Shown here: one piece after another, positions 1-64,000 of the stretch | Layout: every line of letters starts with the position of its first letter | Position numbering within the stretch: position 1 is the stretch's first letter | Origin: Epiperipatus broadwayi | Lineage: Eukaryota; Animalia; Onychophora | Direction: 5' to 3' | Length of the DNA stretch: 64,000 bases | Assembly: GCA_028023455.1 (NCBI GenBank) | Contig: JAQFVV010000002.1 | Location: 26,598,001-26,662,000 of the forward strand | Translations under genes and position numbers: made by a program | Notes under the pieces: generated by a model | What the model saw: the letters and a program-made list of their open reading frames with translations, nothing else | Told to the model about the DNA's origin: nothing | Database searches by the model: none

Positions 1-207
1 TTAATGGTCGAAAAATACAAGACTGCAAAAATGTGCCAAATGCTGCTTATGTTGTTGGCATCAGCGTATCATTGCAAATCATCTATTCTACAATGAAATA
101 TGGGAAGATCATATATAGAAATCAGCTTACTGATTTTCATCTGTATGCCATATTAAGAGTATTATGTGGAAATTTAGTCAAAACTTTGTCTCAACTTCAA
201 AAAGCAT

Positions 208-316
208 GTCAAGCATTGGTGGTCAAGAGGTCAGTGACAGCTGCTGTACAGGCAGTTGTCCTGGCTTAGCGGGTTACTTTCTGGCTGATGCTATGACACA
301 TGAGAAAAAAAAAAAA
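208..316 (+). mobile_element. tRNA-derived SINE, family 1 (~100 bp)
   Basis: A-box-like TGGTCAAGAGG, degenerate B-box GCGGGTTACTTTC and an A-rich tail. Five further copies at 12135, 13036, 34218, 45968 and 59639. Confidence 0.75.
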
Positions 317-399
317 CTTCAAAAAGCATATTAATTATTGAATAAATGCTTGGATACATTTAAGTTTATTTTGAGGTATAGTATACTATCCTTACATCC

Positions 400-527
400 T
401 GTGTGGTTTGGCATTTTTGGCAGAGCATCTGACTTGGGATTGGGAAATCCCAGGATCAATTCTGACACTTCCAGATCTGGAACTCAAACTTCTTAAGAAC
501 TCCCGAACAATAATGCCATATGCCTTC
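400..527 (+). mobile_element. Older tRNA-like SINE, family 2 (~125 bp)
   Basis: Shares the motifs GGCAGAG..GGATC and CTCAAACTTCTTA.GAACTC..GA.CAATAA with copies near 41720-41825 (+), 49472-49592 (-), 49600-49715 (-), 56690-56790 (-) and 57045-57330 (-, split by a MITE). Confidence 0.5.
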
Positions 528-844
528 TTTTTCACAGCCTGTTAATGTAATAAACAAATGTATGTAGCCTGAGGAAAAAATGGTTGATAATGAATCATCT
601 TGTCACCAATCTGTTATCAATTTATTTTTTACAGTGCTACTTTTGTTCATTTTAGTGTTTTTCCTGCAATGTTTTTATTATCAGTTTAATTAGTGACACA
701 ACAAGGATTATCACATTAGTTATCTTTCATTCATTTTACCATATCTTTGTTTCAGTTAAAATCTTTTTTTTTTCCAGTTTAGGCTTTCCTTCATGAAGTT
801 TCCTGCTTTTTTTTCTTTTTCTATTTATATAAAACCTTTTGAAA

Positions 845-1158
845 TATATAGGGTTTGAACTCAGACTTTCACATGACCTTCACCCATCCATGCTATCTCA
901 TACCGCTGATACACTTGATCACACACATGTCGAAAAGATAAATAATCACCAATATCCGTATTTTGTGCTAAACCAGCCCTCATCAGTTGATCCAGATTAT
1001 CACCTCCACACATATATACAATCAAAGCTCAGCTTAAATTAAGATAGCCAATATAAGATAGCCAATATTCATACTTTAATGGGCAGGCTTCAAACCACTT
1101 CACGCCACAACTCTTCAGCCATCCATTTTCTTGAAAATCTGATGATGGAATGCTCAAA
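845..1158 (-). mobile_element. HHR repeat family A, single truncated copy; ribozyme dead (G12A)
   Basis: Homologous to 7513-7840. Minus strand 948-991 reads ATCAA CTGATGA GGGCT GGTTT AGCAC AAAA TACGGA TA TTGGT. Confidence 0.85.
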
Positions 1159-3699
1159 ACATTTGAAATAAATTTTGTGGCTTAGCATTTCATGAATTTT
1201 AAAAGAATAATATCTCAAACTGCTACGGTTCTATCTTCATTACCTTTATAGATTTATTGTTGAAATTGGAAAATGTATTGGCTTAGTTTCGTACGTAGTA
1301 AATAATATCTTTATGCCATTTGTAATGTAAAATGTGCATACTAACATATCTTTTAGAATATTATTGGGAAATGATAGTTTAATAATGTAGTGTAATTTAT
1401 AAATTATTTAATTAAACAACAACTCTTAATCATTGAAGTACATTAATTGTCTGCTCTTCTCGAAGAGAATATTTATTGAGTTCATTGATTCTTTTGTTCA
1501 GAAGTCTGTAAAATAGCTGTTAAATAAATAAAATGTTGTTTGAATTATTAGATGAATTTTTGATGTTAACTGGATTTTATGACTTGGGAAAATATATTTG
1601 ATTATCATTTTTTTTCTTATTAATTGTTTAATACGAAACAAAATCCATTTTGAAATTTAATGCAGTTTTCTAGTTTATGCATTAATCTTGTTTTCAGTCA
1701 GCTAATTTTATGAGTTTTTATATACGATGCAGACTTAAGTAGAATGATATCATTTTACTAAATATATATGTATTTAAAAAGTTACTAATATAAATTGAAA
1801 TTAAATATTATTAAAAGTGATTTAATTTTTTTTAAAAAAAATACAAATATATTTATAGAAAATTAATTAAAATTTCAAACTTAATTGGTTTTAGTAAAAT
1901 ATATCTAATATTTCTTTTTTTTTCGTACATATATTGTGTATACGCACGTTTGTTAATAATGGGAGGCTTTTTAAAGATTGTGATGTAGTTCTAAATCGGG
2001 GTGGTAAAAGTGTTAATAGTCTAGCAAGCAATGATAAATCATCACTAATAATGTTTGTATTTGTTATTGCTTAGTTATTTTACCCGTCTTTAAGGAATTT
2101 TTATTAGTAAATATTTTTATTTTATTGTATTAATATATTTTGCTCAGTTATTTTAAAATTTATCCTAAGTGGTTGCAATTATATTCTGTTAAAGTTCTTC
2201 TACTTATATGATTCAATGCATTATAACTTATATTTGATATAATTAATTAGTTGTTTATTATAATATATTTCAAAAGAACAACCAAGAGATGTGGTTATGA
2301 ACATTTTTAAAGGAGTTAATGATCAATAAGTTTTCTACCCCAGTGTCAGATTGTAAGTGTATTTAGCAGGTAATAAACCCTTTTCATTAGCGCTTTAAAT
2401 AACATTAAATCAGTAATGTTAATTGCGAAGATACTCTAGTTCCAGCCACAAAATAAAGAGTTTGAGAAAATAAGTATGAATATCTTATTTTCAAACCTAA
2501 ATGAACTTATGTAAAGTGGATGATTTAATATATTCATGCTATCATTTTAAGATACTTAATAATTAACTCAAATAAGTGCGTTTAGGTTTGAAAATAAGAA
2601 GGTTGTTTTTATTTTCTCAGTCATTATTTTGTGGCTGCTAAACAGAATTAAAAAATTAATTTAACAAAATTATAATTACAATATCTATAAATAAATTTGT
2701 ATTGAAGAATTGTTATGTTTCTTTATATGCCATAAATATAGCACATAACTTGTCTTCATATTTTTGATACTATTAATCATTTATTTATCTGACATCTTAG
2801 CCACTTTAATTTTTATGAAGTTTAAATACAGTTCAGTCTGCATAAGGTATGTACTAGACATTAATTCAGGAGTGCCTAATTTTTAGCACATAATTAATTT
2901 TGGTGCATTGAAATCTTGATTATTTATAAAGTAATATTGTAATAATTTTTTTTTATTATTATTAATATTTGGAAAATGTATATATAATTCATATTCAGTG
3001 AGTCAAATTAAAAAAAAAATTCTGTATTTATTTTGTAATGAATATTTTTCTCATTTGTCTATGTTTGAGGACTAATCCACAACAAGTCTGTAATTAACTA
3101 TTAGTAATACCTCACAGATAACACAGATTAGTAAATACACAGTATTTTGAGTGGTGTTATTTTCTTCTTCAGCTGATACTGGCCTGTAGAGATTTAATAA
3201 TCATTGTTAATTTATATTATAATCTAACATATAATTTTAATACAATATTTGCCCATTTAAATAAACATCATTACTTACAAATTTGACTTTAATTTATTTT
3301 TAATGCAGTGCTCCTTTAAAAGCTAAAGATATAAAATTGTAGTTAATGAAAGAAGGAGCAATTATAGATTACAAGATAATCTATTTTAAAATTATTTTAA
3401 TCATAATATTTTAAACAAAAATATTTATTATTAAACTTTATATTTAAATTCAATTATTATCATATATTAAAAATATAATGAGAATGAAAAGTTTAGTCTT
3501 AAAGAAATGATTTAAATTAATTTCATTTTTGAAATATTTATTGATTTTTAATTACTTTAAATAGAAACAGAAAAAACTTCCATTTAAAAGTTATACAAGC
3601 TGATTTGGGATATTGACCAATGAGAATTTAGTAAGTAGTTTTCTGATGTCACTTTATCCCAGGGTTTTTAAGATACAAATATAGCAGCAGATAATTGAA

Positions 3700-6150
3700 G
3701 AGAGAGATTCAAGAAAAAGTATAAAGTAGATAGCAGTCTTGATTTATTTTCTTTGTAAAAAAGTTATAAAATTTAAAATATTTAAAGTCTCAAGCAGTAA
3801 AAATTGTATTCAAAAAGCTATTTAAGGATATAACATATTATAAAGTAATTATTAACACCATGGAGTAAGTTAAATTAATCTTCATTGCAACCTAATTGCC
3901 ATTTCTGATCATTTTCTCATAGTCAAGATAAGACTCCAAAGAAGTTTGAAAAATCAAAGTTGTTATTTTAATTTTGCCTAGGATAAATATGAGAAAGGAA
4001 AGGCAATTAGCTCCTAAGAGAAACCTAACAATAATCACATAAGAAAACATTCATTTTAAGTTTAATGTTTTATTAATCATAGATAAATGTGAAAACAAAT
4101 CAAAAATTCCTAGAAATAAAATTTTGAAGCTGATAGAAATATTTTATAGAACATTAAAAAATCATTAATTAGTTGCAATTGATGAATGCAAGAAAAGCTA
4201 ATCTTCGTTTGAAGTAAACAGTTGATACATAAGAAATAATTTGCAAAATTTTGCAGAAAATATTTATTCTATACTTAATAATAAAAAGAAACCAACCAAA
4301 CAAATAAAACTTAAATTAAGATTTCTTATGTTTAAATAGAAGATGAATTTTTATTATAGCATTTTAAAAACTGAATATTAAATTGGGAAGGATAATTATA
4401 AAAAAAAAAATCTGTGTAATTTTTAAAGGTAGATGATAGTCACAAAGATAATATACTACAAGCTAGAAAATTAAATGAATTTATCCAATATGTGTTTAAA
4501 AATTTTGCAAGACTAATGAATAACCGAATAGGAGAGCAATCAGAAAGGAAATTAATTGATGACTTATTTGAACATATTTAAAAGTTTGTGCAGCGTTGGA
4601 GAATAAAGTGGAGATTTATTTAGAATATTAAACTGTTTCATAGTGTATATGTGCATGCAACTCAAAAACTAGCCAAGAAGGAAGGCCAATTCAGAACTTT
4701 TGTCCCATTAATTGTGCTTGTGTGTCTAATGTTTTGTTTATTATGCATGTATTTTAGCAGTACAAAGAGAGGAGAAACACCTAATTGCACAAGGAATGGT
4801 AAAAGTCTACAGCTTAACCACGGTAATATTAAACTAAAAAAAATTTTCTGAAATGAGTTTTAAAGAAAAAAAAACAAGGTGAAAAGGATTTCAATTGTAA
4901 ATTTATTAGTAATATTTTTTTGGTTTGATATGAAATATGAATACAGAATATTTTCATAGTAGTGATTTAAAGAATTTATATTTGCAATCTAGTATATAAT
5001 GTTAAAAGTATGCTTAAATATAGGAAGAGAGTACCCATGAGTTATAATATGAGAGAGTGTGGGTGGGGCTGAGCCAGTATAAATTTTTAGAAAATTATGG
5101 TAACACACATTAAAAGAGATGTTGAAGTTATTGTTAAACATACTTAACAAAGAGGAATGAACTAATAATCATAAATAAAATCTGATAGGATTCTTGGAAA
5201 GGTATAACAAATATATTATAAAATGTAATATTTATGAGAGCAAGAACGAGTGGATGTTGATGTAAGGCTATATCATGATCTCATTTATTAAAAAAACAAA
5301 ACAAAAAGAAAAAAACTAAATATATGATTAATAATGATAATAGAAATAGATTATTTGTTTTGTGACATCATGGCAAATATAGGTAGGTGAATATTTCGTG
5401 AGAAGATTATATTCTATTATTGGTAGAATACATTACACGAGAAGATGAGTTAAAATTCCAGGATAGGATATATAAAATAGTGCCTTGAAGAACTGATGAA
5501 GGGTTAAGTGGGATTAATCTTTGTTACACTCAGATAGTTAGTAGGGAAAGATAGGAGGATTTTCGGCAAAGAAATGATTGTGGTACATACCGTAAGTGCT
5601 TATTAAAGAAGCCAGGATAGGATTGGGATAAATTCATTAAGAAAATGAATAAAGAAAATCTCCATCCCTTCATTAGGATGGTAATTAATAAAATCAGCGA
5701 CTCATCTCTCTAAAGTTATAGTAAATACTAATATAGTGTGCATCGAAGGTAGATACAATACTTTAAAGGATTGTATGAGTTTTCTTCTTAAGCTTGGATA
5801 GAGTATTCTGTAGATAGTGGAATTATATATGGAACAAAGGTCCTATATAGTTGGATAACAGCTTGAATAAATGACCATATAAATAAGAATAACTGAGATC
5901 TAAGATCAATACAAAACATGAGTATGAGAGAGAGAATGAATGGGTTAAATGAATTTCATCATATGATAAAGAATCCTAACTTTATTATTCATTTTAAATA
6001 CATCATAAGTATTGTCTTTATTTTTTTTGTTACTTATCACATCATTAATAATTTAGTTAATAAGATTGGAGTGTCAGATTTTAAACCCATTTTTAAATAT
6101 TAAATATAATTTTCTAGTACAAGATTATTAATATATTGGAAGTTACAAAA
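3700..6150 (+). pseudogene. Highly decayed non-LTR retrotransposon ORF2 relic
   Basis: A-rich sense strand with scattered RT-like peptide traces (near 4500-4600, 5030-5080 and 5810-5870), all frames broken. It appears to resume at 7229-7400 after the pogo-type insertion. Confidence 0.3.
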
Positions 6151-6159
6151 TATCATGTA

Positions 6160-7226
6160 CATCTGTGTCTCGTTTTATGCGGATTACTTTAATGCGATTT
6201 TGAAGTTATGCGATTCATGTTTCTTCTTAATATTTTTCATATTTCACTATATTTATTAGATATCAAGAAATTTAAATTATTAATAACTTATTTTGACTTG
6301 AAATACTTTTTTTTTTTTTTTCAAAAATATAACGTTATATTAGCAGCTAACGTGAATATGGCCTGAAGCTGTATTTAGAATAAATAACCTACTTATACTA
6401 ATGAGTAAATAATAATAATAGATTTATATTTACATATAAAAATATTGCAATAAATATTCAAAAATTTTAAACTTTTAAAATGTATTTTGTTAGGTATAAC
6501 AGAAATAAATAATGTAGATTTTTAAAATAAATAACTAAGATTTTATTGATTTTATAAACTGAAAATATTTTTAATGATAATGTATAATCTTTTTGTTTTG
6601 ATTGCGATCCTCATTTTTTTTAATATAGAAACAAAATGTGAACATTTAAAATTTATTTCAGTAGTAAAAATCAGTTGTCAACAGAAAACCATTAACACAG
6701 CACAAGACTGAAATTGGCACTAGTTGTGTAAATGGGATGGAGCAGAATATGGGAAAACTTAGAGTGGAGAATGGAAAATAAAGTGGCTAACAAGTTTCTC
6801 TGGGCATAATTGCTGAGAGATTCTTGACTTCATTCAAGAAGAACCTACATCACACCACGTCGACGAATCTGATTTCTTACCAGTTTACAAACGAACCACA
6901 GATTCGAAAATAGCGATAATGATTAAAATACGAATGAAAAAATATCAAATTAAATACTGTAGTTAATAAAAAAAAGTAAAAAAAGTTTGTCTTGTACCAA
7001 TTTTTATCAAATATTTGATATTTTTTTATTAGTCTTACTTTATTTCCTTATTTTTTTAATGCAAATTTTAAAGTAATTTTTCTTTGTTGCTTTGCTTTTA
7101 TGCGAATTCTGAAAATTACAGACCCTATCCCCCATTTTTCAAGGTAAGTTAAGTCTATTTTTGTGCGATTTTTTTAATGTGGGTTTTCTGTGGAACCTAT
7201 CTACCGCATAAAACGAGACCCAGGTG
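6160..7226. mobile_element. pogo/Tigger-type non-autonomous DNA transposon
   Basis: TIRs CATCTGTGTCTCGTTTTATGCGG and CCGCATAAAACGAGACCCAGGTG, TA dinucleotides at 6158-6159 and 7227-7228, and repeated subterminal TGCGATT motifs. Confidence 0.8.
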
Positions 7227-7622
7227 TAATATGGAAAATGACTGTGAAGATCTCAGATAACTCACGAATGATGCAAATATATCAGATTCATATGAAAACA
7301 TACATAATGATAAAATAATAAACTGATAGTTTTAAAAGAATTAGATATAAACTATGAGAAGGGTTAAGTGGATCTCATAATCACTAAATTTATTTGCAAA
7401 GAATGTAAATAAGTTATAATCAATGTATAAATAGTTTCATGCTTATTTGTTTGTGTTATTGTTAATGATGCATTTAACCTAATGTGCATATGTTTGTTGT
7501 TTATTAGTATTGTTGTAAGTATAGAGGATTTGAACTCAGATTTTCAAGCACCCTTCAACTATCCACACTATCTCATACAACTGATACACATGACCACACA
7601 CATGTAGAAAAGATTAATAATC

Positions 7623-7666
7623 ACCAATATACATATTTCATGCTAAACCAGCACTCATCAGTTGGT
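7623..7666 (-). ncRNA. Minimal type I hammerhead ribozyme (family A), core intact
   Basis: ACCAA CTGATGA GTGCT-GGTTT-AGCAT GAAA TATGTA T A TTGGT: 5-bp helix I, 5-bp helix II, full CUGAUGA/GAAA/UH core. Confidence 0.9.
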
Positions 7667-8036
7667 CCAGACTATCATCTCTCACACATACATATAATCA
7701 ATGCTCAGTTTATATTAAGATAGCAAATCTTCATACTTTAATGGACAGGCTTCAATCCACTGCAACCTCCAACTTTTCAGCCATCCATATCATTGAAAAT
7801 CTGATGATGAAAACTCAAATCCCATGCTGATGCTAATATTGTAATATTAGCATCAGCATGGGATTTGAGTTTTCATCATCAGATTTAGCATCAGCATGGG
7901 ATTTGAGTTTCATCATCAGATTTTCAATGATATGGATGGCTGAAAAGTTGGAGGTTGCAGTGGATTGAAGCCTGTCCATTAAAGTATGAAGATTTGCTAT
8001 CTTAATATAAACTGAGCATTGATTATGATAGTCTGG

Positions 8037-8080
8037 ACCAACTGATGAGTGCTGGTTTAGCATGAAATACATATATTGGT
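8037..8080 (+). ncRNA. Minimal type I hammerhead ribozyme (family A), core intact
   Basis: ACCAA CTGATGA GTGCT-GGTTT-AGCAT GAAA TACATA T A TTGGT. Predicted cleavage after 8075. Confidence 0.9.
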
Positions 8081-8229
8081 GATTATTAATCTTTTCTACA
8101 TGTGTGTGGTCATGTGTATCAGTTGTATGAGATAGTGTGGATAGTTGAAGGGTGTTGAAAATCTGAGTTCAAATCCTCTATACTTACAAATAAACTCCCA
8201 GGTTTGTGAAGAGTGCCTGGTTCTCAAAT

Positions 8230-8900
8230 ATTTAATATTGTAGTAAATAAAATGCCATATTGATTTAACTCTGTAGTAGTGGTTTCATTGTGTTTGAAAG
8301 TCATTTCCATCACAAGGTCATATCAATAAAGCACATTATCCACATATAATTATACATATCATGTGTTGATTACCTGCCTTACTTGAGGAGATCTGTTTAA
8401 TAGTTTATGATTAATCCACTAACTCTCATCTGCTTCTAAATAATAACTATACCAAAAGGGAGTATGGTACTTTGTATTGTTATGGGAGATAGAAGAATGT
8501 TGAAGAGCCCTGTGAAAAATACTATTTAGTATTACCAAATGGAGCATATAATAGAAATTAGTAGTATGTTAAAAGTCACATCCTGAGTTTGTAATCTTAT
8601 TGAAAATATATTACATCATAAATTTAAAGTAATATCTTATTCCAGAGTGCAAGTTACTGACCAATATGTTTTAAGGTCTGTGATTCAGAAGGATTTGATC
8701 ACAGTAAGTGAATGCTGATTAATTATGAGAGATAGTTCAGTGAACTAAACTTTATAAATAATAATGGTGTAATAAAGCTTTGATTATAACAAAATGAGTA
8801 TTCTAGAGTAATTGTTATTGGTATAAGTATGACATGGTATAAGTATGACAACCAATTATAGCAAAGCAGATGAAGTTCTAGAAATGAGATTAATGAGTAG
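8230..8900 (-). pseudogene. Possible reverse-transcriptase relic (motif A/B/C-like traces)
   Basis: Broken frames give YYFKF.., SQGSS.. and LYVDNVL in the order expected for RT motifs A, B' and C. Confidence 0.3.
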
Positions 8901-9164
8901 ATAGCCATTGTTGATTTCCATACATCATTATTATTAAAATTAGATTAATTTTTTATAGGAAACTAATCGTAGCTTGTAACAGCAAGTGATTTTGAAATGG
9001 TTGGACCCCAGTAAAATCCTTCTTGCGATTTAACTATTTCACTATTAATCAAATTAATCATAATATATTGTCAAATAGAATACTTATGATCCCTGAGATA
9101 GCCATAGAGTAGCATTAATTAGTTTAGGGTAAGTAAATAATATTTTATTTTATAAAGTGCAAAC

Positions 9165-9400
9165 AGTATTGAAATTAAACTGAGAGACTGCAAACCTCTC
9201 GCACTCATTACTATCTAACAGCCAATCAGATCACAAATACAAGACAGAGAATTTAACAAGAAAAGGGTGGTTGTGTTAATGTAGTATTGAAATTAAACTG
9301 AGAGACTGCAAACCTCTCGCACTCATTACTATCTAACAGCCAATCAGATCACAAATACAAGACAGAGAATTTAACAAGAAAAGGGTGGTTGTGTTAATGT
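9165..9400 (+). repeat. Exact 118-bp direct tandem duplication
   Basis: 9165-9282 and 9283-9400 read identically. Confidence 0.95.
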
Positions 9401-10069
9401 TATTAATTTAAGATTCTTAAATTATAGAGTCTGTTAAATCCATATTAAATATAGAATATTAGGTTAGTCATTGCTTGTTGTTGTTTTCCCAATAATTATA
9501 ACAGGATAGTAGCAAGAGAATTTCCACAATATTAATGCCATTGTGGAGTGTGGTTTATACTTCCCAATATTAAAATCTCTCCATTGTAACCATCCTTAGA
9601 GTCTATCCTATAAATTTTATGGGTAGCAAATTTCAAGCCCCATAAAGTCTTGTCCTTTATTGTTGTGATACTGGATTGCTAAGTATTGAGCTAGTACGGG
9701 GAGAGTAAAAGAGTAGGTAAGGTAGAGATGGTTAGAAGAACCAGATGGGAAGGTTACATAGAGAAGGGAGGGGTTTTTGGCACCCAACTGTGTGGCCTGA
9801 TTATTATCTAATCAGTGCTTCTGCATAGTCACTTGTTATATCCAATGATTACATAAATATTGTTTTATAATATCAAACACTTAGAACAAGAAAAACAAAA
9901 TATAAATTATAATAACAAAAATTTTTAACATATAGCTCACATATGTAAAAGGACAGACTTTAATTACTTATCGTAGGAGGGTAGATATTGTTAAGCTATC
10001 TTATTATGTAAGGATATTTATTTAAGAATTTTAAAAGTATTTAATCTATGATTAAAAGCAAATACACAA

Positions 10070-11040
10070 TATATAATATTTAAATGCAAGTATAATATCT
10101 ATACTGACCTTAATGTAATTAGAAGGGATTTAAACTCAGACTTTCAAACTCCCTACAGTTATTCATTCTATCTCATACAACACATACATGTGACCACACA
10201 CATGAAAAAGATAAATGATCTCCAATATACATATTTCATTCTGACCAACATACATTAGTTGGTCCAGATCATCATCTTTCACCCATATATATAATCATTG
10301 GTCAGTTTATATTAAGATAGCAAATTTTCAAACTTTAATGGACAGGCTTCAATCTACTCCACCATCCAACTCTTCAACCATTCATACCATTGAAAATCTG
10401 ATGATGGAACAGCCAAATCTCTTGTTGATGCCAATATTATTGTCATGTCTATGTTGACTTTACATCATCTAACTCCTCATGTATATGACCATATCCATTT
10501 AAATACTCAGAAGAGGGATGGGCAGAATGCAGGTTGAATATGTAATACTTAAATGCAAGTATATTGTCTATTCTGAACTTAATCTAATTAGAAGGAATTT
10601 GAACTCAGATTTCAAGCTCCTACAGCTATTCACTCCATCTTATACAACCAATACACATGACCACACACATGTGTGAAAAAGATAAATGATCCCCAATATA
10701 CATATTACATGTTATCAATTGGTCCATATCATTATTTCCCATACATAATTTATAATCAGTGTTCAGTTTATATTAAGATAGCAAATCTTCAAGCTTTAAT
10801 GGGCAGGCTTCAATTTTCTCCACCCTCCAACTCTTCAGCCATCCATATCATTGAACTGAACTCTGATTATATATATGCATGGGAGATGATGATCCTGACC
10901 AACTGATGAGTGCTGGCTGAGCACAAAATAGATATATTGGAGATTATTTCGTTTTCACATGTATATGGTCATGTATATTGATTGTATAAGATGGAGTGAA
11001 TAGCTATAGGGAGCTTGAAAGTCTGAGTTCAAATCCTTTT
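10070..11040. mobile_element. HHR repeat family A: tandem dimer (469-bp period) plus inverted partial copy
   Basis: The motif AGAAGG.ATTT.AACTCAGA recurs at 10121 and 10590. The inverted arm at about 10865-11040 has a G12A hammerhead at 10898-10941. The cores in the two tandem units are mutated or deleted. Confidence 0.9.
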
Positions 11041-11058
11041 TAATATATATATATATAT

Positions 11059-13012
11059 TATTGTACCAGAAACCCACGGCTGATGATAAAATAATATTGA
11101 TTTATCTAGACTGATCATTCATATATCAGCACACACTGATAACACTTCTGGGCTCTATATTATTCTACAATAATATATATATTGACTGTATTTAAAAGTT
11201 TAATAAGATCGGATTTGATGATGACGATCAAACCTGTTCTCTATATGAATATTTGTATAAGTCGCTGTGGTTATATTTCCTTATTAGGCATATCCTAAAT
11301 CCTATCTCGGAGTTGGTACATTTAATATTCATTTGGAAGGATTTTATTAGAAATTTAAACTTAATTATCTGAATTCAAAGCACCACTTTCTTTTAAGAAA
11401 AACCATATAATCGCATACGAATATTATATCTTCTGACATCATCATCACAGTTCACTGAGTAATAATTGTGCTTTTTTAAACTCAGAACATGAGTGCTTAA
11501 ACTTAGCTGAGACTCGATGTGTATGCATTGAAGATAAGATTACTGAGAGAATAATGCACAACTCTCAAATAAATTAAATAAAATATTCATAATTTATTTA
11601 GACACATAAAAAAGTAAACAATAAATATAGCGAGTTTTATGCATATAAAAAAATTAATAAAAGTTATATTAATTAAAAATGTACACACAACTAAATAATT
11701 TAATATCTGTACACAGATAACACTTGTGGTCTTTATATTATTCTACAATAATATATATTTGACAGTGTATTTAAATAACCGTTAATGAATCAATATAAAT
11801 ACTATCCATTTATGTAACCATAAAAACAAATTAAAAACATTTAAAATTGCCATTTTTTAAGATTTACAACTTATATTATTTTAATAAGCTACATGCGTAT
11901 AAATCATTAAATTCTTGTTTCAGGTTGATTCAAAAGATCTAGTATGTTTGCCACCAATGGACTATTTATTATTTTAATTCTTATAATATCTTTGTTGGGT
12001 AATTTTAGAGTCAGTGTTCTAAGCTTTCACATTTTCACTTGTTGCTTAACTACACAGGTAAGATAAGAGCAGGTGATTGGAAAATAGTTCTGAAGGCAAA
12101 AGGTTACATTTAACTAGTTCATTTGTTTCTGGGCTTTTTTTTCTTCATATGTCATAGCATCGGCCGGGATGCGAAGCCACAACCGTCTGCAACCAACTAC
12201 TTGCTTGCAAGGCGGCTGCGATGACCTCTCGGCTAACAACGCTTGACTATAGGGCATTTTCTTGGTGATTTTTTAGAGTTCACAAGATTACATTGTGAGT
12301 TCTTGTTGGTGCATTTAACGATCTATGCTTGTTCTATTCTTTCCTACTAAATTGGACATTTTAATTGACCGGTTTAATAACAATACTGAGAAATAATGTG
12401 ACGGCAATTTGAAACAAGCTATAATGATTCTGCAACTATAATGGAATTTTTTAAATTTATATCCTACTACTAATGTGTATGTATAACGTGCTTTCCACAA
12501 ACATTATAACCAGCTTTTGTTAAGCCAGGACAATCCTTCCCAGAAAACCGCACTCGTTTTTCCTTATCTTTAAACCCTGGTTTAAGTTTTATCTTTCTTA
12601 ATCTCTTCAATTACATTTAATTACAGTTCCGATTAAATTTATCCGTAATCAAACCTTATCAACACAACTTAAATATTTTTTTTTAAAAAATAATTTTTAA
12701 CTTTGGTTAAGCTATTATATATACAAGACCATAAAATATATAATTTTAATTTTTAACTCTGCGTATTAGAGATATTAGAAATATGCAAAATTTTATAAAT
12801 TTGGATAATCTTCAAAATTAAAAACTATAAATTTAATCTATACATTAATCTACACATACAGATGTATGAGATCTATTGAAATAATTTTTATTATTGCATA
12901 AAATTCAATTTTATCTGGAAATGTTTAATAACTTATTTTGAATTCATTTTTATGGGAGCAGCTTGTAGTACCATCATGGCCAGAGTTGACCAATGTTTGT
13001 AATATTACAATA
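11059..13012. mobile_element. Unclassified ~2-kb repeat 'D', copy 1
   Basis: Colinear similarity to 18419-20698 along its length. Both copies begin TATTGTA and end TACAATA. Confidence 0.75.
12135..12247 (-). mobile_element. tRNA-derived SINE, family 1, inserted in repeat D copy 1
   Basis: Reverse complement of the 13036 copy. Absent at the equivalent position of D copy 2. Confidence 0.8.
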
Positions 13013-13035
13013 TTCCATCTATAAAATGATGAGAC

Positions 13036-13130
13036 GTCAAGCGTTGTTAGCCGAGAGGTCAGCGCAGTAGTTGGTTGCAGACAGTTGTTGCGGGTTCGCC
13101 TCTCGGGCGATGCTATGACATATGGGGAAA
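13036..13130 (+). mobile_element. tRNA-derived SINE, family 1, with 13-bp TSD
   Basis: A-box TAGCCGAGAGG, B-box GGGTTCGCCTC. AAAATGATGAGAC at 13023-13035 and 13131-13143. Confidence 0.85.
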
Positions 13131-13299
13131 AAAATGATGAGACAACGAAATGGAGATGAACATTTTCATTTATCCATTATTTAAATCTTAACCAGACTCC
13201 ATTATATCTATAATTTCAAAACAGATCCCACATACATGTTATTTTATCTTTTTATATATTTTTGGCTATTGATGGCTGCTGATACTTAATTATTGTCAT

Positions 13300-15280
13300 A
13301 AAATATTTAGACTCAGTTTAAAGCAGATTATTGTCATTGGTGGTCACATTAGTGCTGAATCTGTCTCACCCCTGGATCACTGGTCAATTGCACATACAAT
13401 TTTGCCACCATATATTATCCAAGCAATATATTGTCCATTAGAACTGAGAATCAGTGCAACAATACTCATATGCGCATTCAATTCGGCCATTAAAAAAATC
13501 CATTGGGTCTTCTGCCATAGGTGTAACTCCAATAACAAAACCAATACCAGGAATCCGTATCTTATATACAGATAACTCCAAGAAATCTCAGCTGAGGGTC
13601 TAGCCGAGAGAAGGTTGACCATTTTCATAATACACGAGGGTAAATATACAATAAGTATGTAGACACTCAATCCAATACAGACACCTGTTGAGAAATATAT
13701 CATGACACCATATTAGCACACCTCATCATCCCTAGTACACATCAAGGTTCTTTTCTTAAGAGGTTACAAATGCATCCTGAATAGTGAATTTTATTTGATG
13801 CTTCTCGGTCAAAATTTCTTTTTTATTTTACCCAGCTTGTAGCTACTGTCATGGTCTTTGGATCATTTTATTATTTTACTATTTAATATCCACATTTTAT
13901 TTATCAGTTGCATTTTTTTTTTTTTTTAGCAAGCTGATATTATCTTCATATCTATCTTGGGTTGTCACTTTCAATGTTTACATCATTTTTTCATTTATCA
14001 AATGGTGTATTTATTTAAGTAATTCTGCATTTTCTAAAATCATTCATCTCAAAACAGATCCAGGATTGTCAAAATGTAGTAGAACATGCTTATTATTAAT
14101 CTAAATGTCATTTTTTAGAATTCTGCAGCGGGTTTTATCATCTACAATTTGTAATATTTTCTACAACTTCATAATCACTTTATTTCTTCCTGTTGGACTT
14201 GATTTTATTCCTTTTATTTTCTAGCTCTGGTGATCTGTCAAGGATACTTTGTTTTCTCGATCTTGGATAACTCTGTGAATGCCTCATTATTCGTTTTCTC
14301 CATACTACCTGCACTTTTTCTGCATCGTCTATTTTTCCTATATGAATGATATCTGTAGATGTCATTCACATCCATATAGCCAATATATGTTTCACTTCAT
14401 TATTTACAAATTGTCTCTAGTGATTAAAAATATTTTTTTTTTTGTAATTGAAATATTTTGCTGGACGACTGCTTAGATCAAGTATATTGAGCAGCTTAGC
14501 TACCTGTTTAATGGATTAACAATAAGAGCCGTTGAACATTTATTCAATTTTAAGAGACACATTTCTCCATATAATCCAACTGATCTGACTTTCAGTTAGA
14601 GGATGAGCAGTTAGCAGCCTCAATCTTGCCTTCTGAAGAAAGTGGTATATGCTGTACTGCATTTACAGAAAACGATCAACACCTTTTCTGAGAGACTTGG
14701 TACAATTTATTTCCTTAATACTACTCTTGAGTCCAATAAATGTCCAATGACGGTAATAGGCTTGGTAAACAGAAAATTCCACCATGTTTGAGATGCTCCA
14801 TATAAGTGGCTAAAAGTTATTATCATTTTACTTTCTTCTGGTATCAAGTTTAAACTGATATATTTTTCTAGGCTGCTCATGTTCAATAGGTGCTGCACCT
14901 CATTATTTTGTACAGGGTTCAACCTTATCTTTTGAGTTCTGTTTTATCTTCATCAATAAAATTTGCCATTATTTGAACCCTTTTTTTTTTTTTTATCAAT
15001 TCTAATTCTTTTAACTTGTTGAGTTCCATTTAACCTCTATTTTTTCCAGTGCCAAATAATTTCTTCACATCTTCTGATTAGAATCTTTTAATTTTTTTAA
15101 ATTTCTGTGTTAGTTTTTTATTGAACATCCCTAACCATTTCTTCATTTTTCTTTCTACCTTAACTCTGCAGTTTATTTAGTTTTTAAATAATTTCTTTTA
15201 TATTTTTCTGCACATTCAATATAGTTACTTCATTTTACTTTATATTTTCCTGAATATTTTACATAGCTTCTTCCTTTTGA
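13300..15280 (-). pseudogene. Decayed LINE 5' part (coiled-coil ORF1-like region plus AP-endonuclease relic)
   Basis: The ORF 13377-13703 contains IVYLPS and LNAH (APE xYxP and GDFNAH-like motifs), with a CDH (SDH-like) motif downstream. A Lys/Glu-rich region lies upstream. Confidence 0.45.
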
Positions 15281-15289
15281 TATTATAAC

Positions 15290-16510
15290 GATCCGGAGAA
15301 AAAGACGTAACATTATCTGCACTACAAGGGCGCCATCTAGGTATTTGAACCTAGAAAAATTTATATAGTAGGCAGATACGTAAGTTAAAAAAAAAATTTT
15401 TTTTTATATTGATTGATTCCGGTCGTTAGCCCATTGTCACAAGCTCAGTGGAATAGCAGAGATTTATATTTTATAAATTCTTATCTACAAATATTTTTTT
15501 TTAAAAAGAATAAAATAAGCCACTGCCAGTAATTATACACACAAACATTTATTAACGCACATATAAATTTTGAATCATTTTAACATTACTTTTACTTTAT
15601 AATTTTAACTTGATTTTAGAATTTGATTTTACATTTTAATTTTTATAAGTTTACATTTTAAATTTTATAAGTTCGCACAGATGGATTTATAAAATGTGTT
15701 TTTAATGTTGAGTATAGATCGGTTACATAGATTACACGGTCAAAAACATTTCAAAATAAACATAAACGATCAAAATATAAAATCATTGGTGGAATTGCAG
15801 AGGGAAATTTATAAGAAACCCAATAGCATTCATCATAAGATGCCGCAGAGACACCAATAACTTAAAAGACATCCGACATAAATACATCTTAGATACTCAC
15901 CGTAAGGTATCAGTATTTACCGAATGTCTATATATTTTGATCAAATATGAAAACCAAAAACATAATTAACCGGTAACGAACCCATGCAAGCGTCTATACC
16001 CAACTTAAATTTAATGCATTTTTATTTAGAGTGTCGAGTATGAATAGACTACATAGATTGCACTTGAAAAGAAAATATTCTACCCTTGTTTAACCTTAGA
16101 CCAAAAGTTCGCAGTCAAACCAACTTCAATCCATCTGATATATCGATGTATTCAATGTAATATGAAAACGACAGCACAAATAGGTTAAGAGAAGAAATTG
16201 CCTTTCGTCAGATAGGAATACTACATCTGACAATAAGAGCAATAAAAAAAAAATCCATAGGAAAAGACTACGGTCATTTTGCCGACTTACGATCGCATTC
16301 CACGGGCAAAAGAAAGTGTGTGGTGTGAAAAGCGATTCTGCCCGTAGCGAATCTCGTACTACATCTACTAATTACACCAATATATCCAATCCATTGACCT
16401 AATTCAACTACGAAACAAATAACCTAAGATTACCCTCCCCTAATATAACTTTACAAATCTATATAGCCATTCACGCCCGACTTAAGTTTAACATTTATAT
16501 AATTTAATTT
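15290..16510. promoter_or_regulatory. CpG-retaining segment: possible unmethylated promoter/first exon, or a young insertion
   Basis: Visibly more CG dinucleotides than the rest of the window, a YY1-like GCGCCATCT near 15330, and splice-donor-like GTAAGT at 15380 (+) and GTGAGT at 15895-15900 (-). Confidence 0.3.
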
Positions 16511-16559
16511 ATCGCAAAACAAAAATCATAAATAAAACTTAAAGAACAAAAAAAAAATA

Positions 16560-18400
16560 AATGGAAATGATTTTACAAAAAAGAAATACATCAAATAAAA
16601 TTATAACTAATTAATAAATAATTTAGTTTGGTCAGATAGGAATCTATTTCTATTTTTTTTTAAATATGGAAAGTTTTTAATTTAATGTTCATGAATTATC
16701 TAAAGTTCTTACGGTTTTAAAAGGTCCATAATTTGTAGTTGTTTGTAATTTTGAACGGGAATTCCCACGCTGTCCTGAAGATATTGGTATCCAGTTAGCC
16801 GTTGTTTTTTATTTATCCAGGAGGTCTTTTACTTTAGCTGGTCCTTAATGTAGAAAACGATCGGTCATTTCTCTTTCTTTTTTTATAACCACTGAAGGAA
16901 TTGAAAGTGCGTCTTTCAATTCCTTCTCCTCCAACCCTCTCCAACTTAACACATATCTGTCCTCTTGTAATAACTAACTAATAATTTCCAAACTTTTCCT
17001 TTTATATTAATTTTAAGGATTCAATTGACATTATGTCATCGATGCGATGGTCCTTTTGCTGAGGTCCGATTCCATTGTTTTTCTCTCCTATCTGACCTTT
17101 GCTTATACACTTTAAATGCCCAAGGGCTAGTTTATATTTAACTAATTAAAACAATCATTTCCATTTTTCAATAATACCAATTAATTTGTTTTCCAAACTT
17201 AAAGATATATTTTTATCTCTAAATCTTTTTGTTGAAAGATTTAGTTTTTCTATTTTTAATAAAGTTTTATTTTAATAATTTTTTTTTTTTATCTGTGCGA
17301 TTATATATATATATATTTGAGTTTAGATGATATTTAATTTCAATTTTTAATTCTTAAACAAAAGAAGTTTTTATTTGCGAACTTTTCTTTTTTCGTGTTT
17401 AATAAAAAAAATAATGTAACGACGTCTGTGCCCATTACAATATATATATTTCTGGATATTTAATATAACTTTCTTAATTTAATTTTCTATTTTATTCGTT
17501 TTGTATTATTATTTCAAGCATTTGAACCTCCATCTTTTCCAGTTCTCTTTGTATTCTATTTGGCTTTTTTGCATTTTTTCTGATATTTGATTAAATTTAT
17601 CTTCCTAGTTTTTAGTTATGCCTTTTAATAGATCTTAATTTTCAATCTTTATTTTTTTCTTTTATTTCTTCAGTGCTGTCACCATTACTTGTTTACTTTC
17701 TTTATTTTGTGATTTGTTCTCTGTTCTTATTATTTTTATATATTTTCATTTATCCTTCTCTCTATTGTTTGATAACTTTCTTTCATTATCACCTCCATCA
17801 TTTTCACAAGCATTTTCATATTAAAACCAACATTTGGATTATGCATATTTTAATGATCTGTATATTGTTGGCTATTATTTTAAACTGCTATTGATGCTTT
17901 TGCTTCATTTTCAATTCTCTCCATTTTTTCTGATTGCCTTATTTTTAATTTTAGATCTTGTTAACATTGACTATATTATCTGACTATTAGCATACTTTCT
18001 ATTATAACACTATTTTCATCAAATAGTCTATTCATCTCACCCTTGCACTATACCTCACCACCATGCAAACTAACTACACTTAAGTCCATTTCAATATTTT
18101 CACATCCTTTTTTTTAAAAAAATCTGCTCTTTGTATCTTCCCATTAATTTCACTTGCTTTATTTGCTTTTGTTAATTATTATACTTTTTTCTTCATTATT
18201 ACTATTTATATATTTTTAATCATATTTATTTATATAATTTGTGATGATCTCTGGTCCTAATTCATACTATCTATCTACTTTGAATTAACTAGTATTCTGG
18301 CTCTTATCCTATTAATTTAGGCCACTCGATTCAACTATTATATACCTAAATAAATTTTCTCAGGGTATATCCTTTTTTATATATCTATATTTTATTGAGC
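16560..18400 (-). pseudogene. Decayed L1/Tx1-like LINE ORF2, internally deleted
   Basis: RYIIVE (APE GRYIIV motif) near 18330 and TAWEFPFKITNNYKLWTF (pre-zinc-knuckle C-terminal motif of L1/Tx1 ORF2) near 16720-16780. Many stops. Confidence 0.55.
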
Positions 18401-18418
18401 CATGCTTGGGAAGCCATT

Positions 18419-20698
18419 TATTGTATCAGTAACCCATCACTGATAAAATAATGATGAATAATTTATTTAGACTTACCATTCATATATCACTAGACACAGA
18501 TAATGCATCTGGTGTCTGTACATTATTATACAATAATATTCATTTTGACAGTGTGCATAAAGTTTAATAAAATTGGATATGATGGTGATCAAACCGTCTG
18601 TTCTCTATATGAATATTTATGTAAGGTCCTCTATATGTTATATTTCTTGATCATCATGCACCAAATTCTATCTCAGAGGGTCACATTTAATATTCATTCA
18701 TAAGGGTTTTGTTATACGTATGGGTTATAAACCTAATTACCTGAATTCAAAGTACCACTTTCTTTTAGAAAGACCACATATGAATATTTTACTCTCTGGA
18801 ATCATCATCACAGTTCTTGCACCAAATTATATCTCAGAGGATCACATTTAATATTCATAAATAGAGTTTTGTTATATATACAGGTTCTAAGCTTAATGAC
18901 CTGAATTCAATGCATCACTTTGTTTTAGAAAGACCACATATGAATATTTTACATTCTGGAATTATCATCGCAGTTCTTGCACAAAATTCTATCTCAGAGG
19001 GTCACATTTTTTGTTCATTCATAATGGTTCTATTATATGTACAGGTTTTAAATTTAATTACCTGAATTCAAAGCATCATTTTCTTTTAGAAATATTACAT
19101 ATGAATATTTTAATCTCTGGAATCACCATTGCAGTTCACTCAGTAACAATCCAACTTTCTTCAGCTCAGAACTTGAGCGCTCAACTTAATAGGGGACTTA
19201 ATATGTACACATTGGAGATAAGACTGCTGAGAGAATGATGCACAACTACCAAATAAATAAAATAAAATATTAGCAATTTATTTAGACATTCTCAATTGAT
19301 TTGATAAAAAAATACAAAAATCTACCTAACATTATGTATAAAAAAATATAAACATATCTAAATAAATTACACCTATATCTTAAGATATCTTAAGAATATT
19401 CGTTAATGAAACAAATATAAATAATATAGGTTCAAATATCAATAAAAAAATTAAAAAGTTAAAATGCTAATTTTTAACATTTACAAATTATATTACTATT
19501 TTAATAAGGCCTTCCATATATATGTGTAAATCATTTAATTCTTATAGCAAGTTTAATGCAAATGAATTTAATAAGTTTACTGATGAACTATTTCTGATTT
19601 TAATTCTTACAATGTAACTGTTGGGTAATTTTAGCATGAGCGTTCTAAGTTTTCAGTTAATTTGTTGCCTAACAATATGGGCAAGATAAGAACAGGCAAT
19701 TGGAAAACAGTTCAATAGGCAAAGATTACATTTTACTAGGTCTGTTTTTGGCCTTTTTATTGGCAATTTTCTGAAGTTAGCGACTCTATTATGGGTTTTG
19801 ACTGGCAGATTTCTGGTGCACTTAGCAGTTTATGCTCGTTTTATTCTCAACTAAGTTGGACATTTTTTCTGGTTATATGTCAATTCTGAAAAGTACTATA
19901 ATAGTGATTTGAAATATGCTAGAATGATTCTGCAACTAAAATTGAATTTTTTAGTTTTTTACATATTTCCCATAAGCTTAAAGTCAATAAAAACGTTAAC
20001 CTTTAATTTGTGATCACCAATAATTTTTAATTATACTATATTCATGCTTGTATCTGCATAATCCCATGGTTTTATATAAAAAGCATTAGATCCTAAATTT
20101 GGATAATTTGTTTACATTCTGTTATTGACCTGCCGCTGCTATGGCTCTCCTGCTTTCCGCAGACATTGTAATCTGCTTTTTGTCTTTTTAAAATAATCTT
20201 TCGTTAAGTCATGACAAACCTTTACAGAAAGCCTACAAATGTTTACCCTTATCTTTAAATCCTGGTTTTAGTTTTCTCTTTCGTAATTATTTAATTATAG
20301 TTCTGATTAAATTTATCCATAATCAAAGCTTATCAACACAAATTAGATTGTTTTTTACAAATAGTTTATAACTTTGATTAAGCTATTAATCAAGGTCATA
20401 AAATATATAATTTAAATTTTTAACTTAGCATATTAGAAATATTAGAAATATGCAAAGTTTTACAAATTTGGACAATCTTCAAAATTAAAAATAATTATAA
20501 ATTCAACTTATAACATTAATCTAATCTACATATGCAGATGTATGAAATCAATTGAGATAATTTTTATTATATTATTTTATTCCGTAATATTCAATTTTAT
20601 CTGGAAATGTTTAATAACTCATTTTAAGCTCATTTTATGGAGGCAACTTATAATATTGGTATTACTAGAATTGACCAGTGTCCATAATTATTACAATA
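18419..20698. mobile_element. Unclassified ~2-kb repeat 'D', copy 2, with internal ~125-bp tandem expansion
   Basis: Homologous to 11059-13012. About 3.5 copies of a TATCTCAGAGG...CAGTTCTTGCAC unit at about 18665-19140. Confidence 0.75.
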
Positions 20699-20699
20699 T

Positions 20700-21330
20700 A
20701 TGGGACCCGAACTCGAACTTTCATGAAAGCTCCTTATATCTGTACAATCTATCTTATATAACTGATACACATGACCACATATATGTGAAAAAAATAAATG
20801 ATCCCCAATATATGGTATTTCATGCTTAACCGCACTCATCAGTTGACCCAGATCACAATCTCACACACGTATATGTAATCAGTGCTCAGTTTGTACTAAG
20901 ATAGCAAATCTTTAAATTTTAATGGACAAACTTCAATCTCCTCCACTGTCCAACTTTTCAGTTATCCATTTCATTGAAAATTCAAGGATGGAATGCTCAA
21001 CGCCCTTATTGATGGATTTTCAATGAAATGGCTGGCTGAAGACTTGGAGAGTGGAGAAGATTGAAGCTTGACCATTAAAATTTAAAGATTTGCTATCTTA
21101 ATATAAATTGAACACTGATGGCGATCTGGATCAACTGATGAATGCTGATTCAGCTCAAAATACATATATTGAGATCATTTATTTTGTTTACATGCATGTG
21201 GTCATATGTATCAGTATAAGATAGATTGGATAGATATAGGGAGCTTGAAAGTTCGAGTTCAGGTCCCTTATAACTACATTAAGTTTAGTATAGATAATTT
21301 ACATATATTTAAGTATTATATGTATATAAA
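20700..21330. mobile_element. HHR repeat family A, inverted duplication
   Basis: 20700-21010 and 21010-21330 are reverse-complementary family A arms. The right-arm hammerhead (21130-21173) is G12A. Confidence 0.9.
20804..20847 (-). ncRNA. Hammerhead ribozyme (family A), core intact, helix I weakened
   Basis: GGTCAA CTGATGA GTGC-GGTTAA-GCAT GAAA TACCATA TA TTGGG. Confidence 0.7.
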
Positions 21331-22374
21331 GAGATAGAGAGAGCATATATCATCCTGAATACATACCAGATTAACAAATAGATTACATATTTGCATTGAA
21401 TTGCAAATTCATTTTGTTTGCTTAAAACTACAAATAGTAATTTAATCATCAAAAATTAATTGTAATAATTTATATTTATAAATATAATGAAAACATAATA
21501 ATTAATGTGGAGCTATAATTAGGACAATATACACATCAGGGTTTCTTTATCCTATTTGTTGTTTTGGGAGAAAATTCCAAATTAAACCTTTAATTATAAT
21601 ATACATTACTGGAATCTGTTATTTCCACCACTATTTTGCTTTACCTTATCTTCAGTCTCTTTGGTTAATTAGTTTTTGGTCATAGCCCTTCATGCCAATC
21701 AGTATCTATTTATCTATCTATGCTGTGAGAATGGATTTGTGTGCTTGTTTAATCATAATTCATTCTTCAATTACACCCGTAACATTTCAGACTCTTAACA
21801 TTTTCTTTTTAGTTTTATATTCCAAGATTTATCATTGGGTAACTTTTTCTTTTTTTTGTCATTTTATTTTTCCGGAGTTAGAACAGCCATTATCATTTAG
21901 GAGTGGTTTCTAATGATGATGATAATGTTAATTTTAAACGTAAGAAAAGCTTCATAATGGGATTTTTCTTACTATTGGTTAGTACTATTTTTTAATTTTC
22001 GTGATCATTATAAAAAGAAAGTGTTATATTCTGTGATAATTTATAGCATTTAATAACTTAAAGGTAAGTATCTATTCATTTAATTTATATATTTAAAAAG
22101 CTCATTTTTTGGTGTATGTTTATATAAGTGGGTTGTAAATGTTTTTATAAAATTAGAGGAAAAAATTAATTCTCCCGCACAGTGTTGAAATGACAAACGG
22201 TAATTATGAAATTGACAGAATTTGAGCGTTTTGTTTACTTTGAAATAATTCCGAATATGTATAAAACTAGTTAATAGTAAATCAATATTTGCATAATTCA
22301 TTTACTCGCTTGTTATTATATTAAAGTAAAAGTGTAAATACTGTTTTTTATCCTTTTTTAAGGTATTTAAGAAA

Positions 22375-22632
22375 AGAAGCTAAATTATTATTGTTTAGAA
22401 TTTAAAATGAGTTAATAATCAATTTTAATTGCCCGGTGTAGTTTAATACAGTCGCAGGAGAGTCAGACTCTAGAGTATAAAATACTAGGATCGATTCCAG
22501 TTCATATACGGGAGGGGAAGGCTAAATTATTACTGTTTAGAATTTAAAATGAGTTAATAATCAATTTTAATTGCCCGATGTGGTTTAATACAATCGCAGG
22601 AGTGAAGATCCTAGGATCGATTCCAGTTCAGA
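22375..22632 (+). repeat. ~140-bp tandem duplication containing a Pol III/tRNA-like cassette
   Basis: GCTAAATTATTA.TGTTTAGAATTT...GCAGGAG occurs twice. Each unit has a B-box-like GGATCGATTCC. Confidence 0.6.
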
Positions 22633-23234
22633 TGTTTCTAGCGCTCAAATTGCTTATGAACTCCAAAGCAACAAAACCATTTATTATTAGTTTTGCCCTG
22701 CTTGATTTGGTATAGTGGCAGATTGTCAGTCTCCGGAGCATAAGATCTTCGTACCCATTCTAGTTCTAGCATCCAAACAATGAAGTTATTTGATTATTTT
22801 ATTTAATTTTACTCTATATAGTTATACAACAAAGAATTGCTACACTTTAGAGTTGTATCCAAGCATGATTTCAATTTTTTTAAAATTTTTTATTAAGAAA
22901 AACATTTTCTTTAGAATAAATACACAAATTCTTGTTATACATTAATAACTTGGATAGTAGATCCAATGGCTACTCCACGTCAGTTAATACACCAAGTATT
23001 TCAGGTATCATGCTATTGTATCTTGCAACTGAGGTATGTCTGCCCCAAAGACTTCACCTGGGAGTTCATGTGCTAGTTTTATTGTTTTTATTAGATTGGA
23101 GATTGAACCATCCTTTCGTTTATAGATTGAACATGAGTTTTATTCGAATTTAGTCTCACTTCTTATCCGTGATTTCAATTTTAGCAGAGGATTTTCTGTT
23201 TATAATATTTATTTCAGAATAAATTTTTCGCTCT

Positions 23235-24230
23235 GTTTTTCTGCAATAAATGTAATAGGTTCAAAAAATTTTAAAATATTTTTAATAACAAAACTCGTTT
23301 GAATTTGTAATAAAGAAACTATATTTAAAGCTGGACACTTTTTAATATCAAAATCATAGCAATATATGACTAAAGGAAGTTGAGATCTAGATTTAAAGTT
23401 GCTTTTGAATATTAAATACTAGATTATTATAAAATTGAATTTTTAGGAATAGATTTACATACTAATGATAATGAAAGTGGTTGCTATAAGTACCTTTTTT
23501 TTTTTTTTTTAGAAAGACAGGTGCTAGAGTTCTTTTTATTGATGGCATGATGATCTTTAGCTATTGACACACTTCCTTCATCTTTCTTTTTCTGTCATCT
23601 ACCTTGGAACAAACAATGTCAGCTGTAAAGAGATCAAAATTATGGCCTGATTGCAACTCATGATTCAAGAAAACAGAAGAATATTTAATGTTTCTCTTGG
23701 TCCAGTTGTACAGATATATACGCCGGGAAAGTCTTGTGGATAAGTTAGCTTGGGTTTCACCATTGTAAGACTTGAAGCAATTAGGTTCTTTGCAATTAAA
23801 TTTTGTACACAATTTGAGGTGAAGCCTTTCTAGGTGAATTGCAATCAGGCCATAACTTTGACCTCTCTACAGCTGACATAGTTTGTCGCAAGAGAGATGA
23901 CAGAAAAAGAAAGATGAAGGAAGTGTGGTCAATAGCTAAAGATCATCACTCCATCAATAAAAATGACTCCAACAGCTTTCTTTCTAAAAAATGGTATTTG
24001 TAGCAACCACTTTCATTATTAGTATGTAAATCTACTCCTAAAGATTCCATTTTATGCTAATTTAATATTCAAAAATAACTGTAAATCAAGATTTCAACTT
24101 CCTTTAGTCACATGATTGTGATTCTTCTCAGTATTGAAAGTGCTTAGCTTTAAATAAATTTATTTTATTACAAATTCTAACCTGTTTTGTTCTTAAAAAG
24201 GTTTTAACATTTTTTGATCCATTACAATAT
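23235..24230. mobile_element. Penelope-like element 3' relic (GIY-YIG endonuclease) with inverted duplication
   Basis: Minus strand 23561-23815 gives IVYK/FNCKEPNCFKSYNGET..L.TRL...SSVFLNH..QSGHNFD...DDRKRKMKE (GIY-YIG halves plus the typical GH.FD..E..I tail). 23835-24230 is the inverted copy of about 23235-23665. Confidence 0.85.
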
Positions 24231-25404
24231 ATATTTCACCATAATTCTACTTTAAATGATTCACTAAGTAGACATTTTTGTTTATTCCAAATGGTTTTAG
24301 TAGTAATCCATAACAAATAAAAATCTCTCCATTCTCTCTCTAGAGAGAAACATTAGTCAAACAACTCACCAAACTAGACAAATGCATTTCTGGAGCTTAT
24401 AATTTTTCTCTCCCTTGTTTTGCTTATACTTTTGTTGGTTCAAAGACAGCTTGCTGTTTATTATACTGTACATAACTTTCTGGGTTGATTCTGAATAAAG
24501 GTTCAAAACTTTTTATAAATGAAATATGGTTATGTTTTTCTAATGATAAGTTAACATTTCTTTGATTTTGATTACAGAAGAAGAATCATAGAAGATTGTT
24601 TAAGATAATATATGTTAATGGATTGAATAAGATGATACAGAAAAGTGCAATTAATGGTTTCTATATGCTAGATGTATACGAATAAGTGCTATAGTAAAAG
24701 TAAGCATACATTAGATGCTAAATAAAGTGTTGTGGTCATTAAGGTGATCAACTCAAGGCCATAAAGTGCCATATGTATTATCTACAAATAAAATAGTATA
24801 TGGAAAAAAAGAGGGTGGGCTTTAAGTGTAATCTTAACAAGTGTAATCTTAACAATGCTACAAAATAAGTTTATAATATAACTCTCTTAGGCACTGTTGT
24901 AAAGAGAATTATGTAAGTCTATACACATACATCAATTTCGTTATTGACCAATACTAATTATTTGGATAACAAAAGACTGCTAAATGTGCGTACAAGAATA
25001 AAAACATAACATACATAATCTATTATTTAAATAAATTTATTGTTATAAAATAATTTAATTATTAATTAATTGTAGTAATAATAATAATAAATAAATAAAT
25101 TAGAAAAATCTGACAAATATTCTCCAATAATTCAAATGTACTTTTTTTATATATTTCTGACTCTACAAATAACATACATTAATTTCAAAATAAAACTGTA
25201 AATGCAGTAATATTGTTAAAATTATGGTTTATATATAAATAAAAATGGTCATAAATAAAACACACGTTGTATATGCATCCGCTTATGTACGTCTAGTGAT
25301 ACAAAAAATATTCCACTTATTTAATTATTGCTGTATAGTTATAGGCTAATCCACTTTTCTATAGATAAATCGCACCTAAGCTAAATAGAACATGATAATC
25401 ATAT

Positions 25405-25625
25405 ATATACAGATGTTTATTTAAACTTCATTGTATCAATATTTCAATCTCTGTGGTCAAGTTGCAATCTTTAAGTGTCCATATATATTCATTGGACCAT
25501 TGTAAGAGTGGATTTCCAATCTTATTATTAAAAGGAGAGAGGTTGCTTTGACAACAGTGAGAAATATTGATTACTATCTATATTGGTATGTTTAGGTGGT
25601 TACTGGTTTCTACTGGTTATATACA
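25405..25625. mobile_element. Foldback MITE, decayed second copy of 45229-45472
   Basis: Shares GGACCATT..AG.AGTGGATTTC and GTGAGAAATATTGAT..ATGTTTAGGTGGTTACTGG with the 45229 element. Confidence 0.65.
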
Positions 25626-26429
25626 AACGTGTATTTTATACTATAAAATTAAATTCACGTACTAATTTTAAATTATATTTAATATATAGACCAAATTATT
25701 TTCACAATATATAAATATTTTTTTCTACGTTTGCTTGTAAAAAATACAAACATATTGATTATTATTTAACTATTTTGATTTTCAACTGTCGTTTATCATA
25801 AATATAATTCTTAGGCCGTAAAGAAAAAAGATATTTGACCAATTTTACATTTTCTAACCATAAAACTAATCAAGAATCTTTTTTGAAAATTTATACAATA
25901 AGCAATTTAAAATTCTTTACTTAGTATCTATAAATTATAATTTCTTTTCGTTTGGGATATTTATTTGTTCTTTTTTTTTTTTTTCCCCACACTGTGCTTG
26001 GAGTTTTGTCAAGTTTCTTTTTTCAATCTTGATCAATCCTTTTCTTAAAACTCAATTTATTATACGTAAAATACTTTTCCTTTTTTACAGTCATGAAATA
26101 AATTTTTCTTTTTCATTTTTTTAGCGCTGGAGATAATATTCAAATCATATATCACTATAAATGTAGACTGGTCAGTTATTTTTATCAGCAGTATATTTTT
26201 CTGTCAACACAGCTTCTATATGTACAAAGGTTGGCTTCATATATATTGCCTTATAGAAATATCCTGGTTCAATCAGCTTCATTTAGAGATAATATACATG
26301 AAATAAAAGAAATAAAATATGTACAGGGAAGTATAAGTAGATACTGGAAAAACAGAGTATTGACTTATAATAAGGTTTAAGCAAAATAAACTTGACAATA
26401 AAATTTCTTATTAACATACGTATAAAATC

Positions 26430-26895
26430 ATAGGACATATGATTAGAAGAGAGAAACAGATGTGTTTAAGGTAACAGACCATGTATGTGCCAATGAACAT
26501 ATGTTTAATTGGGAGAGCACAAAAATATTAGAGAAGAAAAGGTACAAAGAAGAACATTTAAAGAAGCTGCTCACATGACAATGGCAAAAATATCCCATAA
26601 GCCAACCTAGTGTTATTAATGTATGGAAACCACTAATCAACTTTGCTTTTAGGAAAAAGTGCAGAAATTAGGAGGAATCTCATAGATAAGTATATGAAAT
26701 TTGTACTGGCTGTTGCCTTTGACAGGATGGTTCAGTTGGTTAGAGCGTTACCTTAAAATTCAATACTGAAGAATCTAAGAGTCCAGTTTTGAATCCCATG
26801 CTAGTACTACCACTGGTCAGACCAGCAACACCCGAAGAAGAGGGGAGAATAATATATCTCGAAACCTTGTGCACGAAACGTTGTGCACACATTTT
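26430..26895 (+). mobile_element. Penelope-like 3' end: GIY-YIG C-terminus, tRNA-like boxes, degenerate HHR-like motif
   Basis: DHVCANEHMFNWESTKILEK..KRRTFKEAAHM resembles the PLE endonuclease tail. TGGTTCAGTTGGTTAGAGCG...GTTTTGAATCCC at about 26730-26790. CCGAAGA-AGAG...CTC-GAAAC at about 26832-26866. Confidence 0.6.
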
Positions 26896-27599
26896 GATGT
26901 GCTATTACTAATAGTTGAATGTATTTGGAATATTTAAATAAAGTTACATTTTTCTAAAGACATTCAATACTCATATTAGATGATAGAAATTGTCAGTATA
27001 AAAATACAACACAGGACATATATTTAATCCTTTTTCTGTTCGTATTTGATTTTGCCAAAAAAATCATTTTAAAAAATGCTTTTTTTCAGCATCTATAGCA
27101 TTTCACTAAAATATATATGCAAGAGAAAATAAGTGTTTTATAAAAATTTGTATGCATATTATTAAAAATAATATATATATATATATTTAGAAATATTAGA
27201 AATGTATAATAACGGTTTTAAAATCTAAAGTGTTAAAGGTTACTAATTTCAACAGAATGTAAATAACTTTCGTTACTGTTTGAATATATAATGTGTGGGA
27301 TTATAATCATATCACAAAACATTCTAGTTCTAATAAGTTACTTAAAAATATTTGCCGGCAGACTCGTAATGAATCATTCTACAACTTTATCATAAAAAAA
27401 AAAAATATGAATTACTGTTCTATAATATTCTTTCACAACATCTTATCTACTTCACAAATGCAAGTTTTTTAAAATTACAAAACGCTCTGTTTTTGAACCA
27501 TAAACATAATTAAGTTTTTTTTTTTGAAAAAAAAATGATACAAATATATTTACAAACATTTAGCACCTATAATATTATTGGGTGAAATTAAATATCTCT

Positions 27600-28000
27600 G
27601 GCAGGATAACATGGGATCTGGCATTGGCACTGTGGGATACTGTAGGAAGAGAGGTTTAATGAAGTGATATGTTTTTCTAAAAATAAATTCAAAAATAAGT
27701 AATGATTTTGTAATGAAATTATTAATAGTTGATTATAATATATATATATTATGAGTGGGAAAAATAGACTAAGATGTAAAATTAGAAAGCTATTTGTAGC
27801 TGCTAGATTGTAAGTTTGACATCTTTGATAGATTTTCAGTCTTTTTTTATCCATGTTCTCAGATGTAATCTGTTATGTTTAATCCAAATTCCTGACAACC
27901 ATAAAGTTGTGTTCACTTGCAGTAGCAGTTGAGCACCACATGCATTAATGTTAATAAGTAACGTAAGTTAAGCATTTTTATTTTGATAACCATTAAATAA
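27600..28000 (-). pseudogene. RTE-type AP-endonuclease relic
   Basis: EFGL...EHG and RLKIYQRCQTYNLAATNSF resemble the RTE APE segment G.FGL..N.NG.RL..FC...L...NT.F. Confidence 0.4.
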
Positions 28001-29682
28001 CCTCCATTACAGTAAGCATTAAAAGGATACATATAATAATTAGTTATTAGTTTTACTTCAACACAGTAGCTATATATATATAGCCCACATGAAAATCACA
28101 CAAGGGTAATTTGCATATGAGCTCCACATTTTGACATCACTTGATCAAATACTTTTTTTTATTATAGCCCACTAAAATCAGGACGATACAGAGACTATCA
28201 TATTTAAATTAACCTTATTAATTGCAATAAATGATAATTGTCAAATATAATGAGAGATTACAATTTATTTATATACATCATTACAATGCAAACATTAACG
28301 TAAATGACAGCAATCCATGGTAAATATTAGTCTATTAGTTCTTTTATCCATGATTGAATTTAGAATAATTACACATTACTGTATTTTACTTCTGCCCATT
28401 TATTAATACAGTTGGAGATTCATTTATTTTATTATTATTACACACAGATAACATCCAGCACAATACCTTTTAATTGTTTAATGAAATAGTGTTTCAATTT
28501 GTATCAAAGCTGTTGCTACCTTGGATAGTCTAAACCATCAGTTTTGATATTTTTTTTGGTTAACCAGCAAATCTTTTTGTTATTGATTACTAATCTTCTT
28601 TCTAATAGGAATAATAAATGTGTTAATGTTTACATCTGCTAATTAACACCGATTGCATGATAATTTTTCAACTATTGTGCAATGATTATAATTTTATATT
28701 TTATTATTAAAAATAAATTAACTTATTCTTCGTTGTTTTTTTTATTTATTCACTTATTTTGCTTCTTATAATTGATATTGCAGCTTTGGTATTTAGAATA
28801 CTAATTAGACTTTATGTTATAAAAAACAAATTACACACAATTTGATAAAAATCATTTAATAAATGTTTGACTGATAGTGATTTTTATCAACTTAAAATAT
28901 TAAAAGATTATTGTTTATCTTTCACCCCTCCCCCCAAATATCATGTTGAATTAATCTTTGCTGTCATTTAAAAACATTTAAAGTGTGAACTTAATGGAAG
29001 ATATGAGATGATAAAAACATTGAGAAAATAACTTTCACTATTATGTTAAAAAATATTACTGTTGTTTACATTGTTCTTCAAGCAAGGAAGAATAAACTTT
29101 ATTTTTTTTAACACCATTTTTTTTAAAAATCTTTGATCAAATATAGTTTTTTAAAAATCTTTCGTGTATGTATGTGTATTGCACATATAACTGCATAATT
29201 CTATAATGGTGACTGATTCTTTCTATAAGCTGTCTACAGCGCCATCTCTGAATCACTGAATATGTTACGTAGCAAAAAAATTTATATCTAGCATGACTGG
29301 ATCTTGAGCTATGACATAAAATGTGAGATTGTGTTTAATTCATTTGTAGAAAACCTGGAATTACTGCTAACATTAGATTTTTGTTTTAAAATGTGCAAAC
29401 TCAAAGTAACACTATGAGTGACAATAATATTTTTAGTGGTTTGCAAGATTTCATGCATGATGACAGGGAAAGTATTAAGTTGATCTATGAAGATACAAAA
29501 ACACTATCACATTCCATGCCATAATTCATGGTTCATACAAACTATCAACACCTAACTTATTGATTTGAAGATGGTATTGCAGACACCTTGAAGACAGGAC
29601 CAGTTATCTTTTCACTGTGACACATTGGATATTGTTATTTCCTCCCAAATATTTATATTTTAATACTATATATATGATAGAT

Positions 29683-29937
29683 CAGGGTTCCCCAACCTTT
29701 TTGCACTTAAGAGCACATTATATAATACTGGCAGGTGGTGGGCACCATTTATTTTTTCAATGTAAATTTATAGTTGGATATTGTTAATAATACACATAAT
29801 GTACAAAAAGATATTTAAAAATTAAATTATATTTGTATCAGATAAATAATTTTTTATCGTGTTCGGATAGTGGCGGGCACACGTAAAATGGTCTGCGGCA
29901 CCATGATGCTCACGGGCATAGGGTTGGGGATCTCCTG
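29683..29937. mobile_element. hAT (Charlie-type) MITE, 255 bp
   Basis: TIRs CAGGGTTCCCCAACC and GGTTGGGGATCTCCTG. Perfect 8-bp TSD TGATAGAT at 29675-29682 and 29938-29945. Confidence 0.9.
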
Positions 29938-30449
29938 TGATAGATAGTCTTTATGAGTATGTGCCGAAGTTAAAACTATTACTTATTTATAGAACAGATT
30001 AGTACTTTTAAATAATTGAGAAATGAGTGTATGATAAGAGTAGCAACAAAGAAATTGTATATATTACTTATAACACTTTTTCCATATATACTTTAATGCA
30101 ACAATTTTTCTTAAAAACTTCTTTATTTTCCTTACAGTTTCGACTGTCCAGCAGTCTTCATCAGAGCTCTATCTTTTTCTCTGCTGTAAGGAAAATAAAG
30201 AAGTTTTTAAGAAAAATTGTTGCATTAAAGTGTATATGGAAAAAGTGTTATAAGTAATATATATGATTATATGAAGATATGCAAAGAAAGTGCAAGAGAA
30301 GAACAAAGAAATTGATGAAATTTGTAACAAAACTGAAATGCAAAGTTAATAAATTACTAAAAATGAAAAAAAAAAGTATTAGTTGGGAAAATAATTCTAA
30401 TTCATTAATTTTTTTGACCTTATATATATAGTATATGCATATATACATT

Positions 30450-30950
30450 TGATTAAGTTATTAATGTTGACAGTGAAAATACATTAAAATAAGAATTGCA
30501 ATGGATAAATTGTGTACTAACAAGAGAACATATTTTTTTGTATACCATTAAAGATTACACGGAGAAAGAAATTATTTAAGTGTTTTGACTATAGTGCAAT
30601 TTTACATGGAGCTGAAAAGTGTACTATTAAAAAAGAGGGAGGAAAAACATTGAAAGAATTTGAGACATGAATTTAAAGGAAAATAAAAAATGTAAATTGG
30701 GTCTATAAGATTAGAGATATGAGAAAAAATGTGTAAAAAATGATTTTTTGAAAAAGTTATAAAATGGAATTGGATTTTGAAGATTAAGAAATGGCAATGT
30801 TATATTAGAGATAACTGTAATTGACAAAAAATAAAGGAGAATATTAAACAAATTAATAAATAATCTTAAAGAAAATGTAGCAAATAAGAATTTGAGAAAA
30901 GTCAAAAAATAAGTTGTTTCAGTGGAATGATTATGGATGGGTTTTTCATT
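30450..30950 (+). pseudogene. Old RTE-clade LINE 3' ORF2 relic
   Basis: FLHGAEKCTIKKEGGKTLKEFET..RKI..VNW matches the RTE LLYG.E.WT....L.AFEM..R...I.W motif. Confidence 0.55.
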
Positions 30951-31241
30951 TGATCATATGATTGATTAAGGTAGTATATTTAGTATCTATGGGAGTACAA
31001 AATCTCTTTATCAGTTAGTATTTATCATATTTCAATCATTTTTTTTACAAACAACATATTCACTCTCATTTGACATTAGATGATTATCTTCTAATTGATA
31101 ATAATTAAATATTCATTTAATAACTAATAATGTATAGCTATCCAAATTGACTATTTGTTGCCTAATAGTGGAGTGCTATTTTTAGTATGACTTATTAATT
31201 AGTACCAATCAATTCTTTATTCTGATTTATGGTAGCTGATA

Positions 31242-31877
31242 ATCATCATCATCATCATCATGAACCATTATCAATCCACTGCAGGACGAAGGTCTCTCCA
31301 AGTTTAATCCATCTTCTCCGATCTTTAGCTTCTCTTCTCCACAACACCCTGTACATTTTCTTATTTCATCCATCCATCTCACATGTGGTCTCTTTCTGGG
31401 GCTTTTACAATCTCTTGGAATCCAGTTTAAAATTTCAATTGTCCATCTATTATCATCTCTTCTAGCAATATGTCCAGCCCAACTCCATTTCAATCTTTTA
31501 ATTTTTTCAATAAGGTCAGTACCTGTTTGTTGTCTTACCCATACATTGCGTTTTCGATCTCTTCTTGTTACTCCCAACATACATCTCTCCATACTCCTTA
31601 GAGTGGTCTGAAGTCTCTGTATTGCTCTTCTATTTAGTGTCCAAGTCTCAGATCCATAAGTAAGAACTGGTAAAACACATTTGTTAAAAACCATCCTTTT
31701 CAAACACATAGGCATATTTCCTTTTAGTATCAAGTTATTTCTACCAAAAGCACTCCAACCAAGTTTAATTCTATGATTAATTTCCTCCATTATGTTTCCA
31801 TCTGTATTAATAATCTGACCAAGGTATTTGTAACTGTTACCTTCTTCTAATTCTTCATAATCAATCTTTATTTTCAT
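31242..31877 (-). mobile_element. 5'-truncated RTE-clade LINE (RT thumb/C-terminus) with (TGA)n tail
   Basis: Open frame with YKYLGQ, VLTYGSETWTL, KWSWAGHIARR and RPHVRWMDEIRK. The 3' end is a (TGA)n microsatellite, seen as (CAT)n on the + strand. Confidence 0.92.
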
Positions 31878-31979
31878 ATAATAGTGGATATTAACGATTG
31901 AAGGTGTTTTTAAATATTTTCAGATTTTATTACTTGCAATGTGAAAAATTTTATAATTTTTTTAATATTATATGAAATA

Positions 31980-33245
31980 CTGTGGAACCCCCACATCTGC
32001 TGTATTTTGTCTCAAACACTTTAACAGAATGTGACGTTTAGTGTATATTAACTTTATATTTTGTTTTATGGTGCTAAGTTTACAAGACAATATGTATTGC
32101 TTACTGTATTGTCCTGTAAGGGTACAATATTTTTCAATGACATATATATGTACATAATGTTATTTATTTATCATACATAGTTTAAATATACAAATTTATA
32201 TTACAAAACAAAATTTTAAAATAACGCAGTTATGAATAATGATTGAGAGAGCACATTTACATATATATTTATACTATGCAGATGTTCATTTATTTACATT
32301 CACTCAAAAAAAAATACTTATTGTATCTTCATTATTTTTTCACTAAAATGGATTTTGAACTACCAAACTATTGATGTTCTGAAGCTGTTGACACATCAGA
32401 ACAACTTCATTTTATTATAACTAAATTCTTGTTCTGGATAATCTCTTTTATATTCAATAAATATATTAAAATTCTCTCAGAAATGTAGTAGCAGGCTCAT
32501 TATAAGCATATATGATCTCTCCACATGATGTTTTTAAATATGTATCACTTGGTTTGAAGTCATTTTTTTCAGATTCTTGAATTAACACTTTATACTAATA
32601 TTAAGCCTTGTCATACAATGCAAAGTCATCTATGAAGCATTTTTTTCAGTTCACAGCTGTTCATAAATTCACTGCCTTTTCAGTTTTTACTAAAAAAAAA
32701 AAATTTTAAATGGTTACAGTTTTAGCCATTTTAGGAGTGCAAGCATCAATGGCATAAATTTATTTGTCTTTTTCATTATTTTTCTAATAAATGGCTCATT
32801 CTTTTTGAATGTATGAATCACATTATAACTTGATTTTTCTTTCGCAGCTAAATTGATAACTTTCATTTTATCACTTAAGGGAAATACTTTAAGAATTCTC
32901 TTAAATTTTGTAAAATTTGTAGCTTTTTAATTAGAAAACATTTTATTAAACAAAATACTATAATATATTTAACACCTAGAAGAATAAAGTGAAGAAAAAA
33001 TGCACAAATTATCAGCTTACAAAATAAACATGGTTACTCAATGAGTTTGCATAATTCTTTAAGATTGCAATATTTGAGAATGTTAGATTTATTGAGGACT
33101 TTCCAAAGCAAAAAAAAAAAAAAAAAAGGCTTCCGACATAACATAAGTGATACAGATTCATAAAATTTACTATATTTATGAATTTTAATGTTTTTATTTT
33201 TTATTTATTTACAGGTTTTTTTGATTATGTATAATTGAATCACTG
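31980..33245 (-). mobile_element. Tigger/pogo transposon relic
   Basis: TA|CTGTGGAACC and GAATCACTG|TA termini. Minus-strand traces EKAVNLW..DDFALYDKAL and GE..A..EPATTFLRE...DYPEQ resemble the CENP-B HTH to DDE junction. Confidence 0.55.
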
Positions 33246-34217
33246 TATATTAATACAATGGAGAAACAAATCTAGGAATTTAAATGTGATTTGACAGTTG
33301 CAACATCAGAGATGACAGCTGACAGATGTAAAACTTCTGAAGTTAAGAAGTAATCAATTTTTTGGAAATGTTTGTTTAAATAATATTTATGCCATGTTAG
33401 GGTCTGAAGAGTTTGTAATTATTAAGATGTATTAGATTACAAGCATAAACAAAAGCAAAGAAATATTTAAACAAAAAAGGAAAGAAGACTAAGTTAAATT
33501 AGTTTTAAGTAAAAAAGTATTTCTTATATTAATAAAACCCAAATGAAATAAGATTTTACTTGGGCTTAAGATAACTTTGAAGGACATTATGATGTAACAT
33601 TAATTGCTTCATATGCCATGCTTATGATGGGGTTAAATTTAGATAAATTTATAAATTGTTTTAGGTTCATATTAATCTTAAGATCATGGCTAACTTGATA
33701 GCTATCCAATATTGGTTGTCAAAGGGTATGTAAATCTTTTGAGCTAGAAATAAAACAAATATGGAAACTACTCAAGCACCACCATCTGGCAATTATAAAA
33801 TTTATAAGTAATGCCTTTTCCCCCATGTTTAAAGAAGCTTTGTTTTGTAATAAGTTATTTATAGCATTTTTCTATCTTATAACATTGCTGTAAATATTAA
33901 ATTTTTTAGTGAGTGATATGTATATCATTCTCTCTGTGATCATTTAAAGTTTCCCCCTCATTTCTGTTTTTAATAATTTATTAATTATTGCTATCAAATA
34001 CACATCTGTAATATGGTGGAGTCTTTGTGCTATAGAGTCAATATCATAATTATAAATTATTACATTACTATTATAATCCCCCCCCCCTCCAATTCTACAA
34101 GGATATTTTTGATATTATATTAAATCTTTTAAAGTTTAAGAAAAAATATATATATGGTAGTACATGTTTTAGAACATTTGATTTTTTTATTTTGCATTTT
34201 ATTTGAATTAGTCTGTG

Positions 34218-34298
34218 TTGGTGGCCACAGTGGCCTTACAAGCAGTTGTCCTGGGTTTGCGGGTTCGCTTCCCAGCCAATGTTTTGACATATGGAAAA
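34218..34298 (+). mobile_element. tRNA-derived SINE, family 1 (partial)
   Basis: TTACAAGCAGTTGTCCTGGGTTTGCGGGTTCGCTTCCCAGCC..TGACATATGGAAAAAA. Confidence 0.75.
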
Positions 34299-34477
34299 AA
34301 TTAATTTAAATGATTTGGGTTTTTTTTTAATTCATCGTAGGAAAAATTATTTCCAAGTTTTACATGTTGTAAGATCAAACTTTATAATAATGGTCATTTA
34401 TGTACACAACATTTTTTTCTTTCGATTTTACAGTTTAATGTTTTTATCTAACTATATTATGTAATTTCTATTTTTAG

Positions 34478-34780
34478 TGTAGAGTTATATTTGCCGGACG
34501 AAGACACCTGGACAGAAGTTAGTCCTCTTCCATCACGGAGGTTAGAATGTGGTTTATCAACTCTTGATGGAAAACTTTATATTATTGGAGGTATGATATG
34601 CACTACAAAAAATGGCTCATTATTTAGATACTTTACCAATAGTGTTGAAAGGTGGGCGATGGACAAAAATACATGGACTAGTATAGCCAGCATGACTAGG
34701 TGTCGAAGTGCTCTTGGAGTTGCTTCTGTCAATCAGTATTTATATGCCATTGGTGGTTATACCGAAAACACATACCACAG
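34478..34780 (+). CDS. Kelch-repeat (KLHL-like) protein, internal exon
   Basis: Acceptor TTTTTAG, donor AG|GTTAGT, phase 2 at both ends. Encodes SVELYLPDEDTW...LYIIGG...SVERW...TW..IASM...R.ALGV....LYAIGG (kelch GG/Y/W signature). Confidence 0.93.
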
Positions 34781-35357
34781 GTTAGTTGTGGAAATTTTCT
34801 ATAAAAAAAAAACTATCTTTTTTTTTTTTTTGGTTGATAATACACTTTTTTTTTTTATTATTATAAGCAAACATTTTCCTTATCGGGATTTATATTGTTA
34901 TTGATTAATTTAAACTCCTTTACTATCCTAGCTTATAAGTAGTTAGTTAATCATTGTCACTTTGAGCACTGTCAGGTCCTTATACCTCAGAATTATTATA
35001 ACTTGGAACTTGTCTATATTCTACTATTAGGTAATCCTATCTGCACTTGGATAAATATGCATAAATTGCTTAAATGACATATCAATCAACATAGAATAAT
35101 AATAAGTGGTACTTACATCTTCACATGAGATTTACATCATCATTATTTCATTATCTACTTCCTTGCATCATTTCCCCCTAAACCCTTGACTGCATTCTAC
35201 GATTCATCACACAACATTTTCATTATGTATTCAAGATTAAATCAGTGATAAGATTGTCTTCTGGTTGTTGCCTACCTTATTATTTACTATTTGCTACTAA
35301 AATATAGTCACAAGGCTGAATTATTAACAGCAATTAATTTAATACCTTTGGGAGCAA

Positions 35358-35667
35358 ATTAATCTCCATATATGTGCTGTTTTAATAAATTGACATGCAC
35401 TCATCCATAAGAAAAGATTTAAAAGAACAAATGAATTACTTGTTCTTCAAGGTTTTCTATATATAAACCAATCTTTTACCATGCATATTTAGAGCTTGAG
35501 TCTAAAAAATTAGGCAATAGATAGACTCAGGCCTGAATATATATGGTAAGTAAAAGGTTGGCTTATATATATAGATAAGCTTGAAGAACAAGTAATTCAC
35601 TTGTTTTTTCAAATCTTTGCTTACGACCACGTCAGTTTATTAAAACAGGGCGTGTGTGGAGATTAAT
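35358..35667. mobile_element. Foldback MITE in the kelch intron
   Basis: Arms of ~130 bp are reverse complements: ATTAATCTCC..TGAATTACTTGTTCTTCAAG versus CTTGAAGAACAAGTAATTCA..GGAGATTAAT. Confidence 0.8.
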
Positions 35668-36278
35668 ACAATAAATAACTGTGCTGTATAAAAATATTTA
35701 TTAATTAATTTACTAAATCTTAATTTCAAGTCAATTCACATGTAAATAATATGCAAATAATTGATGGTACATTCTTTATTCATTATTGCACTGTTTTATA
35801 TCAACTTTTGCCAGAGGCTTATATCTCTTACCTATTTTAAATATAATATAACAGGCTTATTAATTTGTGGCAGAGATTTATATCTCTGATATTTCTAAAT
35901 ATCATCAACTTATTAGTTTCTGACAGAATCTTAGACCTACTGTATTTTTAAATATATCGTATTCAACTTTTTAATAGTTATCTGTACCAAAATTTTCCTA
36001 TCAACTTTATACTCCTATTTTAGAAAGAATTATTGTGTGATATTAAGTTCAATTAATATTGCATTGACAGTATGGTTGCAAAACAAATCACTGATATTTA
36101 TTCTTCTGGTTCTGATATATTTTATATAACCCCGCATGGAATGCTGAATGGATGGTCAAAACATAATTTCAAATAAATGAGTTTCATATGCAGTCAACTT
36201 ATTGTGATACAAAATAAAATAAAGTATATGCAAAAAGTATGTATCACGATAATAATAAAATTTCTAAGGATGAATATT

Positions 36279-36852
36279 AAGCCAATAAACATCACATGAC
36301 CACCACTTCTTATGCTTGTGTACAACTGTTGTTAAAACAGGCAAAACTCACTATACGTATTGCCACACACAGCAAGCTAGAATAATCAATGGATGCCAGA
36401 ACAACAGTTGTACACAAGCATAAGAAGTGGTAGTCATGTGATGTTTATTGGCTTAAAACCAATCCTGCCTAATAGGATAGTGGTGGCTGTGGTTATTAAA
36501 GAACCAAAGACACCAAAATGTACGGGTACTGAACTGGATTCAGACCCATATGGCTATATAAGCTATGGGCTTGGATTGAAAACATTAAGGTGTTTTCAAT
36601 TTAAGACTCATGGTTTTGTAGTTAAGCGGAGATAAAAGGTGGCTGCTGGAGGGTTGCATTAGATCCTAAGATCTAGGTGCAGTACTCTCAGATCCAAGGC
36701 TCCTCATTGACGGAGGGCACAAGCCAGAAACTAGTCTGGGGATATTGGATGAGTAGGCACTAGATGGGGATTTTATACACAAGCCTTCTGGCATCCATTG
36801 ATTACTCTAGCTTGCTGTGTGTGGCAATATGTATAATGAGTTTTGCCTGTTT
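36279..36852 (+). mobile_element. HHR repeat family B: short inverted arm plus full monomer, 14-bp TSD
   Basis: TAAGGATGAATATT at 36265-36278 and 36853-36866. Inverted arm at 36279-36411. The hammerhead at 36701-36742 has a mutated core (TTGACGG). Confidence 0.9.
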
Positions 36853-37635
36853 TAAGGATGAATATTCTATTCAATCGTTAACATAGATCATACAACTTCA
36901 AACTTTTCTCTTCAGTAGGTAGGGTAATAAGGAAATCTTTCACAGCATACTAAATTTTTATGGCACAAAACATTTTACTTTTAAAAACTCTTATTGCACA
37001 TTTCTATTCTTAAATAATTGTAATTCTTCCCCAGTCTTAAGTTCTAACTCATGTCAGCATTAGTTACTAATCATTATTATTCTTTAATTTTAAATAATAT
37101 TATTTTTTGGCATATACTTCTTAATTCATATGGATGCTAGGGTTATTTATCAAAGGATAATGCTGCTGTAGGATTTCTTATAAAAATATGCCTGTATTTA
37201 AATCCATGTAACACTTTGGTTAGAAATAAAAGACGTTACTTCAGTTTATGAGTAAATCCAGGATAAAAATGACAATGTGGGTCACTAGAGTATATACTTT
37301 AGCTTAAAGGCTGTCAGTAGTAATTGATCATCATCTAACAATACCATTGCTAACATATTTCTCTAATCACTACTTGGAAATATTCCTATTCACTTTTTTT
37401 TTATACCATAATGGATCCACAAAAATATTTAAATTGACATATATGTAAATAAGTTAGCCATTAAAAATATGTGTAATTATTTAAATTATAAGAAAATTGC
37501 AAATCAGAAATGTATAATTTATACAGAAGTTTAATACTTTTGATTATTGGGGGGGGGGGGGTGTCATTATTAATTAATGTAATGCAGATGAGAAACAAGT
37601 CATATGATATTGCTGTAATTGTGTATTACAATATG

Positions 37636-38035
37636 ACACCAATCCTGCCTAATAGGATAGTGGTGGCTATGGTTGTTAAAGAGCCAAAGACACCAAAATG
37701 TATGGGTGCTGAACTGAGTTCAGACCCATATGCCTATATAAGCTATTGAGCTTAGATTGAAAATATTTTTGTGTTTTCAATTTGATTCTCATAGTTTTGT
37801 AGTAAAGTAGAGTTAAAAGGTGGCTGCTGGAGGGTTGCATTAGATCCTAAGATCTAGATGCAGTGCTCTTAGATCCAAGGCTCCTCACTGATGAAGGCCA
37901 CAAGCCAGAAACTAGTCTGGGGATATTGGATGAGTAGGCACTAGATGGGGATTTTATGCCCAAGCCTTCTGGCATTCATTGATTACTCTGGTTAGCACAG
38001 GGTGGCAATACTGTATGGAGAGTTTTGCTTTGTTT
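37636..38035 (+). mobile_element. HHR repeat family B, 5'-truncated monomer
   Basis: Colinear with 36458-36852 and 62856-63250. Confidence 0.9.
37882..37923 (+). ncRNA. Minimal type I hammerhead ribozyme (family B), core intact, sense to the kelch pre-mRNA
   Basis: TCCTCA CTGATGA A-GGC-CACAA-GCC-A GAAA CTAG T C TGGGGA: 6-bp helix I, palindromic CUAG loop III, predicted cleavage after 37917. Confidence 0.85.
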
Positions 38036-39021
38036 ACATTATTTATTATAGAATCTTTAAACTGACTTACAAGAATTGTCTTTTTAATTTTTCTCTTTCT
38101 ATGATTTTGTCTTCATATAATTGTCTAATCTTACTTGAAGTTAAATTTAAAGGTATGAGATTTTTTGTGATCAAACAAACCTGAAGTATTAATAGAATGA
38201 TAATTTATACACATATTAATGTTAATTTCCAAATTATGAACAAACAATAAAATAATAATTATTTCGGATGTGAAAATTTCTTTTTTTCCTTATTTTTTAT
38301 ATAGTTATCACTATTTATTTTATGTTTATTGTTTTCCTTAATGTTTTTAGTTTCTAGCAATGTAATTGTTTTTGCTCTAACATAATTAAAACTGAAGTTA
38401 TTGTGAAAATTGTATCTCAGGCCAGTATTTTAAAAAATTCAATATGGTGGTTTAGTCCCAATCAGTTAAAGAGTAAATTGTATACATTAATGAAAAACAA
38501 ATGGATATCCATGCTATTTTTAAATAAAAACCAATTATAGTTCTTCCTAATACAAGTAAATTAATTAAGAATTTTATAAATACTATATCTAAAAAACAAA
38601 AAGGTAAAATTATTTATCAAATTATATGTGAATACAAAAAAATTACATAAATCAGGTTAAAATGTCCTTTAGAAAAAAGATTAAATGCACCAACTATTTT
38701 ATAACCATTGCAATACAGTTTCAGTTTTTTTTTACATCATTAAAAATCTAATTTTAAATAGAACTTTAATTCAGATTATCCATCAATATTGCATGAAGAT
38801 AGTTACCATAGAAAGAGGAAAATAAGTAGACAATGTACACATATCAAAACACACAATTATTGGAAAATTATGTTGCATCTATTTCTCATCCATTTAAGTT
38901 CAGTTGATAATGATTACAACACAAGTAATCAAAAGTACTTCTGTATAAATTTTATGATATTATTAGTTATTTGTACAATTATTATAATTTAAAATAATTA
39001 TTTATGTATAGCCCGTTTTTC

Positions 39022-39256
39022 TAAAACAGGCAAAACTCACTATACATATTGCCACACACAGCAAGCTAGAGTAATCAGTGGATGCCAGAAGGCTTGTGCA
39101 TAAAATCCCCATCTAGTGCATACTCATGCAATATCCCCAGACTAGTTTCTGGCTTGTGGCCTTCATCAGCGAGGAGCCTTGGATCTGAGAGCATAGTGAG
39201 TTTTGCCTGTTTTAATAACAGTTATAAGCAAGCATAAGAAATGATGATCATGTGAT
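39022..39256. mobile_element. HHR repeat family B, two short head-to-head arms
   Basis: Reverse arm 39022-39190 and forward arm 39191-39256. Flanks ATAGCCCGTTTTTCT and ATATCCTGTTTCTTT look like a decayed TSD. Confidence 0.85.
39134..39175 (-). ncRNA. Hammerhead ribozyme (family B), core intact
   Basis: TCCTCG CTGATGA AGGCCACAAGCCA GAAA CTAG TC TGGGGA. Confidence 0.8.
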
Positions 39257-39753
39257 ATATCCTGTTTCTTTGCTAATCAAGTGTAGCGGAGAATTAGATT
39301 GTTTATAAAATAGTCTCAATCTTTATATGGCAGATATACATACGTATTACAATTATATTGTTACATATTCATTATAAATTCATTTTTCTCAGCATCAACC
39401 TTTTGGTATTAGCTCTGAAATCGAAAATTCCAGTTTGATACTAGATGGATTTTTCATCATTATTAATAATTGTTGCCATTTTTAAATGTTAATTCTGTGC
39501 TATTCATTGACAGAGAACTTTCTATCGATTATTAAGTTGTTTTCTAAATACATTTAGCATTAAAAAATGGTCAGTACTAAACTAATTTGAGTTACAAAAA
39601 TGTACTGGTAAATAGCACTAAGGTAAAAATAATTAATGATATAAATTGTAGAATTATTATTTACTTTTTAGAGTGAATTCAATCGCAAATCATCCCTCTC
39701 CTTATACATTTATATATTGATGATTTTTTTTGCTATGTTATCTTATATTTTAG

Positions 39754-39894
39754 GTCTGTTGAAAGATATAATTCTAATTTAAATATATGGGAAAGTGTTT
39801 GCTCAATGAATGAGACAAGATGTTGTTTTGGCACTGCAGTAGTTGGGGGTATGATCTACGCTGCTGGTGGTTATGGACCCCCTTGTCTGAACAG
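39754..39894 (+). CDS. Kelch-repeat protein, next internal exon
   Basis: Acceptor TATTTTAG, donor AG|GTAACT. In phase with the previous exon; encodes (R)SVERYNSNLNIWESVCSMNETRCCFGTAVVGGMIYAAGGYGPPCLN. Confidence 0.93.
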
Positions 39895-40044
39895 GTAACT
39901 GATAACTTAGTTGAAGTTATATAAATGTGGACACAAATTTTTTTTAAAAATTATTTTGTATATGAGGTCTATAATGTCTATATTTAAAATTAGATGTTAG
40001 ATGACTATGAGGTAATTATGAAAGATAATGTCTTAATTATGCTT

Positions 40045-41181
40045 AAACAAGATGTACCCAGCTTACGTAAAGAGCGTCTTTTTTTTAATTTATTTATTTA
40101 GCACATTTTTTTAAAGATTTAATGTGAACTAAACAAAAGATTTTAATATTATAGCAATAAATGTAACTATTATTGGTGGAATTAGTGTGAACTGTGTGAT
40201 GTTAAATGACATGACTTCAACTATATACTAAATTAAATTAAATGTAAATATGGTAATATACCATTTATTTTCTTACCTCATTAAATATCACATTTCAAAC
40301 ATGAATTTATGAAATGTAATCACATTTTCTTCATGATTTAAATACTATACCTATTCACTTCTGTATTATAGTTAAAAGCACATGTATTAATTTTTTTCAG
40401 AGCGTTTTTTATTAATGGCAGAATTACTTCCTTTGCATAAAATACACTTTGTAATAAAAATTATGTATTATTAAATATCAATGGTGGAATTACTTCCTTT
40501 GCATAAAATGTTTATAATATAAATTATGGTTTAGTTGGGTATAATTATTTATTGATTTTTTTTTTTTGACACTGTCAAATTCGTTGGGTTTGTAATTTGT
40601 TAAAGCAACCAATTAAAAAATGTAATTTGCTAAAGCAACCAATTAAAAGAATGTAATTTGCTAAAGCAACCAATTAAAAAAATGTAATTTGTTAAAACAA
40701 CCAATTAAAAAAATGTAATTTGTTAAAGCAACCAATTAAAAAAATGTAATTTGCTAAAGCAACCAATTAAAAGAATGTAATTTGCTAAAGCAACCAATTA
40801 AAAAAATGTAATTTGTTAAAGCAACCAATTAAAAAAATGTAATTTGTTAAAGCAACCAATTAAAAAAATGTAATTTGCTAAAGCAACCAATTAAAAAAAT
40901 GTAATTTGTTAAAGCAACCAATTAAAAAAATGTAATTTGTTAAAGCAACCAATTAAAAAAATGTAATTTGCTAAAACAACCAATTAAAAAAATGTAATTT
41001 GTTAAAGCAACCAATTAAAAAAATGTAATTTGCTAAAGCAACCAATTAAAAAAATGTAATTTGTTAAAGCAACCAATTAAAAAAATGTAATTTGCTAAAA
41101 CAACCAATTAAAAAAATGTAATTTGTTAAAGCAACCAATTAAACAGTATTGCAGACAAAATAGGGATTTTATATAAGAGAT
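40045..41181 (+). mobile_element. Possible Helitron/Helentron-type non-autonomous element enclosing the minisatellite
   Basis: The 5' AACAAGATGTACCCAGC and 3' GCAGACAAAA..TTTTATATAAGAGAT resemble the termini of insect non-autonomous Helitrons with central repeats. No TSD seen. Confidence 0.3.
40591..41142 (+). repeat. Minisatellite, ~18 copies of a 30-32 bp unit
   Basis: Unit TGTAATTTG(T/C)TAAA(G/A)CAACCAATTAAAAAAA, head-to-tail with no spacers. Confidence 0.97.
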
Positions 41182-42633
41182 AAGAATTTTATATTATATG
41201 ATTGTGAGTATTGGATTTAAGAAAACAAATTTTTTTTTTTCAAGATAAACGAGAATTTTTTAATAAAATATATGATTTTATAATACTCATCTTTCATTGC
41301 TTTATTAACAATGTGGTCAGTTGTTCTAGGGGTCAGGTGAAATTTGAGTATCAAAGCAATATTCAATAATCTTATTTAACTGACTAAATTGAGATCTTTA
41401 TTTTTACTTTCTTCATATGGGAATAGGTCCAGGAATCTGTAGCTCTTTAATCCATCATTTTTACCACTGTTTAAACTAGTCAAGGCATATTGTACATAAC
41501 AGTCATCAGGGAATCGTCTTGACCAAAATTGACTACAATGGAAAGTGAAAGAAGTTGGTTTTAACTGAGCGAATGAAAACTGGATATGTACTGAAAGAAT
41601 GGGTGGGGGGGGCATTGAATGTTTTTTAATCTTCCAAGAAAATTAACATTTTGAACTGAATCATCATCTTTATTAATAATCAAGAAATTAGAGCAGTTGT
41701 CATTAGACACAGAGCCCATCATGATTTGGTACAGTGATAGAGGGTAAGATTCTCAGATCAATTTCAGTTCTGATGAAGCCTTCTGTGATTCAAACTCCTT
41801 ATGAATTCTCAAGCAATACACAGGGAATATATTCAAAAAATTATAATTTGTATCTATTGTGGTAAAAAAGTATCCTTTGCTTTGCCGCACTTATATTATT
41901 TTTATATTAAAGTTCAGATTTTGTGTTTATTATAAATCCAATTGTAACTGTAGGCTATAATGTAAGAGCATGCATCAATGGCAAACCCAAACATCAATTT
42001 GTTTTCAGCTAAGGTAAATTTAAATTGTTGATGATATAATCAAAAATATTGGAAAATGTTCCTTTATGGCTCAACAAAAACAAGGGGAAAAAATGTAAAA
42101 TCAGTCCATATCAATTGAAAAGGAAATTAAATTGTTTTATGATTTGATTAAAAGATTAGAAATAATGTTTCTTGTGACTAAGCAAGGTTTAATTTGATGC
42201 AAGAGAAATTTCACTGGGAAGGAGGCCTCCACAAAATCATTACAAAGCTGAAAAAGACTAACACAGTAAACATGTGAGAGGAAACCAATCTTTTAGACAT
42301 GAGCTATTGGTATTAATTTGCTTGCATTCATCTGTCCATAGTGTTTTAAAAGTATAGTTGAATCACCTATGCTTACATTTTATTTTTTTATAAACCAACG
42401 CCTATTGACCATGCTTTCTATTGTGAGTCTCTTATTGATGGGTGAGCGCAAGAAATTTAAGTACCAATTTGCACATGTCTAAAAGATTGATTTCCTCTCA
42501 CACGATTTACATATATAGACCACTAATACATTAAACACAGTAAATTTAAAATTATTACAATTTTTAATTTACAAGTGTCAGTTTTTGCATTTATAATTTT
42601 GATACTAATCACTTCAGATAAGTACCTTAATGC

Positions 42634-42795
42634 TTACACCACTAAACATCACATGATCACTATCTCATACTAGCACAATAATTGTTATTGGATGAGTAGG
42701 CACTAGATAGGGATTTTATACACAAGCCTTCTGGCATCCATTGATCGCTCTTATTAGCACAAGATGGCACTACTATATGGAGAGTTTTGCTGTAT
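42634..42795. mobile_element. HHR repeat family B fragment (inverted plus forward piece, no ribozyme)
   Basis: A reverse CATCACATGATCAC arm joined to a forward ATTGGATGAGTAGG...GAGAGTTTTGC segment. Confidence 0.8.
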
Positions 42796-42898
42796 TTTGA
42801 AATGTTTAATACATTAATGCTTGTTATTAATCATTTATTAAACTAGAGATTATCTCTAATCAAATATAAACTTTAAAGCTCAGTTAAAGATTAATATG

Positions 42899-43445
42899 TA
42901 TATAATCAAAATTACCCCAAATTCACAACTCAACCAGACTAGTCAAGAAAATAAACTCTAAAATACTACCAATAGTTTCACTGCTATAAGCATATTTCTC
43001 AAATGTAAAGAACTACAAAGTAACAGCATATTTAAAGTAAACATTACACACAATTCCACTTATTTCCCACACACCCTTAATATTAAAAGAATTCTTAAAT
43101 AAGTTAATTGCTTCTGAGTCAGTAAGTTTTTAATAATAAAGATTCTTTAATTAATTAAAAAGAAGAATTAAAGAATCTTAATTAAATAAAAAGAAGAATT
43201 GAAGGATCTTTATTATTAAAAATTTATGATTCTGAAGCAATTAATTTATTGAAGAGTTCTTTTAATATTAAAAGTTTGTGGAATGTAAGTGGAATTCTGA
43301 GTAATATTTAGAACAAATTTGTTATTTTATAGTTCTTTACACTTGAGAAGTTTGCTTGTAGCAGTGAAACCATTGGTAGTGTTTTTAGAGTTTATTTTCT
43401 TGGCTAGTCTGGGTGAGTTGTGAATTTGGGGTAATTTTGATATAT
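42899..43445. mobile_element. Foldback element (~250-bp arms)
   Basis: ATCAAAATTACCCCAAATTCACAACTC..GACTAG versus CTAGTC..GAGTTGTGAATTTGGGGTAATTTTGAT, with inverted similarity continuing to the centre. Confidence 0.85.
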
Positions 43446-44744
43446 TTATTGACTAGTTTAGCTTTATGCTTTTAATGTTTGTATATATGAAAACACATGA
43501 AATAGTTTAATGTCATCTCTTTTTTTCCATATGTAATATCTTTTAAAACATACTTAAACGTCAACTTCACCACATATTCTGAAACATATGAATAAAAGCA
43601 TCTGATTTTTAAAGCATCATATTCTAAGATTATAGTTTAATTTTTGTTTAAGTAATATTTTTTTTAAGGTTTTATAGTTCATTTTTGTTCTTACAGTATT
43701 AATGATCATTTTAAATCCAGAAAAATCATTAATCTTGAAATCAAGATTCTCCTTTTAATATTATCAATCTTTACAATAAATGTACAATGTTTGCTCTAAT
43801 TTTTTTTAATAGCTATGCAGTGCTAAAATACTTTTGAGTGAAAAATATTCATACAAGATTAAATATGCTTAGTGTTTTGACACATGTTTTAATCAGTCCC
43901 ATACACACTATATATACATGTATGGTTGAGAGAAGTGAATGTATAAATGCTGATCTTCCCTATTATCTATTGTTTGTATTGTTTTTATAATAATACACTT
44001 ATCTTAAATTCATACAATCCACTTTAGTGCCTTATGTATTTATAATGTAATATTTTTTCTTTATAAACAAAAATTAACACTTATAAATTTTTCACTGCGT
44101 CTTATATATTTGTAAATGAAAAATGCGGGAATATGTTATGCGACAGTGAATATTAGAACATGAGCTATAGTCTTTCCTATATCCATTCTTCCATTATACT
44201 CCTGCCATCATTTGATATGTAGTGAATGTACATGCTATTCATTGATATATATGTATGGTTGACATTGGATTTAAGAGCTGCAGAGTTTCAAGTTCAAGTT
44301 AAACTCTGTATAGTTTTAAAGCTATAAATATCATTTATTAGGTAGACTGTATCTTTATGGTGTAATGGAAAATAATCAAAGTGTGAGCTTAAAAAGAACA
44401 CGCGAGTTAACCAACCATTTGGATGCAAGCACATTTTAATTTAAAATTGTACGCATATAAGTCTTCCAACAAAATCTATAGATTATATTTAAAAGCCAAT
44501 AGTTAGAAAATCATTTCTTCACTGTAAAGCATAATTGGGGGCGAATTATCATTTTTTAGATTTCTAAAAATCACTTAATAATAATAAAACATAAATAAGT
44601 TATAGCTGTCACTTATGTATTGTAACGAACACTAGAGATTTGACAGTATCTCGATTTATTTCAGTTTTCAACTATCGGAGCTTCGCAAATTAAAATATTA
44701 TTTATAAATAAGTTATATATTCCTAGTGTATCTCACTTTGCCTT

Positions 44745-45228
44745 CCAATAATGGTCTAGTCCTGATCCCAACTTATTTTGATTGGATTGAGCATGCAATG
44801 ATAAGAACAGGCCAATAGGTGATAATGCTCACCGAATCCTATTGTTCTCATTATGCATGGTGATCTGGCCATAAATAGTAAATCCATTTGAAGGTAAGAG
44901 CAGACAACAACTATCAAAGCTGAAAGGTAGTATGTTGATTATCCATTATATGGTTAATGCATGAGGCAGGTCCATGTTCAGGACTGGAAATTTCTAGAAC
45001 CTAAATCAGACACAAGGCAAACTGTCATAGTACAGCCAAAAGTATCACTGTATCTACTCATGAGACAGACTATCATGGATGGCACAGCTGGAAGTGGTAG
45101 TTAAACTTATAAGGACACTTGAATTCTCTTTCTATGCTGATATAGCAACTAAAATCTATACCTAAAAATGGTAGCAGGTGAAAGTATAACATTATATATA
45201 TAGTGTAAATACAGAATTGTATATTTGT
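44745..45228 (+). repeat. Unclassified repeat family C, copy 1
   Basis: Shares CTAGTCC.GATCCC, TAAGAACAGGCCAATAG, CTGGAAGTGGTAG and GGTAGCA.G.GAAA with 58088-58710. Confidence 0.55.
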
Positions 45229-45472
45229 AATTATATAACCATTAGAAACCAACTAGTAAACACCTAAACATTCACAATAAAGATAGTAATCGATATTTCT
45301 CATTGCTGCCAAGACAGCCTTCTCACCTTTTAATAGCAAGAATGGACCATTAGTAGGAGTGGATTTCTATTCTTGCTATTAAAATGTGAGAAGGTTGCCT
45401 TGACAGCAGTGAGAAATATTGATAGTGAATGTTTAGGTGGTTACTGGTTGGTTTCTAATGGTTACATAATTA
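45229..45472. mobile_element. Foldback MITE (~110-bp arms)
   Basis: AACCATTAGAAACCAAC..TAATAGCAAGAAT versus ATTCTTGCTATTA..GTTGGTTTCTAATGGTT. A second copy lies at about 25405. Confidence 0.8.
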
Positions 45473-45967
45473 TCCCATTTAGCTTTAAGCATTATTTCAC
45501 TTATTATTGTAATTATATACATGTTGCTAACTTTTCTTAGACAAATTATAATTCAATTAAATTATAAATTCTAAGAACGCTTTGATAAGAAAAGCTTAAG
45601 TTTCGACGTTTGTTACAATATCATGCTAAGCCACTTTCGATTTCTTAATCTGACATCATTTTCATAGTATTTATATATATTTGTTTCATTAATAAATATT
45701 ATAAATGTATTTCTTAAAGTTTGTGTTTATATCATAATCATGCCTAAAACACATCAATTCCATATTGAATTATGTCTGTGTTGGTTTTTTTAGTAACTAA
45801 ATGTTTCCTTGTAATCATGTTATTTATTTAAAATAAAATTGTTCTATGTCAATAGTATTCTTGACAGAGAACTCATCAAATTTGTATTGCAATAGAGGTA
45901 TATACATGTATATAGACATAATGTAGCAAATTAATCACACTGTTAAAATAAAATCTTACAGATATTT

Positions 45968-46067
45968 CTCTCATGTGTCATAGCCTCAGCCGGGAAGCAA
46001 ACCCGCTAACCTGGGACAACTGCTTGTAAAACAGCTGTCTCTGACCTCTCAACCACCAATGCTCGAC
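45968..46067 (-). mobile_element. tRNA-derived SINE, family 1, with 18-bp TSD
   Basis: AAAATCTTACAGATATTT at 45950-45967 and 46068-46085. Confidence 0.9.
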
Positions 46068-46534
46068 AAAATCTTACAGATATTTAACAGCTATTACACA
46101 TATATTTACATGTCTGTTTTTTTAACTTTTTCAGAGAAATTTTTTTTATAATATTTATAATTATTGGATATATTTAATTCAATAGCAGTAAATAAAATTT
46201 CAAAATAAGAAAACACAACCACTTTTTAAAGAATCCATCTGTTCACTGTAAAACTTGAAATTTCATTTTGCATCTACACATAACAGTATAGCGTGTATCT
46301 TTGATTAAACTAGAACGGATCACCTTAGTTCAAGATCAGAACTTGAGAATTTCTCATAGTGGAACTTATGGAACACCTAAGAAGAAAAGTTTTTTTTTTA
46401 TTTGCATGAGTGCATTAATGGCTAGAAGGATTCAAATTTAAAGATATCAGGGTCGAACTCAGCAGCCCAGGCATAAAATTAATTGCTATTAAATAGCCAC
46501 ATAAAAAAATTGATAATGTGGTAAGGATATAGAC

Positions 46535-49459
46535 CAATGGTGAGCAAATGTGGCCCTCAGAGCTTAGGTGAGTTAAGTGCGGCTCCTATTGAAATCTGAT
46601 TTTACTTTTATTATTTCAGTTTTTTTTTTTAATTGCACAAAAACTTGTAATATGATAGAAATTTTTATCAAACATTTTTATTACTTATTTTATTATAAAT
46701 TACATCATATATGTATGTATATGCTATTTTGAAATATATTGGCAAACTGTATGTTAAGGATATTCTTCGAATCTTATAAAAATTACATATGCATGCGGTG
46801 TGATCATGTACATACTTACGATTTGCGCAATTTTGCGATTCTATATTTCAGTGATAGTTTTCCTATCAGCTAAATGTCCTATTTCATTTTTTTTTTATTT
46901 TTAAAAATCCGGTTAAGTAGACTGTTTTATTAAGCAATTTAAACTTGTTTAGGATGTGTAATTTTTCCAGAGCAAGTGTTCTAAAGTCATGGTACAGGCT
47001 AAGAAAATTATTTTAATTGTTTATAATTAGTGCACTTAGAAATTCATGTTTTTTAAAATCACTTATATAAAAAACTCTTGAAAATAAAACTGGAAAACAT
47101 TTCCTTGATTTTGGTTATTTTGTTTCTGTTTTTGGTGGTAAATAAGAAAAAAACTGATGTTTAAGAATTATCAGGCAAATATCAAATAAAAATAAATATA
47201 GTCCAAAATTGCTATTATTCTAAATTGTTTTTATTCTTATTTTATTTTAAGAAGCCATGTTCCTTTGACAATTTATTGTACCATGTACGAATCTTTTAAA
47301 ACAAAAATTAATATCTAGACATTTTAATTAACTATTTATTTGTGTATTTTGTTTGAATTTTAGGCTTTAGAAATAAATTTACTTAAATTTTATGTTATCA
47401 TGACCTCAGAAAATAAAAAACGAAAATACCAACAAGAAAATAGAAGCTTTCAGAAAGAATGGATAAGAAAATTTGATTTTATTGTCAATAATGGAAAGTC
47501 ATTTTGTCTTATTTGTTAAGTTGCAATTGCAAACTACAAAGTAAGCAATTTAAGTTGACATTATGAAATAAGTCATTCCCATTTTTTAACTCTATATCCA
47601 CAAAATTCAAAATTGCAAAAAGAGGAAACCTAAGTGATTGGAATCAGGTCTTCATATGCAAAAAGGATTTTAGTCATGAAGATGAACCAGTGAAGCTAGT
47701 TTTTTTGGTAACTAGGAATATTACTCATGCCAAATGTCCTTATAGAGGAGAATTTATGAAAATAAATTTGGAATAAGTGATTAAAGTTTTGGATCCAGAT
47801 AATACAAAACTGTATATATTAATCACACAAGATCTTATGTCACACCATACAACTGAGCATCGTATTAGTGAAATTAAAATGTTAAAGATAGTTCGATGTG
47901 TGATTTAAAAAATTATACAGCATTCAGTTTAGCTCTTGATGAGTCCACAGACATTCAGGATATTCCACAATTGGCCATTTTTGTTCACTATTTATCAGCA
48001 GATGAAAATGTGAAGAAAGAAATGTTAGACCTAATAGCTTTTACTGAAACAACTCACAGTATCGATGTCAAAAATGTGCTTGATGAAGTAATGAACAGGC
48101 TTGAATCGCCTTGTGATGACCTTGTCAGTATTGTGACTCATGGTGCCCCTGCAATGATAGGGAGAAATCTAAGTCTTATTGTGCTTTTAAACAGTGATCC
48201 TAAAATTCCATATTTTGTATCTCTTCACTGCATAATTTGTGAGTATCTGGTAATGAAGTACTTAAAATATGAAAATGTGTGGAAGATTGTTTTGAGATTG
48301 TGAATTTAATTAGAACAAATGCCAAAACACACCATCATTTTAAGAACTTTTTAGAAGAATTAAATGACAAAACAGATGAATTGCCCAGTGATCTTTCCTT
48401 ACAGTCTGTTATAAGATGGCTGGCAACCTACAATGTTTTGAGCCATTTTGTGGAACTCCTAAAGTCTATCAAACATTTTTAAAAGGAAAAGGGAAAAAAT
48501 ACTCAGAATTAGAAAAAGAAACTTGGCTTGCTGACTTTATGTTTTTTACAGACATTATGGAATATGCAAACACTTAATTTGGCTTTACAAGGAAAGAGGA
48601 AAATGATTAGTCATTTGTCATAAACTGTTTTTAATTTTGAACTTAAACATTGGCTTTTTGTGCTTAATCTTATGTCCAGAATATTAAATCATTTTCCATG
48701 AATAAAGGCAAATATAATCAATACCAAAGAAGAAAAATTAGACAAATATAAAGTTGGATGGATTGCAAGTGGATTTCAAATGTAGGTTTGAAGATTTGCA
48801 AAGTTTTAAATCTATATTTGCATATTTTGTGAATCCATTTATTTGAGATATTATTGAAGATGGATTTCCAACTTCTGAAATATTTGTCGAAACAGTGGCT
48901 GGGGAATTGGAGTTTTTAGAGATGAAAGAGGATCAGTCATTGTAAATGCGTCACAAATCTAGTTCTTTAATTGAATTTTGGAAACTCGTGCCAGAATCAA
49001 AGTATCCGCACTTAAAGAAAACTACTTGCCATGTAATTTTGATTTTTGGTACAACATATTGCTGTGAATTATTATACTCCATGATGAAATTTGTGAAGTC
49101 AAAATAACTTCACACTTGACCAATCAGCATCTTACAGAATTGCTGTGAATAGCTTTAACAAATTATATGCCACATTTCAAAGATTTGACCGAAGATCTTC
49201 ATTAAATGTTATACTTTTTATTAATGAATTTTTATTATATATTTATTTTTAAATAATTATTTTGTATTTTATTTCTTCTTTTATATACTTTACACAATAC
49301 TTAAAACTTGTGTAGAATATGTCATCATATTAATTAAGTTAAATAAAATTTGACTATATGTATTTATTTTTGTGTACTTAAATAATGTGATGCGGTTCTT
49401 TACAATACATGAAAAACTGGCATGCAGCTATCATTGACTACATGGGTGCTCACCCCCTG
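46535..49459 (+). mobile_element. Full-length decayed hAT transposon (Charlie/SPIN-type), 2925 bp
   Basis: TIRs CAATGGTGAGCA and TGCTCACCCCCTG. Degenerate 8-bp TSD ATATAGAC / GTATAGAT with a central TA. Confidence 0.8.
47400..49204 (+). pseudogene. hAT transposase (GTF2IRD2/ZBED8-like clade), multiple stops and frameshifts
   Basis: KRK..ENR.FQ.EW zinc-finger start, FSLALDESTDIQDIPQLAIFV, THGAPAMIG, SLHCII, RWL and WL.DF.F.TDI motifs. Confidence 0.93.
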
Positions 49460-50565
49460 GTATAGATGAACGTGAATGGCTTTATTGCTCGTGAGCCTGT
49501 AAGAGGTTTGAGCACTAAAAGTGATAGAACTGGGCATGATCCATAGATTTTAAGCTCCAAATTCTAAACTCTGTCAATGCACCAGATCATATAAGGCAAA
49601 AAATGGTCCCATGGATTTATTGCTCAGGAATTCATAAGAAGTTGGAGTATAGGAAATGATAGAACTGGAATCTATTTGAGGACCTTTCTAGAATCTGATA
49701 CTATACTGCTGCTCTAAACCACTTAGGACAATGATATGAGTAGAGATGATTTTATGCAAATGTTTAAACTAAGCACCATTTTAAAAAGTAGGCTCACAAT
49801 CTTTATTCAGAATGTTTTATGATTGGTGTAAATTATAAAAGATAATACATCAATTACTTAAGTATGTCAATTTCTATAAATTTTTCCTTTTTTTCATTTT
49901 TATTTTGTAATTCAATACGGAGCATAGTTCACTCCAAAGGAAAGATTAACAAAACTACAAATTAACTCCAGCATGACTTGCCTGGTCAGAAGCAGTGCTA
50001 AACTGTAGTTAATTTGTAGTCTTGGTCATTCTTCTTTTATAGCGAACTACATCCATGTTGAATTAAATATGTCATGTTATTAATAATTTTATTTCTGATA
50101 GATAGGTTTTCTATTATGTGTAGTGATATACCTATATAATATCATTCATAACAAACCATAATATCGGTAATTCGAATAATATTATAATGTTTATTTACAT
50201 TACACAACCATCACTGAGAACCGTTGTGGCAGATGATCAGTTAATAAAAGAAAGGATTAATTAGTCAATAAAAATTCATTACATGTATGTGGAATGAGAT
50301 CTCCTGGGAATTAACTTGTAATACTAATCTTTCCTAAAGATTTTTTTTCCCTGTAGTTTCTCTCATTATTATACATAAATTGACAAGTAAGCAACCAATG
50401 TGGACCTTCTTCTAAGAAAATGTAAGAGATGTTCACCTTCCTTTTGATGATTATCATCTTTATTTTATCCTGGTCTTAATACGTCAGCCAATAACAATGC
50501 TATAAATAACTAATCTATTATTACTGTTGAAATTTATCTAACAATATATTTATTATTGGATATAA

Positions 50566-50918
50566 TTATATAAGGGGTTTGAACCCAGACTTTCAAGCTT
50601 CTTTCAACTATCCACTATTTCATACAACCAATGCACATGACTACACACATGGGAAAAAGATAAATGATTTCCAATATACATATTTCATGCTGAAGCAGCA
50701 CTTTATTAGTCAGTCCAGATCATCATCTCCACCCATAGACACAATCAATGCTTGGTTTATATTAAGATAGTATATCTTCAAACTTTAATGGACAGGCTTC
50801 AATCTATTCCACCCTCCAACTCTTCAGCCATACATACCATTGAAAATCTGATCGCAAAAGGCCCAAATCTCTTGTTGATGCCAATATTATTGTCATAACC
50901 ATGTTGACCTTAAGTGAC
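50566..50918 (-). mobile_element. HHR repeat family A, single copy; ribozyme dead
   Basis: Homologous to 10121-10470. The core reads CTAATAA instead of CTGATGA. Confidence 0.85.
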
Positions 50919-51231
50919 ATAAGATTTACAACTTTTGAAAATTCAACATACGTCTAGATGTTTTTTCAAGGTATGCATTATATACAATCAAATCTCTCTA
51001 TATAATACAATGTTTGAACATGTCTGTAAATCAATACACACAAGTTGTTTTTTTTTTTTATTCAACCAGTCTAAACTCTTGTTATTTCTATTAGAAGATA
51101 TTGAAGTCTGTTTAGTCACAATCTGATGTCGTTACATTTAGTTTTTTATATTTAGAAGAAACCAAAGATCTTTATGTGATTCTTCAGTTTTATTTTGATT
51201 TTGTAAATAAAGATCACTTATATAAAAGTCC

Positions 51232-51486
51232 ACGTATTGGGTTAAAAGCCTGAAGTGGAGTCGAGCTGGTCAAATTGCTAGAAGAGATGATAATAGGACA
51301 GTTGAAATTTTGAACGGGATTCCAAGATTGTAAAAGACCCAGAAAGAGACCACATGTGAGATGGATGGATGAAATAAGAAAGAGTGCAGGGGTGATGTGG
51401 AGAAGAGAAGCTAAAGATAGGAAAAGATGGATTGAACTTGGAGAGACCTTCATCCTGCAGTGGATTGATAATGGTTGATGATGATT
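51232..51486 (+). mobile_element. RTE LINE 3' end, same family as 31242-31877
   Basis: Near-identical to the 3' 250 bp of the 31 kb copy and ends in TGATGATGA. Confidence 0.9.
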
Positions 51487-52099
51487 GGGTTACTAAATAA
51501 AAAAGTTTCAGTCTATCTTGTTTATTGTTCAGTTATATTTATTTTGGGCACTTAATTACAAATTCAGTACTGCATTTAACTTATTCTTGAGATATGTGTT
51601 AAATGATATGGTTTAAAAAGGTATTAATGAGTCTGAAAGTAAATAAAATAAAACGAAACAACAACAGCGACAATAAAATAATTGTGGTAAGAGAAAGAAG
51701 TTATTTCAATGTTTAGAATTCTTGCTTTTGGTTAAATGCAAAATATTTGGAAAATTATTTTTTGTAGTATTATTTAGGTCAACTATAATTTGAAACTTGA
51801 AACCAATATTTGAAATATTTTTTGCATGATAAGAAAGCATTAAAATTAATTAAATGTAAAAGGTTTATTTTATATGATTTTTATTTTTAATAAATTGTTT
51901 CAAATGTCAAATTGTACACGCACACATACAAGCACGCATATACATATCTAATAAAATGGTAAAGAATTTTATAACAAACATAAGGTGAATTTCAAAGTGA
52001 ATTTATTAGAGTCTGATCAACTGTGATAATATTTAAAACTTCAGAATAGTTTAATGTTTTAAGATTGATTGTCTCAAGATGAGGACTGTTAAAGGAACC

Positions 52100-52770
52100 A
52101 GATGATGTTGTAAATCCACGCATTCTTCGATTGCTTAACACCCTGCCCCATATGGACTCCTCTATAAAATCAAGGAAACTAATTATTGAACACTTCATTA
52201 TCCATCAAAACTATTATGAGGTTTGTAAAAATAACACCAACAATTGAGTTCATCTTAAAGTCCTGTTTTCTATTGGTGTCACACACACATTAGGATTGGT
52301 TAATGAATGATTGGAAAAGATTTATATAGTGAGATGAAATGGGCATAATTGGCAAAATTTAGGAAGTCACTTCTTAGTATTCTTTTGCTTCAATCATTAC
52401 ATCAATACATTCCAACTGCAGTCTCTTTGACTATTTTGGAGAACCAGATTAATCCCATGAGAAAAATTTGTTTTTAAAGAAGGTGCATACAAATATGGAG
52501 GAAAACGAAGCTTATATTATACACTATCAATGTCACTTCAAAATAATAAATTTAAAGATTGTAACATTTTTATTGGACTATTTTTTTGAACACTGAGTGA
52601 GAGAGAAATCAATATTTTACTATTTTTACTGGACAATTTTCTTCACGAAGAATAATTTAATATTACCCAAGATGCAACTATTATATAATTCCATTCCATG
52701 TAGAATGCAAGCAATTTATGATACAAATGGTGATCTATTGCCAATCCTTCTTTATTATTAATGGGTTTTA
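52100..52770 (+). pseudogene. Tc1-family transposase relic
   Basis: A degenerate SPDLNPIE-like segment near 52445 and LYNSIPCRMQAIYDTNG near 52700 (Tc1 C-terminal L..SMP.R..AVI...G). Confidence 0.5.
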
Positions 52771-55112
52771 AATATATTCCAGAAGATACCTATTTTGTCA
52801 TAATAATTGAAGAAGTTTAATAGTTTAAATGAAAGAAAAAGTAGCTAAATATGTATTTATATCTAATATTAATGATGGAATAATGATCGAGTCTCATCAC
52901 CATTATGTGAAATTCTCTGTTAAAGGAATTAAGCTCTTTTCTCCTCATTCACAAATATTATATAATATCAAATCCAAATAATTATTACTATCCAGGGCTG
53001 TGGGGAAGGCAAAAATTACTTTAATATTATTTTATAAATATTGTTATGTTTCATTAATTTATATTATAACACTATTAATGAAAAATTTCTAAAGAAATTT
53101 TTTTTAACAATGTTAATCTACTTTAAAGTAAATACAGGTAAAAGTTCTTCCATTTATGTATAAAATATATATATATATCTTTATTATCTTCTTAGAATGC
53201 TTATATTTAAAGAAAATAATTTTATAAAGGTTACATCATTGTTTAAAATAAAATTTAAAAAATCATGCTATATATTATTTGAAAGTAGTTAGGGCAAAAC
53301 ATTTATATAGTAATTAATTACTGTATAAAAGTAAAAAAAAGAAGAAGTTATGTTTAAATGGTCAAATTAAATCTAAAATCAGTTTGGTGTTAACTAAGCT
53401 TGGGTAAAGTCTTTCTGCCCCCCCTCTTTATTTTATTATATTTCTCTAGGGCTAACAAAAGTCTGTTATAAATCTCACAGAAATAATTTAAGTAATTAAA
53501 AAAATAATTATTATTTTCCAATATTATATCATAAAAATCTGCATAATAGAAAATATTATAATTTTATTTTTTTAAAATTACACACTCATTATATATATAT
53601 AACAAGTCTATAAAAATTGGGAAATGGGCAGAGATTCTTACTAATATCAGTACTCTGAAAAAAAAAATACTCAACACAAATTGTCAGACTAAAACCACTG
53701 CATATTGCTAAACATTTCAAGTGTATTGTGATATGCTTTTATATTAGTTTTTGATTTAAATTACAGTATTTATTTAATGAGATACAAAATTTACTGAAAT
53801 TTTCTGCAAAAAACAAACCTGTATGCATATTTTCATAGTCAAGTTTTCATAAAGAGTATCACATCATAGTCCTAATACACTGTTGCTCTCATTGCATATA
53901 TACATTTAAATATTTTGATATGTGGAAATATCTGTTATATTTTCATGTTAGAAAAATTACCATCATATCTTAATAGATAGTAATCAATGAAAATAGTAAT
54001 CTGCATCGAGTACCTCTTCTAAATTCAATCTCTTGGTATTATATAGAGACTAAAGCACTATAGTATTTATTTATGGTTTAAGTTTAAGGATTGCTACCTT
54101 TCACACATTATCAATTTAAATATATATGTTAATACGAAGAATTTCACAAATTACAGATATAAATGATTTGTTCTGTGGTTCTATCCATGTGTGAAATTAA
54201 TTATAAGTTAATTAATTCATTTATTTATATAAATTATTAATTTATAACATTTAATTGATCAATGGAACAGTCTATTATTATTATTATTAAGGAATGTGTG
54301 GAAGATTGTAAACTTTCCGTAAACCATAAATAAATTAATTTATTTATAATTAATTTTTATAAACTTTGGTATATTAATTCTAAAAATCATATACAGATGA
54401 ATTTACAATAATATAACATTTACATATATATATATATATTGTAATGAAGTATTTATATTAGGTCTGTTGGAAAACATACAGATATTTTTATTGACAATTG
54501 TAATTATATGTTAAACTATTTCAATCATCTAATATTAATATATTACAAATAAAATATCACAAACTTCCAGACATTTTCAGTGATATTTGGCTAATAATTA
54601 TGACTAACAAAAATGTTTGATATTATTAGCGTAAATATTAAAATCATTATTGTGCAGCCGTCATGTTGTTACAATCCTAATCCATATCTGAAGACCAACA
54701 CATTTCTATTAGGTTCTATTTGTTACGTTTAAAAAAACATCTGTATGAAGCACGAATGTCTATATTAGGTGATAACTATCTATTTGCATTTAATGTTAGA
54801 AATATTAATGATTTTTAATATGCGTATAAGTTACAACTTGCATTACGCAAACAAATGACACTCAATATAGAGAATTATCAGGTTGAGTACTTTTGGGAAC
54901 CTTTAGTCCCCACATTCATAGCCTATCTCTTGATATTGAGATTCACTTGTTTGCATAATGTGCAAGTTGTAACTTACTGTTTGCAGGTGAAGTAGAAACA
55001 AGAGTTTTATTTAATATGCATATAAATAATTTTACCGCTTATGAAATAAGTAACTGTAAGATTATAAAGCTATCACAGAATAAACAAGTCTGAGTATGTT
55101 TTTAACAAGTAG

Positions 55113-55512
55113 ATTGGCACTGACTTAATGAAAGGGGGGTCATTATTAACAACTTTATTTAGATGATTCTATGTCCACAACATTTTGGTGCTACGACAGC
55201 TTCTGCAATAAGGAATTTTTGATCAGATCAATTACCACTTTTTTTTAAATTTATTATGAAGAACAGAGATATAACAGAAGTGTTTACTGTCATTCAAGGT
55301 AATCTAACATTGGACAACTTAATGACAAGTCTTATTCATGCTGTGGATATTTTTTCTCAATAGAGAAGAGGAAGAATGTGAAACTCGAGAAACAGTTAAA
55401 AGAGAACAGGATGCTGCTTATGAAGAGTTTTTTCTGACTGATAGAGCAAAGGAAGAACAAAACATCTTGAAGATATGGCAGCTTGAACAAGAAAAACAAG
55501 AACAAATGAGAT
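55113..55512 (+). pseudogene. FAF1: FAF1/caspar-like (UAS-UBX protein) disrupted, intronless fragment
   Basis: HFGATTASAIRNF*SDQLPL..IMKNR..EVFTVIQGNLTLDNLMTSLIHAVDIFSQ* followed, after a frameshift, by EEEECETRETVKREQDAAYEE..TDRAK. This matches the FAF1 UAS end and coiled coil (HFGSV..DQFPL..VIQGN.TVDELM..; RENVKREQDEAY..DRAK). Confidence 0.8.
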
Positions 55513-57112
55513 TCATATTCCTTATTTGTTTTTTTGTGATGTTTCCAATTGTATCCTTGATGTCATCCGATCAGAACTTTCTGGAAAATTTATGGTTTCT
55601 AATTCATAATTAACAGTTTTTTAAACCCTGCAATTTTTTCTTCTTCTTTGGTTGAATCACATAAAGTTTTACTTAGTGTCAGTAGTGAAAGTTGCATGCC
55701 TTATTGATTTTGGCTAGAGAACAAGGTTCTGCCAATCAGCTTTGGTCATTTCTATTAATTGATCTAATTCTCATCCAGTTGATATGGATCAGGAAGTAAT
55801 GGATTGTCTTTACACAAAACATATCCTTTTGCTAAGTTGTCTAGCCTAGTCTGTTCATTTAATTTGAGAGTCAGGCTGATGAGTTCAGAAGTTGTGTGAT
55901 ATATTTCTTTCGTAACAAACGCTTGTTTCCACTCATTTCAGCTTTCCTCGATGCATTACCATTTTTATCTATCGAATGTTCACTTTTGTTAACATTTTTA
56001 TCATTAAATTTGTCACTGTGTGCTTTGGTTTCACTTTCAGCAATACTGACCATTCCAATTCCAGATAGAAATTGAATAACAAGAATTTCAAAATCAAATT
56101 CTGAATGTTCATAATAGTGATTATTCCCTATCATACCGCCATGAATCATTTTTAGTAATGTATTCAGATTTAATTATTCTGTGAATAAGTTTAATGTTTT
56201 AAGGATATTATAACTTAACACTATTTTGGTATTAAGAATTATTTTATAAATATTGTATACTGAATGTTGTAATAATATCAAAACATGTTTTTTTTTTTTA
56301 TTATCTGCACTCTATAACAAAATTATAATTATTATTATGAATACTGGTTATAATGTATGATTCTTTCTGTCAATCTATTCTATGAAAATATGCTGAATAT
56401 GATTAAACAAGGATGATATATGAGTGCATAATCTGAAGAAATAAAAGTAGAAGCTGCATGAAACATTGCAGAGATATGATCTGTGAAAGACAGAATGAGT
56501 GAAAATGATGTCTTTACTTAAAAGAAATATTCAAGTCATAATGAATGTTGGAAATTCTATTACAGACAAATTGTAAGCAGAAATTGGAAGTGATCATTTG
56601 ATGTAATTAGTTGAAACCTGATTCTCGTCATACTCTGCTTATTTTTTTTGTTCAGAATCTTGTATTATAATAAGTAAATCAAATAGTTTTAGTTTTCATG
56701 AGTTCATAAGTTCAAATGAAGAAGTGATATCTGGTTCCAATCCATGGACCTTAAGCTTTAGTCTGCCACTCTATATTGCACCAAATTATACAGGGTGTAA
56801 GCTTGTATTTTTAAGTCTTTAGAAATAGATCAAAAAGTATAACTGAGGTCATTGTTTTTTTTTTTTTTTTTAAGAAGCAATCACTCAGATGGAAGTCAAA
56901 TTTTAAGTCACTTCAGGTTTTAGTTTAATGATCTGTCTTAAATGTTGTAAAATCTATTGCTTTTTTTTATTTTTATTATTAATGAGAATAAGTAACGATA
57001 TAAGCAGGGTGCATCGTACAATCTCTAAATAATAATCAAATGGTTTTACTGTTCAAGAGTTCATAAGAAGTTCAAGCACCATTTGGACATTCATAAACCT
57101 TAAGCCCTAGAG

Positions 57113-57298
57113 CAGCAGTTCTCAACCCATGAGTCACAATCCCTTTGAGGTTCAAACAACCCTTTCACAGGGGTCGCATAACCATTGGAAAACACATATT
57201 TTTGATTCATGACAGTAGCAAAATTACAGGTTGGAGGTCACCATAACATAAGGAACAGTATTAAAGGGTTGCGGCTTTAGGAAGCATGAGAGCCATTA
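57113..57298 (-). mobile_element. hAT-Charlie MITE resembling URR1/nhAT1, 186 bp
   Basis: TIR CAGCAGTTCTCAACC, TSD CCCTAGAG / CCCTAGAA. The internal sequence CCCTTTAATACTGTTCCTTATGTTATGGTGACC..GTAATTTTGCTACTGT.ATGAATC..GCGACCCCTGTGAAAGGG matches my recollection of the URR1 consensus. Confidence 0.8.
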
Positions 57299-58087
57299 CC
57301 CTAGAATCTGCCATTTTATCACTCCACCAATCCACAGTAAAATTATTTTAATCTGTAACTAGAGTGGTGTGAATATTTTTTAAATTTCTAACCAATTATG
57401 TAAGCCATGAGGATATTAGATGACTGGTTTTTGGCTAATTTGCCATCTTTATACCAGTACTTAAAGATTTTGGACTCGTGGAAATTTGCTTGATTATTCG
57501 TATAAGTCTTAATATTTTGACCAAAAGTAACCATTACTGTACAATGACCCTCAAACTTATGTCATTCTGAGCAATTTAATGCAGATTGTCATGAAAAAAT
57601 CAGCTATCCACAACCTGTCATATGAGTCTTTCATGCCTCGTCCAGAGACTATTAAATTATATTGTTGGATAGAGGGAACAAAATATTGTAGTCTTTTATA
57701 ATGCTTTGCACAAAAATATATCACCATATTTACTAAAAAAAAGGTCTTTTTATTTATAACCTTGCTTTAATCACATCTGTCATATTAAGTAGTAACAATA
57801 AATAATGAAATGAGACTTGTTACCACTAGATAAGATATATGGTAAATTTGATCAAATATATCATCTACAATCTGTAAGATTTTTAAATATTTGTGCATCT
57901 TCATAAAATTAACATCTAAAAATTTTAATAATAAGAATACTGTGACAGATTTTCTGAAAAAAAAAGAATATCATTCCAGAATCTATTTTTAATTATCCTT
58001 GTGGGTTAAATCAAGCATATTACAGAAAAAGAATTTAAACTATATAGTTTAATTTGAGAATGTGTTTCATATCTCACTTTGCCTTTA

Positions 58088-58710
58088 AATAACTAGTCCA
58101 GATCCCCGTTTATCTAGATCAGAGGAGAATGCCAATGGTAAGAACAGGCCAATAGACGATGATACTCCTGAATCCGAATGTTTCAAATAAGAAAGAGGAT
58201 CTGGCAATAAGTAACCTTCCCTTTTTAAAGGTTAGGATTAGAGTACTGTCACAGGAATTGAAAGACAGAATATATATATATGTTCTCCAAAGAAAACAAC
58301 TATCAGATAGCTGAACGGCAGACTACACATTTATCACAAGGATAAAAGACACATTCTACAAACAACAGTTGTTAAGCAAACGGTTGTTGCAGCAAGGCAA
58401 GTCCACGTTTATACCTGGAAGTAGATATAACCATGCGCCAACACGAGGCAAGTGTAAAGTACAGCCGGAAGTGGCACAATACCTACTTATGAGGCAGGCG
58501 GTCACAGTACATCTGGAAGTGGTAGATAAAACCTGTAAGGGCACGTGAAGTCCTTTCTATAATTCACCCTAGAACTAGGAGCTATACCTTGCCAACGGTA
58601 GCAAGCGAAATAGGGTGTAAACACGCGAATGTATATTTGTTTTTTCGTATTGTTAATAAATATATTATTAAACGTATTTACACGTGTCTGTGTTTATAAT
58701 AATCATTAAA
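58088..58710 (+). repeat. Unclassified repeat family C, copy 2 (less decayed, CpG retained)
   Basis: Homologous to 44745-45228. AATAAA near 58656. Confidence 0.55.
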
Positions 58711-59638
58711 CACTACAATGTGTGTGTATGTGTTTATGTGCATGAATTGATTGCAGTCCGACAAATCTATTTAAAACTCTGTGTTTAGTCACATAAGTTC
58801 GCTTCCATGCTATCTGATAAATGACTAATTAGTTTTGAAACATCTATTTCGGCTATGCCCTCATCTGGTTCGGTTATTATTTTTTTTTCTTTTTATTTCC
58901 ATTGTTTATATATATACATCGATAATATAAATTATTTTTACATTATAGAAGTCATATATATTATTTCAGGCAACTTGTTTAAAAATATATAGACTTACGA
59001 GTATTGTTTAATGCTATAAAATTGATAATTATTTTATATAAATAGAATTCTGTATTATGGAGACAGACTTAAAGTTTGTTGATTTTTATTATCATCTGAT
59101 TACATGTATTAGAATCCTCATATAAATTCTCAATTCAGCAATAAAAATAAGGCTATTGACATCCCAGGGATTTTAGATATTTAATGTCAACGTTCCATTA
59201 AATGTTTAACAGTACGTTAATATAAATTAGTCAGACGTTTTAAGGAATTGTCCTGCAGTTATTATTAATTTCATATTTAATCATGCTATTGATCCATTAC
59301 ATTCAAAGTTATGTGCATGTATACATGTGTGGGTGCGTGAATAAAAATATAAATCATGAGCTCACTTATTTAGAAATACGACTTTCGTGAGTTTCAATAT
59401 TTGTTTCATTTCAAATTTAAAGAATCCACTCCTTATGCACTTGAATACCATGCAGAATTTTATAATCTTTTATTTATTTAATAACAACAACAACAAAAAT
59501 AATAAGATTAGAAAATTTCTACAAGTCATGTTTGCATGTATAATTTCATTTTTGTTTCCATTTAACACTTATCTGACCAACTCACATTTTTACTGACCAT
59601 TAATTAGATGACTGTCTGATGATTACATGAAAGTAAAA

Positions 59639-59742
59639 TTTTTTTTCCATGTGTCATAGCATCAGCCGGGAAGCGAACCCGCTAAACTGGGACAACTGCT
59701 TGTAAAGCAGCTGTCCTGACCTCTCGACCACCAATGCTTGGA
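59639..59742 (-). mobile_element. tRNA-derived SINE, family 1
   Basis: Reverse complement of the consensus GCATTGGTGGTCGAGAGGTCAG..GCGGGTTCGCTTCCCGGCTGATGCTATGACACATGG(A)n. Confidence 0.85.
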
Positions 59743-61959
59743 ATCTGGGGAAAAAGTCCAGCTTCACTCGATTTCGAAATCGAATAAGACAGAACAGGGT
59801 ATTAACTACTACTCCATGCATGCAGACATACATTCAGTGTTGGCCTGAAAGTTTGTGGTGATGACCTTTTAGTTGTATGATGGATTATTTCCGTAATCTA
59901 ATATTAAATATTGAACGTGTTTAGAAATTTTTTAAATATTAATGGAAATAATCCAGCACATACATTTGTTTTAACTTTATATAAATCAGTTAACATACAT
60001 ATATAATCAGTTTGAGACTTATATGTACACAAATTTTAACTTAAAAATGAATTTATATATATGAATTTATTTAAGACAATTTGAATATATATATATTAAC
60101 AATTTTGTCTAATAAGAGTTTCTTAATAAAAATCTCATTATCTTGGGGGAAAAAGTTTATATATCATCCTAATTATTTTAAGTATTCTTGAAAATAAACT
60201 TTACTTTTATTTTTACTAATAATCCTTATTAATGAAAGATATTTTTATCTACAAATTGAAGCAAATGTTTATGTACATATGATAAAAATAAATATTGATT
60301 ATAAAATTTAACATTCATTTCAGCTTATTTTTAAAGAAAAGTTTACAAATCACTACTATTATTAGTTTATTTAATTTCTTTTTATAGTTCAATGATAATA
60401 AAAAAAGAATTGATTCTTTTGTTATAATTTTAATCGTATATATTTGTACTACGTCTGAAATGGTACAGGTGTGTTATAATTTTTTATTTTGTATTAAATT
60501 TTTTTTGTAATAATTATATTTAACTTAATCTTCTTTGGTATTTAGCATTTCATCTAAAAAAGCCTCTTATTACTGAAATATTTCTTATCAGTACAATTAT
60601 CCCCTTATTTGCATTATTCTCTTGCATTAAAAGCTAAAAAAATGTACCAATTATTTCTATTATTTGCTCAAATGAACTTTCAGATATGTTAAAGTACTTA
60701 TTTAAGAAAAGTTATTCTATGTACTAGACAGACTTTTAACCTGTATCACATGCACCTTGAAATTTATAATAGTCGAGCAATATCTTTATTTTTGCCAATA
60801 GAGGGACCTCTCAAACCATGACACAAGATAGTGACTTTTATAAACATAAGAGTGGCCATCTTATTTTTAACCTAACTTTCCACTTATATAGGCCAATCTG
60901 AAGCATCTTGATTTGGGAGCATGAAGCTGTTGTTCTGCGCACTTAATAAATAATTATAACTCTATGCACAAGAACAGAGAATTGGGAGAAAAATTGATTT
61001 ATTATGTAAATCATCGAGTCCCATTAAATATGTATATAAGATCAATTTCCCAATTCTAATACAGCGAAGCTACATATGAACTATATTTTATTTTATGTCT
61101 CTGGCAGATGACATAAAGTAATAGACAGTAGCTCATACTTTCTTTACAATTTATATTTAATACTGTACTGGTGTGTACATGTATAGAACTTTTCAACATT
61201 CACACAGTTATGTATAAAATGCTTTTAAACATATATATCATTAAAATCAGTCAACACTTAGACATCCCAATATCAATAACAATCAACAATCTCAACCTGT
61301 TGTCAAGGTAATCTTTTAACAATATATATTGAACCGGTTGGGAGAAAATCGATGTGATTATCTAATTTAAAATCTCAACTCCGGTTGCACTCTCACTATA
61401 ATACCACAGGTAGATGAAACACCAACTACCTATAACCAGACCAAGGCTATACAAAGTATAACCTATAACCACATTTCCAGGCTATAAAACTTCTTGACTG
61501 CTAGATTCAAACCCCTGCCATGCAAAGCACTTAATTTGATTTGAGGCTTAACCTCAGGCACCAGCTAATCATAAGTTATATAATCAGCATGCCCAGATGA
61601 CAAGTGTACAATCTAGCATTTGATTTATCTCCAAGCTAGCTCCTTTTCTCAATTGTGAAGGGAAATATTTAACACGGTTGCCCAATGCTTATAATTAACT
61701 AAAACTTAACCTATTAATGATGCAGTTATAAGAGAGAGAATCGATCAGACAATAATTAAGCAAACTAATAATTTATTTACACCCATTCATAATTAAAATA
61801 CATTATAATAAAATTTTAAATATATGCACACATATTTAAAATACAATATATTAAGAATTTATGGAGACACTTAAAGATTACTGTGGCTGTAGTTATTAAA
61901 GTTCATTAAAGTCTTTCATTCAAATAATTGTTCAAATCTTTTAAATGGGATAATATGGA

Positions 61960-62260
61960 TTATATTTACCTAGGATTTTCTTTTCAGATAGCATGTTACA
62001 CTCTTTTGGATACAGTTTCTTGCTTGTTCCTGATTTGTTGATTACCAACTGGTTGGTCTTTTCCATCAATGATTTGGCTTCTTATTTTTCCACTTTTCAA
62101 TGAAGGAGAGATTTTCTGTAGTTGTCAGATCATAAGGTGAGCATGTGATACGAAGGACAGATTGAATGCTAACCACCTACTTTGGTTGCTGTCTAGCACT
62201 GCATACTGCTAACACTTCTGGCTTTTCATTGTCTTCTCTTTAAAAGTTTTTTATAAGACA
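61960..62260 (-). pseudogene. Possible mariner transposase 3' relic
   Basis: Traces resembling HDNARPH and HPPYSPDL..S..LFPSLK (PYDLT...PSLK) in broken frames. Confidence 0.3.
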
Positions 62261-62443
62261 GTAATGCTGAATGATAATGAATATAGACTATCACATGATC
62301 ACATTTCCTATACTAACACATTAATTGTTGATAAACAGAGCAAAACTCTCCATACAGTATTGCCACCTGTGCTAAACAGAGTAATCAATGGATGCCAGAA
62401 GGCTTGTGCATAAAATCCGTATCTAATGCCTACTCATCCAATA

Positions 62444-62485
62444 TCCCCAGACTAGTTTCTGGCTTGTGGCCTTCATCAGTGAGGA
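62444..62485 (-). ncRNA. Hammerhead ribozyme (family B), core intact
   Basis: TCCTCA CTGATGA AGGCCACAAGCCA GAAA CTAG TC TGGGGA. Confidence 0.85.
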
Positions 62486-62647
62486 GCTTTGGATCTGAGA
62501 GCACTGCATCTAGATCTTTGGATCTAATGCAACCCTCTAGCAACCACCTTTTATCTCTACTTAACTACAAAACTATGAGAATGAAATTGAAAACACACAA
62601 TATTTTCAATCTAAGCTCAATAGCTTATATAGTCATATGGGTCTGAA

Positions 62648-62687
62648 CTCACTGACGAAGGCCACAAGCCAGAAAATAGTCTGGGGA
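62648..62687 (+). ncRNA. Hammerhead ribozyme (family B), core intact, loop III no longer palindromic
   Basis: CTCA CTGACGA AGGCCACAAGCCA GAAA ATAG TC TGGGGA. It lies exactly at the inversion junction. Confidence 0.75.
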
Positions 62688-64000
62688 TATTGGATGAGTA
62701 GGCATTAGATAGGGATTTTATGCACAAGCCTTCTGGCATCCATTGATTACTCTGTTTAGCACAGGTGGCAATACTGTATGGAGAATTTTGCTCTGTTTAT
62801 CAACAATTAATGTGCTAGTATAGGAAATGTGATCACGTGATGGTTAATGGTTTAACACCAATCCTGCCTAATAGGATAGTGGTAGCTGTGGTTGTAAAAG
62901 AGCCAAAGACACCAAAATGTATGGGTGCTGAACTGAGTTCAGACCCTTATGACTATATAAGCTATTGATCTTAGATTGAAAATATTTTTTATGTTTTCAA
63001 ATTTCATTCTCATAGTTTTGTAGATAAGTAGAGATAAAAGGTGGTTGCTAGAGGGTTGCATTAGATCCTAAGATCTAGATGCAGTGCTCTCAGATCCAAA
63101 GCTCCTCACTGACAAAGGCCACAAGCCAGAAACTAGTCTGGGGATATTGGATGAGTAGACATTAGATAGGGATTTTATGCACAAGCCTTCTGGCATCCAT
63201 TGATTACTCTGTTTAGCACAGGTGGCAATACTGTATGGAGAGTTTTGCTCTGAATATAGAGTACATAATAAAAATAGTAATATAATATAACTGAATGAAT
63301 GAATCTCTCAGTCCTTTTATATGCTGCTTCCTGATTGTTTTCTTTTTATCATTCTCCAATCTGGTTTAATTAAATGTTATATTTCATTAATTAAAATTGT
63401 ATTCTTTTTAATCTAACTTCTTGCTTAGATTAATCTAAGATTTGATAAGATAATGTCCATAGTCTTTTCCTTTGTTTCTTCAATTAGTGCAATAGGAGTT
63501 ATTATTTCTTTTCTTTATCAGCCAAGTAATATTTTAAGCAAATTTAAATTTAAAAGTTTTCTTATTTCATTTTTAAATTTTTTTTTCTATTTAAATTTAT
63601 AAAAAGGGAGAGCCAACTTTAATTTTTTTTACTTCCTCCATTTCTACTCGCTCTTTAATGCTAAAACTATTTTTTACTTTTTTTCTTAAATGACAAGATG
63701 ACACAACACTTTATTTTTACAATTTGCTTCTCAAAAAAAACTTTTTCAAACATATGATAATTTATATTTCACCTTTATCAAGACTTAATTATTTCTTTTA
63801 AAATTAATTTGATCATTTATTAATAAATGATTTCACATGTAAGGCAGAATATATGCGTGTTCTCAAACCATATATTCATTGACGGTACAATATATATATA
63901 TCTCCATACATATGCAAACTAATATAAATTAATGTTATCTATAAAAATAATTAAAAGAAAATAATTCAGTCATAAAAAATAGTGAAATAATAAATTGAAA

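Follow-up and report, generated by a model that had tools for sequence, protein, structure and literature searches.

The kelch gene intron at 34781-39753 of the window, a stretch of 64,000 nucleotides from Epiperipatus broadwayi, very probably holds three independent and selectively inert insertions of a high-copy retrozyme, with the kelch gene being spliced normally. The element would be a 456-nt non-coding retroelement, equipped with a type I hammerhead of the dimer type and inserted with the footprint of the Penelope-like element (PLE) machinery. At the family level the hammerhead would serve the element itself. In transcripts of multimeric arrays neighbouring motifs are expected to pair via the palindromic ACUAGU to a double hammerhead, from which RNA of unit length would be released. 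The case is an ordinary one, and its value is descriptive, as a clean example of Penelope-type retrozyme insertions within a gene. The results presented here concern anatomy and copy number, the footprint of insertion, the energetics of folding and the constraint on the hammerhead core at the family level.

The initial annotation had described a 4973-bp kelch-gene intron with three insertions of the repeat called family B. Sequence comparison confirmed 34781-39753 as an intron which separates two kelch-blade exons of a kelch-repeat (KLHL-like) gene:

34478-34780, plus strand: kelch exon A, 303 nt, two blades, phase 2 at both boundaries, acceptor AG at 34476-34477
34781-39753, plus strand: GT-AG intron, phase 2, 4,973 bp, 29% GC
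39754-39894, plus strand: kelch exon B, 141 nt, one blade, followed by a GTAACT donor

The donor of the intron reads CAG/GTTAGT with the G at 34781, and the acceptor consists of a pyrimidine tract and TAG/G with the AG at 39752-39753. Searched separately, both exons exceeded the Pfam Kelch_1 cut-off of 20.1 bits (62.1 for exon A and 28.9 for exon B), and the best natural match in the PDB was the kelch domain of KLHL20 (E 1e-41 for exon A and 3e-37 for exon B). The join of exon A to exon B coincides exactly with a kelch repeat boundary (GGY...H-R/SVERY) in phase 2, and the GC content is 0.29 in the intron versus 0.39-0.40 in the exons. An HMM made from the three blades found no kelch-like open reading frame within 34781-39753 and retrieved no further blade among all open reading frames of the window, and no BTB- or BACK-like frame was seen among the GC-rich ones in the window. 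Within the window the kelch gene comprises three blades only, compared with six blades plus BTB and BACK domains in a KLHL protein, the remainder lying outside; a further kelch reading frame or exon on the same strand was found by protein search at C2:26689098-26689310, 27 kb beyond the window end. When a second haplotype or a paralogue of the exon A region was sought as a check for insertion polymorphism, the sole match was the locus itself.

Mapping onto the 456-nt unit placed repeat copies 1 to 3 at 36401/36434-36852 (plus), 37636-38036 (plus) and 39024-39193 (minus), so that the three insertions which had been claimed are indeed present, together with a fold-back repeat:

35345-35702: fold-back repeat, two inverted arms of ~155 nt
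36279-36852: insertion 1, head-to-head composite, from repeat mapping and an exact 14-bp target duplication
36279-36401, minus strand: insertion 1 minus arm, unit ~174 to 50
36401-36852, plus strand: insertion 1 plus arm, unit ~118 through 456 to 117
37565-38036, plus strand: insertion 2, single monomer of about one unit, 95% identity to the tandem-array unit
39024-39256: insertion 3, head-to-head composite, from repeat mapping and gapped alignment
39024-39193, minus strand: insertion 3 minus arm, unit 403 through 456 to 117
39193 to at least 39256, plus strand: insertion 3 plus arm, unit ~97 to ~160

The target duplication of insertion 1, TAAGGATGAATATT, is exact over its 14 bp and lies at 36265-36278 and 36853-36866. 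For insertion 2 the gapped alignment reaches about 37565 (unit ~113), an approximate 5' boundary; its candidate target duplication is a 12-bp AT-rich match with one mismatch that may be element sequence, and a second hammerhead alongside is absent. A search for a target duplication flanking insertion 3 yielded no clear one. With three insertions in this 5-kb intron and a genome mean of 0.04 hammerhead-bearing copies per 5 kb, the locus is unusually loaded.

Across the 5.6-Gb genome 38,024 exact copies of the 30-nt hammerhead motif, with a pyrimidine at position 7, were counted (reversed control 0), and full-length candidate matches number at least 1,766 at 94-96% identity. In the arrays L019, L021 and L029 the cleavage sites are 456 nt apart, as they are on contig C1, where as many as five units follow one another, and the unit has a GC content of 39.5%. 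All 29 adjacent arm pairs on opposite strands, from 30 sources, are head-to-head ('-+', with 0 '+-'), 28 of them having their outward 3' ends at unit ~118 and ~160-176, and 13-14-bp target duplications (14, 13 and 13 bp) flank three composites in the window. A DNA-transposon MITE, as suggested by terminal inverted repeats, was considered and rejected, because throughout these pairs the apparent terminal repeats are the overlapping ends (unit 118-174) of head-to-head arms. By its sequence, family B is an animal non-LTR retrozyme, non-coding, with a 456-nt unit found in tandem arrays and head-to-head double arms. Its footprint has the marks of a Penelope-like one, namely head-to-head or partial-tandem arms, fixed 3' and variable 5' ends and a duplication of more than 10 bp, and mobilisation by PLE enzymes is likely. 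PLE insertions are alike in their arms, their ends and their 13-14-bp duplications (PMC4209133; PMC11167929; bioRxiv 10.64898/2026.07.22.740005). In contrast to PLEs, family B has no RT/GIY-YIG reading frame and would thus be non-autonomous. Animal retrozymes are derived from PLEs, and in Xenopus 42-44% of the retrozyme copies are located in introns (bioRxiv 10.64898/2026.07.22.740005). The metazoan non-LTR retrozymes, especially HHR_Amex1 of the axolotl (Cervera & de la Pena 2020, PMC7229834), are likewise non-coding low-GC tandem repeats of 150-450 bp with a type I hammerhead in each unit and thousands to more than 100,000 copies, and HHR_Amex1 shares the one-bp helix III with a palindromic tetraloop, which would make this a dimer-working motif. 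Family B differs from them in a unit as long as 456 nt, which is at the top of that range, and in a helix II of three G-C pairs bracketed by A in place of a 4-bp stem with a core-adjacent G10.1-C11.1.

Three hammerhead motifs are contained in the insertions, and the earlier description of them was borne out, i.e., a mutated sense copy at 36701 with its palindromic loop kept, an intact sense copy at 37882 and an antisense one at 39134:

36701-36742, plus strand: sense hammerhead remnant, dead core (C3U, A9G, and C10.3G breaking helix II)
37882-37923, plus strand: sense hammerhead, intact core, exact motif match
37882-37887 and 37918-37923, plus strand: helix I of this hammerhead, 6 bp
37888-37894, plus strand: core CUGAUGA
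37896-37898 and 37904-37906, plus strand: helix II, GGC/GCC, flanked by A37895 and A37907
37908-37910, plus strand: GAA
37911, 37912-37915, 37916 and 37917, plus strand: A15.1, CUAG loop, U16.1 and C17
37917/37918, plus strand: predicted scissile bond
37873-37878 and 37926-37931, plus strand: closing stem, 6 bp
39134-39175, minus strand: hammerhead with intact core, antisense to the gene, exact motif at 39140-39169

The exact motif, CUGAUGA-A-GGC-CACAA-GCC-A-GAAA-CUAG-UC, is found at 37888-37917 (plus) and 39140-39169 (minus), where 0 matches are expected by chance from dinucleotide shuffles of the window. At both positions the invariant type I core (C3 U4 G5 A6 N7 G8 A9, G12 A13 A14, A15.1-U16.1, H17) is complete; at 36707-36736 it is broken by C3U and A9G. 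The copy at 36701-36742 retains its site strand, GAAACUAGUC/UGGGGA, and the CUAG loop, with a potential site after 36736. This variant has one exact match in the genome and nine within one mismatch; the idea that its mutations mark a hammerhead-dead subfamily was rejected, the variant being private to this copy. Helix II of the family B hammerhead consists of three G-C pairs, bordered on each side by a nucleotide that is unpaired or part of an A-A mismatch, and helix III is 1 bp with the palindromic CUAG loop. PLE hammerheads are known to have an extra nucleotide 5' of helix II, those of the pLTRs being alike in the additional nucleotide between A9 and helix II and in the palindromic helix III (PMC4209133). 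For an extra nucleotide 3' of helix II no description was found, and a search of the full text of the literature gave no occurrence of the motif sequence.

The motifs might be hammerhead look-alikes that are working ribozymes in no context, with the repeat spreading by other means than self-cleavage, which we regard as unlikely. The Rfam hammerhead models are silent on 6.5 kb and on 131 nt, both at the gathering threshold and at E<=10, helix II has only three pairs with an A at each end in place of the G10.1-C11.1 pair that usually lies next to A9 and G12, and the copies end at unit ~118 and ~174, away from the cleavage site; in addition, the hammerhead of a lizard PLE was not required for insertion in vitro, with no read ending at its site (PMC11167929). 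The silence of Rfam is, however, uninformative, since the other hammerhead family of the window (family A) is missed as well, which indicates little power for dimer-type motifs. All 13 of 13 invariant core positions are present, and the 6-bp helix I, the internal loop, the closing stem and the palindromic helix III fit the canonical metazoan type I design (PMC4209133). Genome counts for the variants at positions 7 and 8 are 22,261 for U7, 15,763 for C7 and 5,488 for G8A; decay of the only CpG of the aligned consensus to the tolerated N7 variant is about four times commoner than to the lethal G8A. This 4:1 asymmetry of U7 over A8 at the same CpG supports a constraint on the core across the family, suggesting that the hammerhead is real at that level. 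The predicted folding also argues against a look-alike: the minimum for two intact domains folded together is exactly the double hammerhead, with -36.0 kcal/mol as compared to 2 x -16.2 kcal/mol for the monomers.

The intact sense copy at 37882 runs in the direction of the kelch gene and has lost none of the invariant core nucleotides, which makes self-cleavage after C37917 conceivable in chemical terms. The initial annotation had proposed that the pre-mRNA could be cut there, possibly by dimer pairing with the 36701 motif, in competition with splicing and with a potential effect on host-gene regulation. The dimer part of this proposal failed. As the two cores of a double hammerhead each cleave the site of the other copy, copy 2 with its intact core would cut at 36736/36737, and the core around 37917 would be the dead one of copy 1; a dimer with the 36701 motif therefore cannot cut at 37917. 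Pairing of an intact with a dead hammerhead thus moves the cut to the site of the dead copy, and even this heterodimer, at -33.6 kcal/mol versus a cofold minimum of -37.3 kcal/mol, is not the favoured fold. Left without a competent partner, the sense motif at 37882-37923 would act only as a slow monomer. The minimum-energy two-dimensional fold of an isolated domain is a register-shifted misfold (-16.2 kcal/mol versus -9.6 kcal/mol for the hammerhead fold). In axolotl hammerheads with the same helix III design monomers cleave at 6-22% per hour and dimers are needed (PMC7229834), and poor monomer cleavage with a short helix III is likewise stated in PMC4209133. Such rates were calculated to give 0.05-0.8% cut molecules in 0.5-2 min. 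Some invertebrate retrozyme hammerheads are fast as monomers, a coral one having a kobs of ~0.8/min (PMC7229834), and a rate of this kind would lead to 33-80% cleavage within 0.5-2 min. By analogy with the published hammerheads that share its design, we infer slow kinetics for the sense monomer. From the site at 37917/37918 to exon B there are 1,837 nt; once the motif is made, transcription would continue for ~1.2 kb until its sequestration in a long duplex with the antisense copy becomes possible, and for 1.8 kb until the downstream exon appears, with an expected cleaved share of the kelch pre-mRNA of well under 1%. Observations that fit less well with inert insertions are the fast monomers of coral type, the helix I probability of ~0.45 in the context of copy 2, and the unusual load of the locus.

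Co-transcriptional cutting at 37917/37918 which severs the intron ahead of splicing and lowers kelch mRNA, as by the CPEB3 intronic ribozyme, appears very unlikely from these considerations. In its favour are the sense orientation and intact core, and the accessibility of the hammerhead helices in the local ensemble, where copy 2 taken by itself has pair probabilities of 0.45 (helix I), 0.88 (helix II) and above 0.9 (closing stem). Also, intronic ribozymes tuned to transcription time are a precedent for modulation of host mRNA (PMC10919898), and a mild depletion of Xenopus retrozymes from introns suggests some cost (bioRxiv 10.64898/2026.07.22.740005). Against it stand the slow monomers expected from a 1-bp helix III (PMC7229834, PMC4209133), the dead core of the sole sense partner, the short interval before exon B, the sequestration by the antisense copy at equilibrium, and the A/A beside helix II, unlike the conserved G10.1-C11.1 pair that stacks on the core. 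Furthermore, nothing marks this motif, one of about 38,000, as a regulator. The amniote intronic hammerheads HH9 and HH10, described by de la Pena with Garcia-Robles in 2010, are reportedly conserved intronic ribozymes with a proposed host function. They and the HDV-like ribozyme of CPEB3 (PMC10919898) resemble the present case in that a protein-coding gene has the motif on the sense strand of one of its introns, and in the concept of cleavage versus splicing, but they are single-copy and orthologously conserved, their helices are stable, and their measured kinetics suit the length of the intron. The motif at 37882, in contrast to CPEB3 and to HH9 and HH10, belongs to a recent repeat copy and has a weak helix III; far from being single-copy, it is one of 38,024 identical motifs and lies in a copy 95% identical to array units. 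Intronic ribozymes disturb splicing only when fast, according to Fong 2009 as far as cited in PMC10919898. We infer that a regulatory effect on the kelch gene is absent, the sense copy being unlikely to affect it. If it did cut the pre-mRNA fast enough, this would be a natural instance of host-gene control by a mobile ribozyme, and thousands of introns in this genome would be subject to it as well. As the hammerhead of the family is built to act as an intermolecular pair, cutting in trans is conceivable too. Retrozyme RNA from ~38,000 copies could dock on sense intronic site strands, using ACUAGU and the 3' strand of helix I, even at dead-core copies such as 36736, and thousands of host pre-mRNAs including that of the kelch gene would then be attenuated when retrozyme expression rises; we consider this exceedingly improbable. 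Whether such copies are tolerated would show genome-wide in the numbers of sense and antisense copies in introns and in how intact their cores are.

Another possible, though rather doubtful, main effect is intramolecular double-stranded RNA from the inverted copies, which would require no ribozyme chemistry, be a substrate for A-to-I editing or small RNAs, and may juxtapose distant sites. Inverted intronic repeats are classical editing substrates. Sources would be the pairing of copy 3 with copy 1 and with copy 2, the two head-to-head arms of insertion 1, and the fold-back at 35345-35702. The antisense copy 3 is complementary to copy 1 over 170 nt at 94% and to copy 2 over 147 nt at 90%, with duplex energies of -307 and -262 kcal/mol, respectively. 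In the minimum-energy fold of 3.1 kb, 37863-37940 is fully paired with 39117-39194 over 75 bp, so that the whole sense hammerhead is predicted to be sequestered at equilibrium, in line with the pairing which the initial annotation had envisaged. On the other hand, no effect on the product is known for editing within an intron that is subsequently spliced out, and back-splicing, which had also been raised, loses ground as all arms are inside one intron, a geometry that does not promote exon circularisation.

The fold-back itself had been called a MITE. Its fold-back nature holds, the fold of 35358-35667 having -149 kcal/mol and z = -19, whereas the arrangement looks more like a head-to-head pair of a ~155-nt repeat than a classical MITE. 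A possible 13-bp target duplication is present at 35332-35344 and 35703-35715, and at least 873 candidate relatives occur in the genome, many of them aligning to one arm only.

The intron at 34781-39753 belongs to a kelch gene in a 5.6 Gb assembly of 18,588 contigs, and the window around it has a GC content of 28%. Its flanking exons, A (34478-34780) and B (39754-39894), were searched one by one. Exon A contains two kelch blades and exon B one, with Pfam Kelch_1 scores of 62.1 and 28.9 bits at a cut-off of 20.1; their nearest natural structures are KLHL20, followed by KLHL2/3 and KEAP1. The intron ends in a donor CAG|GTTAGT and in an acceptor consisting of a long pyrimidine tract and TAG|G. 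Exon A and exon B are bounded in phase 2, in each case at the repeat position directly 5' of the SVE motif, and their junction would restore the normal ...GGY-x7-R|SVERY spacing. GC content is 39-40% in the exons and 29% in the intron. From these sequence features we infer that exon A is spliced to exon B across 34781-39753. A blade HMM run over the window found no kelch reading frame in the intron and no blade beyond the three known ones. A protein search of the genome located a further kelch reading frame on the same strand, 27 kb beyond the window end (C2:26689098-26689310, C2 being contig JAQFVV010000002.1). The introns of this gene must therefore be very long, and the 4,973-bp intron is short among them. 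In the same genome unbroken kelch-repeat reading frames of 593 and 617 amino acids are found at C6197:33230056 and C6264:2856921-2857709, in contrast to the long-introned gene of the window.

The initial annotation had described hammerhead copies in this intron, and this anatomy was accurate. Each of the three pieces of family B is a copy of a 456-nt unit, its length set by the distance between cleavage sites in tandem arrays. Counted from the scissile bond as zero, they comprise:

Insertion 1, plus arm: unit ~118 through 456 to 117
Insertion 2: unit about 113/174 through 456 to 118
Insertion 3, minus arm: unit 403 through 456 to 117

The 3' end is thus common to all three and the 5' ends are unlike, and insertions 1 and 3 carry an extra inverted arm upstream. 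Adjacent arms on opposite strands were head to head in 29 of 29 pairs (30 sources), and in 28 of these 29 the outward 3' ends lay at unit ~118 and ~160-176, so that an inverted overlap of ~56 nt terminates each insertion. Family B shows this regular offset of its 3' termini genome-wide (L002-L030). An exact 14-bp target duplication bounds insertion 1, and 13-bp target duplications with one mismatch were found at two further head-to-head composites of family B in the window:

62290-63252: 13-bp target duplication
42636-42809: 13-bp target duplication

In Penelope-like elements both target strands are cut and extended and reverse transcription is begun internally (PMC11167929). The insertion pattern of family B is the footprint described for these elements, the terminal repeats of which are the source of animal retrozymes according to a 2026 preprint (bioRxiv 10.64898/2026.07.22.740005). 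The family B element is an animal retrozyme, a known type, and its insertions have a Penelope-type footprint.

Its hammerhead motif reads CUGAUGA-A-GGC-CACAA-GCC-A-GAAA-CUAG-UC, with a helix I of 6 bp, one G-U among them, formed by UCCUCA 5' and UGGGGA 3' of the motif, outside which an internal loop and then a 6-bp closing stem follow. This agrees with the canonical metazoan type I design, which has a helix I of 6 bp, a helix II of about 4, a helix III of 1-2 bp and a small palindromic loop (PMC4209133), except that helix II consists of three G-C pairs with an A on either side. Rfam scored neither this motif nor the other hammerhead family of the window. Two results argue that the motif would be functional at the family level. 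When two intact domains were cofolded, the minimum, at -36.0 kcal/mol versus -32.4 for two separate monomers, was precisely the double hammerhead, its helix III being 6 bp of ACUAGU/ACUAGU. The other result is an asymmetry of genome counts, which in an otherwise exact 30-mer were 22,261 for U7, 15,763 for C7 and 5,488 for A8. C7-G8 is the sole CpG of the aligned consensus, and symmetric CpG decay predicts TG and CA products in equal number. The tolerated N7 change outnumbers the lethal G8A 4:1, which points to copies propagated from masters with a working core.

The initial annotation had proposed that kelch pre-mRNA could cleave itself at 37917 in copy 2 (37882-37923, plus strand), with a potential regulatory effect on the host gene. 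Copy 2 is a lone monomer. In its predicted local ensemble helix I (0.45) and helix II (0.88) are fairly well populated; the isolated domain favours a register-shifted fold at -16.2 kcal/mol versus -9.6 for the hammerhead fold, and this hides C3-G5 and the CUAG loop. Monomeric hammerheads in which helix III has 1 bp and the tetraloop is palindromic are cleaved to 6-22% per hour and dimers are needed (PMC7229834); at these published rates 0.05-0.8% would be cut within 0.5-2 min. The transcription clock is short, as the antisense arm begins after 1,200 nt and exon B after 1,837 nt, and splicing is harmed by fast intronic ribozymes only, as far as the work summarised in PMC10919898 goes. Once copy 3 (39134-39175, minus strand) is made, 37863-37940 is wholly paired with 39117-39194 in the equilibrium fold. 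Given the slow monomer design, the short clock and this pairing, regulation of the host gene by self-cleavage is unlikely. The annotation's alternative of an antisense copy held up as regards the pairing, which by the folding model would be the better supported consequence.

The dimer of copy 2 with copy 1 (36701-36742), suggested as the species cutting at 37917, was wrong in detail. By chain connectivity each core of a double hammerhead is completed by U16.1-C17 and the helix I 3' strand of the partner, and therefore copy 2, with its core intact, would cut copy 1 at 36736|36737, while 37917|37918 would face the dead core of copy 1. The latter carries C3U, A9G and one broken helix II pair, changes private to this copy. 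The heterodimer fold has -33.6 kcal/mol, a figure leaving out the cost of closing the 1.1-kb loop, versus -37.3 for the cofold minimum and -34.6 for two monomers summed.

The intron is locally crowded, as about 0.04 hammerhead-bearing copies are expected per 5 kb; the 64-kb window has six such family B arms, where the genome mean predicts about 0.5. Intact motifs number ~38,000 genome-wide, and in Xenopus over 40% of retrozyme copies lie in introns (bioRxiv 10.64898/2026.07.22.740005), from which thousands of intact sense motifs in introns may be extrapolated. Assuming that the kelch gene reaches as far as the +51 kb exon, four sense motifs lie in its pre-mRNA, of which that at 37882 alone is intact, and the others in sense or antisense are as follows:

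36701, plus strand: dead core
62652, plus strand: mutated helix III palindrome, GAAAAUAGUC
63109, plus strand: G8A variant
39134, minus strand: antisense, intact
62450, minus strand: antisense, intact

The intact share of 1/4 in sense versus 2/2 in antisense is suggestive, the numbers being far too small to judge.

The supposed foldback MITE at 35345-35702 consists of two inverted repeat arms of ~155 nt. It has at least 873 candidate matches in the genome, many to one arm only and some in tandem at ~330-nt spacing, and a candidate 13-bp target duplication (35332-35344 / 35703-35715). The element is perhaps a further head-to-head insertion of Penelope type and not a DNA-transposon MITE. Family A hammerhead motifs, with CUGAUGA, helix II GUGCU/AGCAU and GAAAUAC, lie in a long palindromic arrangement, and Rfam gave no hammerhead match for them:

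7626-7661, minus strand: family A motif
8042-8077, plus strand: family A motif
20807-20842, minus strand: family A motif

A third hammerhead-like motif (30113-30164, minus strand) has CUGAUGA, one additional A, a 5-bp helix II (GACUG/CAGUC) with the canonical G10.1-C11.1, and GAAAC; about 1 kb away is a reverse-transcriptase-like reading frame of 230 amino acids (31230-31919, minus strand). The sole gathering-level Rfam match in the window, a tRNA-like sequence at 59658-59737 on the minus strand (37.4 bits), bears a 10-nt insertion in its variable region and could be the head of a tRNA-derived SINE or else a degenerate tRNA gene. At 47364-48574 on the plus strand a same-strand series of reading frames of 51-141 amino acids resembles pieces of a transposase-type protein.
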